Shown here in pieces: positions 1-64,000 of a stretch of DNA of 64,000 nt. Position numbers and translations under genes: made by a program. The notes under the pieces were generated by a model, which saw only the letters and a list, made by a program, of their open reading frames with translations, had not been told where the DNA came from and ran no database searches. This DNA comes from an uncultured delta proteobacterium (GTDB taxonomy: Bacteria > Desulfobacterota > Syntrophia > Syntrophales > UBA2185). Numbering within the stretch: the stretch's first letter is position 1; each line of letters opens with the position of its first letter. The stretch lies in contig CAVSPA010000003.1 of NCBI GenBank assembly GCA_963729715.1, forward strand, positions 288,001 to 352,000, read 5' to 3'.

Positions 1-252
1 AACACCTGGTTGGCGCTCCATGAGGCCGAAAAGCAGGTGGCGGTAACAAAAAAATCAATAGAGCAGGCGGACGAGAATTTCCGCGTCAGCACGGAAAGAT
101 ACAGGGAGCACGTGGGAACGTCGACGGACGTCATCGATGCGCAGACCCTGCTTACAAAAGCGAAGACGGATTACTTCAATGCCTTAAGCGACTACAATAT
201 AAGCATAGCCAGACTGGAAAGGGCGATGGGCGTGCGGGAGGTTTTGCCATGA
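1..252 (+). CDS. TolC-family outer membrane efflux protein, C-terminal part (truncated by window edge)
   Basis: OEP-type C-terminal repeat ([20 protein letters not shown]...ARLERAMG); directly upstream of a membrane fusion protein gene. Confidence 0.85.
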
Positions 253-1259
253 AGAAGAGGATAATCGTCGTAGTTTTTGTCGTTCTCCTTGTAGGTGTTA
301 GCGCCCTGGTCTATTTCGGACAGTGGCAGTCACAGCGGGGTGAACTTTATTATTCCGGAACGATTGAGGCAACTAACTCCAATCTCGCCTTCCAGGCAAG
401 CGGCCGCGTCATCAACGTAGCTGTCCGGGAAGGTTACGCCGTAAAAAAGGATCAACTCCTTGCCGAACTCGATCCCACGGAGTTTCAGTCAAAGAAAGAG
501 CAGGCACAGGCTAATCATGCCCGGTTGATCAAGACACGGGATCAACTCACAACAACTCTTAACATATACAAGAGCACCCTTCCGGCCGATGTCGTAAGGG
601 CGGGGACAAATGTCACAAGCGCACGGGACGTCATGGATGACGCCCAGAAGAATTATCAGCGGTACGAGCAGTTGTTCAAACGAGGCGTCGTTACCGAGAA
701 GGAAAGGGACTCCGTAAAGCTCAGCTATGATACGGCTAAGTCTAGACTTGATGATGCCGAAGCTGCCTTGAGACAGGCGAAGAGCAATCTGAAAAAGGTT
801 GAAGCAACAGAGCAGGAAATAGAAGCAGCCAACTCTCAGATCAAACAGGCCAAAGCGGCTTTCGAACAGTCCGACATTCAATTGCAATATACCCGGCTGC
901 TCGCGCCGTACAACGGAATCATCACGAGCCGCAACGTTGAACCCGGAGAAGTGGTGAGCCCCGGCCGCGAGGTGCTTTCCATGGCCGATCTCGAGACGGT
1001 AGACCTGAAAATATTTGTGGACGAGACTGAGATCGGAAAGGTGAAACCGGGGCAGGATGTGGATGTGAAAATAGATACCTTCCCCAATAAGGTTTACAAA
1101 GGGAAGGTGACGTTCATCTCACCCGAGGGCGAATTCACCCCTAAGATAATCCAGACCAAGAAAGAGAGAGTGAAACTGGTGTACCTCGTGAAGGTCTCCA
1201 TTCCTAATCCTTCTTTCGAACTGAAGTCCGGCATGCCGGCGGACGCCTGGCTGCGGTAG
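249..1259 (+). CDS. HlyD/YbhG-type periplasmic adaptor (membrane fusion protein)
   Basis: N-terminal TM anchor, lipoyl-like halves ([22 protein letters not shown]), coiled coil, EFTPKIIQT motif. Confidence 0.92.
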
Positions 1260-1285
1260 AAAAAACTCTTGAGGCAGCGTAAGCA

Positions 1286-2050
1286 TTGTCTTCAAACGGC
1301 ACATCTTTCATTTCTATTGAGCACGTTTCCATGCGCTTCGGCGATGTGGAGGCAGTGCATGATCTTTCCCTATCCGTCGAACCGGGAACCATCTTTGGTC
1401 TCGTAGGGTCCGATGGGGCGGGAAAATCAACACTGCTGCGGATGGTGGCGACCATGATCCGGCCGGCATCGGGGAACATTCTGATCGGCACTCTCGATGT
1501 GGTCCGGGACAAACAGCGGGTGAAACCTTTGATCGGCTATATGCCGCAGCGTTTTGGCCTCTACCAGGACCTGACAGTCGACGAAAACATGCAATTCTTC
1601 ATGGATGTTTTTAATGTCCCGAGGCAGGAACGTGCTCAGAGAAGACAGAAGTACCTCGGATTTTCTAATCTGCTCCCCTTTGTCAGTCGTCAGGCAGGCA
1701 ACCTCTCCGGTGGAATGAAGCAGAAACTCGGATTGGCCTGCGTTCTGGTCCATGAACCGAAGGTGCTGATCCTCGATGAACCGACGAACGGCGTGGACCC
1801 TGTTTCACGGCAGGAGTTTTGGGAAATACTCGCCCAGATGCGCGCGGACGGCATGACCATCATGGTATCCACCGCCTATCTCGACGAGGGAGAAAAATGC
1901 GACCGTCTGGCGCTGATGCATCGTTCCCGTGTTCTTGACGTCGCCGCGCCGCAGGAAATACGCGGCCGTTTCGCAAGCCTCGAAGAGGCCATGATCAAGC
2001 GCATCCAGGAAGTGGATGAGGAGATCGTTCATGATTCCTTCAAACGCTGA
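1286..2050 (+). CDS. ABC transporter ATP-binding protein (YbhF-like, first NBD)
   Basis: Walker A GSDGAGKST, LSGGMKQ signature, ILDEPT. Confidence 0.93.
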   Translation: MSSNGTSFISIEHVSMRFGDVEAVHDLSLSVEPGTIFGLVGSDGAGKSTLLRMVATMIRPASGNILIGTLDVVRDKQRVKPLIGYMPQRFGLYQDLTVDENMQFFMDVFNVPRQERAQRRQKYLGFSNLLPFVSRQAGNLSGGMKQKLGLACVLVHEPKVLILDEPTNGVDPVSRQEFWEILAQMRADGMTIMVSTAYLDEGEKCDRLALMHRSRVLDVAAPQEIRGRFASLEEAMIKRIQEVDEEIVHDSFKR

Positions 2051-2807
2051 GGCCGTAGCTGTAACGGCTCTTGAGAAGCGGTTCGGCGCCTTCGTCGCGG
2101 TGGATAAGATCACCTTCTCCGTAAGAAGGGGAGAAATCTTCGGTTTCCTCGGACCCAACGGTTCCGGGAAATCGACGACCATCCGCATGCTCTGCGGCAT
2201 TCTGACCCCCACGTCCGGGAGCGGCCATGTGGCAGGACACGACATCGCAAGAGACCCTGAGGAAATCAAAAAATCCATCGGGTATATGTCCCAGAAATTT
2301 TCCCTCTATGAAGACTTGACTCCCTACGAAAATATCAGATTCTATCTGGGCGTCTACGCTGTGCCCGAGGACCAGTGGAAAGAGCGCATCGACTGGATAC
2401 TGGATATGACACAGCTTGCAGAGGTGCGTAATCGATATACCCGGGAACTGCCGCAGGGCTGGCGTCAGCGTCTTGCCTTGGGCTGCGCCCTTCTCCACCG
2501 CCCGGAAATTCTTTTCCTCGATGAACCCACGTCGGGCGTGGATCCAATCACACGCCAACACTTCTGGGATTTCATCCGTCAGCTCGCTGCGGAGGAAATC
2601 ACCGTATTCGTCACTACACACTATATGGATGAAGCCCGGCATTGCGGGCGTATCGTAATGATCAACGAGGGTAAAATTGTTGCCGTCGGCAGTCCCGCGG
2701 AAATAATTGCTGCCACGTGTCCGGGGCGTCCTGATGCCGACCTGAATGAAGCCTTTATCATTCTCATGTCCGGGAAAACAACTTCTAACGAGGTATCTCA
2801 CCATTGA
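2031..2807 (+). CDS. ABC transporter ATP-binding protein (YbhF-like, second NBD)
   Basis: GPNGSGKST, degenerate signature LPQGWRQ, FLDEPT, TTHYMDEA; start could be 2016 or 2031. Confidence 0.93.
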   Translation: MIPSNAEAVAVTALEKRFGAFVAVDKITFSVRRGEIFGFLGPNGSGKSTTIRMLCGILTPTSGSGHVAGHDIARDPEEIKKSIGYMSQKFSLYEDLTPYENIRFYLGVYAVPEDQWKERIDWILDMTQLAEVRNRYTRELPQGWRQRLALGCALLHRPEILFLDEPTSGVDPITRQHFWDFIRQLAAEEITVFVTTHYMDEARHCGRIVMINEGKIVAVGSPAEIIAATCPGRPDADLNEAFIILMSGKTTSNEVSHH

Positions 2808-3937
2808 GACTGAGAAATATTAAAGCTGTAACCCGCAAGGAGTTCTATCATTTGATACGCGATTTCCGGAGCCTGTATCTGGCATTTGCCCTGCCGCTGC
2901 TGCTCATTCTGCTTTTCGGCTATGCCTTGAGTCTTGATGTAGATAACGTGGAAACAATCGTGGTGGATCATGACAATACGGATCTGAGCCGTGAGTTTAT
3001 TCTGCGCCTCGAAGGCTCGCCCTATTTTCATGTTGCCGCCCACCTGCCCAATATAAATGCCGCCACCGATTATTTAGACCGTGGAAAGGCGATACTTGCG
3101 ATCATAATACCACCGAACTGGGCAAGAGACATCCACTCGGATCGTGCAGCGCAACTTCAGGTCCTTCTCGATGGAAGCGACCCGAGCTTTGCCAATATCA
3201 CGCGAGGATATGTGAATGCCTTCATCTCACAGTACAACCAGAAACTGCTTATTTCATTCCTCAACCGCCAGGGGATGGACCAGATAAGGCCGCCCATCAA
3301 CGGCCGCGTGCGCGTATGGTTTAACGAAGACTTGGAGAGCCGTAATTTCATCGTTCCCGGAATCATTGCCGTCATCATCATGATCGTGGGGGCCATGCTG
3401 ACCTCCCTTGTCATCGCACGGGAGTACGAGAACGGAACAATGGAAACGATCAAGTCTCTGCCGCTCTCTGTCGGTGACTTGCTGATCGGTAAGGCGATCC
3501 CGTATTTCTTTGTCGGACTGACCGATGTCCTTATCTCCATTCTCATGGGTCAGGTTCTCTTCGGCGTCGTCATGAAGTCCAGCTTCTGGTTGATGATCTT
3601 GGCCTCTTCCATTTACCTGGCCGTAGCATTGACGCTCGGTCTCTTCATTTCCTGCGTCACGAAAACACAACTGCTTGCCAATCAGGGCGCCATTCTTCTG
3701 ACATACCTTCCTTCACTGCTTCTCTCCAATTTCGTCTTCCCTGTGGTCAATATGCCGACGGTCCTGCAGCTCGTGACATACGTCGTTCCCGCCACCTATT
3801 ACGTCAATATTCTGAGCGGCTTATATCTGCGTAACCTTGGGTTCGCCCATCTGTGGCCGAGCTATCTGGTCATGCTCTTCATGGCCGCCGTTCTTGCGGT
3901 CCTGAACTACGCCTTGCTCAAGAGGGAGGGGCTGTAA
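2804..3937 (+). CDS. ABC-2 type permease (YbhS-like)
   Basis: N-terminal TM, periplasmic loop, IAREYENGTME motif, C-terminal TM bundle. Confidence 0.92.
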   Translation: MRLRNIKAVTRKEFYHLIRDFRSLYLAFALPLLLILLFGYALSLDVDNVETIVVDHDNTDLSREFILRLEGSPYFHVAAHLPNINAATDYLDRGKAILAIIIPPNWARDIHSDRAAQLQVLLDGSDPSFANITRGYVNAFISQYNQKLLISFLNRQGMDQIRPPINGRVRVWFNEDLESRNFIVPGIIAVIIMIVGAMLTSLVIAREYENGTMETIKSLPLSVGDLLIGKAIPYFFVGLTDVLISILMGQVLFGVVMKSSFWLMILASSIYLAVALTLGLFISCVTKTQLLANQGAILLTYLPSLLLSNFVFPVVNMPTVLQLVTYVVPATYYVNILSGLYLRNLGFAHLWPSYLVMLFMAAVLAVLNYALLKREGL

Positions 3938-3938
3938 T

Positions 3939-5060
3939 ATGAGCTGGCTTCGCATCCGTGAACTCGTCCGCAAGGAGTTTATTCTGCTCTTCCGCCACAG
4001 GAGAAGCAGGCGCGTCCTCATCGTTGCGCCGCTCATCCAGTTACTCTTGTTCGGATACGTCGTGAATTACGACATAAGGGTGATCCAGATCGCTATTCTC
4101 GATCAGTCCCACACACGGGAAAGCCGCATGGTAGCTGACGCCTTCAGTGCCAATAAAATTTTCAGGATCACCCAGATTTTGCAGAACGACCGTGAACTGG
4201 AGCAGACTCTTTTAGATACAAAGGTCGATATGGCGATCAAGATAGGGCCTGATCTCAGCAAGAAAATCAGAAAAGGAGAAACGGCCGAGATTCAAATCAT
4301 TGCCGATGGAACCATGAGCAACATGGCCTCCATCCGGATAGCTTATTCTATGCTGGTCATTGACAAGTTGAACCAGGACCTACTCAAGGAGCTGTATCCC
4401 CAGCATCTGGATTACGGCAAAATCGACGCGAGAATCAGAACGTGGTACAATCCAAACCTTGACAGTCAGTATTTCTTTGTTCCCGGCATCGTCGCTTTTG
4501 TGATTATGCTGATCGCCCTGCTCTTGACCTCGATTGCCATCATCAGGGAAAAAGAGGCCGGCACAATTGAGCAGTTGATTGTGACGCCCCTGAAGCCCAT
4601 TGAACTCATCGTGGGGAAAACGATTCCCTATATCATCATCTCGATCCTGCAGATGGTCGCAGTTACGATCATCGCCGTTGTCTGGTTCGAGATACCGCTC
4701 GCCGGGAGCGTTATCCTGCTCTTTGTAGCTACATTGCTCTTTCTTCTCTCCACTCTCGGCGTGGGTCTCTTTATCTCTACCGTTTCTTCAACACAGCAGC
4801 AGGCCATGATGACCACATTCTTTTTTCTTCTTCCCTTCTTCATGCTCAGCGGCTTTGTCTTTCCCATTGTCAACATGCCCGTTTTCGTTCAGTGGTTGAC
4901 ATACTTGAACCCTTTGAGGTATTTTCTGGTTATCATCAGGGGCATTTTCCTGAAGGGCATTGGTCTTGAAATTCTCTGGCCCCAGTGTGTGGCATTGACC
5001 ATAATCGGCCTTGTGGTGTTTACTGCTGCCGTAAGACGTTTCAGGAAGCGCCTTGACTAA
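3939..5060 (+). CDS. ABC-2 type permease (YbhR-like)
   Basis: RTWYNPNLDS, IREKEAGTIEQL, LSGFVFP motifs. Confidence 0.92.
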   Translation: MSWLRIRELVRKEFILLFRHRRSRRVLIVAPLIQLLLFGYVVNYDIRVIQIAILDQSHTRESRMVADAFSANKIFRITQILQNDRELEQTLLDTKVDMAIKIGPDLSKKIRKGETAEIQIIADGTMSNMASIRIAYSMLVIDKLNQDLLKELYPQHLDYGKIDARIRTWYNPNLDSQYFFVPGIVAFVIMLIALLLTSIAIIREKEAGTIEQLIVTPLKPIELIVGKTIPYIIISILQMVAVTIIAVVWFEIPLAGSVILLFVATLLFLLSTLGVGLFISTVSSTQQQAMMTTFFFLLPFFMLSGFVFPIVNMPVFVQWLTYLNPLRYFLVIIRGIFLKGIGLEILWPQCVALTIIGLVVFTAAVRRFRKRLD

Positions 5061-5772
5061 AGACGGGACAGGCATCATGACAACTTCTGATTCGTCTCTA
5101 AAACATAACCCCTTCGGAGAACTGAAGAACTGCGTCGCACGCAAGACGCAGCCTAAGCCAACGTCAGCGCGCGTATCCAAATGCGAGCCGGAGCCTGCAT
5201 GCGATCCAGAAATTGAAGAGCAGGTTTTTCTCGAAGCCGTTCAGGATGTGAAGCCGATGCAGCAAGACAAACGCGCAGGGAAGAAGATCAGGAGCCGGCC
5301 GCCGAAGGCCGTCAAAGAGCTCCCGGAAACGGCAATCGTCGGTCAGCTTACGAATCTCGTAAAATACGGAGAGGGTTTCGTCATTTCGGATACGCCGGAG
5401 TATATCGAGGGCACAGGCTATGATGTGCATCCGGAGTTTGCCGTGAGACTCCATCGCGGGGATTTTTCCATACAGGCCCACGTTGATCTTCACGGGCAGG
5501 GCGTAGCGGAGGCAAAGAAAACATTCGAAGAGTTCCTGACCGGGGCAGTCAAATCGGGCAGGAGGACGGTCCTGATCATCCACGGGCGCGGTCTCTCATC
5601 GCCCGGTGAGCCGTTGCTGAAAAATAACGTCCGTGAGTGGCTTACCCGCGGTCACTGGCGCAAGTGGGTGATCGCTTTTTCAAGCGCGCAGTCCTATGAC
5701 GGCGGCGCAGGTGCAACGTACGTCCTCCTCCGCCAACGGCCTGTTTCAAAGCGCGTGCGAAAGGGACGATGA
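5053..5772 (+). CDS. Smr/MutS2-domain endonuclease
   Basis: VDLHG, IIHGRG, DGGAGATYVLL motifs; start may be ATG 5077. Confidence 0.9.
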   Translation: MTKDGTGIMTTSDSSLKHNPFGELKNCVARKTQPKPTSARVSKCEPEPACDPEIEEQVFLEAVQDVKPMQQDKRAGKKIRSRPPKAVKELPETAIVGQLTNLVKYGEGFVISDTPEYIEGTGYDVHPEFAVRLHRGDFSIQAHVDLHGQGVAEAKKTFEEFLTGAVKSGRRTVLIIHGRGLSSPGEPLLKNNVREWLTRGHWRKWVIAFSSAQSYDGGAGATYVLLRQRPVSKRVRKGR

Positions 5773-5830
5773 GCGGAATAATTCATTGTAACTCCGGCAA
5801 ATGTCCTTATCGTGGGCGGGAATAATGGAA

Positions 5831-5904
5831 TGTAGTGCAGACCTTCAGGTCTTCTTTCATCACAGTGTGCTCCCCCTTTCTTAAAGGGGGATTCGGAAGG
5901 ATTT
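5831..5904. repeat. Degenerate REP-like palindromes (GTAG..GCAGACCTTCAGGTCT and CCCCCTTT-CTT-AAAGGGGG)
   Basis: Two short inverted repeats in the intergenic region. Confidence 0.45.
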
Positions 5905-5907
5905 TAA

Positions 5908-6381
5908 ATGCCCATACGCGAGGTAGGTTCTGTGACGCATACTTTCTTGTTACAAGAGGGAGTCTGGATCGCCCGCGGCCATTACTTTGATGACATGGAG
6001 CGCATGCTGGCGCTCGAGGGAATGGTCAGAATCACGCACCTAAAAGGTCTGTGGCTGAATGAAGGGGAGGCGGAAATCAAGATGGGAGAGAATCCTGTCA
6101 ATATCCACAGTCGCTACGAAATTATTCCTTTCGAAGAAGGCATGAATCAGACGACCTGGGAATCCGTGAACCCTGACCTGGGAATTCTACGGGGCCAAGT
6201 TATCATCGTTGCCGATACGATCATCTCTACCTGCCGCTCGGAAAAAGGTGAATCCACCGGCGCCGAATTCCATATAAGAGTGAGTGACGTTCATTATAAG
6301 AATCGAGGTATTTTCTTGAAAGGAAATGACAAGTTGTCATCCTGGAGCGTCGATCTGAAAAAATCATCCGAAAATTTATGA
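5908..6381 (+). CDS. Hypothetical protein (beta-strand rich)
   Basis: 157-aa ORF, plausible composition; no motif recognised. Confidence 0.6.
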   Translation: MPIREVGSVTHTFLLQEGVWIARGHYFDDMERMLALEGMVRITHLKGLWLNEGEAEIKMGENPVNIHSRYEIIPFEEGMNQTTWESVNPDLGILRGQVIIVADTIISTCRSEKGESTGAEFHIRVSDVHYKNRGIFLKGNDKLSSWSVDLKKSSENL

Positions 6382-6510
6382 AACTATTGTTTTCGAAGTC
6401 ATGAGACGGTTTAGAAAACGGCTTGATTAAGTGGGGCGTTTCCTGTAAATATTCTGAACATCACATCCATCAAAAAAGTTCGCCGAAGCCTGGTCAATGG
6501 AGAAGGGACA

Positions 6511-7506
6511 ATGCTGAGAGTCCTTGACGACGAATCCGCCATTAAAAGATACAGGCGACAGTTTATAAAAAGCTTCAAACCTTTCATCGATGAAAAAATC
6601 CCTGTGAATCTCGGCCATCCCGGTGCGACGGTCAAGGCAAAGGTCTTGTGGTCGGAGCGCCTCGGCATCTGGATGGTGAACGAGAAGACGTCGGGAAACA
6701 GGTACGGACACGCCTTCGGAGCGGAAAAGCCGGCAGGTACATCTCATATCCCGATTACATGTGAAATCAATTTCCCCGTAAAGGGGATTGACAGGCGCAT
6801 GGGCGGGGCGCTGGCGGAAGACCGCAACGGCCGCATCGTCGTGGTGCACCGGGGCAGAATCGGCGGCGGCAAGAAAGGTGTCGGCAAGGCCCTGTTCGAT
6901 GACCATTACAGGGGCGTTTGGGCAATCATGGAAGACGGTTCCGCGGAAACCACGGTAGCTTTAATAGGCGTTCTGAATTCACCCCGTTTTGTCAGGCAGG
7001 TCAGTCAATTTGTCCGCAAGGTTGACAGGCTGAAAGATCTTTTTTCGTCCCGGACTGCTCAAGTGGAAATGTCTTTCGACGAACTTCATTTTCGGGAAGA
7101 GCTTATCGGTGTGAGCTATGCGGATCCGCTGACTGATCCCGCATCTATGTGCGACCATGGTCTAATCATAAAGGATTTATACGATGCGCTTTCCCACCTC
7201 AGTCTTAGAGCGGGGAATGATCCAGAACGGGACCTCCTTATAGTAAATGCCAGGAAAGAGATAACTGCCGTTTTTGAAGTAATCACCGATGCATCAATAC
7301 ACAGTATACAGTCTGCCGCCGCCCGGCTGCTCCTCGCCAACACCGAACTCCCCAAACAACCCCGTCTGATTCTTGCTGTTCCGGAGGCTGTCGATGAAAC
7401 GCTACAGAGAAAACTAAAGAAACTTGGCGTCGATGTGCTTCCCTACAATTGGAAGCATGATGAAACCGTCTTCCTCGCTCTTCCTGCGCTGATTTCCGAA
7501 GCCTGA
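6511..7506 (+). CDS. Hypothetical protein with degenerate C-terminal PD-(D/E)XK-like region
   Basis: 331 aa with upstream purine-rich RBS; RDLLIV...FEVIT...IQSAAARL resembles D..FEVKT..AxGQL nuclease pattern. Confidence 0.65.
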   Translation: MLRVLDDESAIKRYRRQFIKSFKPFIDEKIPVNLGHPGATVKAKVLWSERLGIWMVNEKTSGNRYGHAFGAEKPAGTSHIPITCEINFPVKGIDRRMGGALAEDRNGRIVVVHRGRIGGGKKGVGKALFDDHYRGVWAIMEDGSAETTVALIGVLNSPRFVRQVSQFVRKVDRLKDLFSSRTAQVEMSFDELHFREELIGVSYADPLTDPASMCDHGLIIKDLYDALSHLSLRAGNDPERDLLIVNARKEITAVFEVITDASIHSIQSAAARLLLANTELPKQPRLILAVPEAVDETLQRKLKKLGVDVLPYNWKHDETVFLALPALISEA

Positions 7507-7574
7507 TATGTGACGGGAGACAGAGCGCAAGAGTGCAATACCCTCTTCTTGAAGTCCTTTCGAAAAAGAATATT

Positions 7575-8539
7575 ATGCGCATCAAAGAAAAAGACATTAA
7601 ATTACTGTGGGGTCGAGCTGCAAGTAGGTGTTCTTTTACAGAATGCAGGATGAAATTGAGTCAGGACAAGAAAAGATCAACAAAGGCTTTTCCCATAGGA
7701 GAACAAGCGCATATAGTTGTAAAAGAAGAAGATAGTGCACGAAGTGTCAGTATTCTATCTATAGAAGAACGAGATTCATACCACAATCTCATTCTATTGT
7801 ACCCCCCTCATCATACTATCATAGATAAGAATCCCGAAGATTATCCAATTGAAGCATTACACATGATAAAATCTCAACATGAATACTGGGTAGAAAGCGC
7901 TCTTTCGGGATCATCTGATTTGAAAGATCAAGCTGACGCTATTATCTACGGACATTTGATTGATATGGCTGTCGAAGCCTGCTCATTTGACAATTGGGAA
8001 AATTGTGTTAGTGGTTTAAACATGCCTGCGCATAGACTGAAGATCGACGTTTATGAAAAAGCAATCAAATCACAATAAAAATGCATAAGGCTGTCTTTCC
8101 TGGAACTTTGATCTAGCTAGAATCCGCAACGAAATTGTTTTCACGTAGTATGAACATAATGCTTAATTTGTATATGGAAAACGCCGAGAGTAAGGGTGAT
8201 GTATTTGTTGAGGACAGGACTTACAAAAGGACATGGCACGATCAAAAAGTATTTAGGGAGATAGTCACTCGACGAGATAGTTGGGAACGTTGTTTGGACG
8301 AGCTTGTACGAGAGGTTGTAAAGGCTGCTAATTGGCTTGCTGATATAGTACGTAGGGACATTAACCCTCTATTTATGGCAACCCAAGGTAAATTCTCTTT
8401 AGTTCATGGACCAGATGAGCGCTTATCATTTCAGACGACTATTCCAGAGTATTCAGCCGATGAAAAAATGGACTAAATTACTTCATATAAAGAGAAGTGT
8501 ATCTCTCTTAGAAAAATGTCTGATTCAATTGATATCTGA
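7575..8539 (+). pseudogene. HNH endonuclease-domain gene, disrupted (frameshift ~8075, TAG 8114-8116, TAA 8474-8476)
   Basis: LWGRAASRCSFTEC...EQAHIV...NLILL(Y)PPHHTIID HNH pattern with Cys>Tyr; second frame reads through two stops to TGA 8537-8539; AT-rich. Confidence 0.75.
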
Positions 8540-8655
8540 GACATTGCATTTGCAGAATAAATGATTCTATCCGACGCTTATAATACTGAGCTCATTTTGG
8601 GAGTTGTAGGAACAGGGTAGGGCAATCATCAAGTCGTAACCACTTTCCACTTGCC

Positions 8656-9348
8656 ATGAAAGAATTCGTCTGTTTTGCCCATCGAGGTGCATCGGGGCAT
8701 GAACCGGAAAACACGCTGGCAGCAGTGGAGAAGGCCATTGCTCTGGGCGCTGATTGGATTGAAGTGGATGTGTATGCCGTTGCGGGCGAGTTGATTGTCA
8801 TACACGATGAGCGACTCGAGCGGACGACAAGCGGCGCCGGTTATGTCAGAGATGCATCGCTGGCCTACCTACGTTTCCTCGATGCGGGGAAAGGTCAGCG
8901 TATCCCCACCCTCCGTGAGGTCTTAGACTCTGTAGATGGCAGAGCAGGGATAGATGTCGAGTTGAAAGGGCCGGGGACCGCGGGATTGGCGGTTTCCCTG
9001 ATCGAAAAGTATGTCAGGGGGCGGCAATGGAATTATGAACAGTTCATCGTATCATCATTTAACCGTCGCCAATTAAGGAAGGTTAGGAAACTCAATCCCC
9101 ATATCAGGATCGGTATTCTCATAGATCGTCCCCGTCGCCACTACGCGATATTTGCCCGACGATATCATGCGTACTCTGTACATGCCCATATCAATATCGC
9201 AAGCACACGATTTATTGCGCGAGCCCACGAGCGGGGACTGAAGGTATTTATGTATACGGTTAATAGTCCGGAAGACATTGATAGATTGCAGGCATTAAGG
9301 GTTGACGGGATATTCACCGACTTTCCTGAACTCGTTGTTAAAAGATGA
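8656..9348 (+). CDS. Glycerophosphodiester phosphodiesterase
   Basis: AHRGASG-EPENT, IEVDV, HD, IPTLREV, ELK, GIFTDFP. Confidence 0.95.
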   Translation: MKEFVCFAHRGASGHEPENTLAAVEKAIALGADWIEVDVYAVAGELIVIHDERLERTTSGAGYVRDASLAYLRFLDAGKGQRIPTLREVLDSVDGRAGIDVELKGPGTAGLAVSLIEKYVRGRQWNYEQFIVSSFNRRQLRKVRKLNPHIRIGILIDRPRRHYAIFARRYHAYSVHAHINIASTRFIARAHERGLKVFMYTVNSPEDIDRLQALRVDGIFTDFPELVVKR

Positions 9349-9383
9349 CGACCTTACATTTGTTCAGAACGACGGTACCTCTT

Positions 9384-9405
9384 GATTCCCGCTTTCGGGA
9401 ATGAC
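9384..9405. repeat. Degenerate GATTCCCGC..GGGAATGAC palindromic repeat
   Basis: gattcccgctttcgggaatgac between convergent genes. Confidence 0.45.
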
Positions 9406-9537
9406 AAAAAGGGGAGGAAATGAAGATTTTTCTTGAGTGACAGACGCAGGAGCGACGTCGTGGAATAAGGGTAGCCGCCGCAGCCGCCGTAACCCCGAAG
9501 GAAGAGGGGATTACGAATGACTGCGACGGAGGATATA

Positions 9538-10479
9538 TCAGAAGCTTAAGGTGACAGTCAGGCCGCCGTAAAGGTAGTTGCTGTCGTTATCGCCCGGACT
9601 AGTCAATTTGCCGCGGGCCTTAATCTCATTTTTTGCATCGTCAGATAGAGGGAAGGAGTAGGATACGGTCGGGGCCACGGTAAGATACTTTGCCACACTT
9701 ATGGGGAGGCTCGCGGTGAGCACGCCGTCGTGGAAATTACTGAATTTGTCGTTTGTCGCCTGGTAATTGTCATTAAACTTCGGATATCCGCCATAAGATG
9801 GATTCACATTGTAGAGGGTTGCATCGGCATAGTCACTGAGTAAGTAGCTTGCGGATGCACCGAGTTGCAGAGAAACGGTCTTGTTTAATTCGAAAGTATG
9901 GGAAATCCCCAACATGAAATAATACTGGTGATAATGATCAATCTCCTTGTAGACCGTAAGAGTCGGCGTGAGGAGAGTATTAATACCTAAGGTGATAAAT
10001 ACTTCTTCTGAATCAAGAGGTTTTGGAGCGCCGGCATTCGGGGCCTGCAAGCCATAATAGATGTAACCAAGACCTGCGTTTAAAATGCCAAAAGTTTTGG
10101 TATAAGAGAGTGTAAGATCCGTTTCCGTCCAGGTGCTAGAATAACTGGCGCTTGTTGTCGAGTAGGGCTGTGTATCAATGTTCCCCCATATATTGGCGCT
10201 GAACCCTTTATAACCGACGGTCAGAGAAGGTTGAATCACAACGCTGTTTTTGGTGTTTTCATATCCCCGCCACACATATTTTGACAAACCGGAAATGGCT
10301 AACGAACCAGTGGGTTTATCTTCCCCAGGCGCAGCCGGAGCGGCAGCTTCTGTTGCAGGGGCAGATACTGCAGCAGGTTTCTGATCTTCAGCCAAGATGG
10401 AGGCCACACCCACTGTCAAAAAGAGCAAGGTCACAATCACACTTAAAAAAGCATTTCTCGCGAAGATATATTTTTTCAT
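9538..10479 (-). CDS. TorF/TIGR02001-like putative outer-membrane porin
   Basis: Signal peptide, SKYVWRG, ETDLTLSY, amphipathic strands, C-terminal Phe; AGGAGG RBS supports ATG 10479. Confidence 0.75.
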   Translation of the reverse strand: MKKYIFARNAFLSVIVTLLFLTVGVASILAEDQKPAAVSAPATEAAAPAAPGEDKPTGSLAISGLSKYVWRGYENTKNSVVIQPSLTVGYKGFSANIWGNIDTQPYSTTSASYSSTWTETDLTLSYTKTFGILNAGLGYIYYGLQAPNAGAPKPLDSEEVFITLGINTLLTPTLTVYKEIDHYHQYYFMLGISHTFELNKTVSLQLGASASYLLSDYADATLYNVNPSYGGYPKFNDNYQATNDKFSNFHDGVLTASLPISVAKYLTVAPTVSYSFPLSDDAKNEIKARGKLTSPGDNDSNYLYGGLTVTLSF

Positions 10480-10516
10480 CACAATTCCTCCTGATCTGAT
10501 TTTCGAAGTTATGTAA

Positions 10517-10533
10517 CTCAAGATATGTGCCAG
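10517..10533 (-). promoter_or_regulatory. sigma54 (-24/-12) promoter, variant
   Basis: Minus strand CTGGCAC-ATATC-TTGA, ~40 bp upstream of the porin start. Confidence 0.6.
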
Positions 10534-10813
10534 ATGTGAAAAGGTGGGTTAGCATCCATAATCAATTGAATGTGGGGAGTATTTGCCTTCTCTCCACGTT
10601 GGTTGAGAATGCGGCAAAGAAACAAAAATGTGATTTCTCTATAGAGTGACAACAAAATTGTATGTCCAGTGAAGTCGCGATGATTGCAGGATAAGCTGCT
10701 TGCAAGATTACTTAAAACAGGCGACCATCTTTTTTCCTTGATAAAACGAAAGCGAATCCTCTATGGTAGCTTTGCTTTCTTGCCATAAGAAGTAATCCGA
10801 TTTGAGGAAATAA

Positions 10814-12154
10814 ATGAATCTTCTGACCAGTCCGCTTCTTACCGATCTTTACCAGTTAACCATGATGCAGGGTTATGTGGATGAGGGTATGCAAGAAGAG
10901 GCAGTCTTTGAGTTTTATGTGCGGAGCCTGCCCCCGAGCCGCGGTTTCCTGGTCGCGGCCGGTCTTGATACGTTGCTCACTTTCCTCGAAGACATGCGAT
11001 TCACTGAAGAGGAACTAAAATACATTGCAGGTACGGGCAGGTTTTCCCAAGCTCTGCTGAATTATCTCGCCAAATTCCGCTTCCGCGGCGATGTGTATGC
11101 GATGCCGGAAGGAACAGTCTTCTTTGAAAACGAGCCAGTCGTGCGCGTAGTTGCCCCCATGCCGGAGGCGCAACTGATTGAGACGCGCCTGATTAATATC
11201 GTGCATTTCGAGACGCTCATTGCCAGCAAAGCGGCCCGTTGCATGCTGGCTGCAGATGACAAGGCTGTGCTGATCGATTTCGGGGTCCGCCGATCTCACG
11301 GGGCCGAGGCTGGGCTCCTGGCGGCTCGGGACTCATACATGACCGGCTTCGCCGGCACATCAACCGTGCTGGCGGAGGCCATCTATGGGATACCTATTTT
11401 CGGAACGATGGCCCATTCCTATGTTGAGGCCCATGGGGACGAGTTGGAGGCGTTTCTTAGTTTTGCCCGTGCGAATCCGAACAATACAACCCTTCTTATC
11501 GATACGTACGATGTCCATAACGGCGCAAGAAAAGCGGTTGAAGCGGCGAAAATATTAAAGGAGACAGGAATAAGTGTTCGAGCCGTGCGCCTTGACAGCG
11601 GTGACCTTTTGATTCTCTCGAAAGATGTCCGCGAGATTCTCGATCAGGCAGGTCTGACAGATGTCCGTATCTTCGCAAGCGGCAATCTCGATGAGTATGC
11701 GATCCGCGATCTATTGTCTTACAGGGCGCCCATAAATGGTTTTGGCGTAGGTACAAAGCTGGATACCTCAGAAGATGCGCCATACCTGGAATGCGCTTAC
11801 AAGCTGATGGAGTATGCGGGCATGCCGCGATTCAAGAAGTCACAGGGGAAAGCTACCATTCCGGGATGCAAACAAGTCTTTCGCCGCTTTGAAGACCGGG
11901 CGATGGTTCAGGACATTCTGACTGTTGATGGGGATGAGATAGAGGGGACCCCGCTTCTTGCCAAGGTGATGAGCGGCGGTAAAACTATTTCCAGGCGCCA
12001 GGATTTGAAAGAGATTGCGGTGTACACGCGGTCGCAGTTGAAGTCTCTTCCTGCTCATTTTCAGAGACTGGAGACGACACCGCCGTATCCCGTAAGAATA
12101 TCCCCCGCGTTATCAAGGATTGAACACGAAAGCGAACGGCGGTTGGGTTTGTAG
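10814..12154 (+). CDS. pncB: Nicotinate phosphoribosyltransferase
   Basis: LLTDLYQLTM, DFGVRR, GTMAHS, LIDTYD, VRLDSGD. Confidence 0.95.
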   Translation: MNLLTSPLLTDLYQLTMMQGYVDEGMQEEAVFEFYVRSLPPSRGFLVAAGLDTLLTFLEDMRFTEEELKYIAGTGRFSQALLNYLAKFRFRGDVYAMPEGTVFFENEPVVRVVAPMPEAQLIETRLINIVHFETLIASKAARCMLAADDKAVLIDFGVRRSHGAEAGLLAARDSYMTGFAGTSTVLAEAIYGIPIFGTMAHSYVEAHGDELEAFLSFARANPNNTTLLIDTYDVHNGARKAVEAAKILKETGISVRAVRLDSGDLLILSKDVREILDQAGLTDVRIFASGNLDEYAIRDLLSYRAPINGFGVGTKLDTSEDAPYLECAYKLMEYAGMPRFKKSQGKATIPGCKQVFRRFEDRAMVQDILTVDGDEIEGTPLLAKVMSGGKTISRRQDLKEIAVYTRSQLKSLPAHFQRLETTPPYPVRISPALSRIEHESERRLGL

Positions 12155-12259
12155 ACTGTTCGTGATTCGTTATGCGTGACTCCGGGGTGCTCTGCGGAGA
12201 AGACTCTTCAGATTTATCTTCAATTTTGATCACAGAAAAGAAAGTTCCCCGCGAATTCT

Positions 12260-13867
12260 CTATTTTTTCAAATTACACTTTAGGGCCGCACCGATAAATT
12301 TGCCGAAGAGCGGATGGGGGCTAGTCGGACGCGATTTAAATTCGGGGTGAAACTGGCATCCGAGAAACCACGGGTTGTCCTTGATCTCGACGATCTCGAC
12401 AAGGCGGCGATCAGGCGACGTGCCGGTAATATGCAGACCCTTCTCAACGAGGATATCTCTGAAAGTGTTGTTCACTTCGTAACGGTGCCTGTGTCTTTCA
12501 CTGATTTCACTGATACCGTAAGCATCAAATGCAAAAGATTCGGACTCCAAAAGGCAGGCATAGGCGCCCAGCCTCATGGTTGCGCCCATCTCCTTTATGC
12601 TTCTCTGCTCGGGCAGATAATCGATCACCGGATACGCGGTGTCTTTGTCAAATTCGGAACTGTTCGCCTTTTCGAGTTTACATATGTGCCGGGCGAATTC
12701 CACAACGGCGAGTTGCATGCCCAGGCAGATACCGAAATACGGGACCTTTTTTTCACGGGCAAATTGAATGGCGGTAATCATTCCCTCAATGCCGCGCTCT
12801 CCGAAGCCTCCGGGTACGAGGATGCCATCAGCGCCTTCGAGAAGGTTGCCCAACCCTTCTTTTTCGATCTTTTCCGAATCGACAAAACGCAGGTTCACCC
12901 GGCAGTTATTTGCAATGCCCCCATGCACGAGAGCTTCATTGAGGCTCTTGTAGGAATCCGTCAAATTCACGTATTTACCCACTATGGCGATGCACACTTC
13001 GTGGGGAGGATTCTTGATCTTGTCTGCCACATCCTCCCATGCCTCGAGATGCGGCCTGCCCGTCCAGATATTCAAGAGGTCGACAATTTTATTATCGACC
13101 CCTTCCTTGTGAAAAACTATTGGCACTTCATAGATACACTGCACATCCTTTGCCGTAAATACGGATGAAACTTCCACATTACAAAAAAGAGCTATCTTGG
13201 CCTTGATTTCTTCCGGGAGAAAATCTTCCGTACGGCACAAGAGAATGTCAGGTTGAATACCGATTTCACGGAGGGCCTTCACACTGTGCTGCGTCGGTTT
13301 TGTTTTAACCTCCCCGGCAGTCTTTATGAAAGGGACCCAAGTTAGGTGTATAAATATGGCGTTTTGTCTTCCGACTTCATTACGGAATTGCCTGATTGCC
13401 TCCAAGAAAGGCTGGCTCTCAATGTCTCCGACGGTTCCGCCGACTTCTATAATCGCAACGTCGAACCCGGCCGCGCAGCTCTTGATGTAATCTTTTATTT
13501 CGTCCGTAACATGGGGAATCACCTGCACCGTCTTGCCCAGATATTCACCCTTCCTTTCCTTTGAGATTACCGAAAAATATACCTGACCGGACGTGAGATT
13601 GTTGCACTTCGCCATGCGGGTCGAGGTAAATCGCTCATAGTGCCCCAAGTCAAGGTCTGTTTCAGCGCCATCGTCCGTCACAAAAACCTCGCCGTGCTGG
13701 AATGGACTAAGGGTGCCGGGATCGACATTGATATACGGATCCAGCTTTTGATTGGTCACCCTGAGCCCCCGGCTCTCGAGAAGGGCTGCAATAGAAGCAG
13801 CCGCCAAGCCTTTGCCAAGGGAAGAGAGAACACCGCCCGTCACAAAAATAAATTTTGTCTTCTTCAT
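12260..13867 (-). CDS. pyrG: CTP synthase
   Basis: [36 protein letters not shown]. Confidence 0.98.
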
Positions 13868-16800
13868 GATTGCTCCTGAAATTTACTTGCCCGAGAGTTA
13901 TTGCTGTTCCCTCCCAGAGATTTTTTTATCTGACCCGCAATAACCTCCACCGTCTCGCCGAGGAGAATTCCTGTGGAAATACTTTCCAGATAGCGGTCAT
14001 CCCACGGCAGATTATATTCGTTGACGAGATTGCGGATGTCGTTGAATTTGTAGCCTAGGACATCTTTCTTTCCTTTCACGGAAAGTGATTCGTTAAATTC
14101 CACGTGGATCAAGAGCAGGCTCCCTATGCCTCCCCCCTCCCCGAGAAGGGGAATAACGACGATGGAAGCGCCATCGGATTTTCCCCGGCCGAAATATACA
14201 TGGCCGGTACTCACTATCGTCCTTTTGGTTCCCATGAGATTACTCGAACCTTCCGTCCTCGACTTCATCGTGAGTGAGACGCCCCCTCTGTCTTTAACAG
14301 TTATCGTTGAAGTATCCACGGGATTTCCTTCAGCGTCCAGATTATTAATGTCATAGAGAGTGTAACCGTTCAACGCGGCAATGGCCGGCTGAATCCTTGC
14401 GATGGTCAAGACATTCTTGGTGACGATGGATTTGGTCGAGAATTCAAGTTTCCTTAATATGTCAAAGACAATGCCTCTGAGAGGCTGTTCCTTCCTGCTT
14501 GTTCCGACTGTCACTGTCTTGGCCTGATGTCTGATGGCGTCTATCGGTCTCGATAGCTCATCTACCGAGTGGCCGAGAGAGATATCAAGCATCTCAACCG
14601 GGGACGGCAGCCCCTCCTCATTCCTGAAATCACTCCAGTAGTCTTCAAGAGGCAGCTTTCCGGCTGCATATTTGAGAAGAAGAACTATATCAGATATGGT
14701 ATTGACATTAGTAAATGAAAAGGCGCCGTCCGTTCTTTTTTGATTGAATTCGGACGAGAAATCCCTGACGATCTTCCGGTAGTTTCTGTCTGCAAGCCTC
14801 TCGTAAATGGAATAATTTTTTTTCTCATGTTCCGCCATTATAAGATCGAGATGGCTCCTGAATTCCCGCAAGAAAATTGCGTCTTCGTTAATGCTGCAGG
14901 CGGCATAGTAACCCCATAGATGTCCTGCTAGGGTATTTAAGATTACAGGCATGGGCATCGCCGCCCTCGGCACCTCAACGACCGCGTCGGCCACTCCGTC
15001 GAACCTGCTTTCACCGTCATCTGCAAAAACGACAACACCCGCTCTGTGCGCCTTGAAGATGGCTACATCTTTTATGATGTCTCCCGTCACAGTTTCCGGG
15101 CTGCCCGCTGCACAGACTATGATCAAGGGTTCGGCAGACAGGTCAATATGCTTCTTGTTTTCTATAAAATCCGATGATATCGTTTTGTAACATAGCTCGC
15201 TTAGTTTTATCCTGATCTCATCTGCCGCCGCCTTGTTAGGCCCGTCTCCCACTACAGCCCAGTACCTTCTCTTTTTTGCGAGCATATCGACTGACTGCTT
15301 GATTTGCTCCTTCTTCTCTATCACCCTGTTCATCATGCTGGGCGCCTGTTCGAGGTTGTGAAGCTCATCGGCGATAAAGTCGTCGGAGAAATTCGCAAGT
15401 AGCTGGCCAAGACAGAGCGCGAGTACATGACCCGCCACAACCTGAGAGTAGAATGCCTTGGTTGAGGCTACGGACATTTCTATATCCCTGCCGTCGCTCG
15501 TATAAAACACTCCGTTTGCCTTCCCTGTTATGTCGGACTGCCTCCTGTTGACGATGGCGATAACAGTCGCGCCCCGTTCCACGGCCATCGCCACGGCACG
15601 GTTGGTGTCTGTCGTCGTTCCCGACTGCGTGATGGGGATTACGAGTGTATCTTTCAGGTCATCCTCCAGGAAGAAGCCGCTCAATTCCGATGCGACCATG
15701 GCGCCAATCTCGATGTGAGTGCCCTTGAGATACCGCTGCAGGCCGCAGGCAACCGCCTCTCCGGCAACGGCGGCGGTACCATGACCGATGACAATGATTC
15801 TCTTTGTCTCACCGCGGGCGAAGGCCTGTCTCCACCCCTCCGGTATGATGTCCCGGCCAAGATTGAAGACAACTCTATATCTTCCGTTTTCCTCTTTTGA
15901 GATTCGATATTTGCCGCGCAGCGTTTTTCTTACGGAGAGAGTTGCTTCGGAAATTTCTTTCAGGAAATAATGCGGATAATTACCCCGATCTATATCACGG
16001 GTGGTGATTTCCGCCTTGTGCACGGAGTCGTTTCCCAGGGAGAGAGAAGTTCCGTCGTAAAAAAACGCGCTGATCCCCGCAAGACCCCCTTGAGAGTTCT
16101 GCTCAAGGATAAATATCTGGCCTGACACTTCAGGATCAGCGTCTGAAGAAGATCTTTCGCCGTCCATCTTCACGAAAAAAGGAGTGCCCTCCACGAGACC
16201 ATAAAGTTCCGACGAAAATATGTAGTCTTCGGGGGCAAGGCCTACATAAATGGATTGCCCGCTGCCCTTGAGGGCAAGAAACACCTTTCCCGGCTCCGTA
16301 TTGCAGGTCATGGCAATGGCATGCGAGCCTTCAAATGCGTTTACGGCCAGTCTGAACGCCTCGGCCAGATCATGCCCGGCAAGCAAATGTTTTTCAATTT
16401 GCAGGGGTATGATCTTCGTGTCGGTCGTAATATGTGGAGCAATGAGGTCTTCTCCCTCTTCAATCGCATTTCGGAGCGATTGATAATTGTCTATGTCTCC
16501 GTTTAAGATGACGTTAATGAACCAGCTTCCCTCGCCATAGACAGGGTATTTTTTTGTGATCTCCGGCCAGAGAGCATCTTCACGGCCGCCGTTGCTGTTC
16601 ATCGTAAAGTTATTAATCGGATGGCAGTTTTCTTCCGTAATGGAACCCACTGATGCCCACCTCGTGTGGGATATGGACGTCTCAAATTCCGTCTCGTACT
16701 TGGACAATTCATAGAACACCTTGTCATGGGAGATGAATTTTCTCAGATCTCTGACGTTTTGACCGAGTTCGCCGATAATGGATGATGTCTTGTATACGAA

Positions 16801-17679
16801 TGCGATATCAATCCCTTTGCCCCGCGGACTATTCACGGCTGTTATCGCATGAGAGACACAGATCGAACCGTTAATAAGGTCACCTGCGCGGATCCTCGTG
16901 GAATAATCATCGTACAGGCCTTTCTCTCTGAGCACTCTTAAGATATTCTCAAAAGAGGCCGTATCGGAGAGCCAGAAGGATATCTGCATCCCTGCCGAGT
17001 CCCGTCCCCTTACCTCCAACCTGTCGAGGCAGTTCAGAAGAAAATTTATTTTCCTATATTTTATAAATGATGCGGGAGAAATTTCTTTGACGCAGCCCGC
17101 TCCCGAGAGCCGCCTGATTTTTTCTACATTCTCGAGCACATCTTTCTCGAGACCCCAGATAATATCCTTCATCAGGATATGTCTACTGTTTATCGTTTCC
17201 GTCTCCTCCGTCGGGAAGTTACCGGCGTTTTCTTCGAGGCCTTTTTCTTCGACGAGGAAAAACACCTTCATCTCTTTGGTAATGTCCGACAGTTGAGAGG
17301 CAGTGAGGGGCTTGAAATAGATTTCCTGAAATGCAGCGTCTGTCTTTAACTGGAAGAGAGTTTCTTCCATTTCCTGAAGCTTTCGGGCACCCCCCAGATA
17401 TTGGCCGGGTGTGATAGAGCGGGCAGAGAGCGCCTTCATGTTATTTTTCTTGATGTTCCGGAAGAGTTGGGCAAGCTGCTTTATGAGGTTGCCTTCTTCA
17501 CGTTTGCCTGCCCCTTTTATTGCCAGGATTCCGGCGAAGCCGCAGCAGACGACATCAGGAATTATCGGGAAAAAGACTATCGAGTATTCGGGAACCGCAT
17601 GTGCATTAACGCCGACATAGATATTCCATTTCATGAGATAGCTGCTTACTTCAGCACACCATTGTCTTAATATCTGCAT
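13864..17679 (-). CDS. glmS: Unusually large glutamine-fructose-6-phosphate aminotransferase-like protein (Ntn GATase + SIS domains + extensions)
   Basis: CGFAG, RGRDSAG, HTRWAS, NGDIDNY, TDT, TQSGTT, VASTKAF; exact start uncertain. Confidence 0.8.
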
Positions 17680-17720
17680 ATGAAAATTATCAAAGTCCCG
17701 ATTTCGTTTGATTGATGGCG

Positions 17721-18938
17721 TCAGGAATTGCAGGACGGCAAATGGATTAATGCCTCATGAATGACCTGATCCACAATGTTTTGCAGCCATGCCGTTCCCT
17801 TGATTGATGCATTTCTATCCAAGCCCTGAATGACTTTTATATAATCGCCTTCGGCCTTAATTCGGTTATGAATAATCTTGATGAAGGCATCCCTGTTCTT
17901 GAGATCAACAGATGCCTCTTTTCCGGCTGCGAAAGTCTCCTCAAGCCTCGGCCAATTTTCGCTCAAATCCTTTTTCTGTTTGAGAAGCTCTTCCTGCGTG
18001 CATTTTTTCATGGCATCCCTGCCCAGTTCTATGGAGGTTTCCATTTTGATAGATAGGTCTTTGAAGCGCTTCAATCTTTCCTCAATGGCCATTTCAAGCT
18101 TGTCCATGGCCCCGACATACAGATCTCCGCCCATATGCTCCTGTTGAAAGAATGGTTGCCGGATGTGGGCATACCACTGTCTTAACGCTAAGAGGTTGGC
18201 GATGTAGCAGATGTTATTATAGACACGATGCTTGATACTTCTGTAAAAACCTGCACGAAAAGATTTGTCATGGGTGGAGATGTCTCTTTCCGTTATTAAT
18301 CTGTTTCCTTTAGGATAATCCCTCCTGCAAACCACTCCCGCCGCGGTCACGCTGCCATAACCGATTCTGACAGGACCGACCAGCCCCCCCTGACCACCCA
18401 GGAAAATGGGCGGTTGGTTTAACATGACGCCTCTCGGCACGTCGCCGATGAGTGAAGGTGTGGCTTTATCCTGGTTGGGTGTGTAATTGAAATGTATATA
18501 GGAGCTTCCGACTTCGCTGTGATTTTTCCTGCTCGTTCCGCCTGCCATGAAACAGTCACAAAAGTTGATGAGGCTGCCCAAGGTTACAAACGGGAAGAGT
18601 ATGGTCTGCTTTAATCCGACTGTATGATTCGCAGTGGCCTCTTCTTCTAGGACACATCCTTCACGGACCTGCGCGCCGCCTGCCACGGCCGCCTTTCGCA
18701 GAAAGACGGATGATTTGAAAAATCCCCCTCGCAGCTCGACATCCGGTCCTGTTTGACAATCGACGATCGTTGCCGGCGCCTCATATCCCAGCTTAGTTCC
18801 CTGAGAGATCAGGGTTCTTGACCCATAGATCCTGGTTCCGGGATAGATGGCTACGCCGTTGCCGGAAATCCTCTCAAGGACTATCTCTTCTCCGATATCT
18901 ATAGAAAAGGGGCTCGGTATATTGACCCCCTTCTCCAT
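17721..18938 (-). CDS. GlmU-related left-handed beta-helix protein lacking the N-terminal uridyltransferase domain
   Basis: Hexapeptide-like repeats, SSYIHFNY...DKAT, FLGG...VGPVRIG; adjacent to glmS; start placed after the upstream gene (track start 19103 overlaps it). Confidence 0.75.
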   Translation of the reverse strand: MEKGVNIPSPFSIDIGEEIVLERISGNGVAIYPGTRIYGSRTLISQGTKLGYEAPATIVDCQTGPDVELRGGFFKSSVFLRKAAVAGGAQVREGCVLEEEATANHTVGLKQTILFPFVTLGSLINFCDCFMAGGTSRKNHSEVGSSYIHFNYTPNQDKATPSLIGDVPRGVMLNQPPIFLGGQGGLVGPVRIGYGSVTAAGVVCRRDYPKGNRLITERDISTHDKSFRAGFYRSIKHRVYNNICYIANLLALRQWYAHIRQPFFQQEHMGGDLYVGAMDKLEMAIEERLKRFKDLSIKMETSIELGRDAMKKCTQEELLKQKKDLSENWPRLEETFAAGKEASVDLKNRDAFIKIIHNRIKAEGDYIKVIQGLDRNASIKGTAWLQNIVDQVIHEALIHLPSCNS

Positions 18939-18963
18939 CAATTTAACTATGTTATCTGACAGG

Positions 18964-19278
18964 CTAACTTTTGTTTTCACGACTGATGCCCAGCTTGGCC
19001 ATTTTTTTCTGGAATGTATTTCTGTTGATTCCAAGGTAATTGGCTGCAGCACTCTTGACATTACCATTCCGCTTAAGGGCAATTTTGAAAAGACATCTTT
19101 CAACCATGATCAAGACTTCTTCATGCAATCTGCTTTTCCTCTTTTTTCCGTCACCGACTTGACAGAGGACTGTAGAAACGTCTTCAAGCTTCTTTTCCAT
19201 AGCCTCTTCAATAAGCGCATATGGCTTTGCCGGAACATTTTGATCCACAGCTGCAGATTTTGTTTTCTTACGTTTCAT
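18964..19278 (-). CDS. Fis-family helix-turn-helix protein
   Basis: VERCLFKIAL..GNVKSAAANYLGINRNTFQKKM. Confidence 0.85.
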   Translation of the reverse strand: MKRKKTKSAAVDQNVPAKPYALIEEAMEKKLEDVSTVLCQVGDGKKRKSRLHEEVLIMVERCLFKIALKRNGNVKSAAANYLGINRNTFQKKMAKLGISRENKS

Positions 19279-19369
19279 AATAACGACGCGCCCCTTCTCC
19301 CATTCTTTTGTCGTGAAGAAAGTCTGTGACTCTTAACTTAGCTTATGACTTTTTACAAGATAAGAAAAT

Positions 19370-19888
19370 TTACGAGGTAAACAGTTTTATTGTTATGATC
19401 CCTGCAAGAACCGCAGCCGTAAACCAAGTCATAATGATATCCGACATATTCTTTGCGGGATGTTCAATCTGTCTCCTGACTTCTTCTTCCACCTTTTCAT
19501 TGTCCATGTGAGAGGCAAGATCACCTACGAGAGTGGAAAATCTTTCATATGCATTGGATAGAATATAAAATCCCTTCACTGTAGTCAACAGGATATATAC
19601 CCTATTTCTCAGGATCAGGGCGCCTATATGAGTGATATCCTCCCAATGGAGTTCTTCTCTCCGCATGAATTTCCTGATCATGATGCCCTGGTCACCCGTT
19701 TTGACCATGCGGAATGCGGATTCGATAAGAACATAAAGAACGGGTATAAAGATCGCAGTAAGTAATATTCTTTCTAATTTCGACCCGCCCAGGAAGTACG
19801 ACAACAGGAGAAGAAAGAAGAGGAGAATAAAATCAGCGAAAAAGGGAATGAGAAACGATCTTCTTATTCTATAGACGTTTTGATACAT
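19370..19888 (-). CDS. Membrane protein (two N-terminal TMs, PH-like soluble part, C-terminal TM)
   Basis: Hydropathy pattern; co-oriented within operon. Confidence 0.7.
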   Translation of the reverse strand: MYQNVYRIRRSFLIPFFADFILLFFLLLLSYFLGGSKLERILLTAIFIPVLYVLIESAFRMVKTGDQGIMIRKFMRREELHWEDITHIGALILRNRVYILLTTVKGFYILSNAYERFSTLVGDLASHMDNEKVEEEVRRQIEHPAKNMSDIIMTWFTAAVLAGIITIKLFTS

Positions 19889-19923
19889 AGCTTCTTATGG
19901 GCAGACAGACGGGGATCTTTCAT

Positions 19924-20403
19924 CTATGCATCTCTAATGAAGAGACCACTCTTGCCGCCTTGTTTTGTGATTAATTTGACGTCCGAAAGAACCATGTTCT
20001 TGTCGGCGGATTTGCACATATCGTAAATTGTGAGAGCCGCAACGCTGACGGCGGTCATGGCTTCCATCTCCACCCCGGTTCTTCCCACAGTCTGCACTGT
20101 CGCTTCAATGGTAATTTCACCGAGATCAGCATCTTTCGTAAACATTATGTCAATCCCTGTCAATTCCAGGGGGTGGCACATGGGGATCAATTCGCTTGTT
20201 TTCTTCGCCGCCATGATCCCCGCAATCTTGGCAACAACGAAGACATCCCCTTTGGGTATTTTTCCCCTTTCGATGAGATTCAACGTCTCTTTCTTCATCA
20301 GGACCTTGCCCCGGGCAACGGCCTTTCGTACGGACCGTTCCTTTCCCGTCACATCAACCATCTTGGCCTTGCCTTTATCATCGAGGTGGGAGAACTTAGT
20401 CAT
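19924..20403 (-). CDS. moaC: Cyclic pyranopterin monophosphate synthase
   Basis: MVDVTGK, LIPMCHP, TGVEMEA, YDMCK, GGKSG. Confidence 0.97.
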   Translation of the reverse strand: MTKFSHLDDKGKAKMVDVTGKERSVRKAVARGKVLMKKETLNLIERGKIPKGDVFVVAKIAGIMAAKKTSELIPMCHPLELTGIDIMFTKDADLGEITIEATVQTVGRTGVEMEAMTAVSVAALTIYDMCKSADKNMVLSDVKLITKQGGKSGLFIRDA

Positions 20404-20570
20404 TATGATTTTCTGAACCTCTCAGCCGGAAGTTGCGCCGAAATTAGCATAGCGCCTTTCCCCAGTCAAGAGAGTTAAAAAAATACTTTTCCGAAAGAAA
20501 TATCTTGCTATTAAACGACTAATTTTATAATATTTTCGCCAACTTTTGCGAAAATATCGGGGGGCACGAA

Positions 20571-21224
20571 TTGATTGTAAAAGTAATCAGCAGCACCGTT
20601 GTCGGTGTGGATTCGTATCCAATCGATGTGGAGGCAGACATATCGCTGGGACTTCCTCAATTTTTGACGGTGGGGCTTCCTGACATTGCAGCCAAGGAAA
20701 GCAAAGACAGAATCAAGGCAGCCATAAAAAATTCCGGCTATAAATTTCCCAAGAACCACGTTACCGTAAATCTCGCACCTACCGACATTAAGAAAGAAGG
20801 AACCGGTTTCGATCTTCCCATTGCAGTAGGTATCCTGACAGGCGAAGGTTGTATTGAACTTACGGACGCCCTCGATTACATCCTCATCGGTGAACTGTCC
20901 TTGGACGGGGGCATCAAGGGCGTCGATGGAGTCCTTTCCGCGGCCCTTCTGGCAAAGGAAATGGGAAAGAGGGACATAATCGTGTCAAGGGAAAACGCCA
21001 ACGAAGCCGCCATGGTGGAAGCTGTCGAAGTGATTCCTGTAGACGTCCTTTCCGACGTTGTTGAATTTCTTAACAGCAGGAAGAAAATAACACCACTTAC
21101 GCTTGACATAGCTGATCTATTCAATAAGAGCTGCAATTATCCTTTCGATTTCAGCGAAATCCGCGGTCAGGAGCATGCAAAAAGGGTGTTGGAAGTTGCC
21201 GCAGTCGGAGGTCATAATATAATA
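20571..21224 (+). pseudogene. comM: comM/YifB Mg-chelatase-like ATPase, 5' half interrupted by island
   Basis: VGLPD..KES.DR, TVNLAP, FDLPIA, GELSLDG, GQEHAKR..GGHNII then loss of homology. Confidence 0.92.
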
Positions 21225-21239
21225 TCATTATATCCTATT

Positions 21240-21252
21240 TAACCATTTGATA
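21240..21252 (-). promoter_or_regulatory. IHF consensus site just inside left island end
   Basis: Minus strand TATCAA-ATGG-TTA matches WATCAANNNNTTR. Confidence 0.5.
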
Positions 21253-21647
21253 TTACTTCTTTGTACCATTTTCTCCCAGTCTCACTCAATAAACAACTAC
21301 CCAGATCATCCAATCTATTTAGAGAGTCCTGCCGACAACATGGATTGAACCTGTTCCTAGTAAGACTTACAATGGCTGTGTCTGCCCGATGTGTGTCATC
21401 ATAATTGAATCAGGCGGCAGCAAATTTTCAAAAAAGAAGGAGGAAGATATCCTTGACAACCTACTTATCATCAAGATTTTGTTTCAGTAATAATATCGAT
21501 TACTGTTTGAAACATGCATAGAACGTTTTGTTTTTCATCCCTGCAGCTCATCGTGAAGGCGTGATCTAATCAATCATTGTAGGACCATCGTTCCCGATCT
21601 TTTTTATTGCTTCTTTTTCGAGAATATCGAGTGACGAAGCTTTGATC

Positions 21648-23576
21648 TCAGAAAAAGATGTTCCAAGATAGGCTTGCTTCGGTGTTGCTCACGCTGTAGG
21701 CCCTTTGCCAGGTAATACCAACCCTGAGACTCCTGTTTGTCATGTAAGCGAAGTCTGTCTTCAGCGAAAGTTCGAGTGCATTGTGACTGTCCCCGAGAAC
21801 GTAGTCGATATCACGGGCATATAGATGGAACTTCCACTGGTCCCCCATGGATCGTATCATCCCTATAGACCCTCCCGTGCCGATGGCATAGAACTCATCC
21901 GAACGCCCGCCCAGGTCGGCCTCCACCTCGCCCATTATGTACAAGAGACCGAAAAGTTCATTTTTCCAGCTAAAACCACCTCCCGTGGTCAAGTCGTAGA
22001 TGAGCTGGTCTGCGCCGTCCGAGCCCAACCGCTGGCTGAATCCTGTCCGAACCTTCCAAGAAACAGGCGTGAAAAAGTCATCTCGGGGCGAGAGCGAGAT
22101 TATGTCCACGAGATCGAAATTCTGAAGCTTCAATCTTGCACTCTCGAAATAGTATCTTAACCCCAAGCTGGTGAAAACGATCTGGCTCCCTTCGACATAT
22201 CCCCGGTCGTTGTCAAGAAGGTCGTGGTAAGCCGGTCGATAAAGAACCTCCATGAAGCTATCGTCTTCCCTGATCCCCATACCGACTGAGAACTTATTCG
22301 AGAGATGGCCCTCGTCAGGCCTCTTTGGGATAGGAATCACGTAGTCTTCTTCTCCCGCTCCGCCAAATTGGCTGCGCACTTCGAGGATTTTCAGGAAATG
22401 TTCCGAAAATGCCTCGTTGGTGAGGTTCTTAGTCGCATACCGGTACTGTAGATACTCGCTTGCGAGATCTGTAGTCACGATCTTTCTTTCAGGAACAGCG
22501 TCAAGGGAAATAATCCGCTCCGGCGCCCATTCTCCCAATGCGATACTGCGGGCCATCTTTCGGTTCTCTTCAGGAAGGAGCGAGGAAAGGTGCCGGATCT
22601 TCGTTGCCAGTGACGGGCGGTATGTCACGCCGACTACAAGCCCGTTTCGTTGCACAACCCGAATACTATCTAATGGGATCACCCAAGGGCTGCACTGGTC
22701 CGTGAGCAACAGGTCCGGTCGGGCGGCATCGATGAGAAAGAAGAGAACATAGGAGCAGTTCTCATCGAAAAAGTAATAGTCGGCGTAGATCTGATCCATT
22801 TCGTAGGCATGCATCAAAAGGCGAAGGATCTCTTCACGGTTGAGATTGAGACGGTATTCCCAGATGTCTCGCTGCTCAATGTCGTTATACTCCTTAAGCT
22901 TTGTGTAATAGGGCATTATGGAAAAGTAACCGGGATAGAACCCGAAGATGCCTTTGACGGCATAGAGGGGACCGAAAGTCTCGTTCGTGACGGCGGTGTA
23001 ATTGACAGCATAGGCCAAAAGGCGGGTATGGTGGGCCGTATCGACCGTTAGAAGGGTGTGACCGAACATCGATGCAGGGCTGTTTATATGCGCTGAAGGA
23101 AAGATGAGGCTTACCGCTTCGGGCTGCATCTCCTTTATAATTGTATTGAAGCGCCCGCATTCGGACAAGGGGAGTTTCGCCGGGTCGATATTCAGTTTTT
23201 CTTTAAGCCAGGAAAAGCGGGCGACAAACCGGCAGATGGGATGTTTCGCTTCGTCCTCGAGAGGCTGGAAAAAGGCACGGATTGTCGCATCGAGTTCGGC
23301 ATCCGGGTTGCTCTTTCCCAGGGGGGAAAGGAAGAATTTTGGGTCATCAACAAGGCTTCTAAACCCGCTGACTCCCTGCCTGTAATGCAGGAGAATAAAC
23401 CAGTAGGGATCTTTTGCAAGACCCGAGTCGCGGGCCTGATTGACGAGTTGTTTGATGTAGATTGACTCATCCGCCCAGGCAGCCGGCGAAGCGGGCATAA
23501 TGACCCAGAACAAAACAAAATGAAAGAGGATGCAACCGTTCTTTCGTAAAAGCCGCATCCCCTTCAGGTTCATCAT
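21648..23576 (-). CDS. DUF4105 (Lnb N-terminal-like) domain protein with C-terminal beta-barrel
   Basis: Signal peptide, SMFGHTLL and YYFFDENCS His/Cys motifs, aromatic C-terminus WNIFF. Confidence 0.8.
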   Translation of the reverse strand: MMNLKGMRLLRKNGCILFHFVLFWVIMPASPAAWADESIYIKQLVNQARDSGLAKDPYWFILLHYRQGVSGFRSLVDDPKFFLSPLGKSNPDAELDATIRAFFQPLEDEAKHPICRFVARFSWLKEKLNIDPAKLPLSECGRFNTIIKEMQPEAVSLIFPSAHINSPASMFGHTLLTVDTAHHTRLLAYAVNYTAVTNETFGPLYAVKGIFGFYPGYFSIMPYYTKLKEYNDIEQRDIWEYRLNLNREEILRLLMHAYEMDQIYADYYFFDENCSYVLFFLIDAARPDLLLTDQCSPWVIPLDSIRVVQRNGLVVGVTYRPSLATKIRHLSSLLPEENRKMARSIALGEWAPERIISLDAVPERKIVTTDLASEYLQYRYATKNLTNEAFSEHFLKILEVRSQFGGAGEEDYVIPIPKRPDEGHLSNKFSVGMGIREDDSFMEVLYRPAYHDLLDNDRGYVEGSQIVFTSLGLRYYFESARLKLQNFDLVDIISLSPRDDFFTPVSWKVRTGFSQRLGSDGADQLIYDLTTGGGFSWKNELFGLLYIMGEVEADLGGRSDEFYAIGTGGSIGMIRSMGDQWKFHLYARDIDYVLGDSHNALELSLKTDFAYMTNRSLRVGITWQRAYSVSNTEASLSWNIFF

Positions 23577-23587
23577 GAAGCGACCCG

Positions 23588-24058
23588 TTACATGTAGGCT
23601 ACAAGGGCTTCGATGTTGTTTAGCACGTCGATGTGCGTAACATTTTTAGAGGTGTAGATTTTGGAAAAGTTCGACTGGAGCGTTTCGCAGAAAGGAGTGC
23701 GTTGCCCTTCGGAGACCCCAATCAGCACCGCCAGGGTATTCACGTATTCGCCATTTCCACGGGCAATGTCTCTGGCCAGGTTGTCCATGTTCGCCGCCAC
23801 GAAGTCGAGCAACTTCTGGTTGGAGGTATAGTTCTTGGGACGCTCGCAGTTGGAGGTCCCGGACGTAATACCAAAGGTCTGGTTGCCGAAGGTACCGTTA
23901 GTCGTAACAGCAAAAGTCTGGGAAGACAAGCCGTCCTGATTTTCGAAGAGAATGGAGCCTAGGCCACACCCCGTGTTCTTCTCGTTTAGGGCAAACGCCG
24001 TTCCGGAAAGGACTATGACGAAAGTAATTACCATGACTAAGACGACACTTTTTCTCAT
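23588..24058 (-). CDS. DUF3015-family secreted protein
   Basis: GCGLGS...TTNGT...TFGITSGTSNC, NLARDIARGNGEY; GGAGG RBS. Confidence 0.85.
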   Translation of the reverse strand: MRKSVVLVMVITFVIVLSGTAFALNEKNTGCGLGSILFENQDGLSSQTFAVTTNGTFGNQTFGITSGTSNCERPKNYTSNQKLLDFVAANMDNLARDIARGNGEYVNTLAVLIGVSEGQRTPFCETLQSNFSKIYTSKNVTHIDVLNNIEALVAYM

Positions 24059-24562
24059 TAGACCCTCCTCCTTTTTAAGTTGATGTACATAGAGCTATCA
24101 CAGGATTCAAATCTTGTCCAACCAAAATATCCGGTTCACCTGAGGACGCTGTATAAGCTACTTTTTCTGTGATAGTCGATACAGACCTCCTTCTTATCTT
24201 GACTGGAAGTTCTTCAAGTGAAGGTTGGATGATACTGACTCTGCCTATTACTATTCTCCATCGTAACGATATGAAATATTTTTACCGACAGCAATTAAAA
24301 AAGACACCATTACAGTAGTCAACGATCTGAAAATTCATGTTTCAAAACCTTTGTTGGCCGTCTGCTCGTCATTGGCTCTGCTTTTTTACGTGTCAACGAT
24401 AACCGATTGTAATCTTCTACTCGATAAGCAATTGGCATTTTGACCAAGGAAGGCAGCCGCAGGCTGCATGTGATGGGAATAAGCTGCCAAGGAATAGCAT
24501 GTTTACACTCGGTAATGCGCAAGCGTGATCAATGAAAAAATGAAACAAGCCGGTTGTTGGTG

Positions 24563-24580
24563 CCACCTACCTATACGTAA
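24563..24580 (+). repeat. 18-bp direct repeat copy 1 (CCACCTACCTATACGTAA)
   Basis: Identical to 28628-28645. Confidence 0.85.
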
Positions 24581-24639
24581 AAATGTAAATCTTAAAAATT
24601 AATGAATACTGTTTGTACTGTTTAATATGCCGCCATCCA

Positions 24640-27600
24640 TTATCTATTCAACTCTTTCTTTACGGCAAGCCCCAGTTTCTCGATGACATAGGGCTTTCTT
24701 ATATAGGCGCCCGCACCGAGTGACTGTGCAACATGCACCCTCTCCGTTTCCGAAAAACCGCTCACAATAATTGCCTTCTGGTCCTTGCGTATTTCAAGAA
24801 TCCTCTGGTACGTTTCTAATCCGTCGATACCGGGATCCATGATCATGTCCAGGATGAGCAAATCAACCGGCTGTTTTTTCACAAACTCTACTGCCTCTTT
24901 ACCGCCTGCGACAGAGTCTACCTTGTATCCGAGGCTCTCCAGCATTGCTGATGCTAAAAGGCGTTGGCCTTCCACGTCATCTACAACCAGAATGTGCTCG
25001 CCCCTGCCCATGTATTCGCTCTGGGGAAGGGTCCGTTCAATCTTGGTCAAGGCTTCTCTGGTCACGGGGAAATATAGAGTAAAGATACTCCCTTCACCCT
25101 CTGTGCTTTGTACATCAATGTACCCATCGTGATCTTTCACGGTGCCCCACACAACTGCCAGTCCGAGCCCCGTGCCGCTCCTGCCCATCACCTTCTTCGT
25201 ATAGAAAGGCTCGAAGATCCTTCCGAGATCCGCTGGTGATATTCCCGATCCCGTATCCGATACGGTAAGCACAGCATATTCTCCTTCCTGTGTGGTGTCA
25301 TACCCGTGAATCGGCCTGTCCACGTAACGGTTCTCAGTCCTGATCAGCACCTCTCCCGACCCGGATATCGCCTCCGCAGCGTTTGAAAGCAAATTCATGA
25401 CCGTCTTATTTAGATGTGTAGATGAACCTTTCATATTCAAGAGCTCGGCGTCCAGGGATGTTTTAAATTGGACGCCAGGATGATGTGACTTAATTGCCTC
25501 AAACTCTGGCATCTGCAAAAAATCCGAAATAACCCTGTTCAGATTCACTGCCTCTGAGACCAGCACGCCTCTCCGGGTAAGTGTAAGCAAATCCTGGATG
25601 ATTGCCGCTGCACGCTGTCCTCCTTTGAAAATCTGCATTGCGTGTCTTTGAAAGGGGCTGTCCTGGGGGACGTTTTGCATAAGAAGCTCAGAATACCCCA
25701 CTAGGACTCCAAGAACGTTATTGAGGTCATGGGCCACTCCGCCTGCCAAAGTCCCTAATGCCTGCATCTTCTCGGCTCGCTGCAGACGCTCCTCCAATAG
25801 TCGCCGTTCGCCCTCCGCCCGTTTCCGCTCGGTGATATCAACGTTTACGCTCATGACACCGTACACAAAGCCTTGAGAATCACGCAGGGGCGCTGTCGAG
25901 ACGCTGATATCTATGGGAGCACCATCCTTCTTCCGGCGGCGGGCCTCAACATCGGTGAAGCCTTCGCCCAGCAGCACACGCTCGCGAAGTTTGAGATGCT
26001 CGTCTCGTTTATCTTCAGAAATATAGGGGAGAAACTGCCCCAAGACTTCGCTTTCAAGCCAGCCAAACATCTTTTCTGCAGCGGGATTCCATCTCGTAAC
26101 GTTCCCTTCAGGATCAAACGATATGATAGCAAGCGGTGAGGATTGGATTATTGCGCCAAGGGTTTCATTCGTCTCATTCAGAGCTTCTTCAGCACGCTTG
26201 CGGTCCGTGATGTCGCGTATGGATTCTATGGCCCCAACGATATTCCCCGCAGCATTGCGCAATCTCGAAGCCGCGCCAGATAAATAAGCGCCTTTCCCTC
26301 CGTATGTTTTTGGAACATAAGTTTCCCCGTAAATTGTATCCGTACTCCTTTGAGCAATATCATACTTTCCCTTCTCAAATTCAGCATCCGGTGAAAGGGC
26401 AAGATCGATGAAAATCGGCCTTCGTTCACCATAAAAGGGGAGCGCATATTCATATTCTCCCTTGCCAATCATCTCCGCCTTGGGAACCCCGGTCATCTGT
26501 TCTATGGCTCTGTTCCAGGCGATGACTTTACTATCCGCGTCAATCACGAACGTGGCATCCGGTAAGAACTCGATGATTTCATCCAGGCGCCTGTGCGCTT
26601 CACGAAGTTTCTCCTCTGCTCGCTTGCGTTCAGTGATATCATCAACCATTCCTTCATAGTAAAGTATCCTTCCTTCATTATCACGTACCGTGCGGGCGTT
26701 GTTGGATACCCAGATGATGTTCCCATTTTTCTTGCGAATCTGATACTCATACTTCTCAATGCGGTCATGTTTCTGAAGCGTTTCCTTAAAAAACTCTCTA
26801 TCATACGGATTCTCATATACCTGTGTGGAAATGTCAGTGACGATTTGGACCATGTCCTCAGCAGATTCATAGCCATAGATACTGGCCATGGCAGGATTCA
26901 CATGGAGGAACTTTCCATCCGGCGTGCTCTGATAAATGCCTTCCGAGGCGTTTTCGAAGATGCTACGGTAGCTCTCTTCCGCTTTTTTGAGTTCCTGTTC
27001 GGCCAGCTTGCGCTCGGTGATATCGCGGGCAATGCACCGAAAACCAATTGCTTCTCCTTCCGAATTTTTCATGAGATTCAAGGATAATTCCATGTTGCGG
27101 GTTTGTTTGTCTTTCCTGATCAACTCAAAGTCATAGAGACTCCCCTTTTCTCCTGTCTTGTAAATATTGTTATAGACAGCGCGCAGTATTGTCACTGTTT
27201 CCGGCGAGGCATATTGCCTGTAATTCATATTCACTAATTCGCTTTGGGAATAACCAGAAATACTACAGGTGGAATCATTGCAGAACTTCATATTTCCCTT
27301 CAAATCGATCTCAAAATAGCCCTCAGCCATATTCTCCAGAATGTTGCGGTACTTCTCTTCGCTTTCACGCATCGATTGCTCACTCTTTACGAGGCTGTTA
27401 TATTGCGCTCGCATTTGCTCATCTGCCGCTCTGAGCTGTTGGTAGGCCTTACGCAACTCGTTATCTGCCCTCTTGCGCTCAGTGATGTCATGCACGATGC
27501 CCGTCGAAAGGATTCGATCGTTCGGTTCATGGAAGTAGCGACTATTGAGAATACCACAGAACTCACTGCCGTTCTTGCGCTTTATCTGTAATTCGATGCT

Positions 27601-28320
27601 ATCCGGGACCGGCTCACCCGCAAGGACTTTGGAATGCCTTTGTATAAGGGATCTCTGACTTTCCTCGGTGAGGAATTGCACGGAGTCCATCGATAGAAAT
27701 TCTTTTCTGGTATAGCCGGTGTACTGACACATGGCATCGTTTACGCTCAAGAACCTTCGCGCTGTTAAATCGATCTCGTAGATACCGGTAGGCGCATGCT
27801 TGACAAGATACCTGTATTTCTCCTCGCTCTCGAGCAGCGCTTTCTCTGCCCGCTTGCGTTCGGTGATATCCTGGTATGTTACCTGAAACTGTCTTTCACC
27901 GTCCCACAATATTTCCTTGCGGTAGACCTGGAGATTGCGGACTTCACCATCTTTTCTGATAATGCTTATCTCGTATTCGGACGGGACATAATCGCCTCGT
28001 TTTCTTTTTTCCCTTCTTATCTTGTACTCGGCATAGCTCTCAGGGGTATAGCGCTTCTTTAGGGGGATTGTGTTCAAATCCTCATAGCTGTAGATATCCA
28101 AAATCGCCCGATTGGCATAAATGGTCTCACCGTCTATGGTCACGATACGTATCCCCAGCGGGGAATCATCCAGAGAACGGCGGAAGTTCTCTTCAGCTCG
28201 GCGTAGCGCTTCCTCATTCCGTTTTCGCTCTGATTCTGATTGTTCCAGTTCTTTGATTCTCCGCTTTAGAGAAGCCAGTTCCTGGATCAGTACCTGCTTT
28301 GTCTTGAATTGATCTTTCAT
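24640..28320 (-). CDS. Hybrid sensor histidine kinase (6 PAS/PAC, HisKA, HATPase, receiver)
   Basis: Six DIT(E/D)RK linkers, AHDLNN, DTGSGI, GTGLGL, VVDD..DMIM..KP. Confidence 0.95.
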   Translation of the reverse strand: MKDQFKTKQVLIQELASLKRRIKELEQSESERKRNEEALRRAEENFRRSLDDSPLGIRIVTIDGETIYANRAILDIYSYEDLNTIPLKKRYTPESYAEYKIRREKRKRGDYVPSEYEISIIRKDGEVRNLQVYRKEILWDGERQFQVTYQDITERKRAEKALLESEEKYRYLVKHAPTGIYEIDLTARRFLSVNDAMCQYTGYTRKEFLSMDSVQFLTEESQRSLIQRHSKVLAGEPVPDSIELQIKRKNGSEFCGILNSRYFHEPNDRILSTGIVHDITERKRADNELRKAYQQLRAADEQMRAQYNSLVKSEQSMRESEEKYRNILENMAEGYFEIDLKGNMKFCNDSTCSISGYSQSELVNMNYRQYASPETVTILRAVYNNIYKTGEKGSLYDFELIRKDKQTRNMELSLNLMKNSEGEAIGFRCIARDITERKLAEQELKKAEESYRSIFENASEGIYQSTPDGKFLHVNPAMASIYGYESAEDMVQIVTDISTQVYENPYDREFFKETLQKHDRIEKYEYQIRKKNGNIIWVSNNARTVRDNEGRILYYEGMVDDITERKRAEEKLREAHRRLDEIIEFLPDATFVIDADSKVIAWNRAIEQMTGVPKAEMIGKGEYEYALPFYGERRPIFIDLALSPDAEFEKGKYDIAQRSTDTIYGETYVPKTYGGKGAYLSGAASRLRNAAGNIVGAIESIRDITDRKRAEEALNETNETLGAIIQSSPLAIISFDPEGNVTRWNPAAEKMFGWLESEVLGQFLPYISEDKRDEHLKLRERVLLGEGFTDVEARRRKKDGAPIDISVSTAPLRDSQGFVYGVMSVNVDITERKRAEGERRLLEERLQRAEKMQALGTLAGGVAHDLNNVLGVLVGYSELLMQNVPQDSPFQRHAMQIFKGGQRAAAIIQDLLTLTRRGVLVSEAVNLNRVISDFLQMPEFEAIKSHHPGVQFKTSLDAELLNMKGSSTHLNKTVMNLLSNAAEAISGSGEVLIRTENRYVDRPIHGYDTTQEGEYAVLTVSDTGSGISPADLGRIFEPFYTKKVMGRSGTGLGLAVVWGTVKDHDGYIDVQSTEGEGSIFTLYFPVTREALTKIERTLPQSEYMGRGEHILVVDDVEGQRLLASAMLESLGYKVDSVAGGKEAVEFVKKQPVDLLILDMIMDPGIDGLETYQRILEIRKDQKAIIVSGFSETERVHVAQSLGAGAYIRKPYVIEKLGLAVKKELNR

Positions 28321-28627
28321 CGGGTTGCCCCCGTATTAGAAAATCGGCGTAGGTTGGGAAAGAAAGGTGAAGTATTCTTTTGCGAGACAATTAAATTGCT
28401 CGAAAGCTACCGGATACTTGTTGAGATGTCAAATGGAATATAGTCCATCAGATGCTGTTTACCACTTGATATCAGCAATATTTTTTGACTCTACCAGGTT
28501 ATTGATAGATAAAGGAAGGTCTCTATTTTTGTCGTCAGTAAAGAAATGGAAATTTTAGGTCTGCATGTTTCAACCGGTACTGCCTGAGATAGATCAATGG
28601 AAGTATTAAATGTACCGGCTCTCGTGT

Positions 28628-28645
28628 CCACCTACCTATACGTAA
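28628..28645 (+). repeat. 18-bp direct repeat copy 2
   Basis: Identical to 24563-24580. Confidence 0.85.
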
Positions 28646-28697
28646 CTCTACGTTATCTATAAAAGATAATGATTATTGGTAGAAATGTGCAATAAGA

Positions 28698-28726
28698 AAA
28701 GGCAGAGCCGAGTTGACCCTGCCTTT
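28698..28726. terminator. Hairpin/terminator-like repeat
   Basis: AAAGGCAG...CTGCCTTT inverted repeat, followed by a T-rich run on the minus strand. Confidence 0.5.
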
Positions 28727-28786
28727 CCAGATTTAGCTTACAATCCTCTCACAAAATATGTACTGACTGCATGTCCTCTTCACGGT

Positions 28787-29041
28787 TCATTTCTCATCCA
28801 CAAAAAACCGACCTGTTTCTTTCATGGCTGGGGTGAATATCGAAAGTAATACAGGATGTTCTTTGCCGGGTTTCACATCAACGTTCTCCCCGGTCTTCGG
28901 ATTCCTTCCCGTATAAGGTTTATAATCCCTCACAGAGAAAACCCCCAATCCCCTGAGGTCAATTCTCCCGCCATTTTTTAGAGTGTCGGTAAATCCGTCA
29001 AAGATGAGATTGATGATGTCATCTTTTGTTTGTAATATCAT
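28787..29041 (-). pseudogene. HU/IHF-beta family fragment
   Basis: GGRIDLRGLGVFSVRDYKPYTGRNPKTGE; N-terminal helix missing and C-terminus diverges. Confidence 0.7.
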
Positions 29042-29063
29042 GCCGCCTCTAGTCTTTTGCGGG

Positions 29064-29519
29064 TCATCTCCCTGTTTTCGTCGGAAGAGGTTCCCCCGCT
29101 CGGTCCAAGTCCATCGGCCGATAGGATGGATCATCGTATCTGTAGACGTCCTTGACGAACTTCCCGACTTTTCCGAGAGAGGCCGCCACTCCCAGCGTTG
29201 CGAGAATAATGGCAAACAGGACCGCTAGGATGCGGATCGTTATCTTTTTTCTCTTCAGTTGCCGGGTGTATTCAACGAGCCGGATGTTATTTTCATTCAG
29301 CTTTTCCAGATTCTTCTTAAGCATCGAATCGTGCCACTTGATCGTCCGGTATTTGTCATCCAGTTCTGCCGTGAGTGCCTGACATTCGTGGTTCCTGTTT
29401 AAAAGCTCTTCTTCCATCCGCTTGAGCTCGGCATCTGATTTTTCCAAGGCGGCAATTTGCTCGCGCATCTCTCGCAGTTCGCTTATCAGCTGCTCTCTCG
29501 TTTTATCCTCATCTCTCAT
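29064..29519 (-). CDS. Coiled-coil single-TM hypothetical protein
   Basis: MRDEDKTREQLISEL leader, coiled coil, TM IRILAVLFAIILATLGVAASL. Confidence 0.65.
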   Translation of the reverse strand: MRDEDKTREQLISELREMREQIAALEKSDAELKRMEEELLNRNHECQALTAELDDKYRTIKWHDSMLKKNLEKLNENNIRLVEYTRQLKRKKITIRILAVLFAIILATLGVAASLGKVGKFVKDVYRYDDPSYRPMDLDRAGEPLPTKTGR

Positions 29520-29647
29520 GCTCTGTGCCTCAATTTCTTCGCTTCGGGTTCCTGTGTCTGCCGGCTATTAAGCATCAAATCTTTATACAACATAAAACCT
29601 AAAAAAGACAAACCAAGGATCATGATGGTGAAAGTGTAGAGTTTCAT
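29516..29647 (-). CDS. Small 43-aa membrane protein (not in ORF track)
   Basis: GGAGG RBS; MKLYTFTIMILGLSFLGFMLYKD...; stop overlaps next start (ATGA). Confidence 0.6.
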   Translation of the reverse strand: MKLYTFTIMILGLSFLGFMLYKDLMLNSRQTQEPEAKKLRHRA

Positions 29648-30047
29648 GATTTCTGTCCTCCATTAGTGGGGATAGAAACTCTATGTTGACTGCGGTTTCC
29701 ATTTGAACTTTGATTATTAGTGTTTTCATCAGAAATCTACAATAGAGATGAGTGATCATAGGTTAACGCTTTCAGTCAATATTGAATGCCGTTTGAAACA
29801 AAGTATGCCTGTGAAAATCGTCAGAGGCTTGACTTCAGGAAGATAGGGAGATGTAATATGAATGGAAAATAAGCCGTTAAATCTTTGCGCCTTTCATCCC
29901 GTTTTCAATGAGCTGCTCCGGCAATGCGGCCAGCACATTTGTATTTGCTATACCTAAGTGTGCCACGAAGGTGCATGGAAGGTGAGGGAAGGCCCCTCGG
30001 GGCCGGCTTACCGGCAAACTCCTGGACGCTCATAATTTTCCTACCTA

Positions 30048-30797
30048 TTATCTTTTCACCTTCGCCTGTACCGCCGCTGCCTCAATCGCCTCCTTTACCT
30101 TTTCAGGATCGCCGAGATAGTAATGTCGTATCGGTTTCAGGGCATCGTCGAACTCATAGACAAGGGGCATGCCTGTGGGAATATTCACTCCTGGAATGAC
30201 GTCATCGGGGATGTCGTCCAAGTGTTTGACTAGGGCGCGGAGGCTGTTCCCATGGGCGCTTACGAGAACCCTCTTCCCTGACCTGACCGCAGGCACGATA
30301 AGATTATGCCAGCAGGGCAGAAAACGCTCTACGGTATCTTTCAGGCATTCCGTTAAGGGTAGCTGCACCTTCGTGAGTCCTTTGTATCGAGGGTCGTGGC
30401 CTGGATAACGTGGATCGCTTTCTTCCAGCGCCGGGGGCCGGACATCATAACTTCGCCGCCAGAGTCTCACCTGATCTTCCCCATATTCCTCCGCCGTCTG
30501 AGCCTTATTGAGTCCCTGCAGCGCCCCGTAGTGGCGTTCGTTCAACCTCCAGTCGTGATGGCTGGGGAGCCACATAATGTCCATCTTATCAATAACGAGC
30601 CAGAGAGTCCGGATGGCGCGTTTCAAAACGGACGTGAAGGCAATATCAAATGCAAACCCCTGTTCTTTAAGGATACGACCGGCCTCTTTTGCTTCCTCGA
30701 AACCCTTTTCCGAGAGATCCACATCGGTCCATCCGGTAAAGAGGTTTTCTTTATTCCAGGTGCTTTCGCCATGACGGAGCAGTACGATCTTTTTCAT
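30048..30797 (-). CDS. gpmA: 2,3-BPG-dependent phosphoglycerate mutase
   Basis: [26 protein letters not shown]. Confidence 0.97.
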
Positions 30798-32242
30798 TTC
30801 GCATCTTCCTTTGTTTCACCTCTAAGCTCAATGATCTCCATGCGGTTGTTTGCCTCCGAGTGTCTCGATGATGGTCCTTCTGTCAGTATCACGAGATCTC
30901 CCTTCACCTCGTGGGTCAGCAACCAATCCCTTACATAAGCATTCCAGCCTTCAGGATGCTCGGGCTCGTACACCGGATAGACTCCACTGGTGAACAGGAG
31001 TCGCTGACAGGAATCCTCCCGGGAACTTACCCCAACAATCCACACGGGGAGCTTGAACCGGGCTATGGACCGCGCCGTTGTGCCGCTGTGGGTCGGAACA
31101 AATACGGCTGCGGGGGTGATGCGCTCCAAAGCCGCTTCGACGCTCAAGGCGATCAGATCCGTGACACTGACCGGGCCAGTACGTTCATGAGTTGTGAGAG
31201 CCTCTTTGAGACCGTGGCGGGAACGGTATGGCTCTGTTGCTGCGGCAATCTTCGCCAGCATGGTTACGGCATCCACGGGATATTTGCCCATGGCTGACTC
31301 TTCGGAAAGCATGACGCAGTCCGTGCCGTCAAGCACCGCATTGGCCACATCGGTAGCCTCCGCTCGAGTGGGACGTCGGTTATCCGTCATAGACTCCAAC
31401 ATCTGCGTGGCCGTGATGACTGGTTTTCTCGCTCTGTTTGCACTGTGAATGAGGCGCTTCTGAACAATGGCAATCTGCTCAATGGGTATTTCCACACCGA
31501 GGTCTCCTCGTGCGATCATGATGGCGTCCGCTGCTTCGATGATATCGTCCATGTGTTCCAATGCTCTTGAGCGTTCAATTTTCGCAATTATGAAGGGGTT
31601 GTATCCCAACTCAGCCGCGTACTCCCGTACAGCAACAACATCCGCAGCACTTTCCACAAAGGACTGACTGATCGCATCCACTCCCTGTTCAAGAGCAAAT
31701 GAAAGGCATTCGCGGTCGTAATCGGTGAAGGCGCTAATCCCGAGGTCGATGCCGGGCAGGTTGAGTCCCTTGTGGGAGCGCAATTCTCCACCTACAAGGA
31801 CCCGGCAGATGACCTCATTAGCCTCCACTTTTACTGCTTCAAGCTGTATAAGGCCGTCATTCAGAAACAGGGTATCACCGGGATTAACCGATTCCGGGAG
31901 ACGGTCAAAGCTAACCGACGCCCGTGTGGCATCTCCAACAATGTCCTGGGTCGTAAGGGTAAAAGAAGCCCTAGGCTGCAAATTAACCGGTTCATTTGCC
32001 AGATGGCCTATCCTTATCTTCGGGCCAGGCAGATCTGCCATGATGGCGATTCGTCGTCCCGCTGCAAGGGCCGAGGCGCGGAGGTTGTCGATAACCTGCT
32101 TATGACCGCCAAAATTGCCATGCGAGAAATTGAGCCGGGCCACATTCATACCGGCCTGTATCATCTCTGCCATGCATTCTCGCGATTCCGATGCCGGTCC
32201 AATGGTGGCCACAATTTTAGTCTTCTGTTCCGGAAGCTTCAT
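30794..32242 (-). CDS. pyk: Pyruvate kinase
   Basis: [38 protein letters not shown]. Confidence 0.97.
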
Positions 32243-32398
32243 AATAAGCCTGCACCTCCCCGGACACGATCTGCCCGTTAATTCAATGAGACTTGGCCTT
32301 TTTCAGGGCAACGCCCAAGAAAAAGGCCATGGGCGCATTGACCTCGTAAGATAGATCACCTTACCTCTTTACTGCAAAATTATATCTTTTTTTCTTTA

Positions 32399-34113
32399 AG
32401 AGTCAAAACATCTTGGACGTAATATATAAACAGATATGCTGTTTTAGTTGACAAGGAATGCCATTTGAAAGGGCGGATGTCCATCAAAATTGAACGATGC
32501 TCGACTTCAGCTTACTATAAGGAAGAGAAGTGAGGACATGGTATTCTCGATCTGTTAAAGTTGAATATCCCAAACAAAAATAACAGAAAGGAGAAGTGAC
32601 CATGTCCGAAAGAGATTATAACAGGCAGGCAGCAAGGCGTCAAAGGATCAGTAAGACAACACTGATAGTCGGGGTGGATGTCGGCAAAGCATTCAATGCA
32701 GTGGGATTTATGAATAAGGACGGCAACGTATTGGGCAGCTGTGCGAAGCTGTATAACAACCGGGAAGGGTTTGAGCAGTTTGTAAAGATGATCGAAGGGT
32801 TTAAGGCAAGACATCGTCTCAGAGACGTCCTCATCGGGATGGAGCCAACGGGGCATTACTGGAGGAAGCTTGCCTATTTTGCGAAAGAGCATGGCTATGA
32901 GGTACGCTTTGTGCGTACCACGGCGCTGAAGCATCACCGGGAGCTGGATGAGAGCTCCTCTGCCAAGAGCGACCGGAGAGATGCATTAACCATAGCGAAC
33001 ATTACCCGCGAGGGTAAATATATTGACACAGTCATCGAGGATGGAGTGCTGAGACAGCTGCGGACATTATCAAAGGCACGGGAGCGACTCCTCCGGTACA
33101 GTGTGAGTGCAAAGAACTCCCTGCATGCGGCCCTGGATGACTATTTTCCCGAACTGCATGAGATATTCCGGTCAATGGGGGCGCGGAGCTTGTGGGTGAT
33201 TCTTGAGAAGTGTCCTTTCCCTGAGGACGTTGTGTTGATGGAGACGTCGATTCTTCAGGAATTGATTGCACGGAGTTCACGAAAGAAAGCGGGATCTGCC
33301 GGGAAGGCAAAAGCGCTCTGCGAGGCAGCTCAAAAGAGTATTGGAGTAAAGCAGATCGGCACTGCTGACCGGTACCGGGTATGGATGTGCCTGGAAGAAG
33401 TGAAGCGGACGGTCCTGACGCTCAAGGATATGGATCGACAGCTGAAAAGCATGGTGAAGGACATTCCATCAACGCCCTATCTTATGAGCATCCCGGGCAT
33501 AGGTTACCTGTCTGCAGCTGTATTTCTGGGAGAACTGGGAAACCCTGCGCATTTTCATAATGCCCGCCAGATTGTGAAGTACGCCGGGTACGATCCCCAG
33601 GAGAGTGATTCGGGATCCCGGGTAGGCCGGAAGTTCATTTCCAAGAAGGGGCGGTGGCTCTTACGGAAGTATCTCTTCTTTATGAGTATGAGAGTGATAG
33701 TTTTGAGTAAATATTTTCAGGAGTATTATCACCGCAAATTAGAGACAAAGAACAGAGTGGGTCAGCAGCCCAGAAGGAAGGAGATTCTCTGCGCAGTGGC
33801 TATCAAGCTGATCAAAGTGATCTTTGCGCTGTTACGGGACAAACGGGGATTTGAAGATATGGCGCCTGCTGTAGCAATTGCATAAAACAAAAAAGTGGTT
33901 GTGGTGGAAGGAAGGACCGAATACCTTCGTAGGTCATAGGGCTTGCCTGATTCAGCTTGGTCAACTTCCACCACCCTTTTCGTCCTGCATAAGGTAAGTT
34001 GGGCAGAAGGCCCGTAGAATAAAAGAGGTTAGGTGAAAAGGAATAAAAAGGTTGAAGTACCACCACAACCATTTACAGCTTTAACAGTGTGTCACAAGAA
34101 AATACTTGACTCT
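32399..34113 (+). mobile_element. IS110-family element A (IS1111-like, sub-terminal inverted repeats); true ends probably a few bp outside
   Basis: AGAGTCAA 32399-32406 / TTGACTCT 34106-34113 bracket the recombinase gene; structured non-coding ends. Confidence 0.7.
32596..33885 (+). CDS. IS110-family recombinase/transposase A
   Basis: DEDD RuvC-like (VGVDVGK, MEPTG, KSDRRDA), SIPGIG, AGYDP..SDSG. Confidence 0.95.
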   Translation: MTMSERDYNRQAARRQRISKTTLIVGVDVGKAFNAVGFMNKDGNVLGSCAKLYNNREGFEQFVKMIEGFKARHRLRDVLIGMEPTGHYWRKLAYFAKEHGYEVRFVRTTALKHHRELDESSSAKSDRRDALTIANITREGKYIDTVIEDGVLRQLRTLSKARERLLRYSVSAKNSLHAALDDYFPELHEIFRSMGARSLWVILEKCPFPEDVVLMETSILQELIARSSRKKAGSAGKAKALCEAAQKSIGVKQIGTADRYRVWMCLEEVKRTVLTLKDMDRQLKSMVKDIPSTPYLMSIPGIGYLSAAVFLGELGNPAHFHNARQIVKYAGYDPQESDSGSRVGRKFISKKGRWLLRKYLFFMSMRVIVLSKYFQEYYHRKLETKNRVGQQPRRKEILCAVAIKLIKVIFALLRDKRGFEDMAPAVAIA

Positions 34114-34122
34114 CTTCTCTAG

Positions 34123-34405
34123 AAGCAATTGACCCCGGTGCTACGCAACGGTGTTATTCATGGAAGAAACTGGCTTTATTAAATACAATTTTATAAAGTA
34201 GGCAGCGGGTGCGCCCCGGCAGTCAATATCGACTCCTCACTGGTGTTTTCATACCCGTCTAGAAGCATGGTACCGAGTTTTCTTTGGTTATTACATTGGT
34301 GACAAATCATGTCTTTTCGGCATGTCAGATCCCGTTCAGGAGATTAACCGTTTTTTACCGACTCGGGCCGGGGCATGCCCCAAAAACCAATCAGGGGGCA
34401 AGTTT
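34123..34405 (+). ncRNA. Candidate bridge-RNA-encoding left end of element B
   Basis: ~280 bp non-coding left end with TCAGGAGA (donor junction match) and TCTAGAAGCA (left junction match); RNA not demonstrated. Confidence 0.5.
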
Positions 34406-35806
34406 ATGGGGAACAGTCTTAAAAGGCAACAAAAGAAGTTATCCGTCCAATCTAAGGATTCCGGTATGCTATCCAAGCTTAATTTAAATGCCGCCGGCAT
34501 AGATATCGGTGCAGAGGAGCATTATGTCGCCGTCCCCGAAGATCGTGATAAGCGTCCCGTGCGTCCCTTCCGTTGTTTTACATCCGATCTTCATGCGATG
34601 GCCCAGTGGCTGAAAGAGTGCCGAATCGATAGTGTTGCCATGGAGTCAACGGGTGTTTATTGGATCCCGGTGTTTCAAATTCTTGAGACTTACGGGTTTG
34701 AGGTCAAACTGGTTAATGCCCGGCATGTGAAGAATGTTCCCGGCCGTAAATCGGATGTTCAGGATTGCCAATGGCTGCAAAATCTCCATGCCTACGGTCT
34801 TTTAAGCGGTTCGTTTCGACCGGAAGACCAGATTTGTGTTATGAGGAGTTATTGGCGCCATCGTGACAATCTTCTTCGTTATGCATCCTCTCATATCCTG
34901 CATATGCAGAAGGCGCTTACGGAGATGAATATCCAGTTGCACAAAGTCATCTCGGACATTACCGGTGTTACCGGCATGCGTATTGTTCGTGCCATCATTG
35001 CCGGTGAACGTGACCCCCTTGTTTTGGCCGACATGAGAGATCGCCGTATTATGTGCAGTGTCCAGGACATCGTCAAATCTCTGGAAGGGGACTATCGTGA
35101 AGAACATATGTTTGCTTTAAAGCAGGCCGTTGAACTTTATGATTTTTATCACCAGAAGATTGAAGCCTGCGACCGGCAGATAGAGAATTGTTTGGCCCAA
35201 TTCGACTCCAAATTAGACATAAACACTAACCCGGTGCCTCCTTCAAAAAAGGCAAACAGAAAGCGAAGACGCAACGAGCCTAAAATCGATTTGCATACTC
35301 ACTTATACCGGATAACCGGCGCCGATTTAACCCGGATTGACGGGTTGGATGTAATGACTGTCCAGACGGTCATTAGCGAGGTTGGCCTTAATCCTGGATC
35401 TTTCCCTACGGAGAAGCATTTTGCATCCTGGCTGGGATTATGCCCGGATAATCGCATTACCGGCGGAAAAGTAAAATCCAGTAAAACCCGTAAAGTGGTA
35501 AATCGAGCCGCTGAAGCCTTTCGTATGGCCGCTGAATCTTTGCACAGCAGCGCAAGTGCCTTAGGCGCATATTACCGCCGTATGCGTGCGAGGCTTGGGG
35601 CACCCAAAGCGATTACCGCGACAGCCCATAAGCTTGCCCGCATATTCTATCGTCTTTGGAAAAACGGAGAAGCCTATCTGGACCCCGGAGTAGACTATTA
35701 TGAACAAAAATACAAAGAACGAGTAATTAAAAATATTAAAACTAAAGCCAAACAATTAGGTTATGCCATTACTTTGGAACCTCTCGCTAGCAATGTACGT
35801 TCTTAG
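34406..35806 (+). CDS. IS110-family recombinase B, copy 1
   Basis: AAGIDIG, MESTG, KSDVQDC, WLGLCP..RITGG, AHKLAR; AGGGGG RBS before ATG 34406. Confidence 0.95.
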   Translation: MGNSLKRQQKKLSVQSKDSGMLSKLNLNAAGIDIGAEEHYVAVPEDRDKRPVRPFRCFTSDLHAMAQWLKECRIDSVAMESTGVYWIPVFQILETYGFEVKLVNARHVKNVPGRKSDVQDCQWLQNLHAYGLLSGSFRPEDQICVMRSYWRHRDNLLRYASSHILHMQKALTEMNIQLHKVISDITGVTGMRIVRAIIAGERDPLVLADMRDRRIMCSVQDIVKSLEGDYREEHMFALKQAVELYDFYHQKIEACDRQIENCLAQFDSKLDINTNPVPPSKKANRKRRRNEPKIDLHTHLYRITGADLTRIDGLDVMTVQTVISEVGLNPGSFPTEKHFASWLGLCPDNRITGGKVKSSKTRKVVNRAAEAFRMAAESLHSSASALGAYYRRMRARLGAPKAITATAHKLARIFYRLWKNGEAYLDPGVDYYEQKYKERVIKNIKTKAKQLGYAITLEPLASNVRS

Positions 35807-35968
35807 GAAACCCTTATTGGACGTGAAGTTTCTCAGGAGGTAAGTTGGGCAGAAGGCCCGTAGAATAAAAGAGGTTAGGTGAAAAGGAATAAAAAGGTTG
35901 AAGTACCACCACAACCATTTACAGCTTTAACAGTGTGTCACAAGAAAATACTTGACTCTCTTCTCTAG

Positions 35969-37685
35969 AAGCAATTGACCCCGGTGCTACGCAACGGTGT
36001 TATTCATGGAAGAAACTGGCTTTATTAAATACAATTTTATAAAGTAGGCAGCGGGTGCGCCCCGGCAGTCAATATCGACTCCTCACTGGTGTTTTCATAC
36101 CCGTCTAGAAGCATGGTACCGAGTTTTCTTTGGTTATTACATTGGTGACAAATCATGTCTTTTCGGCATGTCAGATCCCGTTCAGGAGATTAACCGTTTT
36201 TTACCGACTCGGGCCGGGGCATGCCCCAAAAACCAATCAGGGGGCAAGTTTATGGGGAACAGTCTTAAAAGGCAACAAAAGAAGTTATCCGTCCAATCTA
36301 AGGATTCCGGTATGCTATCCAAGCTTAATTTAAATGCCGCCGGCATAGATATCGGTGCAGAGGAGCATTATGTCGCCGTCCCCGAAGATCGTGATAAGCG
36401 TCCCGTGCGTCCCTTCCGTTGTTTTACATCCGATCTTCATGCGATGGCCCAGTGGCTGAAAGAGTGCCGAATCGATAGTGTTGCCATGGAGTCAACGGGT
36501 GTTTATTGGATCCCGGTGTTTCAAATTCTTGAGACTTACGGGTTTGAGGTCAAACTGGTTAATGCCCGGCATGTGAAGAATGTTCCCGGCCGTAAATCGG
36601 ATGTTCAGGATTGCCAATGGCTGCAAAATCTCCATGCCTACGGTCTTTTAAGCGGTTCGTTTCGACCGGAAGACCAGATTTGTGTTATGAGGAGTTATTG
36701 GCGCCATCGTGACAATCTTCTTCGTTATGCATCCTCTCATATCCTGCATATGCAGAAGGCGCTTACGGAGATGAATATCCAGTTGCACAAAGTCATCTCG
36801 GACATTACCGGTGTTACCGGCATGCGTATTGTTCGTGCCATCATTGCCGGTGAACGTGACCCCCTTGTTTTGGCCGACATGAGAGATCGCCGTATTATGT
36901 GCAGTGTCCAGGACATCGTCAAATCTCTGGAAGGGGACTATCGTGAAGAACATATGTTTGCTTTAAAGCAGGCCGTTGAACTTTATGATTTTTATCACCA
37001 GAAGATTGAAGCCTGCGACCGGCAGATAGAGAATTGTTTGGCCCAATTCGACTCCAAATTAGACATAAACACTAACCCGGTGCCTCCTTCAAAAAAGGCA
37101 AACAGAAAGCGAAGACGCAACGAGCCTAAAATCGATTTGCATACTCACTTATACCGGATAACCGGCGCCGATTTAACCCGGATTGACGGGTTGGATGTAA
37201 TGACTGTCCAGACGGTCATTAGCGAGGTTGGCCTTAATCCTGGATCTTTCCCTACGGAGAAGCATTTTGCATCCTGGCTGGGATTATGCCCGGATAATCG
37301 CATTACCGGCGGAAAAGTAAAATCCAGTAAAACCCGTAAAGTGGTAAATCGAGCCGCTGAAGCCTTTCGTATGGCCGCTGAATCTTTGCACAGCAGCGCA
37401 AGTGCCTTAGGCGCATATTACCGCCGTATGCGTGCGAGGCTTGGGGCACCCAAAGCGATTACCGCGACAGCCCATAAGCTTGCCCGCATATTCTATCGTC
37501 TTTGGAAAAACGGAGAAGCCTATCTGGACCCCGGAGTAGACTATTATGAACAAAAATACAAAGAACGAGTAATTAAAAATATTAAAACTAAAGCCAAACA
37601 ATTAGGTTATGCCATTACTTTGGAACCTCTCGCTAGCAATGTACGTTCTTAGGAAACCCTTATTGGACGTGAAGTTTCTCAGGAG
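35969..37685 (+). mobile_element. IS110 element B, copy 2 (preceded by duplicated flank 35840-35968 = 33994-34122)
   Basis: Apparently identical repeat at +1846 bp. Confidence 0.85.
36252..37652 (+). CDS. IS110-family recombinase B, copy 2
   Basis: Identical translation to copy 1. Confidence 0.95.
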   Translation: MGNSLKRQQKKLSVQSKDSGMLSKLNLNAAGIDIGAEEHYVAVPEDRDKRPVRPFRCFTSDLHAMAQWLKECRIDSVAMESTGVYWIPVFQILETYGFEVKLVNARHVKNVPGRKSDVQDCQWLQNLHAYGLLSGSFRPEDQICVMRSYWRHRDNLLRYASSHILHMQKALTEMNIQLHKVISDITGVTGMRIVRAIIAGERDPLVLADMRDRRIMCSVQDIVKSLEGDYREEHMFALKQAVELYDFYHQKIEACDRQIENCLAQFDSKLDINTNPVPPSKKANRKRRRNEPKIDLHTHLYRITGADLTRIDGLDVMTVQTVISEVGLNPGSFPTEKHFASWLGLCPDNRITGGKVKSSKTRKVVNRAAEAFRMAAESLHSSASALGAYYRRMRARLGAPKAITATAHKLARIFYRLWKNGEAYLDPGVDYYEQKYKERVIKNIKTKAKQLGYAITLEPLASNVRS

Positions 37686-38273
37686 GCAAACAGAAAGCGA
37701 AGACGCAACGAGCCTAAAATCGATTTGCATACTCACTTATACCGGATAACCGGCGCCGATTTAACCCGGATTGACGGGTTGGATGTAATGACTGTCCAGA
37801 CGGTCATTAGCGAGGTTGGCCTTAATCCTGGATCTTTCCCTACGGAGAAGCATTTTGCATCCTGGCTGGGATTATGCCCGGATAATCGCATTACCGGCGG
37901 AAAAGTAAAATCCAGTAAAACCCGTAAAGTGGTAAATCGAGCCGCTGAAGCCTTTCGTATGGCCGCTGAATCTTTGCACAGCAGCGCAAGTGCCTTAGGC
38001 GCATATTACCGCCGTATGCGTGCGAGGCTTGGGGCACCCAAAGCGATTACCGCGACAGCCCATAAGCTTGCCCGCATATTCTATCGTCTTTGGAAAAACG
38101 GAGAAGCCTATCTGGACCCCGGAGTAGACTATTATGAACAAAAATACAAAGAACGAGTAATTAAAAATATTAAAACTAAAGCCAAACAATTAGGTTATGC
38201 CATTACTTTGGAACCTCTCGCTAGCAATGTACGTTCTTAGGAAACCCTTATTGGACGTGAAGTTTCTCAGGAG
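37686..38273 (+). pseudogene. IS110 element B, 5'-truncated copy 3 (588 bp; C-terminal Tnp domain + right end)
   Basis: Equals 35252-35839; begins at internal AAAG|GCAAAC site. Confidence 0.9.
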
Positions 38274-38374
38274 GAAGAGGTTAGGTGAAAAGGAATAAAA
38301 AGGTTGAAGTACCACCACAACCATTTACAGCTTTAACAGTGTGTCACAAGAAAATACTTGACTCTCTTCTCTAG

Positions 38375-40091
38375 AAGCAATTGACCCCGGTGCTACGCAA
38401 CGGTGTTATTCATGGAAGAAACTGGCTTTATTAAATACAATTTTATAAAGTAGGCAGCGGGTGCGCCCCGGCAGTCAATATCGACTCCTCACTGGTGTTT
38501 TCATACCCGTCTAGAAGCATGGTACCGAGTTTTCTTTGGTTATTACATTGGTGACAAATCATGTCTTTTCGGCATGTCAGATCCCGTTCAGGAGATTAAC
38601 CGTTTTTTACCGACTCGGGCCGGGGCATGCCCCAAAAACCAATCAGGGGGCAAGTTTATGGGGAACAGTCTTAAAAGGCAACAAAAGAAGTTATCCGTCC
38701 AATCTAAGGATTCCGGTATGCTATCCAAGCTTAATTTAAATGCCGCCGGCATAGATATCGGTGCAGAGGAGCATTATGTCGCCGTCCCCGAAGATCGTGA
38801 TAAGCGTCCCGTGCGTCCCTTCCGTTGTTTTACATCCGATCTTCATGCGATGGCCCAGTGGCTGAAAGAGTGCCGAATCGATAGTGTTGCCATGGAGTCA
38901 ACGGGTGTTTATTGGATCCCGGTGTTTCAAATTCTTGAGACTTACGGGTTTGAGGTCAAACTGGTTAATGCCCGGCATGTGAAGAATGTTCCCGGCCGTA
39001 AATCGGATGTTCAGGATTGCCAATGGCTGCAAAATCTCCATGCCTACGGTCTTTTAAGCGGTTCGTTTCGACCGGAAGACCAGATTTGTGTTATGAGGAG
39101 TTATTGGCGCCATCGTGACAATCTTCTTCGTTATGCATCCTCTCATATCCTGCATATGCAGAAGGCGCTTACGGAGATGAATATCCAGTTGCACAAAGTC
39201 ATCTCGGACATTACCGGTGTTACCGGCATGCGTATTGTTCGTGCCATCATTGCCGGTGAACGTGACCCCCTTGTTTTGGCCGACATGAGAGATCGCCGTA
39301 TTATGTGCAGTGTCCAGGACATCGTCAAATCTCTGGAAGGGGACTATCGTGAAGAACATATGTTTGCTTTAAAGCAGGCCGTTGAACTTTATGATTTTTA
39401 TCACCAGAAGATTGAAGCCTGCGACCGGCAGATAGAGAATTGTTTGGCCCAATTCGACTCCAAATTAGACATAAACACTAACCCGGTGCCTCCTTCAAAA
39501 AAGGCAAACAGAAAGCGAAGACGCAACGAGCCTAAAATCGATTTGCATACTCACTTATACCGGATAACCGGCGCCGATTTAACCCGGATTGACGGGTTGG
39601 ATGTAATGACTGTCCAGACGGTCATTAGCGAGGTTGGCCTTAATCCTGGATCTTTCCCTACGGAGAAGCATTTTGCATCCTGGCTGGGATTATGCCCGGA
39701 TAATCGCATTACCGGCGGAAAAGTAAAATCCAGTAAAACCCGTAAAGTGGTAAATCGAGCCGCTGAAGCCTTTCGTATGGCCGCTGAATCTTTGCACAGC
39801 AGCGCAAGTGCCTTAGGCGCATATTACCGCCGTATGCGTGCGAGGCTTGGGGCACCCAAAGCGATTACCGCGACAGCCCATAAGCTTGCCCGCATATTCT
39901 ATCGTCTTTGGAAAAACGGAGAAGCCTATCTGGACCCCGGAGTAGACTATTATGAACAAAAATACAAAGAACGAGTAATTAAAAATATTAAAACTAAAGC
40001 CAAACAATTAGGTTATGCCATTACTTTGGAACCTCTCGCTAGCAATGTACGTTCTTAGGAAACCCTTATTGGACGTGAAGTTTCTCAGGAG
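38375..40091 (+). mobile_element. IS110 element B, copy 4 (preceded by duplicated flank 38275-38374 = 34023-34122)
   Basis: Apparently identical repeat at +4252 bp; followed by unique flank AGGAAGGTAG. Confidence 0.85.
38658..40058 (+). CDS. IS110-family recombinase B, copy 4
   Basis: Identical translation to copy 1. Confidence 0.95.
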   Translation: MGNSLKRQQKKLSVQSKDSGMLSKLNLNAAGIDIGAEEHYVAVPEDRDKRPVRPFRCFTSDLHAMAQWLKECRIDSVAMESTGVYWIPVFQILETYGFEVKLVNARHVKNVPGRKSDVQDCQWLQNLHAYGLLSGSFRPEDQICVMRSYWRHRDNLLRYASSHILHMQKALTEMNIQLHKVISDITGVTGMRIVRAIIAGERDPLVLADMRDRRIMCSVQDIVKSLEGDYREEHMFALKQAVELYDFYHQKIEACDRQIENCLAQFDSKLDINTNPVPPSKKANRKRRRNEPKIDLHTHLYRITGADLTRIDGLDVMTVQTVISEVGLNPGSFPTEKHFASWLGLCPDNRITGGKVKSSKTRKVVNRAAEAFRMAAESLHSSASALGAYYRRMRARLGAPKAITATAHKLARIFYRLWKNGEAYLDPGVDYYEQKYKERVIKNIKTKAKQLGYAITLEPLASNVRS

Positions 40092-40466
40092 AGGAAGGTA
40101 GTCTCACCCACCACATCTATCATAACTGAAGTTGTTCCTAGAAGGATTACAACCCGTTATCAATATCGATGCGGAAGATCGTACACCTCATCTCTGTACG
40201 AATGGGTGTAAACACTATAATGGTCTCACTGATGTCAATGATGGGAAGTTCAAGGAATTCTGTTGGGAAGATGGATGCAAAAAAATTTACGAAGGTCATT
40301 ATTGTAGATTGCATGATAGTAATAAACCCATATTCTAGTCAGGATCTCTGTTCAGTTCATACGGGGTCGGAAGACCAGTAACTTTTGAGGGAGGGGGAAA
40401 TTTGGTCTGTATTTGAAGACCAGCATGCTTTATAGTGTATTAAACTACTAATAGGAGGAACAAAAT

Positions 40467-40649
40467 ATGCCCACTGTGATTATCGAAGCAGATGAAGGAA
40501 GAACAGTCGAGCAAAAGAGGGGTCTGGTGAAAGACATTACCGATGCCGTTTGCAGGAATTTCAAAGTCCCTCCGGATGCTGTGACCATTTTTATTCACGA
40601 AGGGAAAAAGGAAAATCGCGGGAAAGCGGGAAAGCTCGCTATAGACTGA
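40467..40649 (+). CDS. 4-oxalocrotonate tautomerase family protein
   Basis: Pro-1 (MP), EGRTVEQKR, 60 aa, AGGAGG RBS. Confidence 0.92.
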   Translation: MPTVIIEADEGRTVEQKRGLVKDITDAVCRNFKVPPDAVTIFIHEGKKENRGKAGKLAID

Positions 40650-41057
40650 GGCCTCCACCACATTTATTCTCCCTCGTTCGAGCCGCTGTGTTTCGGGAAT
40701 TTCTTCAGTACGCAGACGTCTGCGCTTTTTAGTAAATTCAGACCTCACCTGTCCGATAGGCGTAGTCCTTATGGAGATCCTCATAACTTTATCTGATTAG
40801 TACGCCCGTCTTTAGATGAAGAGAAGTCGCGGCTGCCGAAGGTCGTTTCAATAGAGGCCGTTCCTTCTATTTTGTGAGGGGTTTTCCATGATCCAGCTCA
40901 GACAGGATACAAGACACATGGAAAGGGTGAGCAGGAACAATATACTAAGATCCACCATCCATTTTTTTGCTTTCAGATTATTCATGCATAATGATTTATC
41001 AACAATGACCAAGGCAGCTCATTTGTTTTTCATGCTTGCCATGGGGGCTATATATGC

Positions 41058-41451
41058 ATAATGATAGGTCCGCCGGGTTCAGGAAAGGCGATGCTGGCAC
41101 AGAGGCTTCCCACCCTGACCTTTCCTGAGGCCATTGATATTACCAAGATATTTTCCGTCACAGGACTGCTTAACAAGAAAGAGACAATGCTGGGGACAAG
41201 GCCGTTTCGAGCGCCCCACCGCACAATTTCAGATGCCGGACAAAGAGATAAAGCTGTATTGCAGTGTAGATGAGGAATCGCAGAAATTGATCGAAATGGC
41301 CATAGAGAAACTCGGCTTCTCAGCTCGGGCCTATACCAAAGTACTGAAGATCGCCAGAACCATCGCGGATATTGAGGGAGATGAGAATATCCGCTCCCGC
41401 CATGTCGCTGAAGCCATCCAATACAGAAGCCTTGATAGAAAAATGATTTAG
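41058..41451 (+). pseudogene. comM: comM 3' half with internal deletion/frameshift
   Basis: MIGPPGSGKAMLAQRLP..RPFRAPHRTISDAG, then in another frame C-terminal SARAYTKVLKIARTIADI..HVAEAIQYR. Confidence 0.9.
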
Positions 41452-41503
41452 TGATAAAGAACTCTACCTATGCCGATGGCAGAGCAAAGGGGGGAATGAA
41501 TGT

Positions 41504-42580
41504 ATGGAGATTAAGATTGTTCGAGCTAAACCGAAGCAAATGAAGGCGAAGCCCGGGGACGAATCAAAGCTCGGGTTCGGGAAAATATTCACGGATCACT
41601 TCTTCACAATGAAATACCATGCGGATCGTGGCTGGTATGATGCGATGATAGAGCCCTATCGGCCTTTGTCCCTTGATCCCACGGCCATGTGCCTTCACTA
41701 CGGACAGGAAATTTTTGAGGGGCTGAAGGCGTACCGGGGAAAGAACAACGGCCTCTTTCTTTTCAGACCGGACCGGAATATAAATCGGATGAATAACTCC
41801 GCGGATAGACTGTGTATGCCGCAGGTCGATCCCGATCTGTTTCTGGAGGCCATAAAAAAACTTGTTCTCTTCGACAAGGACTGGGTGCCGAGATCCCACG
41901 GAGCGTCCCTTTATATCAGGCCGACGATGATTGCTACTGAGGCGGCCCTAGGCGTGCACAGCTCCAATGCATACCTGTTTTTCATTGTCATTGGTCCAGT
42001 TGGTCCATACTACGCCGAGGGATTCAGTCCGACAAGCCTCTATGTGGATACGGAGTTTGTCCGTGCTGTGCGGGGGGGCATAGGGTTCATTAAGGCTGGG
42101 GGCAATTATGCCGCCAGTCTCCTGGCAAGTAAATTGGCCGCTGAAAAGGGATTCACGCAGGTGCTCTGGTTAGATGCCATCGAGAGAAAGTATATCGAAG
42201 AGGTGGGGACGAGCAACATCTTTTTTCTCATCGGCGATGAGTTGATTACACCTCCCCTCACGGGAAGCATCCTGCCCGGTGTGACCCGTGATTCGGTGAT
42301 ACAGATGGCCAGGAGGTGGAATATTGCTGTTTCCGAAAAACCGATATCAATAGATGAGCTCATGGATGCTTCCGCCAAGGGCACACTGAAAGAGGCCTTT
42401 GCCTCCGGGACGGCGGCTATCGTCTCACCCATAGGGGAGATATTTTACAAGGGGAAGCCGACATCGATAGGCGGCGGGAAAATAGGGGCGCTAACCGAAA
42501 AATTATACAATGAAATTCTCCAGATACAATACGGCGAAAAAGATGATCCCTTTGGCTGGAGGGTGTCTATCTCGGACTGA
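41504..42580 (+). CDS. ilvE: Branched-chain amino acid aminotransferase
   Basis: LGFGKIFTDH, LHYGQEIFEGLK, KAGGNYA, EEVGTSN, ILPGVTR. Confidence 0.96.
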   Translation: MEIKIVRAKPKQMKAKPGDESKLGFGKIFTDHFFTMKYHADRGWYDAMIEPYRPLSLDPTAMCLHYGQEIFEGLKAYRGKNNGLFLFRPDRNINRMNNSADRLCMPQVDPDLFLEAIKKLVLFDKDWVPRSHGASLYIRPTMIATEAALGVHSSNAYLFFIVIGPVGPYYAEGFSPTSLYVDTEFVRAVRGGIGFIKAGGNYAASLLASKLAAEKGFTQVLWLDAIERKYIEEVGTSNIFFLIGDELITPPLTGSILPGVTRDSVIQMARRWNIAVSEKPISIDELMDASAKGTLKEAFASGTAAIVSPIGEIFYKGKPTSIGGGKIGALTEKLYNEILQIQYGEKDDPFGWRVSISD

Positions 42581-42628
42581 GATATGTATTTTGAAAGATA
42601 TTCCCCTTGAAACAAGCACTTGTGATTC

Positions 42629-42674
42629 AAATCCACAGGAGTGTGGATGAGGTTGTTGATAAACTTGTTGATAA
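42629..42674. promoter_or_regulatory. Cluster of DnaA-box-like 9-mers
   Basis: TGTGGATGA 42642, TGTTGATAA 42654, TGTTGATAA 42666 (12-bp period) plus opposed AAATCCACA 42629. Confidence 0.55.
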
Positions 42675-42861
42675 TATACGTAAGTCCTCAATTGTGACAA
42701 TTTTATACCTCATTGCATGCTATTGAGGCATTAAATAAGCTAAGCAATTACAATATGATAGATAAGTGGTCTTTAGTTCCTGCTACTTAATGCTCGCTTC
42801 TTGTGTGATATGAACTTTTGAAAAAAATATGCCATTCTTGTTCTTATTTGGTGGAAAAAAA

Positions 42862-43554
42862 ATGAAAAGAAAATGCAAAAGAAGTAATCGTTACTTATTA
42901 AAGATAGCAATAATCTTGAATTTACTTCTATTTTTTGGTTCCGGAGTATCATTTGCGGATACCAAATCTCTCGACAAGTTGATTGCCAAAACGCAGGAGA
43001 GATATGAAAAAACTGGGGATCTCAAAGCGCAATTCATACAGGAAGTGACGATCAAGGCCATGAATAAGACAGAAAGGGAGGAAGGGGTTGTTTACGTAAA
43101 AAATCCGAGGAGAATGTTATGGGTCTATTCGAAACCAAAGGCAAAGAAATTAATCATCAACCCCAAGAAAGCCTGGTTATATATTCCGGAGGACCATGCG
43201 GCCTACGTGCAGGATACGGAAAATATCTATAAGTCGAAGCTGGCCGTAAAATTTCTTTCAGGCATAGGCAAACTGAGCGAGGATTTTCACGTAGGCTTTT
43301 CCAAGCCTGATAATTTGGATAGGAATGGCAACTATCTCCTTACGCTTGTTCCTAAGGTTTCGGACACAGGTGTCGATAAGTTGTATGTCACTATTGATAA
43401 GGAAAACTTTCAAATCATACAATGCAGTTTTACAGACCTGTATGGAAATCTTACCCGTATCAGGCTCTCAGATATAAGAATCAACAACAATCTTGACGAT
43501 AAGCTTTTCAGCTTCAAGCCGCCGTCAGGCGTAGATGTATTCAATATGCCATGA
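42862..43554 (+). CDS. lolA: Outer-membrane lipoprotein carrier protein LolA family
   Basis: Signal peptide, AQFIQE, KNPRRMLWVY, LFSFKPPSGVDV; start 42829 or 42862. Confidence 0.85.
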   Translation: MKRKCKRSNRYLLKIAIILNLLLFFGSGVSFADTKSLDKLIAKTQERYEKTGDLKAQFIQEVTIKAMNKTEREEGVVYVKNPRRMLWVYSKPKAKKLIINPKKAWLYIPEDHAAYVQDTENIYKSKLAVKFLSGIGKLSEDFHVGFSKPDNLDRNGNYLLTLVPKVSDTGVDKLYVTIDKENFQIIQCSFTDLYGNLTRIRLSDIRINNNLDDKLFSFKPPSGVDVFNMP

Positions 43555-43652
43555 TTGATGGCCGCGCCGCCTTTTCTCCAGCCAACTTCTGGTTTTTTTT
43601 GCAGGTAAGTGTAATTCTTTCTGTAAGAGTATGTTTGCATGAATATTGAAGG

Positions 43653-45653
43653 TTGACACAGATGAAACAATTTGCCCTTGACGATCATTCTTGCTCGAAT
43701 CTTGAAAAGGCGCTGACCTTGGAGTGGCTTGATACCAACGGTTTGGGGGGGTATGCCTCGAGTACGATCCTTTCTTGCAATACGAGAAAGTATCATGGCC
43801 TTTTGGTGGCAAATCTCAGGATGCCAAAAGGTAGGCATGTCCTTCTTTCGTGGATCGAGGACGCGGTCATTTCACGCAAAAAGGAATTATTCCTTTCCTG
43901 CTGTCAATATCCCGGCTTCTTTTTCCCCCACGAGAAACATTTCCTCACGGAATTCAGCCTCGATGATTCACCCCGGTTTACCTATGAGGCGGATGGGATA
44001 TGCATCCATAAGGCAATCATGATGATCCACAACGAGGATCGCGTACTCATCCGTTATGATATCGAAGATTGTCAGTCTCCGGGCCTCTTGCGCCTGAGGC
44101 CATTCGTTGCGTTTCGGGGTTACCATGCCTTGACCAAAGAGAACATGTTCCTGCAAACGGAAACAGAGAAGACGGAAAGGGGATTCAGGCTGCACCCTTA
44201 TGACGGTATGCCTCCCCTGGTTATGCAAACGAATGCAGAAGCGAAATTTTTTCCTTCTCCTTTATGGCACAATAATTTTGAATACAAGAGAGAGGAAGAG
44301 AGGGGCTTCGACTGGCATGAGGACCTCTTCTGTCCAGGCGCTCTAGAGATTCGCATTGAAAAAGGAAGTGCAGTCATCATCTCCGCATCAACGGATGCCT
44401 GCCGGGAAAAGCTCGAAGACATATGGATGAAGGAAACGGCGAGACGCGCCAAGGAGGCGTCAAGAGACGAGAAGATTGCGGACAAGTTCGAAAATGAGGA
44501 TAGGGTTCACGTCCGAAACCTGATTGCTTCGGGCCGGCAATTTCTCATCAGCTCTCCCACAGGCAGACCGGCGATCATCGCCGGATATCACTGGTTCGGC
44601 GACTGGGGGCGGGACACGCTCATCTCACTTCCCGGTCTGACATTTTTAAGCGGCCGTTCCGAGGAGGGGGTGGCCATACTCAACTCGATGGGTGCATACG
44701 AGAAAAATGGCCTGCTTCCCAATTATTTCTCCGATGACGAGACGGAAAATGCCTACAATACTGTTGATACTTCACTCTGGTATTTCTGGGCCGTTCAGCA
44801 GATGCTGAAGTGCACAGGCGACATAGGGTTTATTAAGAACCGGCTGTGGCCGGTCATGAAGAGGATTCTGAAAGGGTATATGGATGGCACTGCATTCAAT
44901 ATCCATATGGGAGAAAACGGTTTGCTCCACGCAGGCGATAAAGACACGCATATCACATGGATGGATGCAACCGTGAGAGGCACGCCTGTTACCGCGCGAT
45001 GGGGATATCCCGTGGAGATCAATGCCCTCTGGTACAACGCCATCTGCGTTGCCGAGGACCTCGGGAAACTTTTTGATGACCGTAAGCATTCTTTCCGGGA
45101 CCTGATCCCGATGATAAGGAAATCATTTGTCGATACCTTCTGGATCGAGAAAGAAGCCTATCTCGGTGACGTCTTCCGCGACGGTATCCTGGACTGTGCC
45201 GTCAGACCGAATCAGATTCTGGCCGTCTCGCTTCCCTATTCACCGTTGGACGCCGATAAATGGCAGGGTGTCGTTGATAAGGTCAAGAAGCATCTTCTTA
45301 CCCCGGTTGGCCTGAGAACCCTCTCACCGGAAGATAGAGACTATAAGGGGAGATACGAAGGCGACAGCTTCACGAGGGATGCGGCCTATCATCAAGGCAC
45401 TGCATGGCCCTGGCTGATAGGACAATTCGGCGAGGCATATATGAAGGCCGCAGAAGACAAAACAGCAGCGAAGACATTCCTCCTTGATTATATGCGAACA
45501 TTTATCCGCGGGCATATGCCGGAGGCCGGCATCGGCTGCATATCTGAAATCTTCGACGGCGATGTCCCGCATCGCCCGAATGGTTGCATTTCGCAGGCCT
45601 GGAGCGTGGCCGGATTTATCAGTTTGTATACGCTGCTAAAACGATACTCCTGA
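43653..45653 (+). CDS. Glycogen debranching enzyme (amylo-alpha-1,6-glucosidase)
   Basis: EWLDTNGLGGYASS, IIAGYHWFGDWGRDT, TWMDA, YHQGTAWPW, SEIFDG. Confidence 0.93.
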   Translation: MTQMKQFALDDHSCSNLEKALTLEWLDTNGLGGYASSTILSCNTRKYHGLLVANLRMPKGRHVLLSWIEDAVISRKKELFLSCCQYPGFFFPHEKHFLTEFSLDDSPRFTYEADGICIHKAIMMIHNEDRVLIRYDIEDCQSPGLLRLRPFVAFRGYHALTKENMFLQTETEKTERGFRLHPYDGMPPLVMQTNAEAKFFPSPLWHNNFEYKREEERGFDWHEDLFCPGALEIRIEKGSAVIISASTDACREKLEDIWMKETARRAKEASRDEKIADKFENEDRVHVRNLIASGRQFLISSPTGRPAIIAGYHWFGDWGRDTLISLPGLTFLSGRSEEGVAILNSMGAYEKNGLLPNYFSDDETENAYNTVDTSLWYFWAVQQMLKCTGDIGFIKNRLWPVMKRILKGYMDGTAFNIHMGENGLLHAGDKDTHITWMDATVRGTPVTARWGYPVEINALWYNAICVAEDLGKLFDDRKHSFRDLIPMIRKSFVDTFWIEKEAYLGDVFRDGILDCAVRPNQILAVSLPYSPLDADKWQGVVDKVKKHLLTPVGLRTLSPEDRDYKGRYEGDSFTRDAAYHQGTAWPWLIGQFGEAYMKAAEDKTAAKTFLLDYMRTFIRGHMPEAGIGCISEIFDGDVPHRPNGCISQAWSVAGFISLYTLLKRYS

Positions 45654-45810
45654 TACTTAGCATGCCGTAAAGGCGTTCGCTGGTAAATCAATGAAAGGAT
45701 TTTCTGGTTTACTTTGACCCGGCCTTATGACATTATAAAAATATATTCCAGCGGTATCGTGCAAGAGTCACCCCTGTAATAACATTCCGGTACAGACACA
45801 TAATTGTTTT

Positions 45811-47121
45811 ATGGCAAGGAGGCGGAGAGCCTTGAGAATCCTTATGTTCGGGTGGGAATTCCCGCCCCGTGTAAGCGGCGGTCTCGGAACAGCCTGTTTC
45901 GGTATCACAAAGGCTCTCGTCGCGTTGGGTCACAAGATATCCTTTGTCATTCCCAAATGGCATGGTGAAGCGTTGCCGTCACACGTGGAATTGATTTCGG
46001 CGCCGGCAATTCCCGTGAGGGCGGAGGATGTTGGTGCGCTGGATATCTTTGCCGGACTCCGCGTGAGGTTGATTAATTCTGCTCTTAGACCTTATCTGAA
46101 CGACGGCCAATATGAAAAGCAGTGGCGACAATCAGACCTGCCGTTAAACGAAAAGGACTGGATGGATAAGGAAGGCTCCCGCGTCTTCGGAGCATCAGGG
46201 CCATATGGTCCGAATCTGATTGCCGAAGTTATGAGGTATGCAAGGGCGGCCGGTGTCATTGCCGGAGATCAGCCGTTTGATGTCATTCACGCCCATGACT
46301 GGATGACCGTCTTTGCCGGTCTCTATGCCAAGAAGGCGAGCGGGAAGCCCCTTGTGCTTCACATTCATTCTCTGGAATTTGACAGGAGCGGCGAAAACGT
46401 GAATCAGGATATCTTTTGTCTCGAGCGCTCGGGCATGGTGTTGTGCGATCATATTATTGCTGTCAGCAATTATACGAAAAATTTGATTATCAAGCGCTAT
46501 GGTATTGACCCTGACAAGATATCGGTGGTTCATAACGCCGTTTCGCGCCGCGAAGCACCGCGGGTCTACCATTGGGAAAAGAATCCCGACAAAAAGGTTG
46601 TGCTTTTTCTCGGCAGGATTACCCTTCAAAAAGGTCCTGACTACTTTGTCGAGGCAGCGGCAAGAGTCTTGAAAGAATTTCCGGAGGTCACGTTCGTCAT
46701 GGCGGGCGCAGGAGATATGATGCCCCGCATGATTGAGAGGGTCGCCGAACTCCACATAGGGAAGAATTTTCACTTTACCGGTTTCCTTCAGGGAACGGAA
46801 GTCGAGCGTATATTTTCCATGAGCGACATGTATGTCATGCCCAGCGTGTCGGAACCTTTTGGCATATCTTCTCTTGAGGCGATGGTTTACGATGTGCCTG
46901 TCATAATCTCCAGACAGTCAGGTGCAGCGGAGATCCTGGACCATGTCTTAAAAGTGGACTTCTGGGATGTGGATGAAATTGCCAATAAGATAATCGCTAT
47001 TCTAAGATACCCGAGCCTGGCAGAAGAGATTGTCAAAAGGTCGCGTGGACAGCTGCGAAGCGTTCACTGGGGAAAGGCTGCTGAAAAGATCGCCGATGTC
47101 TACAGGCTCGTGACACATTGA
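45811..47121 (+). CDS. GT4 glycosyltransferase
   Basis: GWEFPP..SGGLG, HAHDW, QKG, SEPFG. Confidence 0.92.
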   Translation: MARRRRALRILMFGWEFPPRVSGGLGTACFGITKALVALGHKISFVIPKWHGEALPSHVELISAPAIPVRAEDVGALDIFAGLRVRLINSALRPYLNDGQYEKQWRQSDLPLNEKDWMDKEGSRVFGASGPYGPNLIAEVMRYARAAGVIAGDQPFDVIHAHDWMTVFAGLYAKKASGKPLVLHIHSLEFDRSGENVNQDIFCLERSGMVLCDHIIAVSNYTKNLIIKRYGIDPDKISVVHNAVSRREAPRVYHWEKNPDKKVVLFLGRITLQKGPDYFVEAAARVLKEFPEVTFVMAGAGDMMPRMIERVAELHIGKNFHFTGFLQGTEVERIFSMSDMYVMPSVSEPFGISSLEAMVYDVPVIISRQSGAAEILDHVLKVDFWDVDEIANKIIAILRYPSLAEEIVKRSRGQLRSVHWGKAAEKIADVYRLVTH

Positions 47122-47133
47122 AAAGGTGGGAAA

Positions 47134-48333
47134 ATGCCAAGTATCTGTCTTCTCTTTCACGTGAATAAGCCTCGCTGGCTGAAGCACTATACCTTCTTTG
47201 ATATTGACCATGACCACATCTACGAGGATTCGGAAAGAAACCTCGAGAACCTCAACATATCGGCTGAAAAATGTTATCTTCCTGCCAACCGCATCATGCT
47301 TGATCTGATCAAGAGCTATAAGGGAGATTTCCGGGTAGCGTTTTCGATAACAGGCGTTCTCCTTGATCAATTTGAAAAACATCGTGTCGACGTTCTTGAA
47401 AGCTTCAAGCGACTTGCTGATACGGGATGCGTGGAGTTTGTCAGTGAGACTTATTACCATTCCCTCGCATATCTCTATTCCGTCCGGGAATTCAGAGAAC
47501 AGGTCATGATGCACAGGAAGAAAATAAAGGCCCTGTTCGGTCAGACTCCGAGGACACTTCGTCACACCGAGCTCATCTATAACAGCGCCCTCGCGAAATT
47601 GGCAGAAAAAATGGGATACCGCGTCATTGTGGCCGAAGGGGCGGATAAGATTCTAGGATGGCGGTCTCCCAACTATGTTTACCGACCATCAGGGTGCAAG
47701 ACCCTGAAACTGCTCTTGAGAAACTACCGCCTCTCCGATGATATTGCCTTTCATTTTTCGGACCCCAAGTGGTCTGAACATCCATTCGCGGCCGATAAAT
47801 ATGCCAACTGGATTCACAGTATGAACGATACCGGGGATGTCATAAACCTTTTCATGAATTATGAGACCTTTGGTGAACATAATCCGGATGAAACGGGGAT
47901 ACTTGACTTTCTCCGTCTCCTGCCCCGCGAAATTCTCGCGCATCGCGAGTTCAGGTTTCAGACACCATCGGAGATTGTCGGAGACTACGCTCCAGCTGAC
48001 GAGCTTAGTGTGGAGGATTATATCTCATGGGCGGATGCGGATAGGGATTTGGAGGCGCGGCTGGGAAATGCATTGCAGAAAGACGCGATCGATGCATTGT
48101 ACAGTATGGAGTCGAAAGTGAGGCGCCGGAAAGACGCGATATTTCTCCACACGTGGCGCATGCTTCAGGCATCTGATCATTTTTTCTACATGCGCACCAA
48201 AGAGCATGCCGAGGGGGACATGCATAAACATTCCAATCCCTACGGGTCGCCTTATGACGCGTATATCAACTATATGAATATCATCGACGACTTTTCCGGA
48301 TTCTTAGGCAAGAAAGAGGAGCGCAATTCATGA
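47134..48333 (+). CDS. GH57 alpha-amylase-like glycoside hydrolase
   Basis: KCYLPAN, ETYYHSL, TELIY, LSDDIAF, YETFGEH, SWAD. Confidence 0.9.
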   Translation: MPSICLLFHVNKPRWLKHYTFFDIDHDHIYEDSERNLENLNISAEKCYLPANRIMLDLIKSYKGDFRVAFSITGVLLDQFEKHRVDVLESFKRLADTGCVEFVSETYYHSLAYLYSVREFREQVMMHRKKIKALFGQTPRTLRHTELIYNSALAKLAEKMGYRVIVAEGADKILGWRSPNYVYRPSGCKTLKLLLRNYRLSDDIAFHFSDPKWSEHPFAADKYANWIHSMNDTGDVINLFMNYETFGEHNPDETGILDFLRLLPREILAHREFRFQTPSEIVGDYAPADELSVEDYISWADADRDLEARLGNALQKDAIDALYSMESKVRRRKDAIFLHTWRMLQASDHFFYMRTKEHAEGDMHKHSNPYGSPYDAYINYMNIIDDFSGFLGKKEERNS

Positions 48334-51300
48334 AGAGGCAGACTAAGGGCTATCTATTTGAGGTCAGCTGGGAGGTATGCAATAAAGTCGGAGGAATATA
48401 CACCGTTATTGCCAGCAAGATGAGGGAGGCCATTCGCAACTATGGTGAACGGTACTTTCTTCTCGGACCCGACCTCAAGACGAACCCCGATTTTGAAGAA
48501 ACAGACGAAGACTGCTGGGTCAAGATCAGGGAAAGTACGGCCATTAAAGAGATACCGTGCCGTTTTGGCAGGTGGAAGATTCCCGGCGAGCCGAAGGTCA
48601 TCCTTGTCAATTTCGGAAAGAAATATGACAAAGACCAGTTGCTCTACAGGCTCTGGGAAGATTACGGAATAGATTCCATAGCCGGCGGATGGGACTACGT
48701 GGAACCCTTGATGTTCAGTTACGCCTGCGGTGAAGTAATCGAAACGATCTACAACCTGATGGTCAGACCGCATAATAACGCGTCCGCCATCGCCCAGTTC
48801 CACGAATGGATGTGCGGTGCCGGCCTCCTCTGTGTGAAAAAAAAGGTTCCCGAAATAGGCACCATATTTACGACACACGCAACTATTCTCGGAAGAACAC
48901 TCGCAGGTTCAGGGGTGGATATATACACGGATATGGACAACATATCGCCGCTTACGGAAGCGAGCGCCCACAACATCAAAGCGAAATATTCCATGGAAGT
49001 GGCCTCCGCAAGGGAGGCGGACTGTTTTACAACAGTCAGTGAGATAACCGCTGCCGAGGCGAAGAATTTTCTGGGCAGGTACCCGGATGTTATTACACCC
49101 AACGGCCTCGATGTGGACCACATCCCCGATCTTACGGCAAACAGAGCGCCGGCATTGAAAGTGAGGGAAAAGCTCCTCGCCGCGGCTTCACGGTTCTTGA
49201 GAAAAGATTTTCCTGCGCATACGAAGATATTGATCATATCAGGACGCTACGAATTCCATAATAAAGGCATTGATATTTTTCTGAATGCGTTAGGACGTCT
49301 CGAAAAGGACATGACCAAAGATGAAGAAGTTCTGGCCTGCCTTTTCGTACTCGGAGGACACATGGATCTGATTCCCACCCTGCAGTGCGAGCCCGGAAGA
49401 GTCGAACCGGGCAACCCTCCCATTGCCACCCACAGGCTACATTATGAGGCATCCGATCCTATTTTGCAGACATGCAACAGATTGGGACTTATGAATACGT
49501 CCCAAAACAGGATTCACGTCATCTTTGACCCGGCGTACTTAAACGGTCATGACGGACTGATCGACATGACCTATTATGAAGCACTGTCGGGATGTGATCT
49601 CGGGGTCTTCCCGTCATACTATGAACCGTGGGGATACACGCCCCTCGAGAGCGTAGCTCACTGCGTACCTACGGTAACTACCGATCAGGCTGGTTTCGGT
49701 CTCTGGGTCCAGGAGAAGGCGGGTGAGAGCAGCGGGGTCATCCTCTTGAAACGTAAAGGGCAGAAGATCGATCTGATTGAAGAAGACCTGTATAACATCT
49801 TCAAGGGATTTCTATCTTGGAACGATCAGGAAATAGTAGAGAGGCGGAAGAGCGCGAGACATGTAGCCCTTCAGGCAAACTGGAGAGACTTCTTCAAGTT
49901 CTATCTCCAGGCCTATGACAGGGCCATCTCCACTGCCCATGAACGTGCGGAAAAGCTTGTCCTCATTGACGACAGGGTGGAAAGGAAATATGTATTCGCC
50001 GGCAGTGTATCTACGCAGCCACATTTTCGCGCATTTACGGCCGTGGTAAATCTTCCTCACAAGATTGAGCGGCTGCGGGAGCTCGCCTACAACCTCTGGT
50101 GGACGTGGCACCCCAACGCACGCAGCCTCTATATTTCCCTTGATCCAAAAGTATGGCAGCAAATGGGAAATAACCCGGTTCGTATGTTGGAAAATGTGTC
50201 TCCGGAGAAATTATTGGAGGCGTCGGAAAACCCCAGCTATATGACAATGTATGCGCAGATCATGCAGCAGTTCGACGAATACATGAATGACAAGACTACC
50301 GACAAAAGGGTACAGGCCTCCCAGGCAATCAAGTGGTCTTCGCCGATTGCCTATTTCTCGGCAGAATACGGCCTGCACGAATGCATCCCCATCTATTCGG
50401 GGGGATTGGGTACGCTCTCCGGCGATCATCTGAAAACCGCGAGCGATCTCAATATGCCGCTTGTGGGCATCGGTCTTCTCTATAAGAACGGCTATTTTAG
50501 GCAGGTCATTGATAAGAACGGCATTCAGATAGAGGAATATCCGGAGAATGAATTCTCTATGATGCCTGTGCAAATTGTCAGGGACGACATGGGCAATGAG
50601 GTTCAGATATCTCTCGAATTGCCCGGAAGAACGCTGTATGCGAATATCTGGGAGGTCAAGGTGGGGCGCGTATCGCTATACCTGCTCAACGCAGACGTTC
50701 CGGGGAATACCGTGCAGGACAGAAAAATAACGGAGCGTCTCTACCCGGCGGACCAGAGGATAAGGATTGAGCAGGAGATCCTTTTGGGCATGGGCGGCGT
50801 CAGGCTGATAAAGAAGCTGGGCATCCGGCCGCGTGTCTACCATCTCAACGAGGGTCATTCCGCATTTCTTATTTTCGAACGCATCACCGGTCTGATGGCG
50901 GAGGAATCCCTTTCCCTCGATGAGGCCATTGAAGTCGTTTGCGGAAGCACGGCATTCACCACCCATACGCCCGTTGAAGCAGGTATTGAGAGGTTTCCGA
51001 GGGATTTGATGGAACATTACTTTTCCAGCTTCATCAAGAAAACGGGCATGTCCTGGTCACAGTTCTGGGAACTGGGAAGGAAGGAGGGTGGAGAAGAGCG
51101 AACGTTCTTCATGGCCATTTTTGCATTGAAGATGGCCCACATGAGCAATGCCGTAAGCCACGTTCATGAGGAAGTGTCGAAACGCATGTGGCGTGATGTG
51201 TGGAAGGGTTTTAACATCTCGGATATCCCCATCAGTCACATTACGAACGGCGTCCATGTGATGTCTTATATCTCGCCGAGGATGCAGTCCCTCTTTGATA

Positions 51301-52586
51301 AATATCTCGGGGATTGGGAAAAGGACATAGGGAACCCGGAAATCTGGGAAAAGGTTCAAGACATCCCCGATTCGCTGCTGTGGGACACGAGATACGAGCT
51401 CAAGCAAAAGACCATCAACTTCTTGCGGGAATATCTCTCCAAACACTGGGTGAAATATGGTTATACGAAGACATGGCGGGAAGAATTCTTTTCTAAGATC
51501 AATCCCGCCGCCCTGATGATCGGATTCGCAAGACGCTTTGCTCCTTATAAGCGCGCGGACATGCTCCTGTCCGACTTGGACCGTCTCGACAGGATCCTGA
51601 ATCATCCGATGCGTCCCGTTCATATAATTATGGCCGGGAAGGCGCATCCCAACGACGGCATGGGAAAAAGCCTCATCAAGAAAGTTATAGACGTCTGCAG
51701 GGATGAAAGATTCAGAGGCAAGATATTTTTCATCGAAGACTATGATATCAGCATCGCTCGGCGTCTCGTTCAGGGCGTCGATGTGTGGCTGAATACTCCC
51801 CGAAGACCCTATGAGGCAAGCGGCACAAGCGGTCAGAAGGTCGTCGCAAACGGCGTGCTCAACATCAGCGTGTCCGATGGCTGGTGGTGCGAAGGCTATG
51901 ACGGAACCAATGGTTGGACCATAGGACCCGCCTGTAAAGGTTTTGTCGAAGAGAGGGCGAACGCCGACGAGGAAGACAGCCAGTCGCTTTATGCGACACT
52001 CGAGCATTCAGTTATACCCGCATTCTACAGCCGGGAAATATCCGGGCTGCCGGAAAAGTGGATCAGCATGATCAAGAGATCGCTGCAAACACTCATGCCC
52101 AAATTCAACACGGAAAGGATGCTGCTTGATTATTACAACGATATGTATCTGCCCACGGCAGAGAGGGAACACGAACTTTATACGGACACGCACAAACTGG
52201 CGCGCGAGCTGGCGGACTGGAGGCGCAAAATTCCCATGCGTTTTTCCTCGCTCAGGCTCCTGGATGCCAGCATCGAAGGGATCCACGGGGATACAGTGCT
52301 CGTCGATCAGCCGCTGATCATCAGCGCCAGGGTTGATCCGGGGAAGGTGGAGCCGGAAGAAATATTGGTTGAGCTGGTAATAGGAAGAAGGGAGGGGTAT
52401 GAATTTGCCGATTCCCCCGATTGTATTCCTTTGAGCATAGCCAAAAAGGGATCGGATGGAATCCTCACATATTCCGCGGAATACATCGTGAAAAATAATG
52501 GGCCCTATGCATACGGTATCAGGGTGCTGCCGCACCATAAGAATCTTGCCGCCAAGCACGCAACCGGCCTTATCCTCTGGGCGTGA
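48330..52586 (+). CDS. glgP: Fused GT3-type glycogen synthase + alpha-glucan phosphorylase
   Basis: N-term FEVSWEVCNKVGGIYTV, GRYEFHNKG, YYEPWGYTP; C-term YSGGLG, ARRFAPYKR, EASGTSGQK. Confidence 0.92.
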   Translation: MKRQTKGYLFEVSWEVCNKVGGIYTVIASKMREAIRNYGERYFLLGPDLKTNPDFEETDEDCWVKIRESTAIKEIPCRFGRWKIPGEPKVILVNFGKKYDKDQLLYRLWEDYGIDSIAGGWDYVEPLMFSYACGEVIETIYNLMVRPHNNASAIAQFHEWMCGAGLLCVKKKVPEIGTIFTTHATILGRTLAGSGVDIYTDMDNISPLTEASAHNIKAKYSMEVASAREADCFTTVSEITAAEAKNFLGRYPDVITPNGLDVDHIPDLTANRAPALKVREKLLAAASRFLRKDFPAHTKILIISGRYEFHNKGIDIFLNALGRLEKDMTKDEEVLACLFVLGGHMDLIPTLQCEPGRVEPGNPPIATHRLHYEASDPILQTCNRLGLMNTSQNRIHVIFDPAYLNGHDGLIDMTYYEALSGCDLGVFPSYYEPWGYTPLESVAHCVPTVTTDQAGFGLWVQEKAGESSGVILLKRKGQKIDLIEEDLYNIFKGFLSWNDQEIVERRKSARHVALQANWRDFFKFYLQAYDRAISTAHERAEKLVLIDDRVERKYVFAGSVSTQPHFRAFTAVVNLPHKIERLRELAYNLWWTWHPNARSLYISLDPKVWQQMGNNPVRMLENVSPEKLLEASENPSYMTMYAQIMQQFDEYMNDKTTDKRVQASQAIKWSSPIAYFSAEYGLHECIPIYSGGLGTLSGDHLKTASDLNMPLVGIGLLYKNGYFRQVIDKNGIQIEEYPENEFSMMPVQIVRDDMGNEVQISLELPGRTLYANIWEVKVGRVSLYLLNADVPGNTVQDRKITERLYPADQRIRIEQEILLGMGGVRLIKKLGIRPRVYHLNEGHSAFLIFERITGLMAEESLSLDEAIEVVCGSTAFTTHTPVEAGIERFPRDLMEHYFSSFIKKTGMSWSQFWELGRKEGGEERTFFMAIFALKMAHMSNAVSHVHEEVSKRMWRDVWKGFNISDIPISHITNGVHVMSYISPRMQSLFDKYLGDWEKDIGNPEIWEKVQDIPDSLLWDTRYELKQKTINFLREYLSKHWVKYGYTKTWREEFFSKINPAALMIGFARRFAPYKRADMLLSDLDRLDRILNHPMRPVHIIMAGKAHPNDGMGKSLIKKVIDVCRDERFRGKIFFIEDYDISIARRLVQGVDVWLNTPRRPYEASGTSGQKVVANGVLNISVSDGWWCEGYDGTNGWTIGPACKGFVEERANADEEDSQSLYATLEHSVIPAFYSREISGLPEKWISMIKRSLQTLMPKFNTERMLLDYYNDMYLPTAEREHELYTDTHKLARELADWRRKIPMRFSSLRLLDASIEGIHGDTVLVDQPLIISARVDPGKVEPEEILVELVIGRREGYEFADSPDCIPLSIAKKGSDGILTYSAEYIVKNNGPYAYGIRVLPHHKNLAAKHATGLILWA

Positions 52587-53305
52587 TTCGCGCTGTTTGA
52601 TATTCCTCTTAGGATAATTTCGTTCCCTCATTGTGGAGTACTGGGAATGTGTTCTATCATCTTCGAGATTGCAGCGGTTGACACATGACTGGCCTGCTGT
52701 TTCGGCATGGGCAGCCCAATCTCTTTTCATGATCGGGTTCAGACCTGCTAATTGACCTTGATAATAACCGGTGCTTGTCACCGGTTATTCTATATGTGTT
52801 GAGGTTTATCATTTTCAATTAAGTCCCCGCCCCCATTCCGCCGCGTTCAGTCGGCTGTTACCACGCTGCCCGCGTGAATGTGTATCACGGCGTCAGCGCT
52901 GCCTTTCGGGGCCGCATCACAATTATATTTTGAGTTTTGTCAGTCACATAGAAGCAGATCCTTCCATACTCCCTGTATGGGTGAGTGTTTGCCTGCTGGC
53001 AATCATGGCCGGGTTGTGAAATTACACCATTGTGTTGCCGTTTATTCTTATCACTCACCATTAGCATTTCGAAAATAAATCTATTCCAACATTCCTCGAA
53101 ACACAGACTGAGAGCGGAAAATAGCGCTCTGCCTGTCCTAAGATGGCAGTGAGGCGCATGCACAAAAATGTACATCAATTACGTATACTATATTGTTCCT
53201 TTCACAAAATAATTTACCATAATTGTTCATTATGTCGTGAGAGCGGAAGAGACATTGAGCACGCATTATCCAGTCAAATAGGCATGTTGAATCTTCAAGG
53301 GCGCT

Positions 53306-53320
53306 TGGCATCGTAATTGC
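53306..53320 (+). promoter_or_regulatory. sigma54 promoter of amtB operon
   Basis: TGGCA-TCGTAA-TTGC with canonical GG-N10-GC spacing. Confidence 0.8.
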
Positions 53321-53378
53321 TCTTTATACTTGGCACTGGTTGTTCAATCTCTAAAATATGAACACGGAGGTAACAAAA

Positions 53379-54614
53379 ATGAATACAGGAGATACAGCGT
53401 GGGTATTGACTTCTTCAGCATTAGTTCTACTCATGACAATGCCGGGGCTGGCCTTTTTCTATGGGGGCCTGGTGCGGAGAAAAAATGTTCTATCCATCTT
53501 GATGCAGTGTTTCATTATCTTGGCCGTGATTAGTCTGCAATGGATGTTGTGGGGCTACTCATTGACCTTCGGTCCTGACGTGGGAGGAATCATCGGCAAC
53601 CTGGATTGGTTTGCCCTAAAAGGTGTGGGCGGGACTCCAAACCCGGACTATGCAGCCACAATCCCCCATGGGGCATTCATGATCTTCCAGTGCATGTTTG
53701 CTGTAATCACACCGGCCTTGATTCTCGGTGCGTATGCGGAGAGGATAAAATTTTCTGCTTTTCTCGTTTTTACTATCCTCTGGGCCACTCTTGTCTATGA
53801 TCCGCTCGGCCACTGGGTATGGGGGACCGGCGGTTGGTTAAAAAGTCTCGGCGCCCTGGACTTCGCGGGCGGCATCGTGGTTCACACCAGTTCCGGCATT
53901 TCCGCCCTGGTCATGGCTATCCTGCTCGGCAAAAGGATAGGGATGGATAAAGGGATGACATATAAGCCCCATAACATGCCCTTCGCAGTACTCGGTGCGG
54001 GACTTCTCTGGTTCGGCTGGTTCGGTTTCAACGCGGGCAGTGCGCTGGCGGCAAATGAACTTGCTACCAGTGCATTTATTGCGACCAACATGGCTACTGC
54101 GGCGGCTGCGTTTACATGGCCCATGATCGAATGGATAGTTGGCGGCAAACCGACGGTTTTAGGTGCTGCCACCGGTGCCGTCGCCGGACTCGTTGCCATC
54201 ACGCCCGCCTGTGGGTTTGTGAACCCCGTAAATGCGCTGTTCATAGGCATTTTGGTAAGCGTCTTCTGTTACATTGCTTGTGCGAAAGTAAAAGCTATAT
54301 TCAAATATGATGATTCTCTCGATGTCTTCGGCGTCCATGGTGTAGGCGGTATCTGGGGAACTCTTGCAACCGGACTCTTTTGCGAAAAGGTCATAAATAA
54401 CGACGGTGCGAATGGACTATTCTTCGGCAATACGCACCAGTTCTTAATTCAGTGCCTCCTCGTGGTAGTGGCTGTAATTTTTGCTGTAGTGATGACTGTA
54501 ATTATCTTCAAACTGGTCGATGCTATCATCGGAGTAAGAGCTGAAAAAAAAGATGAGGTGATCGGACTTGATCTAACCCAGCATAGCGAATCAGGCTACA
54601 CCCTGATTGAATAG
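53379..54614 (+). CDS. amtB: Ammonium transporter
   Basis: PGLAFFYGG, DFAGGIVVH, WFGWFGFNAGS, DDSLDVFGVHG; GGAGG RBS. Confidence 0.97.
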   Translation: MNTGDTAWVLTSSALVLLMTMPGLAFFYGGLVRRKNVLSILMQCFIILAVISLQWMLWGYSLTFGPDVGGIIGNLDWFALKGVGGTPNPDYAATIPHGAFMIFQCMFAVITPALILGAYAERIKFSAFLVFTILWATLVYDPLGHWVWGTGGWLKSLGALDFAGGIVVHTSSGISALVMAILLGKRIGMDKGMTYKPHNMPFAVLGAGLLWFGWFGFNAGSALAANELATSAFIATNMATAAAAFTWPMIEWIVGGKPTVLGAATGAVAGLVAITPACGFVNPVNALFIGILVSVFCYIACAKVKAIFKYDDSLDVFGVHGVGGIWGTLATGLFCEKVINNDGANGLFFGNTHQFLIQCLLVVVAVIFAVVMTVIIFKLVDAIIGVRAEKKDEVIGLDLTQHSESGYTLIE

Positions 54615-54626
54615 GAGGTACTAAAA

Positions 54627-54968
54627 ATGAAATATATAGTTGCTATTATACAGCCGCATAAACTGGATGAGGTGATGACGGCGCTCGAAGAAGTTCAAGT
54701 TAATCTGATGACGGTATCCAATGTTCTCGGCCGGGGCACGCAGAAGGGGCTTACAGAAGTTTACCGCGGCGCCAAAGAAGTGGGGAGCCTCTTGAAGAAA
54801 ATCAAACTGGAAATCGCCTGCAATGAAGATTTTGTGGAACGCACTACTCAGGCCATTATCAAGGGCGCCAGAACGGGCGAAATCGGCGACGGCAAAATAT
54901 TCATCTTTGACCTTCCCGAGGTAATCAGGATCCGTACCGGAGAAAAAGGCGGCAAGGCGATTGGGTAG
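54627..54968 (+). CDS. glnK: P-II nitrogen regulatory protein
   Basis: [28 protein letters not shown]; follows amtB. Confidence 0.93.
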
Positions 54969-55081
54969 GAAGAGGTGAAGAGCATGTGGCTCTATTTAAC
55001 CAAAATTGACAGACAGATTATATCATCTATGCTCCTCTACAACATAATAATTGTCATTGAAATCATAAGAGGTATGCCAAG

Positions 55082-55396
55082 ATGTCTGCAAAAGAACTCA
55101 AAACTGAACAGGATGGCCTAAGAGATCTCATTGAGTCATATGAACGGGACCTTATTGTAGACGCCCTGAAGATCACGTTCGGGAACGTGTCACACGCCGC
55201 CAAACTTCTCAAGACAACGAGGCGAATATTCGGCTATAAGGTTCATAAATACGGCATCAATCTGACGGATTTCAGGTTAACACGTCTTAGGTCGCGAAAA
55301 AGCATACAGAAATCCACGCTCGGAGGCGACAAAGACAGTGGCAGTCATGTATCTAACACTCATGACCGCAGGCCGCAGCAAAATGATTTCCCCTGA
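55082..55396 (+). CDS. Stand-alone Fis-type HTH (like C-terminus of sigma54 activators)
   Basis: YERDLIVDALK..GNVSHAAKLLKTTRRIFGYKVHKYGI; GAGG RBS. Confidence 0.7.
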   Translation: MSAKELKTEQDGLRDLIESYERDLIVDALKITFGNVSHAAKLLKTTRRIFGYKVHKYGINLTDFRLTRLRSRKSIQKSTLGGDKDSGSHVSNTHDRRPQQNDFP

Positions 55397-55545
55397 CGGG
55401 AATCCATGCAGACGTCATGTGAAGACATTTTTGAATCGGGTGGTTATGAAGTTCATTCACCATGAATTTTAAAACTTGTTAACAGATTATTAACCAATAT
55501 GCCTTAGAGGATATCTATGGCCAATATTATACCAGGAGGTCTGAG

Positions 55546-57015
55546 ATGGCGAAGAAAGCAATGAAAGGTGCATTCGATGAGAAAGCAGTCAAGAATGTTA
55601 TAAAGATGGTTAAAGAAAATGACATCAAAATCATTGATCTTAAATTTAATGATTTGCCGGGTATGTGGCAGCATTTTTCAATTCCGGCAGCGGAGATAAC
55701 CGGGATTGATGACCCAGCAACGAGTATCTGGGTAGAAGGCATTGGCTTTGATGGATCATCCATCCGGGGCTTCCAGAAGATTCACGAATCCGATATGGTT
55801 TTGCAATTAGACGCGGGCACCGCTGTCGTTGACCCTGCTTGCGATGTGCCCACCTTGAGTATTATCTGTGATGTCTATGACCCCACAACTAAGAAGCCAT
55901 ACTCCCGCGACCCCCGCTATGTGGCCAAGAAAGCTACTGGCTATTTGAAATCCACCGGTATTGCCGACACGAGTTATTGGGGGCCGGAGATGGAATTCTT
56001 CATCTTTAATGACATCCGGTTTGCCCAGACGACAAACGCAGGCTTTTACTTTATTGACTCCGTAGAAGGAGAATGGAATTCAGGAAAAGATGAAAAGCCG
56101 AATTTAGGATACAAGCCGCGTTATAAAGAAGGGTATTTTCCTGTTCCTCCGCATGATTCGATACAGGATTTAAGAAGTGAGATGATGCTGGCGATGATTA
56201 AGACAGGCATCGGCATAGAGGTTCACCACCATGAGGTTGCCACTGCCGGCCAGTGCGAGATAGACATGAGGTATGGTCCCTTAGTAAAAATGGCAGATAA
56301 CTGCCTGATGTATAAATATATCGTCAAGAATATATCCAAGAAGCACAATATGGTGGCTACCTTCATGCCTAAACCGCTCTTTGGCGATAACGGCTCAGGC
56401 ATGCATACGCACCAATCTCTCTGGAAGGGAGAGAAAAATATCTTTTTTGACCCCAAAGGATATGGGCTTATTTCCCAGACTGCCAAATACTATATCGGAG
56501 GCCTGTTGAAACATGCACCTGCCCTCATGGCTTTCTGTGCCCCCACCACAAACTCCTATAAACGCTTAGTGCCGGGATATGAGGCGCCGGTTAATTTAGC
56601 CTATTCGCAGAGAAATCGTTCTGCAGCTATAAGAATTCCGGTTTATTCCGAGAACCCGAAGACAAAACGCATTGAATTCAGGCCGCCGGATAATTCCTGC
56701 AATCCGCATTTGGCTTTTGCCGCAATGCTCATGGCCGGTCTCGATGGAATACAGAATAAGATAGATCCGGGTGAACCATTGGAGAAGGACATTTATGAGT
56801 TGAGCCCTAAGGAAGCGGCGAAGGTTCCCACTGTTCCGGGCTCTTTAGACGAATCCGTCGCTGCCCTGGAGAAGGATTATAAGTTTCTTCTCAAAGGCGA
56901 TGTTTTTACACAAGATGTAATTGACGTCTGGATTGACTATAAGAGAGCAAAAGAAATAGATGGATTGCGCCTCCGGCCGCATCCATATGAGTTCTATCTT
57001 TATTTTGACGTTTAA
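55546..57015 (+). CDS. glnA: Glutamine synthetase type I
   Basis: [42 protein letters not shown] adenylylation motif. Confidence 0.98.
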
Positions 57016-57038
57016 GAATCGCGTGATCTTGGAAAGAC

Positions 57039-57082
57039 CCGTGCCGAAGTTACCCGGATTCATCCGAGTGGCTTCGGCACGG
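57039..57082. terminator. Strong hairpin between convergent genes
   Basis: CCGTGCCGAAG...CTTCGGCACGG. Confidence 0.7.
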
Positions 57083-57106
57083 CAGTGATATTAAAAATAG
57101 AGGAGA

Positions 57107-57331
57107 TTATTTTCTGTTGATGAACATCAGGATAATCGTGAGGATGATACTGATGATTATGCACGTGGCGAGTGGAAAATAGAACGAGAAATTCTTGCCT
57201 TTGTAAAAGAAGTCACCGGGAAGTTTTCCAAACCATGGTATCTTCCCTCCCAAGAGGAGCAGGAATCCCAGGCCTGCGATGACCAAGCCGATAACAATTA
57301 GAATCTTGCCGAAGCCGGAAAAATCAAGCAT
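57107..57331 (-). CDS. DUF2905-family small membrane protein
   Basis: GKLPGDF...FYFPLATCIIIS. Confidence 0.85.
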   Translation of the reverse strand: MLDFSGFGKILIVIGLVIAGLGFLLLLGGKIPWFGKLPGDFFYKGKNFSFYFPLATCIIISIILTIILMFINRK

Positions 57332-57364
57332 ATAAATTTCCCTTGTATACTGACTCTTGTAAAA

Positions 57365-57449
57365 GAGATTGCATGTCCATTCGTTCGTCGCAATGACAGC
57401 AAGTCGATGTCGATGCATGATTTGTCACTGCGAGTATGGAGAAGCAATC
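57365..57449. repeat. Degenerate inverted pair of GAGATTGC...TCGCAATGACA REP-like repeats
   Basis: gagattgc..tcgcaatgaca and tgtcactgcgag..gaagcaatc. Confidence 0.55.
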
Positions 57450-57480
57450 GCATTGCCGCTTTCAATGAATTATATCACAT

Positions 57481-58425
57481 TTATGACCAGTTAAACGGCG
57501 CTTTCTTTCTGAAATCCGGAACCAGCGCCTTGTCGTCAACATCTTGGGTGAAGATGTTTTCAAAACCCATATCGAGGGCATGATTTATGATAAGCTCATA
57601 TTCGTCGCGCGTAATTCTTCTTTTCAAATGGGGATGATTCTTAACAGAGGGCACGGGCGTATACTGGGACATGATGCTCAGCGGTACGGAAACGGATATA
57701 TGCTTTTTGATTAAGCGGAGGACTTCTAGGCTGTTCGATATGAATCCGGGGATGATGAGATGGCGGATGAGTGTGCCCCTTTTTGCTGCGCCCTCTTCCA
57801 TTAAAATTTCATCTCCTACCTGACGCACCATTTCTTTGAGGGAAGGGATGGCATGCGCGGTGTAATCCTTCACTCCGGAAAGGGCAAGAGCGGCATTCTC
57901 CGTGCCGTACTTAAAATCCGGCAGGTAGATATCCACCATGCCTTCGAGGATTTCCAGGACTTCCGGGTTCTCATATCCGCCGCAATTGTATACGAGGGGG
58001 AGATGCAAACCTCTTTGGCGGACGATGAGAAGGGCCTCCATGATCTGCGGTATCTGGGGAGTGGGCGTAACAGGCTCGATGTTATGACAGTTCTCTTTCC
58101 CGAGTGCCAGCATGATTGCGGAGAGTCTTTTAATGTCTATCCTCTCCCCGGAAATTTCACGGCTTAACTGATAGTTCTGGCAGTAGATGCATTTGAGATT
58201 ACAGGAAGAAAGGAAGATTGTTCCGGCGCCCTGTGTACCCGAGATGGGAGGCTCCTCGCCATAATGGGGCAGGGCGTGGCTTACTGCGACGTCGTCTGCG
58301 AGACGGCAGAATCCTGGTTCACCTCTTGTCCTGTCGACGCCGCATTTTCTGGGACACAGTGTGCAGCTTTTCAGGATTCCCTTCAGCCGGTCAATGCGTA
58401 GCCGCAAGATAGTTTCAGCGTCCAC
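57481..58425 (-). CDS. Radical SAM protein (PflX-like)
   Basis: CTLCPRKC, GEEPPISG, CNLKCIYC, YLPDFKY. Confidence 0.9.
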   Translation of the reverse strand: MDAETILRLRIDRLKGILKSCTLCPRKCGVDRTRGEPGFCRLADDVAVSHALPHYGEEPPISGTQGAGTIFLSSCNLKCIYCQNYQLSREISGERIDIKRLSAIMLALGKENCHNIEPVTPTPQIPQIMEALLIVRQRGLHLPLVYNCGGYENPEVLEILEGMVDIYLPDFKYGTENAALALSGVKDYTAHAIPSLKEMVRQVGDEILMEEGAAKRGTLIRHLIIPGFISNSLEVLRLIKKHISVSVPLSIMSQYTPVPSVKNHPHLKRRITRDEYELIINHALDMGFENIFTQDVDDKALVPDFRKKAPFNWS

Positions 58426-58438
58426 TTCCGCTCATGCC

Positions 58439-59515
58439 TCACTGAATTTCTATCTTTTCCACAACGTTCTTGATCTTCTTGCTTTCTATAAGCTCGAGGA
58501 ATTCTTCTCCGAGAGGTTGCGCACGGTCCACCACACTCCACCAGTTTCTGATCCTGGTAGACGGGTCATCGATGTGGATCGCGAAATCGTCCCGGTCAGG
58601 TACTTTTCCCCCGGGGAGCTGCGCGACAAAGCCTTGGGAGGGATGAATCATCAGGACATTATCAAGATCATCTGCCCGCGGGAGGCGGTAGGAGAGTTTT
58701 TTATCCAACCATCCCGGTATAATTCTCTCCTGATGGTTAAAGAACAGTACGATGTCGTCATCTTTTGCGGCGTAGTTGTGGGTGAGATGATAATCGATCA
58801 GACCACCGTCACGGTATACTCCTAAAGGCGCCCCGTAGATGTTTCTGACACCGGCAACAACCAGAGGAATGGCGCCCGAAGCCACAAGGGCATACTTGAA
58901 ATTGATCTGGTTGAGCGGAATGTACCGTCCGCGGAAACCGGGCCTGAGGCAAAAAGGCGGCGGCTTCGGCCCGTTATAGAATACAACCCGCTCGGCAAAA
59001 TAATGGATGTATGATCTCTTAATGGCATTGAGGAGAAAGCCTATACCGAGGCCGAGCTGCTGCGCCCACTTCGATTCAGAGGCCACAAGGTTCTTTGCAC
59101 GAGCTGTAATGATCGCAAAACGGTACTTTTTATTGGCCAGCGCAAAGGGCAGGGCGTCGTCCTCAATATATGAATTTACAATGCCTATCAGGGACGCCTG
59201 AACACTGGCCGGCGTATCGGCTCTCGTATAAGTTGTGCTGATGTAGGATTCCATGAGAGTGCGGTAACTCTTTTCCGGCTCAGGTTGCAGCCAGGCGGCA
59301 AACCGCATTGCCCCTGCCGATGAACCGACGAGGTGCGTCGCCTTTGCGCATCCGAAGAGGCCCTTCGTCAGGAGAGTGAGGTCGAAGCCGCTCGCCACCA
59401 GCCACCGGGGACCAGTCGCCGGGGCGAAATAGGTCGTGACGCGGTCGAAATTAAAACCGCCGTCCTGGATGATTTCATAGGCCCGCTTGCCTGCTCTTAT
59501 ACAGATATCGTTCAT
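58439..59515 (-). CDS. Patatin-like phospholipase family protein
   Basis: GSSAG nucleophile motif, ASGAIP, DGG. Confidence 0.82.
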   Translation of the reverse strand: MNDICIRAGKRAYEIIQDGGFNFDRVTTYFAPATGPRWLVASGFDLTLLTKGLFGCAKATHLVGSSAGAMRFAAWLQPEPEKSYRTLMESYISTTYTRADTPASVQASLIGIVNSYIEDDALPFALANKKYRFAIITARAKNLVASESKWAQQLGLGIGFLLNAIKRSYIHYFAERVVFYNGPKPPPFCLRPGFRGRYIPLNQINFKYALVASGAIPLVVAGVRNIYGAPLGVYRDGGLIDYHLTHNYAAKDDDIVLFFNHQERIIPGWLDKKLSYRLPRADDLDNVLMIHPSQGFVAQLPGGKVPDRDDFAIHIDDPSTRIRNWWSVVDRAQPLGEEFLELIESKKIKNVVEKIEIQ

Positions 59516-59612
59516 TGTTATCGACCGTGGGTAACTTCTAAATCCTGCAGCCCTGGGTAAAATTTCTTACAGATATGCTGAGAATCACCGGGGATTGCAA
59601 CAACAAATGACC

Positions 59613-59641
59613 TTGACAGTATCCCGGCCGTTCGGTAGAGT
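59613..59641 (+). promoter_or_regulatory. sigma70-type promoter of proA operon
   Basis: TTGACA-17bp-TAGAGT. Confidence 0.6.
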
Positions 59642-59776
59642 AACGCATCTGAGAGGGGTTTACCCGCTTGCTCAATGTGATGGCGGTTAATACATAAACT
59701 CTGACTGTTTTGTCAACGTCTATTGTTGGATGTATCCCCCCCCCAATATGTGCCGATGGTCAGGGAAAGTATTCGT

Positions 59777-61033
59777 ATGGATATCAAAACCCGTGTGGCG
59801 GAAATAGCAAAAAATGCAAAAAAGGCGGCCGTGTCGCTTGCCCGTCTGCCATCGGACCTGAAAGACAGGGTTCTCCTCGACATGGCCGAGGCACTTACCA
59901 GGCAAACCGGCATTCTCATGAAGGAAAATGCCAAGGACCTCGAAAAAGCAGCCCAGATGGGCCTTTCCGCCGTCATGATGGACAGGCTCGTATTGAACGA
60001 AAGTATAATTGAAGGCATTGCAAAGGGTCTCACGGAAGTGGCCTGTCTCCCGGACCCGATAGGAAAAGTAACGTCCATGTGGCGCAGACCGAACGGCCTT
60101 CTGGTCGGCCGCAAGAGAATCCCTCTCGGTGTAATCGGCATCATCTATGAGTCCCGCCCCAACGTGACTGCGGACGCAGCGGCCCTCTGTCTGAAATCAG
60201 GCAATGCGGTCATCCTGCGCGGAGGGTCTGAGGCGATAAACTCGAATATTGCGATAGCAAAAATTCTTCAGGGCGTCTTGACGAATCATGCCATTCCCGA
60301 AGGGGCCATTCAGGTAATCCCCATGATCGAGAGGGAAGCGGTCCGGGAGATGCTGCAGCTTGAAGAATATATAGACGTGATTATCCCGAGAGGGGGCGAA
60401 GATCTGATCAGGGCTGTTGTCAATGAATCGAAGATTCCCGTCATCAAGCATTACAAAGGGGTCTGCCATATATTTGTGGACGCCGGCGCCGATATTGAGA
60501 TGGCCGTAGATATTTGCATGAACGCAAAGACCCAGCGTCCGGGACTCTGCAATGCCATGGAGACTATGCTTGTCCACCAGGACATTGCAGGGGAATTTTT
60601 GCCGCTTGTCGCCCGCCATCTCAAGGGGGCAGGTGTTGTCCTCCGGGGGTGTGATAGGACAAGACGAATCGTGAAGGATGTCGAACAGGCAAAAGAGGAA
60701 GATTGGTATCAGGAATACCTCGACCTCATTTTATCCGTGCGCGTCGTGGATGATCTTGATGAGGCTGTGGCCCATATTGAAAAATACGGTTCTCTGCATA
60801 CGGAGTCAATCATCACGAACAATTACCAAAACGCGCAGCGCTTCTTGGATGAAGTCAACTCGTCCACTGTCCTCGTCAATGCGTCCACCCGCTTCAGCGA
60901 CGGGTTTGAGCTGGGCCTCGGCGCGGAAATAGGAATCAGCACGACAAAACTTCATGCCTTCGGTCCCATGGGACTCGAAGAGCTGACAACAACAAAATTC
61001 ATTATCTATGGGAATGGACAGGTGAGAACATGA
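59777..61033 (+). CDS. proA: Gamma-glutamyl phosphate reductase
   Basis: [42 protein letters not shown]. Confidence 0.97.
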
Positions 61034-61683
61034 AATGGGGATTATTGGGAGGCACATTCGATCCGATACACAATGGCCATCTCAGATGCGCCGAGGAAGT
61101 GCTCGAAATTTTTGATCTGAACAGGATCATCATTGTTCCCGCTGCGAAACCGCCGCACAAGATAGACGGCGATATCACATCATTTCATCACCGGGAGCAG
61201 ATGATCAAGCTGGCTATTGAGGGGAACCCGGTGTTTACGTTCTCCGATGTGGAGAAGCAGCGTGAAGAGAAGTCTTACTCGGTGGAAACTGTTGATTACA
61301 TCCTCAAGAAATACATGACAGACCTGCAATTGTATTTCATCCTCGGGCAGGATGCCTTTCACGCCATTCATAGCTGGAAAGACTGGCAGAGGCTGCTGCT
61401 CTTGTGCAATTTTGTCGTTATGACAAGACCCGGTTACGAAGACAAGGGCCTGGATGGAATCCTTTCCGCCGATTTCGCTTCCCAATTTAAGTACGACGAC
61501 AGTGTGAAGGGTCTCAGAGGGCCGACGGGGCACGTCATTTATTTCAGGGGTGTTACCTTCCTGGATATCTCGTCGAGTGATATCAGGCAAAGAGCGAGAG
61601 AGGGGAGGTCCATTAAATACCTCGTCCCTGAGTCGGTCCGGCATTACATCGTAAAGAATTCTCTGTACAGAAACTCAAAATAG
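61030..61683 (+). CDS. nadD: Nicotinate-nucleotide adenylyltransferase
   Basis: [27 protein letters not shown]. Confidence 0.96.
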
Positions 61684-61781
61684 CAGGTACTCATACGTCT
61701 AATCCTAAGCTTACCGCCAATCGGTCTCACTCCGTACGAGCCGGGAAAATTATCCTTGCACTGGGCATTATCGCACTTCTT

Positions 61782-62510
61782 TTGGGGGCCGCCGCATCAG
61801 GGGCCGCAGAGAATTTTCCTAAACCGGCAGGCGCAGTCAATGATTTTGCACGCGTGATCCCGCCGGAATATAAAAACCGCATGGAGAGTCTCTCTCGAGA
61901 GGTGCTCGAAAAAACAGGAACTGCCATTGTTGTTGTCACGATGGAAAGCATCGGGGATAACGAACTGAACGATTATGTCAACAGCCTGTACAAGGCGTGG
62001 GGCATTGGCAGGAAAGGCGAAGACAAGGGCGTTCTGATTTTCCTCACCTTGAAGGAGCGGAAATTCAGGATCGAAACCGGATACGGTGTGGAAGGCATCC
62101 TCCCCGACGGGCTCGTCGGGGAAATTCGTGACAGGTACGCAATCCCTTTTTTCAGGAAAGGTGACTTCGGGCAGGGACTTTCCAATACTGTAACCGCCGT
62201 GGCTTCTGTTGTGGCGAAGGCAGCCAATGTATCCATCACAGGCGGTGTACCCGTCGCGCAGCCGGAAGAGAGAAAAGTCAGGCAGAGGGGCAGCTATTGG
62301 CCGCTTATCATCCTTGTTCTGATACTGGCTGCACTTTTAGGCACGAGGCAGGGACGGGACATGCTCCCCTGGCTGCTGCTCTTTGCATTTACCGGCAGAG
62401 GTGGAGGCTATGGCGGCGGCGGTGGAGGATTTGGGAGTTTTGGCGGCGGCGGCTTCGGCGGTTTCGGCGGCGGTGGAAGCGGGGGCGGCGGAGCAGGCGG
62501 CGATTTCTGA
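61782..62510 (+). CDS. TPM-domain (YgcG-like) membrane protein with Gly-rich tail; true start probably upstream (~61695)
   Basis: VNDFA, WGIG..DKGVL, RIETGYGVEG, GGG.SGGGGAGG. Confidence 0.88.
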   Translation: MGAAASGAAENFPKPAGAVNDFARVIPPEYKNRMESLSREVLEKTGTAIVVVTMESIGDNELNDYVNSLYKAWGIGRKGEDKGVLIFLTLKERKFRIETGYGVEGILPDGLVGEIRDRYAIPFFRKGDFGQGLSNTVTAVASVVAKAANVSITGGVPVAQPEERKVRQRGSYWPLIILVLILAALLGTRQGRDMLPWLLLFAFTGRGGGYGGGGGGFGSFGGGGFGGFGGGGSGGGGAGGDF

Positions 62511-62525
62511 CGAGAGGTGATCGAC

Positions 62526-63257
62526 ATGGCAAAGGTACCGAAAAATCCGGAGGAGATTTTTGAGGAGTTCACGGACGATTTCAAGAACGTTTTCGGCAGT
62601 GATCTCGTTTCCATTATTCTCTATGGCAGCGGGGCGAGCGGCCATTACGTCCCCGGGAAATCGGATCTCAATTTTCTCATAGTCCTCTCCGAGGGAGGGA
62701 TTGATAATCTGGATAGGGCCTTCAATACTGTGTCGCGGTGGCGGAGGCGCAAGGCGGCAATTCCCCTTTTCATGACGAAGGCGGAAATATTGTCTTCCCG
62801 CGACACATATCCCATTGAGTTCCTCTCGATGAAGAAACATTATGTCCTTGTAACCGGAGAGGATGTCCTCGGCGGGCTGTCCTTCGAGCTGGCCCATCTC
62901 CGCTTGCAGTCTGAAAGAGAATTCAAGGGGAAGCTGGTTCATTTGAGGAGGGGCTTCCTTGAAGCGGAGGGACGCACGCGGCAGATGCGCGAACTGATCA
63001 AAGCCTCCTTCACGGCATTCATCTCCATATTCAGAGCCCTCCTGTATATCAAGGGAATTGACATACCTCAGGCGCGAAGAGACATAATCAATACCGTCGC
63101 CAGGGAATATTCTGTTGATCCTGCGATCTTCCTGAAATGCGCAGATATCAAGGAAAACATTGACCGGATTACCGCGTCCGAGATTCAGAATGTTTTTAAA
63201 GATTACGTAAGAGAGATCGAAAAACTATCCGCCATCGTCGACGGCATGAGTGTATGA
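62526..63257 (+). CDS. Nucleotidyltransferase-domain protein
   Basis: ILYGSGA...SDLN, DTYPIEF; lies between TPM gene and lemA. Confidence 0.8.
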   Translation: MAKVPKNPEEIFEEFTDDFKNVFGSDLVSIILYGSGASGHYVPGKSDLNFLIVLSEGGIDNLDRAFNTVSRWRRRKAAIPLFMTKAEILSSRDTYPIEFLSMKKHYVLVTGEDVLGGLSFELAHLRLQSEREFKGKLVHLRRGFLEAEGRTRQMRELIKASFTAFISIFRALLYIKGIDIPQARRDIINTVAREYSVDPAIFLKCADIKENIDRITASEIQNVFKDYVREIEKLSAIVDGMSV

Positions 63258-63327
63258 AAACACTCGAGACCGCAAAACTTAAGTGAATGCGATTCCTAAA
63301 AAATTGCACAATATCGGGAGGTGCGAC

Positions 63328-63891
63328 ATGACCAGCGGGAAAAAAATTCTCATTATTGCAGGAGTAATTGTTCTTGTCCTTGTGCTTTTTCTATACTCCA
63401 ATTACAACTCTTTCGTTTCTCTTGATGAGACTGTAAAAGCTTCCTGGGCGCAGGTGGAAAATCAATTGCAGCGACGCTACGACCTGATACCCAACCTTGT
63501 GGAGACGGTAAAGGGGTATGCCAAGCAGGAAAAAGATGTTCTCGTCGAAGTTACCAATGCCAGGGCCAAGGTGGGCGGCGCGGTTAACGTGCCTGATAAG
63601 ATCAGCGCCAATAACGAATTGTCCGGTGCCTTGAACAGACTCCTGGTTGTCGTCGAAAGATATCCTGATCTCAAGTCCAACCAGAATTTCATGCGCCTTC
63701 AGGATGAGCTTGCGGGCACGGAAAACAGAATTGCCGTGGAAAGAAAGCGATACAATGATGCGGTGAGAACTTACAATATCGCGATCAGAAGCTTCCCAGG
63801 GAATCTGTTTGCGGGGATGTTCGGTTTCCATAGTGCAGCCTTTTTTGAGGCGCCGGCACAGGCCAAGACGGCCCCACAGGTCAAATTCTAA
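63328..63891 (+). CDS. lemA: LemA family protein
   Basis: QLQRRYDLIPNLV, YPDLKS, ENRIAVER; GGGAGG RBS before ATG 63328. Confidence 0.95.
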   Translation: MTSGKKILIIAGVIVLVLVLFLYSNYNSFVSLDETVKASWAQVENQLQRRYDLIPNLVETVKGYAKQEKDVLVEVTNARAKVGGAVNVPDKISANNELSGALNRLLVVVERYPDLKSNQNFMRLQDELAGTENRIAVERKRYNDAVRTYNIAIRSFPGNLFAGMFGFHSAAFFEAPAQAKTAPQVKF

Positions 63892-64000
63892 AGTTATAGG
63901 TTCATCTCCGAAAGAATTGCCGGCATCTTGGGGATTCGTGAGGCCAAGGAGTCGGGGAAGCGAGTGACGACAAAAAACGATCGAGTCCTCCAATCCCGGA

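Follow-up and report, generated by a model that had tools for sequence, protein, structure and literature searches.

An IS110-family element in tandem units that share one exact right end and begin at varying upstream points

Two nested IS110-family elements

The window, a stretch of 64,000 nucleotides from an uncultured delta proteobacterium (contig CAVSPA010000003.1 of assembly GCA_963729715.1), contains two IS110-family elements, here termed A and B, with B lodged inside A, 6 bp short of its right end. Element B is present in three and a third head-to-tail copies, at whose joints the sequence leaves the exact right end of the element and restarts at varying upstream points (Table 1). The array sits within a 383-kb contig, with unique genes flanking it on both sides, and the order and copy number of its units are taken from this assembly alone.

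Table 1. Coordinates, in the window, of elements A and B, of the units and joints of the array, and of the guides encoded by B
Feature	Position	Strand	Remark
Element A, all but its last 6 bp	32503..34125	+	IS110 family; left limit by comparison with a second A copy on contig C4
A recombinase ORF	32596-33885	+	Pfam DEDD_Tnp_IS110 1.3e-31, Transposase_20 1.3e-21
A long 3' non-coding end	33886-34125	+	contiguous with AGGAAG in 9/10 A-relative loci
Last 6 bp of A, AGGAAG	40092..40097	+	split off by B insertion; doubles as right-target sequence of B
B left-target CTAGA + core AG	34119..34125	+	left insertion joint; identical to guide 34259-34265
B left non-coding end encoding bridge RNA	34126..34405	+	alignments A1 and A2 show covariation; stems conserved, with G-U pairs on + strand
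Right-target guide CTCCT	34233-34237	+	covariation
Left-target guide + core + 2 nt, CTAGAAGCA	34259-34267	+	covariation
Left-donor guide TCAGGAG, 7 nt	34336-34342	+	covariation; equals last 7 nt of B
B recombinase gene	34406..35806	+	likely start ATG 34406; longest ORF from 34322; identical copies 36252-37652, 38658-40058
B right end, left-donor TCAGG + core AG	35833..35839	+	repeated 37679-37685, 38267-38273, 40085-40091; equals guide 34336-34342
Unit a	33994..35839	+	132-bp leader from A (33994-34125) + full B copy 1 (34126-35839)
Unit b	35840..37685	+	second 132-bp leader + full B copy 2 (35972-37685)
Unit c	37686..38273	+	3' 588 bp of B (= 35252-35839)
Unit d	38274..40091	+	shortened leader + full B copy 3 (38378-40091)
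Joint 1	35839..35840	.	right end to 33994; source AG 33992-33993
Joint 2	37685..37686	.	right end to 35252, within recombinase gene; source AG 35250-35251
Joint 3	38273..38274	.	right end, then G, then 34023 onward

Element B spans positions 34126-35839 (1714 bp, core AG), with a left end of 280 nt and a right end of 33 nt. Its recombinase matches the Pfam families DEDD_Tnp_IS110 (PF01548, 6.1e-18) and Transposase_20 (PF02371, 1.3e-10), and B is an IS110-family element of the IS110 group, with an N-terminal DEDD (RuvC-like) and a C-terminal Tnp domain. In a weak match to IS621 (8wt6, E 1.2e-5), whose alignment spans two of the four acidic residues, the first D and the E align, and a threonine (motif ITGG) stands at the position of the catalytic Ser241. 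This substitution was counted against the interpretation favoured below. Among 83 relatives with the motif, that position is T in 32 and S in 51; a limited search of the IS110 literature, which is no proof of absence, found no Thr variant of the catalytic Ser, and catalysis with Thr in place of Ser is regarded as putative.

The insertion of B is site-specific and lacks terminal inverted repeats, with one core dinucleotide common to target and element. In four independent genomic copies, (C/T)TAGA+AG precedes the element and AGG(A/G)(A/G) follows it, and the empty site can be recognized in 9/10 loci of uninterrupted A relatives, where ...CTAGAAG runs straight into AGGAAG and the flanks diverge beyond. 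The sequence-only reading had set the left limit of B at 34123; four other B copies begin at 34126, and the left core is the AG at 34124-34125. With this limit, joint 1 restarts 132 bp outside B, rather than the 129 bp claimed earlier, and a canonical circle would measure 1714 bp. Across 61 related genomes, full-length copies of B occur solely in the window's own genome, the others being partial and 68-85% identical, and an exact 21-nt right-end pattern had 0 matches in each of the two contig collections searched (metagenomes and genomes).

The joints of the array

Three exact self-matches, all 100% identical, define the array: 33994-35839 recurs as 35840-37685 (1846 bp), 35252-35839 as 37686-38273 (588 bp), and 34023-35839 as 38275-40091 (1817 bp). 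They bear out what had been proposed from the letters for the overall arrangement and for the first two joints, namely four copies of B with an identical right end (35839, 37685, 38273 and 40091, all reading ...GTTTCTCAGGAG, with different DNA after each), a joint 1 at 33993/33994 and a joint 2 at 35251/35252 in the recombinase gene, both sharing only AG with their sources. Joint 1 goes on with GTAAGTTGGG (source context CTGCATA-AG-GTAAG) and joint 2 with GCAAACAG (source context TCAAAAA-AG-GCAAAC), and the overlap of joint and source is in both exactly AG. Since AG makes up 5.9% of positions in 33886-35830 (115 sites), two clean AG overlaps in two clean joints have a probability of about 0.0035. 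Unit c retains a truncated ORF of 171 aa (37725-38240), and the DNA carried along in the leaders (33994-34125) is the 3' non-coding end of A.

Joint 3 departs from the simple AG rule and is not a clean AG event. The earlier placement near 34025/34026, with an extra GAAG, is a valid reading of ...CAGGAG-G-AAGAGGTTAGG, although the same letters can equally be read as one extra G before 34023, or as the right end minus its AG, followed by the terminal AGGAAG of A and then by 34026 onward. Another reading takes joint 3 as joint 1 shortened by 28 bp, and a joint found in another metagenome (run X1, see below) can likewise be taken as joint 1 shortened by 39 bp, between two copies of AGGT, so that independent recombinase events may number as few as two. 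Joints 2 and 3 are present in this assembly only.

The fixed side of every joint is the left-donor half-site with its core (TCAGG+AG); at 3/3 internal joints these 7 nt still match the left-donor guide of the resident bridge RNA, and the outer end of the array (40091) stops at the same base. One coordinate common to three joints, exact to the base, cannot be due to chance. The variable side matches the right-donor sequence CAATT at 0 to 1 of 5 bases, and when the 115 AG sites are compared, its likeness to the right-donor, left-target and right-target sequences is at chance level; ordered by likeness to the right-donor sequence, joints 1 and 2 both come 98th, and the AG sites used for joint 3 and for the X1 joint both come 32nd. 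None of the three joints continues with CAATTG, the left end of B itself, as a canonical IS dimer would. A scan of 33880-36000 for σ70-type promoters returned 4 sites where 3.3 are expected; neither joint 1 nor the interior of the left end has one.

Bridge RNA guides and related loci

The guides of B were identified by covariation across related elements. The left-donor guide lies in the motif CCCGT-N5-AG-A, and in 103/158 related loci the 7-mer of this motif is found again at the element end, 1150-1750 bp downstream, in at least 15 different versions; guide and right end change together, for instance, to TTAGAAG (L022, L028), TCAAGAG (L152) and TGGGGAG (L112). The corresponding left-target rule is exact (7/7 bases) in 40/47 distinct related elements, and the right-target guide scores 2.38 of 5 against 1.30 +/- 0.14 after permutation. 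The stems of the bridge RNA are conserved with compensatory changes. A fold of the B left end as a single sequence was no better than that of shuffles (z = 0.20), and a comparison with Rfam (E up to 1) gave no match between 30000 and 44000. A second stretch of 7 nt, in which the right end (35827-35833) is complementary to the left-end RNA (34165-34171), also covaries. Complement matching in B, L152, L112 and L022, together with inspection of alignment A2 by eye, gave no consistent right-donor guide, so the statement that right-donor matches are missing at the joints refers to comparison with the right-donor sequence itself.

Joints anchored at the same right end recur in two other metagenomes. 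Run X1 (study P1) yielded a contig of 1837 nt that begins and ends with the same 30 nt of B, closing a cycle of 1807 bp; at its joint, which has more than 500 nt to either side, the right end is followed by GTGAAAAGG (source AG 34031-34032). Run X3 (study P2) yielded a contig of 1874 nt with the same 30-nt closure and a cycle of 1844 bp; it belongs to the joint-1 type, but its leader has lost 2 nt and carries one substitution. As bridging a joint was taken to require 31 nt on both sides, the latter contig, which reaches 28 nt beyond joint 1, was not counted as bridging, though its ends close a cycle. The two cyclic contigs have depths of 14 and 18, and that of X1 is cut at an arbitrary place inside B; the contigs themselves fit circles and pure tandem arrays alike. 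A contig of run X4 stops at 40097. In runs X1-X4, whose contigs can show presence only, none runs over joint 2 and none over joint 3 exactly as in the window.

Of the 158 related loci, 3 contain tandem copies (L112, L152 and L165), all with canonical or near-canonical joints of right end to left end and none with a variable left side, a point against the interpretation favoured below; in L152 and L112 the right end directly abuts the element's own left end, as in a canonical dimer. No terminal overlaps of at least 15 nt were found among the 158 loci. A further relative, L021 (93% identical), carries an A-like leader before its left end and a right flank unlike the right-target guide, and this flank gave only chance-level local alignments with element A.

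How the units may have arisen

The array probably arose by half-match, left-donor-only recombination of an active AG-core IS110-group element, which would generate tandem units anchored at the right end. B would have inserted at its cognate target (CTAGA, AG, AGGAAG), 6 bp from the right end of A. Its recombinase, steered by the 7-nt left-donor guide of the bridge RNA, would then have repeatedly engaged the right end of B (TCAGG+AG) and, instead of using the cognate left end, exchanged strands with unrelated same-strand sites further upstream that offer little beyond AG. Each such event would join the right end to an upstream point, leading to duplication in place by exchange between sister copies or, alternatively, to the release of a circle (1846, about 1818, 1807 or 588 bp) and its re-entry at a resident copy; which of these two routes was taken can only be inferred. 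The expected outcome is a series of head-to-tail units with a common right end, variable starts and 94-132 bp of the end of A carried along. That the recombinase of B, together with its bridge RNA, made the joints is what we infer from the sequences, and the repeated recombination of the right end with ectopic AG sites put forward by the sequence-only reading gains support from a guide that equals the fixed side and a variable side that has AG only. Its view that homologous recombination is insufficient also holds, as exchange between identical copies alters copy number and cannot create these joints. Two other models were considered: a canonical insertion of a B circle at 33992-33993 was dropped because it predicts one leader where two are present, and the recombinase of A was excluded at joints 1 and 2 because both lack its terminal AGGAAG.

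It is fairly unlikely that the series a-b-c-d, though made of real joints, reflects the path of the assembler across a mixed population, in which it chained molecules with single joints via their shared 1.7-kb repeat. The mechanism of joint formation would then be unchanged, without a four-unit amplification in one chromosome, and each joint type would reside in different cells or in free circles and concatemers. The genome, a metagenome bin, comprises 19 contigs and has 6.48% contamination, another of its contigs ends inside a B copy, indicating that not all repeats were resolved, every joint type occurs just once in the array, and the X1 and X3 contigs show single-joint cycles without chromosomal flanks. 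Against this stand the position of the array between unique genes inside a 383-kb contig, the plain repetition of one joint type with its context in units a and b, which an artefact need not yield, and the true tandem copies of relatives from long-read bins.

Much less probable is a genuine longer form of B that comprises all 1846 bp of the unit and has its own left end at 33994; joint 1 would then be a canonical dimer or circle joint. The recurrence of the joint-1 type in another study (run X3), with small sequence differences, and the A-like leader of L021, next to a right flank that misfits the right-target guide, would agree with such a form. However, the leader belongs to A, being contiguous with it in the window, in the C4 copy and in 9/10 A-relative loci without B; four other B copies begin at 34126; the left-target guide fits CTAGA+AG at 34119-34125 and not the DNA preceding 33994; and joints 2 and 3 and the X1 joint would be left unexplained. 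Host processes without an IS recombinase (replication slippage or microhomology-mediated template switching) are very improbable. The 2-nt overlaps, typical of microhomology events, and the filler base at joint 3 would suit them, but they give no reason for one base-exact endpoint in three joints here and two in other samples, an endpoint that is exactly the guide-specified end of B.

Half-match, left-donor-only recombination has close counterparts, here compared with parts of the respective papers. Hu, Xie, Yang and Rubin (bioRxiv 10.64898/2026.08.14.744561) report that tandem repeat units at IS110 loci keep left-donor matches almost exclusively and that partial circles reuse one terminus, and propose left-donor-started reactions that are resolved in place, duplicating the interval. 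By their definition (adjacent, same strand, at least 50 bp, at least 95% identity, at least 2 copies), the B array consists of repeat units of 1846, 1846, 588 and 1818 bp, 100% identical. As at their loci, full and partial modules are adjacent on the same strand, the left-donor match is kept, the right-donor match is absent and endpoints recur; unlike there, as far as those parts describe the loci, B stays small, the captured DNA comes from the end of a second IS110 element, a single array combines three different joints, and covariation revealed the guide directly. Xie et al. (bioRxiv 10.64898/2026.08.31.748434) found that a half-match to the bridge RNA suffices for IS621 recombination in vitro. 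Half match and retained core dinucleotide are common to both systems, whereas their evidence is biochemical and concerns IS621, a CT core and donor-arm-driven excision and off-target insertion, and that for B is of sequence only and concerns AG and tandem duplication. The B array matches the left-donor-only units and the half-match recombination of these two 2026 preprints, with no new principle beyond them, and the claim of a new IS110 amplification route is pre-empted.

Other family members resemble B in part. ISPpu9 of Pseudomonas putida (Pares-Guillen et al., bioRxiv 10.1101/2025.01.17.633520) likewise yields circles of differing content from one IS110-family element, although its alternative ends, as described in the passages considered, are related boxes delimiting modules, and the variable ends of B have only AG in common. 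In the features those passages treat, B agrees with IS621 (Durrant et al. 2024, PMC11208160; Hiraizumi et al. 2024, PMC11208158) in having DEDD and Tnp domains and a long left end that codes for an RNA with two internal loops; in both, the guides take in the core, and nothing of the target except the core is duplicated. B differs in its core (AG instead of CT), the Thr at the Ser241 position, a right-donor guide that was not found in B, and a protein of about 466 aa compared with 328 in the solved IS621 chain. CazIS110-1 (Sun et al., bioRxiv 10.1101/2025.10.25.684509) gave tandem cargo repeats in vivo in 3/96 colonies, again from an IS110 recombinase system; these are whole-unit repeats judged to be transient by-products, and variable left joints are absent from the passages covered.

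A doubtful further idea is that in the clade of B the donor is read through the right end alone, via the left-donor guide and the second 7-nt complementarity, no right-donor guide having been detected. If so, the left boundary would go unchecked by the RNA, and right-end-anchored circles with upstream DNA would be a regular product. On this reading, the depths of the two cyclic contigs and the arbitrary cut of that from X1 suggest that units of B with captured leader may persist as free circles or as long pure arrays, which would represent a natural one-ended mode of capture.

The locus offers a clean natural specimen of bridge-recombinase half-match recombination, in which guide, empty target, several independent right-end-anchored joints and captured flank can be read from the DNA, in an uncultured bacterium and in an AG-core clade distant from IS621. 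It speaks for one-sided reactions as a means by which IS110 elements expand and acquire adjacent DNA, and implies that off-target events of bridge editors can need little beyond the core and one guide arm.

The array and its joints

Between 32 and 42 kb of the window a repeat search returned families with spacings of 1846, 588 and 1818 bp, and exact extension resolves them into head-to-tail units without a single mismatch (see the table). The right end of the IS110-family element B, ...GTTTCTCAGGAG, terminates at 35839, 37685, 38273 and 40091, so that the observation of the sequence-only reading that four identical right ends each resume elsewhere is borne out, as is its claim that joints 1 and 2, at which this right end meets upstream DNA, overlap their source sites by AG only (33992-33993 and 35250-35251, respectively). 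The four-unit structure is real at the level of the sequence; a single chromosome with the four units in this order is the putative arrangement, as given by this assembly. AG makes up 5.9% of positions, and those used, among the 115 AG sites in 33886-35830, have no unusual likeness to the right donor, the right target or the left target. Probably the best explanation of the joints is that the recombinase of B started from its right-end half-site and used AG sites other than its cognate ones.

Features of the array, of its guides and of its surroundings (window positions)
Feature	Position	Description
A recombinase ORF	32596-33885	DEDD_Tnp_IS110 and Transposase_20 domains; just upstream of the B ORF; separate element
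B recombinase ORF	34322-35806, likely start 34406	DEDD_Tnp_IS110 and Transposase_20 domains
Truncated ORF, 171 aa	in the 588-bp unit	second domain only (Transposase_20)
Repeat, 1846 bp	33994-35839 = 35840-37685	zero mismatches
Repeat, 588 bp	35252-35839 = 37686-38273	zero mismatches
Repeat, 1817 bp	34023-35839 = 38275-40091	zero mismatches
Joint 1	after 35839	then GTAAGTTGGG
Joint 2	after 37685	then GCAAACAG
Joint 3	after 38273	then GAAGAGGTTAGG
Outer flank	after 40091	then AGGAAGGTAG
Right-target guide block	34233-34237	CTCCT
Left-target guide block	34259-34267	CCCGT-CTAGA-AG-CA; equals 34119-34127
Left-donor guide block	34336-34342	CCCGT-TCAGGAG-A; equals last 7 nt of B
Left neighbour		pyruvate kinase
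Right neighbour		aminotransferase and LolA

Joint 3 contains one base, G, that is absent from its source, and three readings of it may be given: the right end followed by one untemplated G and 34023 onward; joint 1 minus 28 bp (33995-34022); or the right end without its AG, followed by AGGAAG, the terminus of the other IS110-family element, A, and 34026 onward. For the third of these the source has AG directly before 34026, and the joint, if so formed, would be anchored at the right end of A and shifted by a 2-nt slip. Since joint 3 is readable in this way, the right end of A, too, may have acted there as a one-sided joint maker. The “extra GAAG” reported earlier at this joint (38268-38285) equals the last four bases of A.

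Guides, limits and recombinase of element B

When B is aligned with its metagenome relatives (93% identity for L021, 90% for L022 and 87% for L028), two short non-coding blocks near the left end covary with the ends of the element. The 7-mer of the first, TCAGGAG in B, changes together with the right end to TTAGAAG in L022 and L028, to TCAAGAG in L152 and to TGGGGAG in L112. Among 158 loci with relatives of the recombinase (80 metagenome contigs and 78 genome contigs), this 7-mer recurs in 103 at what is evidently the right end, 1150-1750 bp downstream, in at least 15 different versions, every one of which ends in AG. TCAGGAG is the left-donor guide in the sense of Durrant et al. (PMC11208160). 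The second block has the same sequence as the left insertion joint, and 40 of 47 distinct related elements show this agreement in all 7 nt; it is the left-target guide plus the core, with two bases after it that equal the first two of the element. On the opposite side of the left-target loop, the variable CTCCT is complementary to the DNA past the right end, with a mean of 2.38 out of 5 matches for the right-target guide versus 1.30 ± 0.14 when permuted (1000 permutations). RNAalifold, applied to 52 sequences, recovered the loop-closing stems with compensatory changes and many G-U pairs, thus placing the bridge RNA on the plus strand.

The guide matches set the left core at the AG at 34124-34125, thereby correcting the left end proposed from sequence alone to 34126, and B spans 34126-35839, that is, 1714 bp with one core. 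In the B clade, the guides equal to the top strand (left-target and left-donor; each N5 + AG) follow the inner hairpin, in the 3' half of each internal loop (34195-34345, in the alignment of left ends), and the right-target guide stands in the 5' half. This order is the reverse of that described for IS621, in which it is the 5' side that pairs with the bottom strand (PMC11208160). Furthermore, AGAAACT (34165-34171), some 40 nt in from the left end, is complementary to AGTTTCT (35827-35833), just before the left-donor sequence, and the two covary: in 54 of 80 distinct relatives these stretches are exact reverse complements over 6 nt or more (permuted pairs, mean 18, maximum 30). By this pairing the RNA could read the right end a second time, or a transcript that crosses the joint could form a stem.

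As regards the protein, the motif ITGG in the Tnp domain of B (34406-35806) holds a threonine where IS621 has the catalytic Ser241, and the same residue was noted in the nearest relatives (loci L021-L044). In the 83 relatives that have the motif F(A/S)xWxGxxP...x(S/T)G, the aligned position is T in 32 and S in 51. A literature search found no mention of a threonine variant of the IS110 catalytic serine. The threonine form appears active, given several identical, intact copies of B.

Element A and the empty site

The window lies within contig C3 of a 3.76-Mb genome bin of 19 contigs that harbours further copies of B, two of them on C3 (at 100.5 kb and at the contig end) and others on C5 and on C4, the latter again following a copy of A. 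C3 ends inside a B copy (381239-382956), 3 nt short of the right end, which means that the assembly was interrupted by B at least once. The 35 differences between the two copies of A, in the window and on C4, form a cluster within 32793-33262 and also fall at 33947-33948, and the remainder, B included, is identical; this central 470-bp patch and the two further bases look like the outcome of recombination between diverged copies. In both, B occupies one and the same nested position within the right end of A (window 32503-34125 plus 40092-40097; C4 690302-693638).

The terminal hexamer of A, AGGAAG, equals the right-target sequence of B, and insertion of B thus parts the right-end half-site of A from the rest of that element. 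A search with the DNA of this end against 22 genomes of the same family gave 10 loci for examination, nine of which read ...CTCTTCC(C/T)TAGAAG and then directly AGGAAG, their flanks diverging afterwards, the tenth being a fragment without the part holding the insertion site. The uninterrupted CTAGAAG-AGGAAG in relatives of A is the empty site predicted by the guides of B. B therefore lies 6 bp from the right end of A, and the 132 bp that the first two units of the array, a and b, carry along are the end of A and not part of B.

In congeneric genomes, pieces of the 3' non-coding end of A also occur on their own, without the recombinase gene: one is a fragment of 66 nt (34009-34074), another a copy without 33682-34079, and the third a contig starting at the source site of joint 1 (33991) (L186, G001:C121; L191, G004:C127; L190, G003:C97). 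Such separate pieces recall the separate small-RNA modules of ISPpu9.

Joints in related loci, other metagenomes and published systems

Self-comparison of the 158 related loci revealed tandem copies of the element in three (L152, L112 and L165), all from long-read bins whose record titles name Alphaproteobacteria, Spirochaetota and Isosphaeraceae, respectively. L152 (2231-5455) is a perfect dimer with GAG common to the copies, L165 (3578-7467) is a dimer, and L112 (1-5777) has three copies or more, one of them interrupted by an insertion of about 2.4 kb with a flanking 8-bp duplication, GTTGATAA; the joints of all three are head-to-tail and canonical or nearly so. Most of the 158 loci stem from short-read assemblies, in which such arrays are collapsed, and these counts thus give no frequency estimate. 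In L021 (1-1940), from another metagenome, an A-like leader (86% identical) precedes the left end, the right end is followed by TTGTATCGAAGG, with no fit to the right-target guide of L021, and the start of the contig lies 2-3 nt away from where joint 3 stands in the window.

Twenty runs contain part of the stretch, the best six matching about half its words, roughly the share of B. Logan contigs from four of these (X1-X4), representing two studies, were compared with 33800-40300. In X1, from study P1, a 1837-nt contig aligns to 37766-39613 with 11 nt omitted at 38272 and ends on the same 30 nt of B, giving a cycle of 1807 bp cut at an arbitrary point inside B, as expected of an unbranched cycle; at its joint the right end runs into GTGAAAAGG, a sequence with AG immediately before it in the source (34031-34032). 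In X3, from study P2, a 1874-nt contig on 33992-35867 shows the same 30-nt closure and yields a 1844-bp cycle of the joint-1 type, with a 2-nt deletion and one substitution in the leader; this contig continues for 28 letters past the joint, below the 31-letter bridging rule, and the closure of the cycle points the same way. X2 carries an allele of the C4 type at 33947-33948, and a contig of X4 ends at 40097, the last base of A. Joint 2, and joint 3 as in the window, are covered by none of the Logan contigs from X1-X4; the evidence for two of the three joints of the window, as for unit order, comes from this assembly alone. The cycles of X1 and X3 indicate that right-end-anchored joints with variable left sides exist beyond it. 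Besides the window, the variable-left pattern was seen in Logan contigs, and in none of the 158 related loci.

The proposal of one-ended recombination at ectopic AG cores is accordingly supported as a mechanism; its presentation as a new route is not, since preprints of 2026 already describe it. That of Hu et al. (bioRxiv 10.64898/2026.08.14.744561, August 2026) reports left-donor matches kept almost exclusively at repeat-unit boundaries, partial circles reusing one terminus and an unmatched boundary without residual likeness, and speculates that left-donor-initiated reactions are resolved in place, with duplication of the interval. A half-match to the bridge RNA is enough, as shown for IS621 (Xie et al., bioRxiv 10.64898/2026.08.31.748434, September 2026), tandem cargo repeats arose in 3 of 96 colonies (Sun et al., bioRxiv 10.1101/2025.10.25.684509), and ISPpu9 forms several types of circle (bioRxiv 10.1101/2025.01.17.633520). 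The locus in the window is a new, well-resolved instance of a mechanism already in print.

Follow-up and report, generated by a model that had tools for sequence, protein, structure and literature searches.

A probable bridge RNA with a variant loop layout in an IS110-family element inserted at the tip of another element

Bridge RNAs serve as programmable recombination tools, and to our knowledge nearly all mechanistic understanding of them comes from IS621 and a few close relatives. We took the rules of the IS621 bridge RNA from the main text of PMC11208160 and PMC11208158 and compared them with an IS110-family element, here called element B, in a window of 64,000 nucleotides, the whole stretch of DNA that was analysed. 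As far as those texts describe IS621, several features are shared. In both elements the RNA lies in the left non-coding end, upstream of a recombinase gene of the DEDD/Tnp type, and contains a target loop followed by a donor loop, both of them internal loops. Each loop has a strand that is sense to the left arm and core, the target loop also has a strand antisense to the right arm, and next to the core stand two extra letters whose match to the partner DNA arises only once strands have been exchanged (the handshake).

Element B also shares two traits with the IS1111 group as the text of PMC11208160 presents it. It has subterminal inverted repeats, which covary here in 53 of 57 distinct pairs (GAAAC/GTTTC, GGAAC/GTTCC, GTAAC/GTTAC and ATAAC/GTTAT), and it is inserted into the tip of another mobile element, a habit for which the same text cites IS4321/IS5075. 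In contrast to the IS1111-group members with a right-end bridge or seek RNA described there, the RNA of element B is found in the left end, upstream of the gene, and unlike in that group the left repeat sits about 40 nt inside the tip.

We estimate a probability of about 0.88 that positions 34197-34400 on the plus strand are the bridge RNA of element B and direct its insertion at CTAGA-AG^AGGAAG. The sequences show the structure and its strand, three of the four guides, the handshake-like pair, the target and the empty site; transcription of the RNA, its binding by the recombinase and recombination by IS621 chemistry are what we infer.

Element B and its target in element A

The features of element B and of element A, into which it is inserted, are as follows.

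32503-34125 plus 40092-40097: element A, a second IS110-family element, unrelated to element B, whose last 6 nt are cut off by the insertion of B
32596-33885: reading frame of element A, with both Pfam domains
34119-34123, plus strand: left target arm (LT5) CTAGA, equal to the N5 of the first loop; belongs to the right tip of element A, not to B
34124-34125, plus strand: left copy of the core dinucleotide AG
34126-35837, plus strand: element B, IS110-family insertion sequence (copy 1), placed by the family register and the empty sites
34133-34151, plus strand: candidate palindromic hairpin region of the left end, read from the sequence, between the tip and the subterminal segment
34154-34158, plus strand: subterminal left-end segment TTATT, sense-identical to the UUAUU of the donor loop, 8-12 nt upstream of the left subterminal repeat
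34166-34170, plus strand: left subterminal inverted repeat GAAAC, covarying with the right repeat GTTTC
34406-35806, plus strand: recombinase gene, 466 aa, Pfam DEDD_Tnp_IS110 and Transposase_20
35828-35839, plus strand: right tip, consisting of the subterminal repeat GTTTC (35828-35832), the left donor arm TCAGG (35833-35837) and the core AG (35838-35839)
35972-37683, 38378-40089 and, partial, 37686-38271: other copies of element B in the window
40085-40097, plus strand: true right junction, TCAGG-AG followed by AGGAAG, which is the right target arm and forms the final 6 nt of element A

The recombinase of element B has the DEDD (RuvC-like) domain and the Tnp domain that define the IS110 family (DEDD_Tnp_IS110, PF01548, E 6e-18; Transposase_20, PF02371, E 1e-10), and all 8000 of the 8000 homologue candidates scored were found at E <= 1e-30. 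The genome holds seven full-length copies of element B with 100% identity and one partial copy; three of the full copies and the partial one lie within the window. As expected of the family, insertion is site-specific, with a shared core and without a long target duplication. The left side of all five independent insertion sites in the same genome reads [C/T]TAGA-AG, and the right side, where present, reads AG-AGG[A/G][A/G]G. Within the element, the right repeat GTTTC directly abuts the 5-nt donor arm, and palindromes like the one at 34133-34151 are visible in the left ends of relatives.

The family register sets the core at 34124-34125 and has the element begin at 34126, which predicts an empty target of CTAGA-AG-AGGAAG. 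The answer came from six relatives of the host in which element A is present. Its right tip is uninterrupted in nine of the ten loci examined. Each of these nine has YTAGA-AG-AGGAAG with unrelated DNA after it; the tenth locus gave a match of 15 nt only. These empty sites confirm the register and refute the empty target CTTCTCT-AG-AGGAAG proposed in a preliminary description of this DNA. The left boundary of element B lies 3 nt to the right of the earlier call, and the element starts with CAATTG (34126) rather than with AAGCAATT (34123). The circle junction predicted earlier was thus wrong and becomes TCAGG-AG-CAATTG. A YTAGAAGAGGRRG site in the same genome (contig C7), considered as an empty target, proved uninformative.

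By this register, the insertion point of element B is therefore six bases short of the end of element A on its right side. A second pair of A and B, 97.6% identical, was found on contig C4. Element A itself has a long 3′ non-coding end, and its own guide RNA may lie in this right end.

A conserved RNA structure in the left end

Relatives were sampled from 80 genome loci and 80 metagenome loci with recombinases 43-93% identical to that of the window, and a scaffold upstream of the recombinase gene was common to them. A structure of six helices was proposed from the alignment and evaluated on 55 sequences, and a covariance model (R1) was built from it. The predicted RNA extends over approximately 34204-34380 on the plus strand, in the left non-coding end of element B, with the following parts.

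34197-34400, plus strand: match of covariance model R1 (bridge RNA), 137.8 bits, E ~1e-41, structured core 34213-34374
36043-36246 and 38449-38652, plus strand: identical R1 matches in the window, 137.8 bits each
34213-34220, plus strand: 5′ strand of helix P1, pairing with 34367-34374; changes on both sides in 8/8 pairs
34227-34231, plus strand: 5′ strand of helix P2 (UAUCG), pairing with 34268-34272 (UGGUA) and closing the target-binding loop; 96.7% of cells paired
34241-34257, plus strand: capped hairpin of the target loop, UGGUGU...ACCCG; 99.6% of cells paired
34273-34277, plus strand: helix P3, pairing with 34362-34366; changes on both sides in 5/5 pairs
34284-34287, plus strand: helix P4, pairing with 34358-34361, weaker; 56.8% of cells paired
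34297-34334, plus strand: capped hairpin of the donor loop, UGGUGAC...GAUCCCG; 93.4% of cells paired, changes on both sides in 6/9 pairs

Across the 55 sequences, 85.3% of the structure cells pair, compared with 30-46% when the partners are slid against each other. Compensatory changes occur in 27 of the 36 pairs, and the observed values were reached by none of 500 shuffles. The closing pair of the target-loop hairpin switches between C-G and U-A in 25 sequences. Helices P3 and P4 together close the donor-binding loop. The model found 160 matches, 84 in 79 sources and 76 in 80 sources. Counted by locus, it matched 76 of the 78 loci from genomes and 75 of the 80 from metagenomes (151/158), all on the recombinase strand. 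Folding of the single sequence was uninformative, with neither strand better than shuffles (z -0.93 and +0.20), and the structure was taken from the alignment. An Rfam scan of window positions 32000-41000 gave no match at E up to 1.

The preliminary description had drawn plausible guides on either strand and left the choice between them undecided. The aligned sequences now assign transcription to the plus strand, since each of the 160 model matches is on the strand of the recombinase gene and since U-G pairs are invariant at two positions (55/55 sequences) and G-U is found at a third (50/55); on the other strand these would be A-C mismatches. In the window, as in most relatives, the RNA precedes the gene. 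Downstream matches of R1 were seen in three loci only (L138:2632-2832, L140:1821-2021 and L141:2226-2417), in two of which, L138 and L140, the RNA lies about 50 nt before a GTTTC-N5-AG tip. In these three relatives the RNA has moved to the right end.

A scan for consensus promoters and terminators gave no match of either kind. A possible -10 box lies shortly before the structure:

34192-34197, plus strand: TATAAA, about 15 nt before P1, with an A/T-rich box in the same place in close relatives

Separately, TTGACC, 17 nt and TGTTAT follow one another at 34129-34157 inside the left end, an arrangement that the scan did not call; it could be a promoter, or TGAC could be conserved for another reason. 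Metatranscriptome contigs from four runs of four studies cover 34120-34462 at 90-95% likeness, a level that places only relatives' sequences in RNA libraries and bears on neither strand, ends nor transcription.

Guides to the target and the donor

The motif CCCGU-N5-AG is present twice in the RNA, each time directly after a capped hairpin of the form UGGUG...CCCG. The guides read from these two loops are listed here.

34233-34239, plus strand: right target guide CUCCU (34233-34237), followed by C (34238), a possible partner of the core G, and A (34239)
34259-34267, plus strand: left target guide CUAGA (34259-34263), core-binding AG (34264-34265), handshake-like CA (34266-34267)
34288-34295, plus strand: 5′ strand of the donor loop, UUAUU (34288-34292), then A and CA
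34336-34343, plus strand: left donor guide UCAGG (34336-34340), core-binding AG (34341-34342), conserved A (34343); guide and core equal the right tip 35833-35839

Three strings in this region had been pointed out before, and all are where they were reported: TCAGGAGA at 34336-34343, TCTAGAAGCA at 34258-34267 and CTCCT at 34233-34237, the two longer ones each following CCCGT. The reported identity of TCTAGAAGCA with the left junction holds, as a second occurrence is found at 34118-34127. In the window it occurs six times against 0.10 expected (0/100 shuffles reach six), at the junction and at one internal site in each of the three element B copies. This 10-mer is explained as a constant U, the 5-nt guide, the core and two handshake-like letters; its match to the junction is real, with the qualification that the last two letters, CA, are an extension that tracks element bases 1-2. 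The string TCAGGAGA alone is not rare in the window, with 7 matches against 2.87 expected and 2/100 shuffles reaching 7; it is comparison with relatives that gives it meaning. Its match to the donor junction was located correctly, but only 7 of the 8 nt fit the corrected junction. The partner of the CTCCT string is the right arm of the target, (G)AGGA, and not the AGGAG of the donor.

Guides were counted on 150 RNAs after ten of the 160 model matches had been dropped, nine that the reading frame did not follow at a distance of up to 260 nt (extra copies from tandem or stacked arrays, as well as RNAs downstream of the gene) and one that was among the three identical window copies. AG follows the N5 in 138/150 first-loop and 145/150 second-loop guides. 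The left target guide occurs in 96 distinct forms among the 150 RNAs. As a 7-mer (N5 plus AG) it is found exactly in its own upstream zone, the 215 nt upstream of the RNA, in 80 of 107 loci, compared with 1.15% for foreign guides. Guide and flank change together even among near relatives: the guides of the window (CTAGA), L091 (TTAGA) and L092 (CTACA) each agree with their own flank, and in L019 and L020, which are 96% alike, the guides CTAAG and TCAGG, respectively, are each matched by the flank. The left donor guide behaves in the same manner, its 7-mer being found just after the reading frame of its own locus in 108/125 cases versus 1.9% for foreign guides.

The junctions of the relatives were located via the guide 7-mers, which makes the tests of the right arm, the handshake letters and the subterminal segment conditional on this placement and partly circular; independent support for the placement comes from copy pairs and from empty sites. 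Conditional on the placement, the right target guide shows an anti-diagonal excess of complementarity to the first five bases of the right flank of +30, +24, +15, +11 and +19%, and at least four of five pairs form in 30/111 cases (27%), compared with 2.0% after permutation. Within the window its partner is the (G)AGGA of AG-AGGAAG, with four of five positions paired plus the core G. A point against the reading is that, in the right-hand guides, the conserved A next to the C stands opposite the core A. Under the same condition, agreement of the two handshake-like letters with element bases 1 and 2 reaches 97% and 86%, where permuted controls give 73% and 32%. The target loop thus tracks both arms of the target (left 80/107, right 30/111), as is required of a bridge RNA. 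Pairing of the right arm is weak: many natural right flanks mismatch the right target guide, for example at the right junction of L091, and only 27% reach four of five. These mismatched flanks suggest that joints made by the right tip only are common in the family of element B.

In the mechanism we propose, the strand U-CUAGA-AG-CA after the hairpin of the target loop would read the left target arm and core, and CUCCU-C before the hairpin would pair with the core G and the right target arm AGGA, to which it is complementary. The recombinase would in this way be guided to CTAGA-AG^AGGAAG, the right tip of the unrelated IS110-family element A. In the donor loop, the strand U-UCAGG-AG-A after the hairpin, identical to the right tip of the element with its core, would read the donor.

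In three loci (L134:1663-1918, L068:1790-2054 and the left flank of L020) a second, different member of the family is placed precisely at the right tip of a first, and in such stacked pairs the left target guide of the second member equals the left donor guide of the first. Family members thus stack head to tail, with one taking the tip of the other as its target.

The fourth guide, for the right donor arm, does not follow the expected pattern. A guide antisense to element bases 1-12 was sought in every part of the RNA, and no segment showed covarying complementarity to these bases: the position matrix had no diagonal, the scan of all RNA parts gave nothing consistent (the 45-nt stretch before the first hairpin, with 8-14 usable rows, was noise), and the longest complement was 3.28 in own pairs and 3.28 in controls. 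A guide placed 3′ of the left donor guide was tried against the subterminal segment and rejected (own pairing 4.01, control 4.03), as was a helix joining the 5′ donor-loop strand to the letters after the core, whose signal reflects helix P4. What the 5′ strand of the donor loop does match is the subterminal segment in the left end, in the sense direction. Given the junction placement described above, diagonal identity is in excess by +26 to +51%, and at least four of five letters are identical in 35 of 58 distinct pairs, compared with 4.9% after permutation.

With this match, a single DNA strand would be bound by both strands of the donor loop, at two sites that are separated by about 26 nt and have the palindrome between them. 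Tentatively, the donor might be read on one DNA strand, as a folded single-stranded circle closed by the GTTTC/GAAAC inverted repeats, and the RNA would then pair with two exposed single-stranded stretches of this circle. We consider this unlikely on balance. Recent reports of single-stranded intermediates would fit such a reading.

The 34197-34400 region might also be understood without a bridge RNA. The CCCGT-N5-AG units could be double-stranded accessory DNA sites that the recombinase binds directly. The left end also holds covarying DNA-level inverted repeats and a sense duplicate of one loop strand, both easier to picture as DNA features, and the scan without a promoter or terminator match is in line with DNA sites too. 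This idea nevertheless seems very improbable to us, because compensatory changes keep the helices paired (27/36 pairs), because the U-G pairs (55/55 at two positions) and the G-U pair (50/55) make sense only in a single strand read from the plus strand, and because the guides are flanked by helices as in the published description of the IS621 bridge RNA. Nor do we give more than minimal credence to a mere 5′ leader that regulates the recombinase mRNA, with the junction matches as by-products of the target preference of the protein. The structure does end some 30 nt short of the start codon, CAGGGGG at 34392-34398 resembles a ribosome-binding site, and no terminator was found between structure and gene. 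A leader, however, needs neither 96 different 7-mers that match their own left flank (80/107 vs 1.15%) nor a second strand complementary to the right flank, and the same RNA downstream of the gene in three relatives argues against it.

A bridge RNA of element B is the reading we retain. The preliminary description had proposed such an RNA in the left end, with two guide-bearing loops and an AG core, and had named beforehand the covariation of guides with target and donor flanks across homologues as a check. Covariation of the guides with flanks and tips is seen in about 150 relatives and, together with the conserved structure, supports that proposal.

The tandem array and the relation to described systems

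Positions 33994-40091 form a head-to-tail array of two 1846-bp units, a partial unit of 588 bp and one further unit.

33994-35839: first unit
35840-37685: second unit
37686-38273: partial unit, copy of 35252-35839
~38278-40091: further unit, copy of 34026-35839
35828-35839, plus strand: first joint, right tip TCAGG-AG joined to a copy of 33994 onward
37679-37685, plus strand: second joint, TCAGG-AG, then a copy of 35252 onward
38267-38277 (or, taken more widely, 38267-38285), plus strand: third joint, irregular, TCAGG-AG-GAAG, then a copy of 34026 onward

Every joint begins exactly at the right tip TCAGG-AG, and two of the three continue at sites natively preceded by AG (33992-33993 and 35250-35251). 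The four extra bases of the third joint, GAAG, are the end of the tip of element A. None of the three joined sites resembles a target guide. A joint in the metatranscriptome contigs that goes back 1844 is explained by the duplicated segment of element A and does not argue for a circle.

It is conceivable, though we think it improbable, that the array of three and a half units is an assembly artefact or a product of ordinary homologous recombination rather than of the recombinase of the element. Units that are 100% identical are hard to assemble, and the third joint is irregular. Against this stand the precise start of all joints at TCAGG-AG and the continuation of two of three after a native AG. 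The text of the preprint 10.64898/2026.08.14.744561 moreover reports that the boundaries of IS110 tandem units keep almost only left-donor matches, and recombination on half a match is described in the text of 10.64898/2026.08.31.748434. In the terms of these two preprints, the array resembles reported cases in having full and partial units and a match to the left donor (right tip) only. It differs from the reported IS110 tandem loci in being a single locus known from sequence, and in its third joint with four extra bases.

The layout of the loops differs from that of IS621, as given in the text of the IS621 papers, in several ways. The order of the guides within each loop is reversed, so that in element B the strand before the capped hairpin is antisense to the right arm and the one after the hairpin is sense to the left arm. 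The core on the recombinase strand is AG in the family of element B and CT in IS621, and the arms are 5 nt here compared with 7 and 4-7 nt there. The handshake-like letters follow the left-arm guide here, whereas in IS621 they follow the right-arm guide. For the right donor arm, an antisense guide was not found and a sense match to the subterminal site takes its place. Read on the other strand, the target loop takes on the arrangement of IS621 and the core becomes CT: first comes a 5′ guide whose last letter is C, next a 3′ guide, and then AG with the two handshake letters. The difference can therefore be described either as a reversed loop order or as a recombination site inverted relative to the transcription of RNA and gene. 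In the running text of the literature searched on bridge RNA loop order and IS110 tandems, no reversed order was found. Published surveys, including the text of PMC11208160, report many bridge RNA structures that deviate from IS621, and the layout of element B may thus already be catalogued.

Taken together, the RNA is a genuine bridge RNA in a system of known type; the boundaries and the target are now corrected, and the loop layout is a variant of that of IS621. The family of element B is large and found mainly in peat, wetland and soil metagenomes. With 96 different left-arm guides among 150 RNAs it offers many natural retargeting events, and its guide rule, CCCGU-N5-AG, is short and easily read. 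The order of the loop strands is opposite to that of IS621 and the fourth guide departs from the published rule; if what this guide reads is a same-strand subterminal site, that has a direct bearing on the debate about single- and double-stranded intermediates. Should the one-strand reading of the donor be true, it would make this a bridge-RNA system for a single-stranded intermediate, with the polarity of the site inverted relative to IS621. The locus is also a natural example of tandem duplication anchored at the right tip, and a natural case of an insertion sequence whose target is the tip of a second one.
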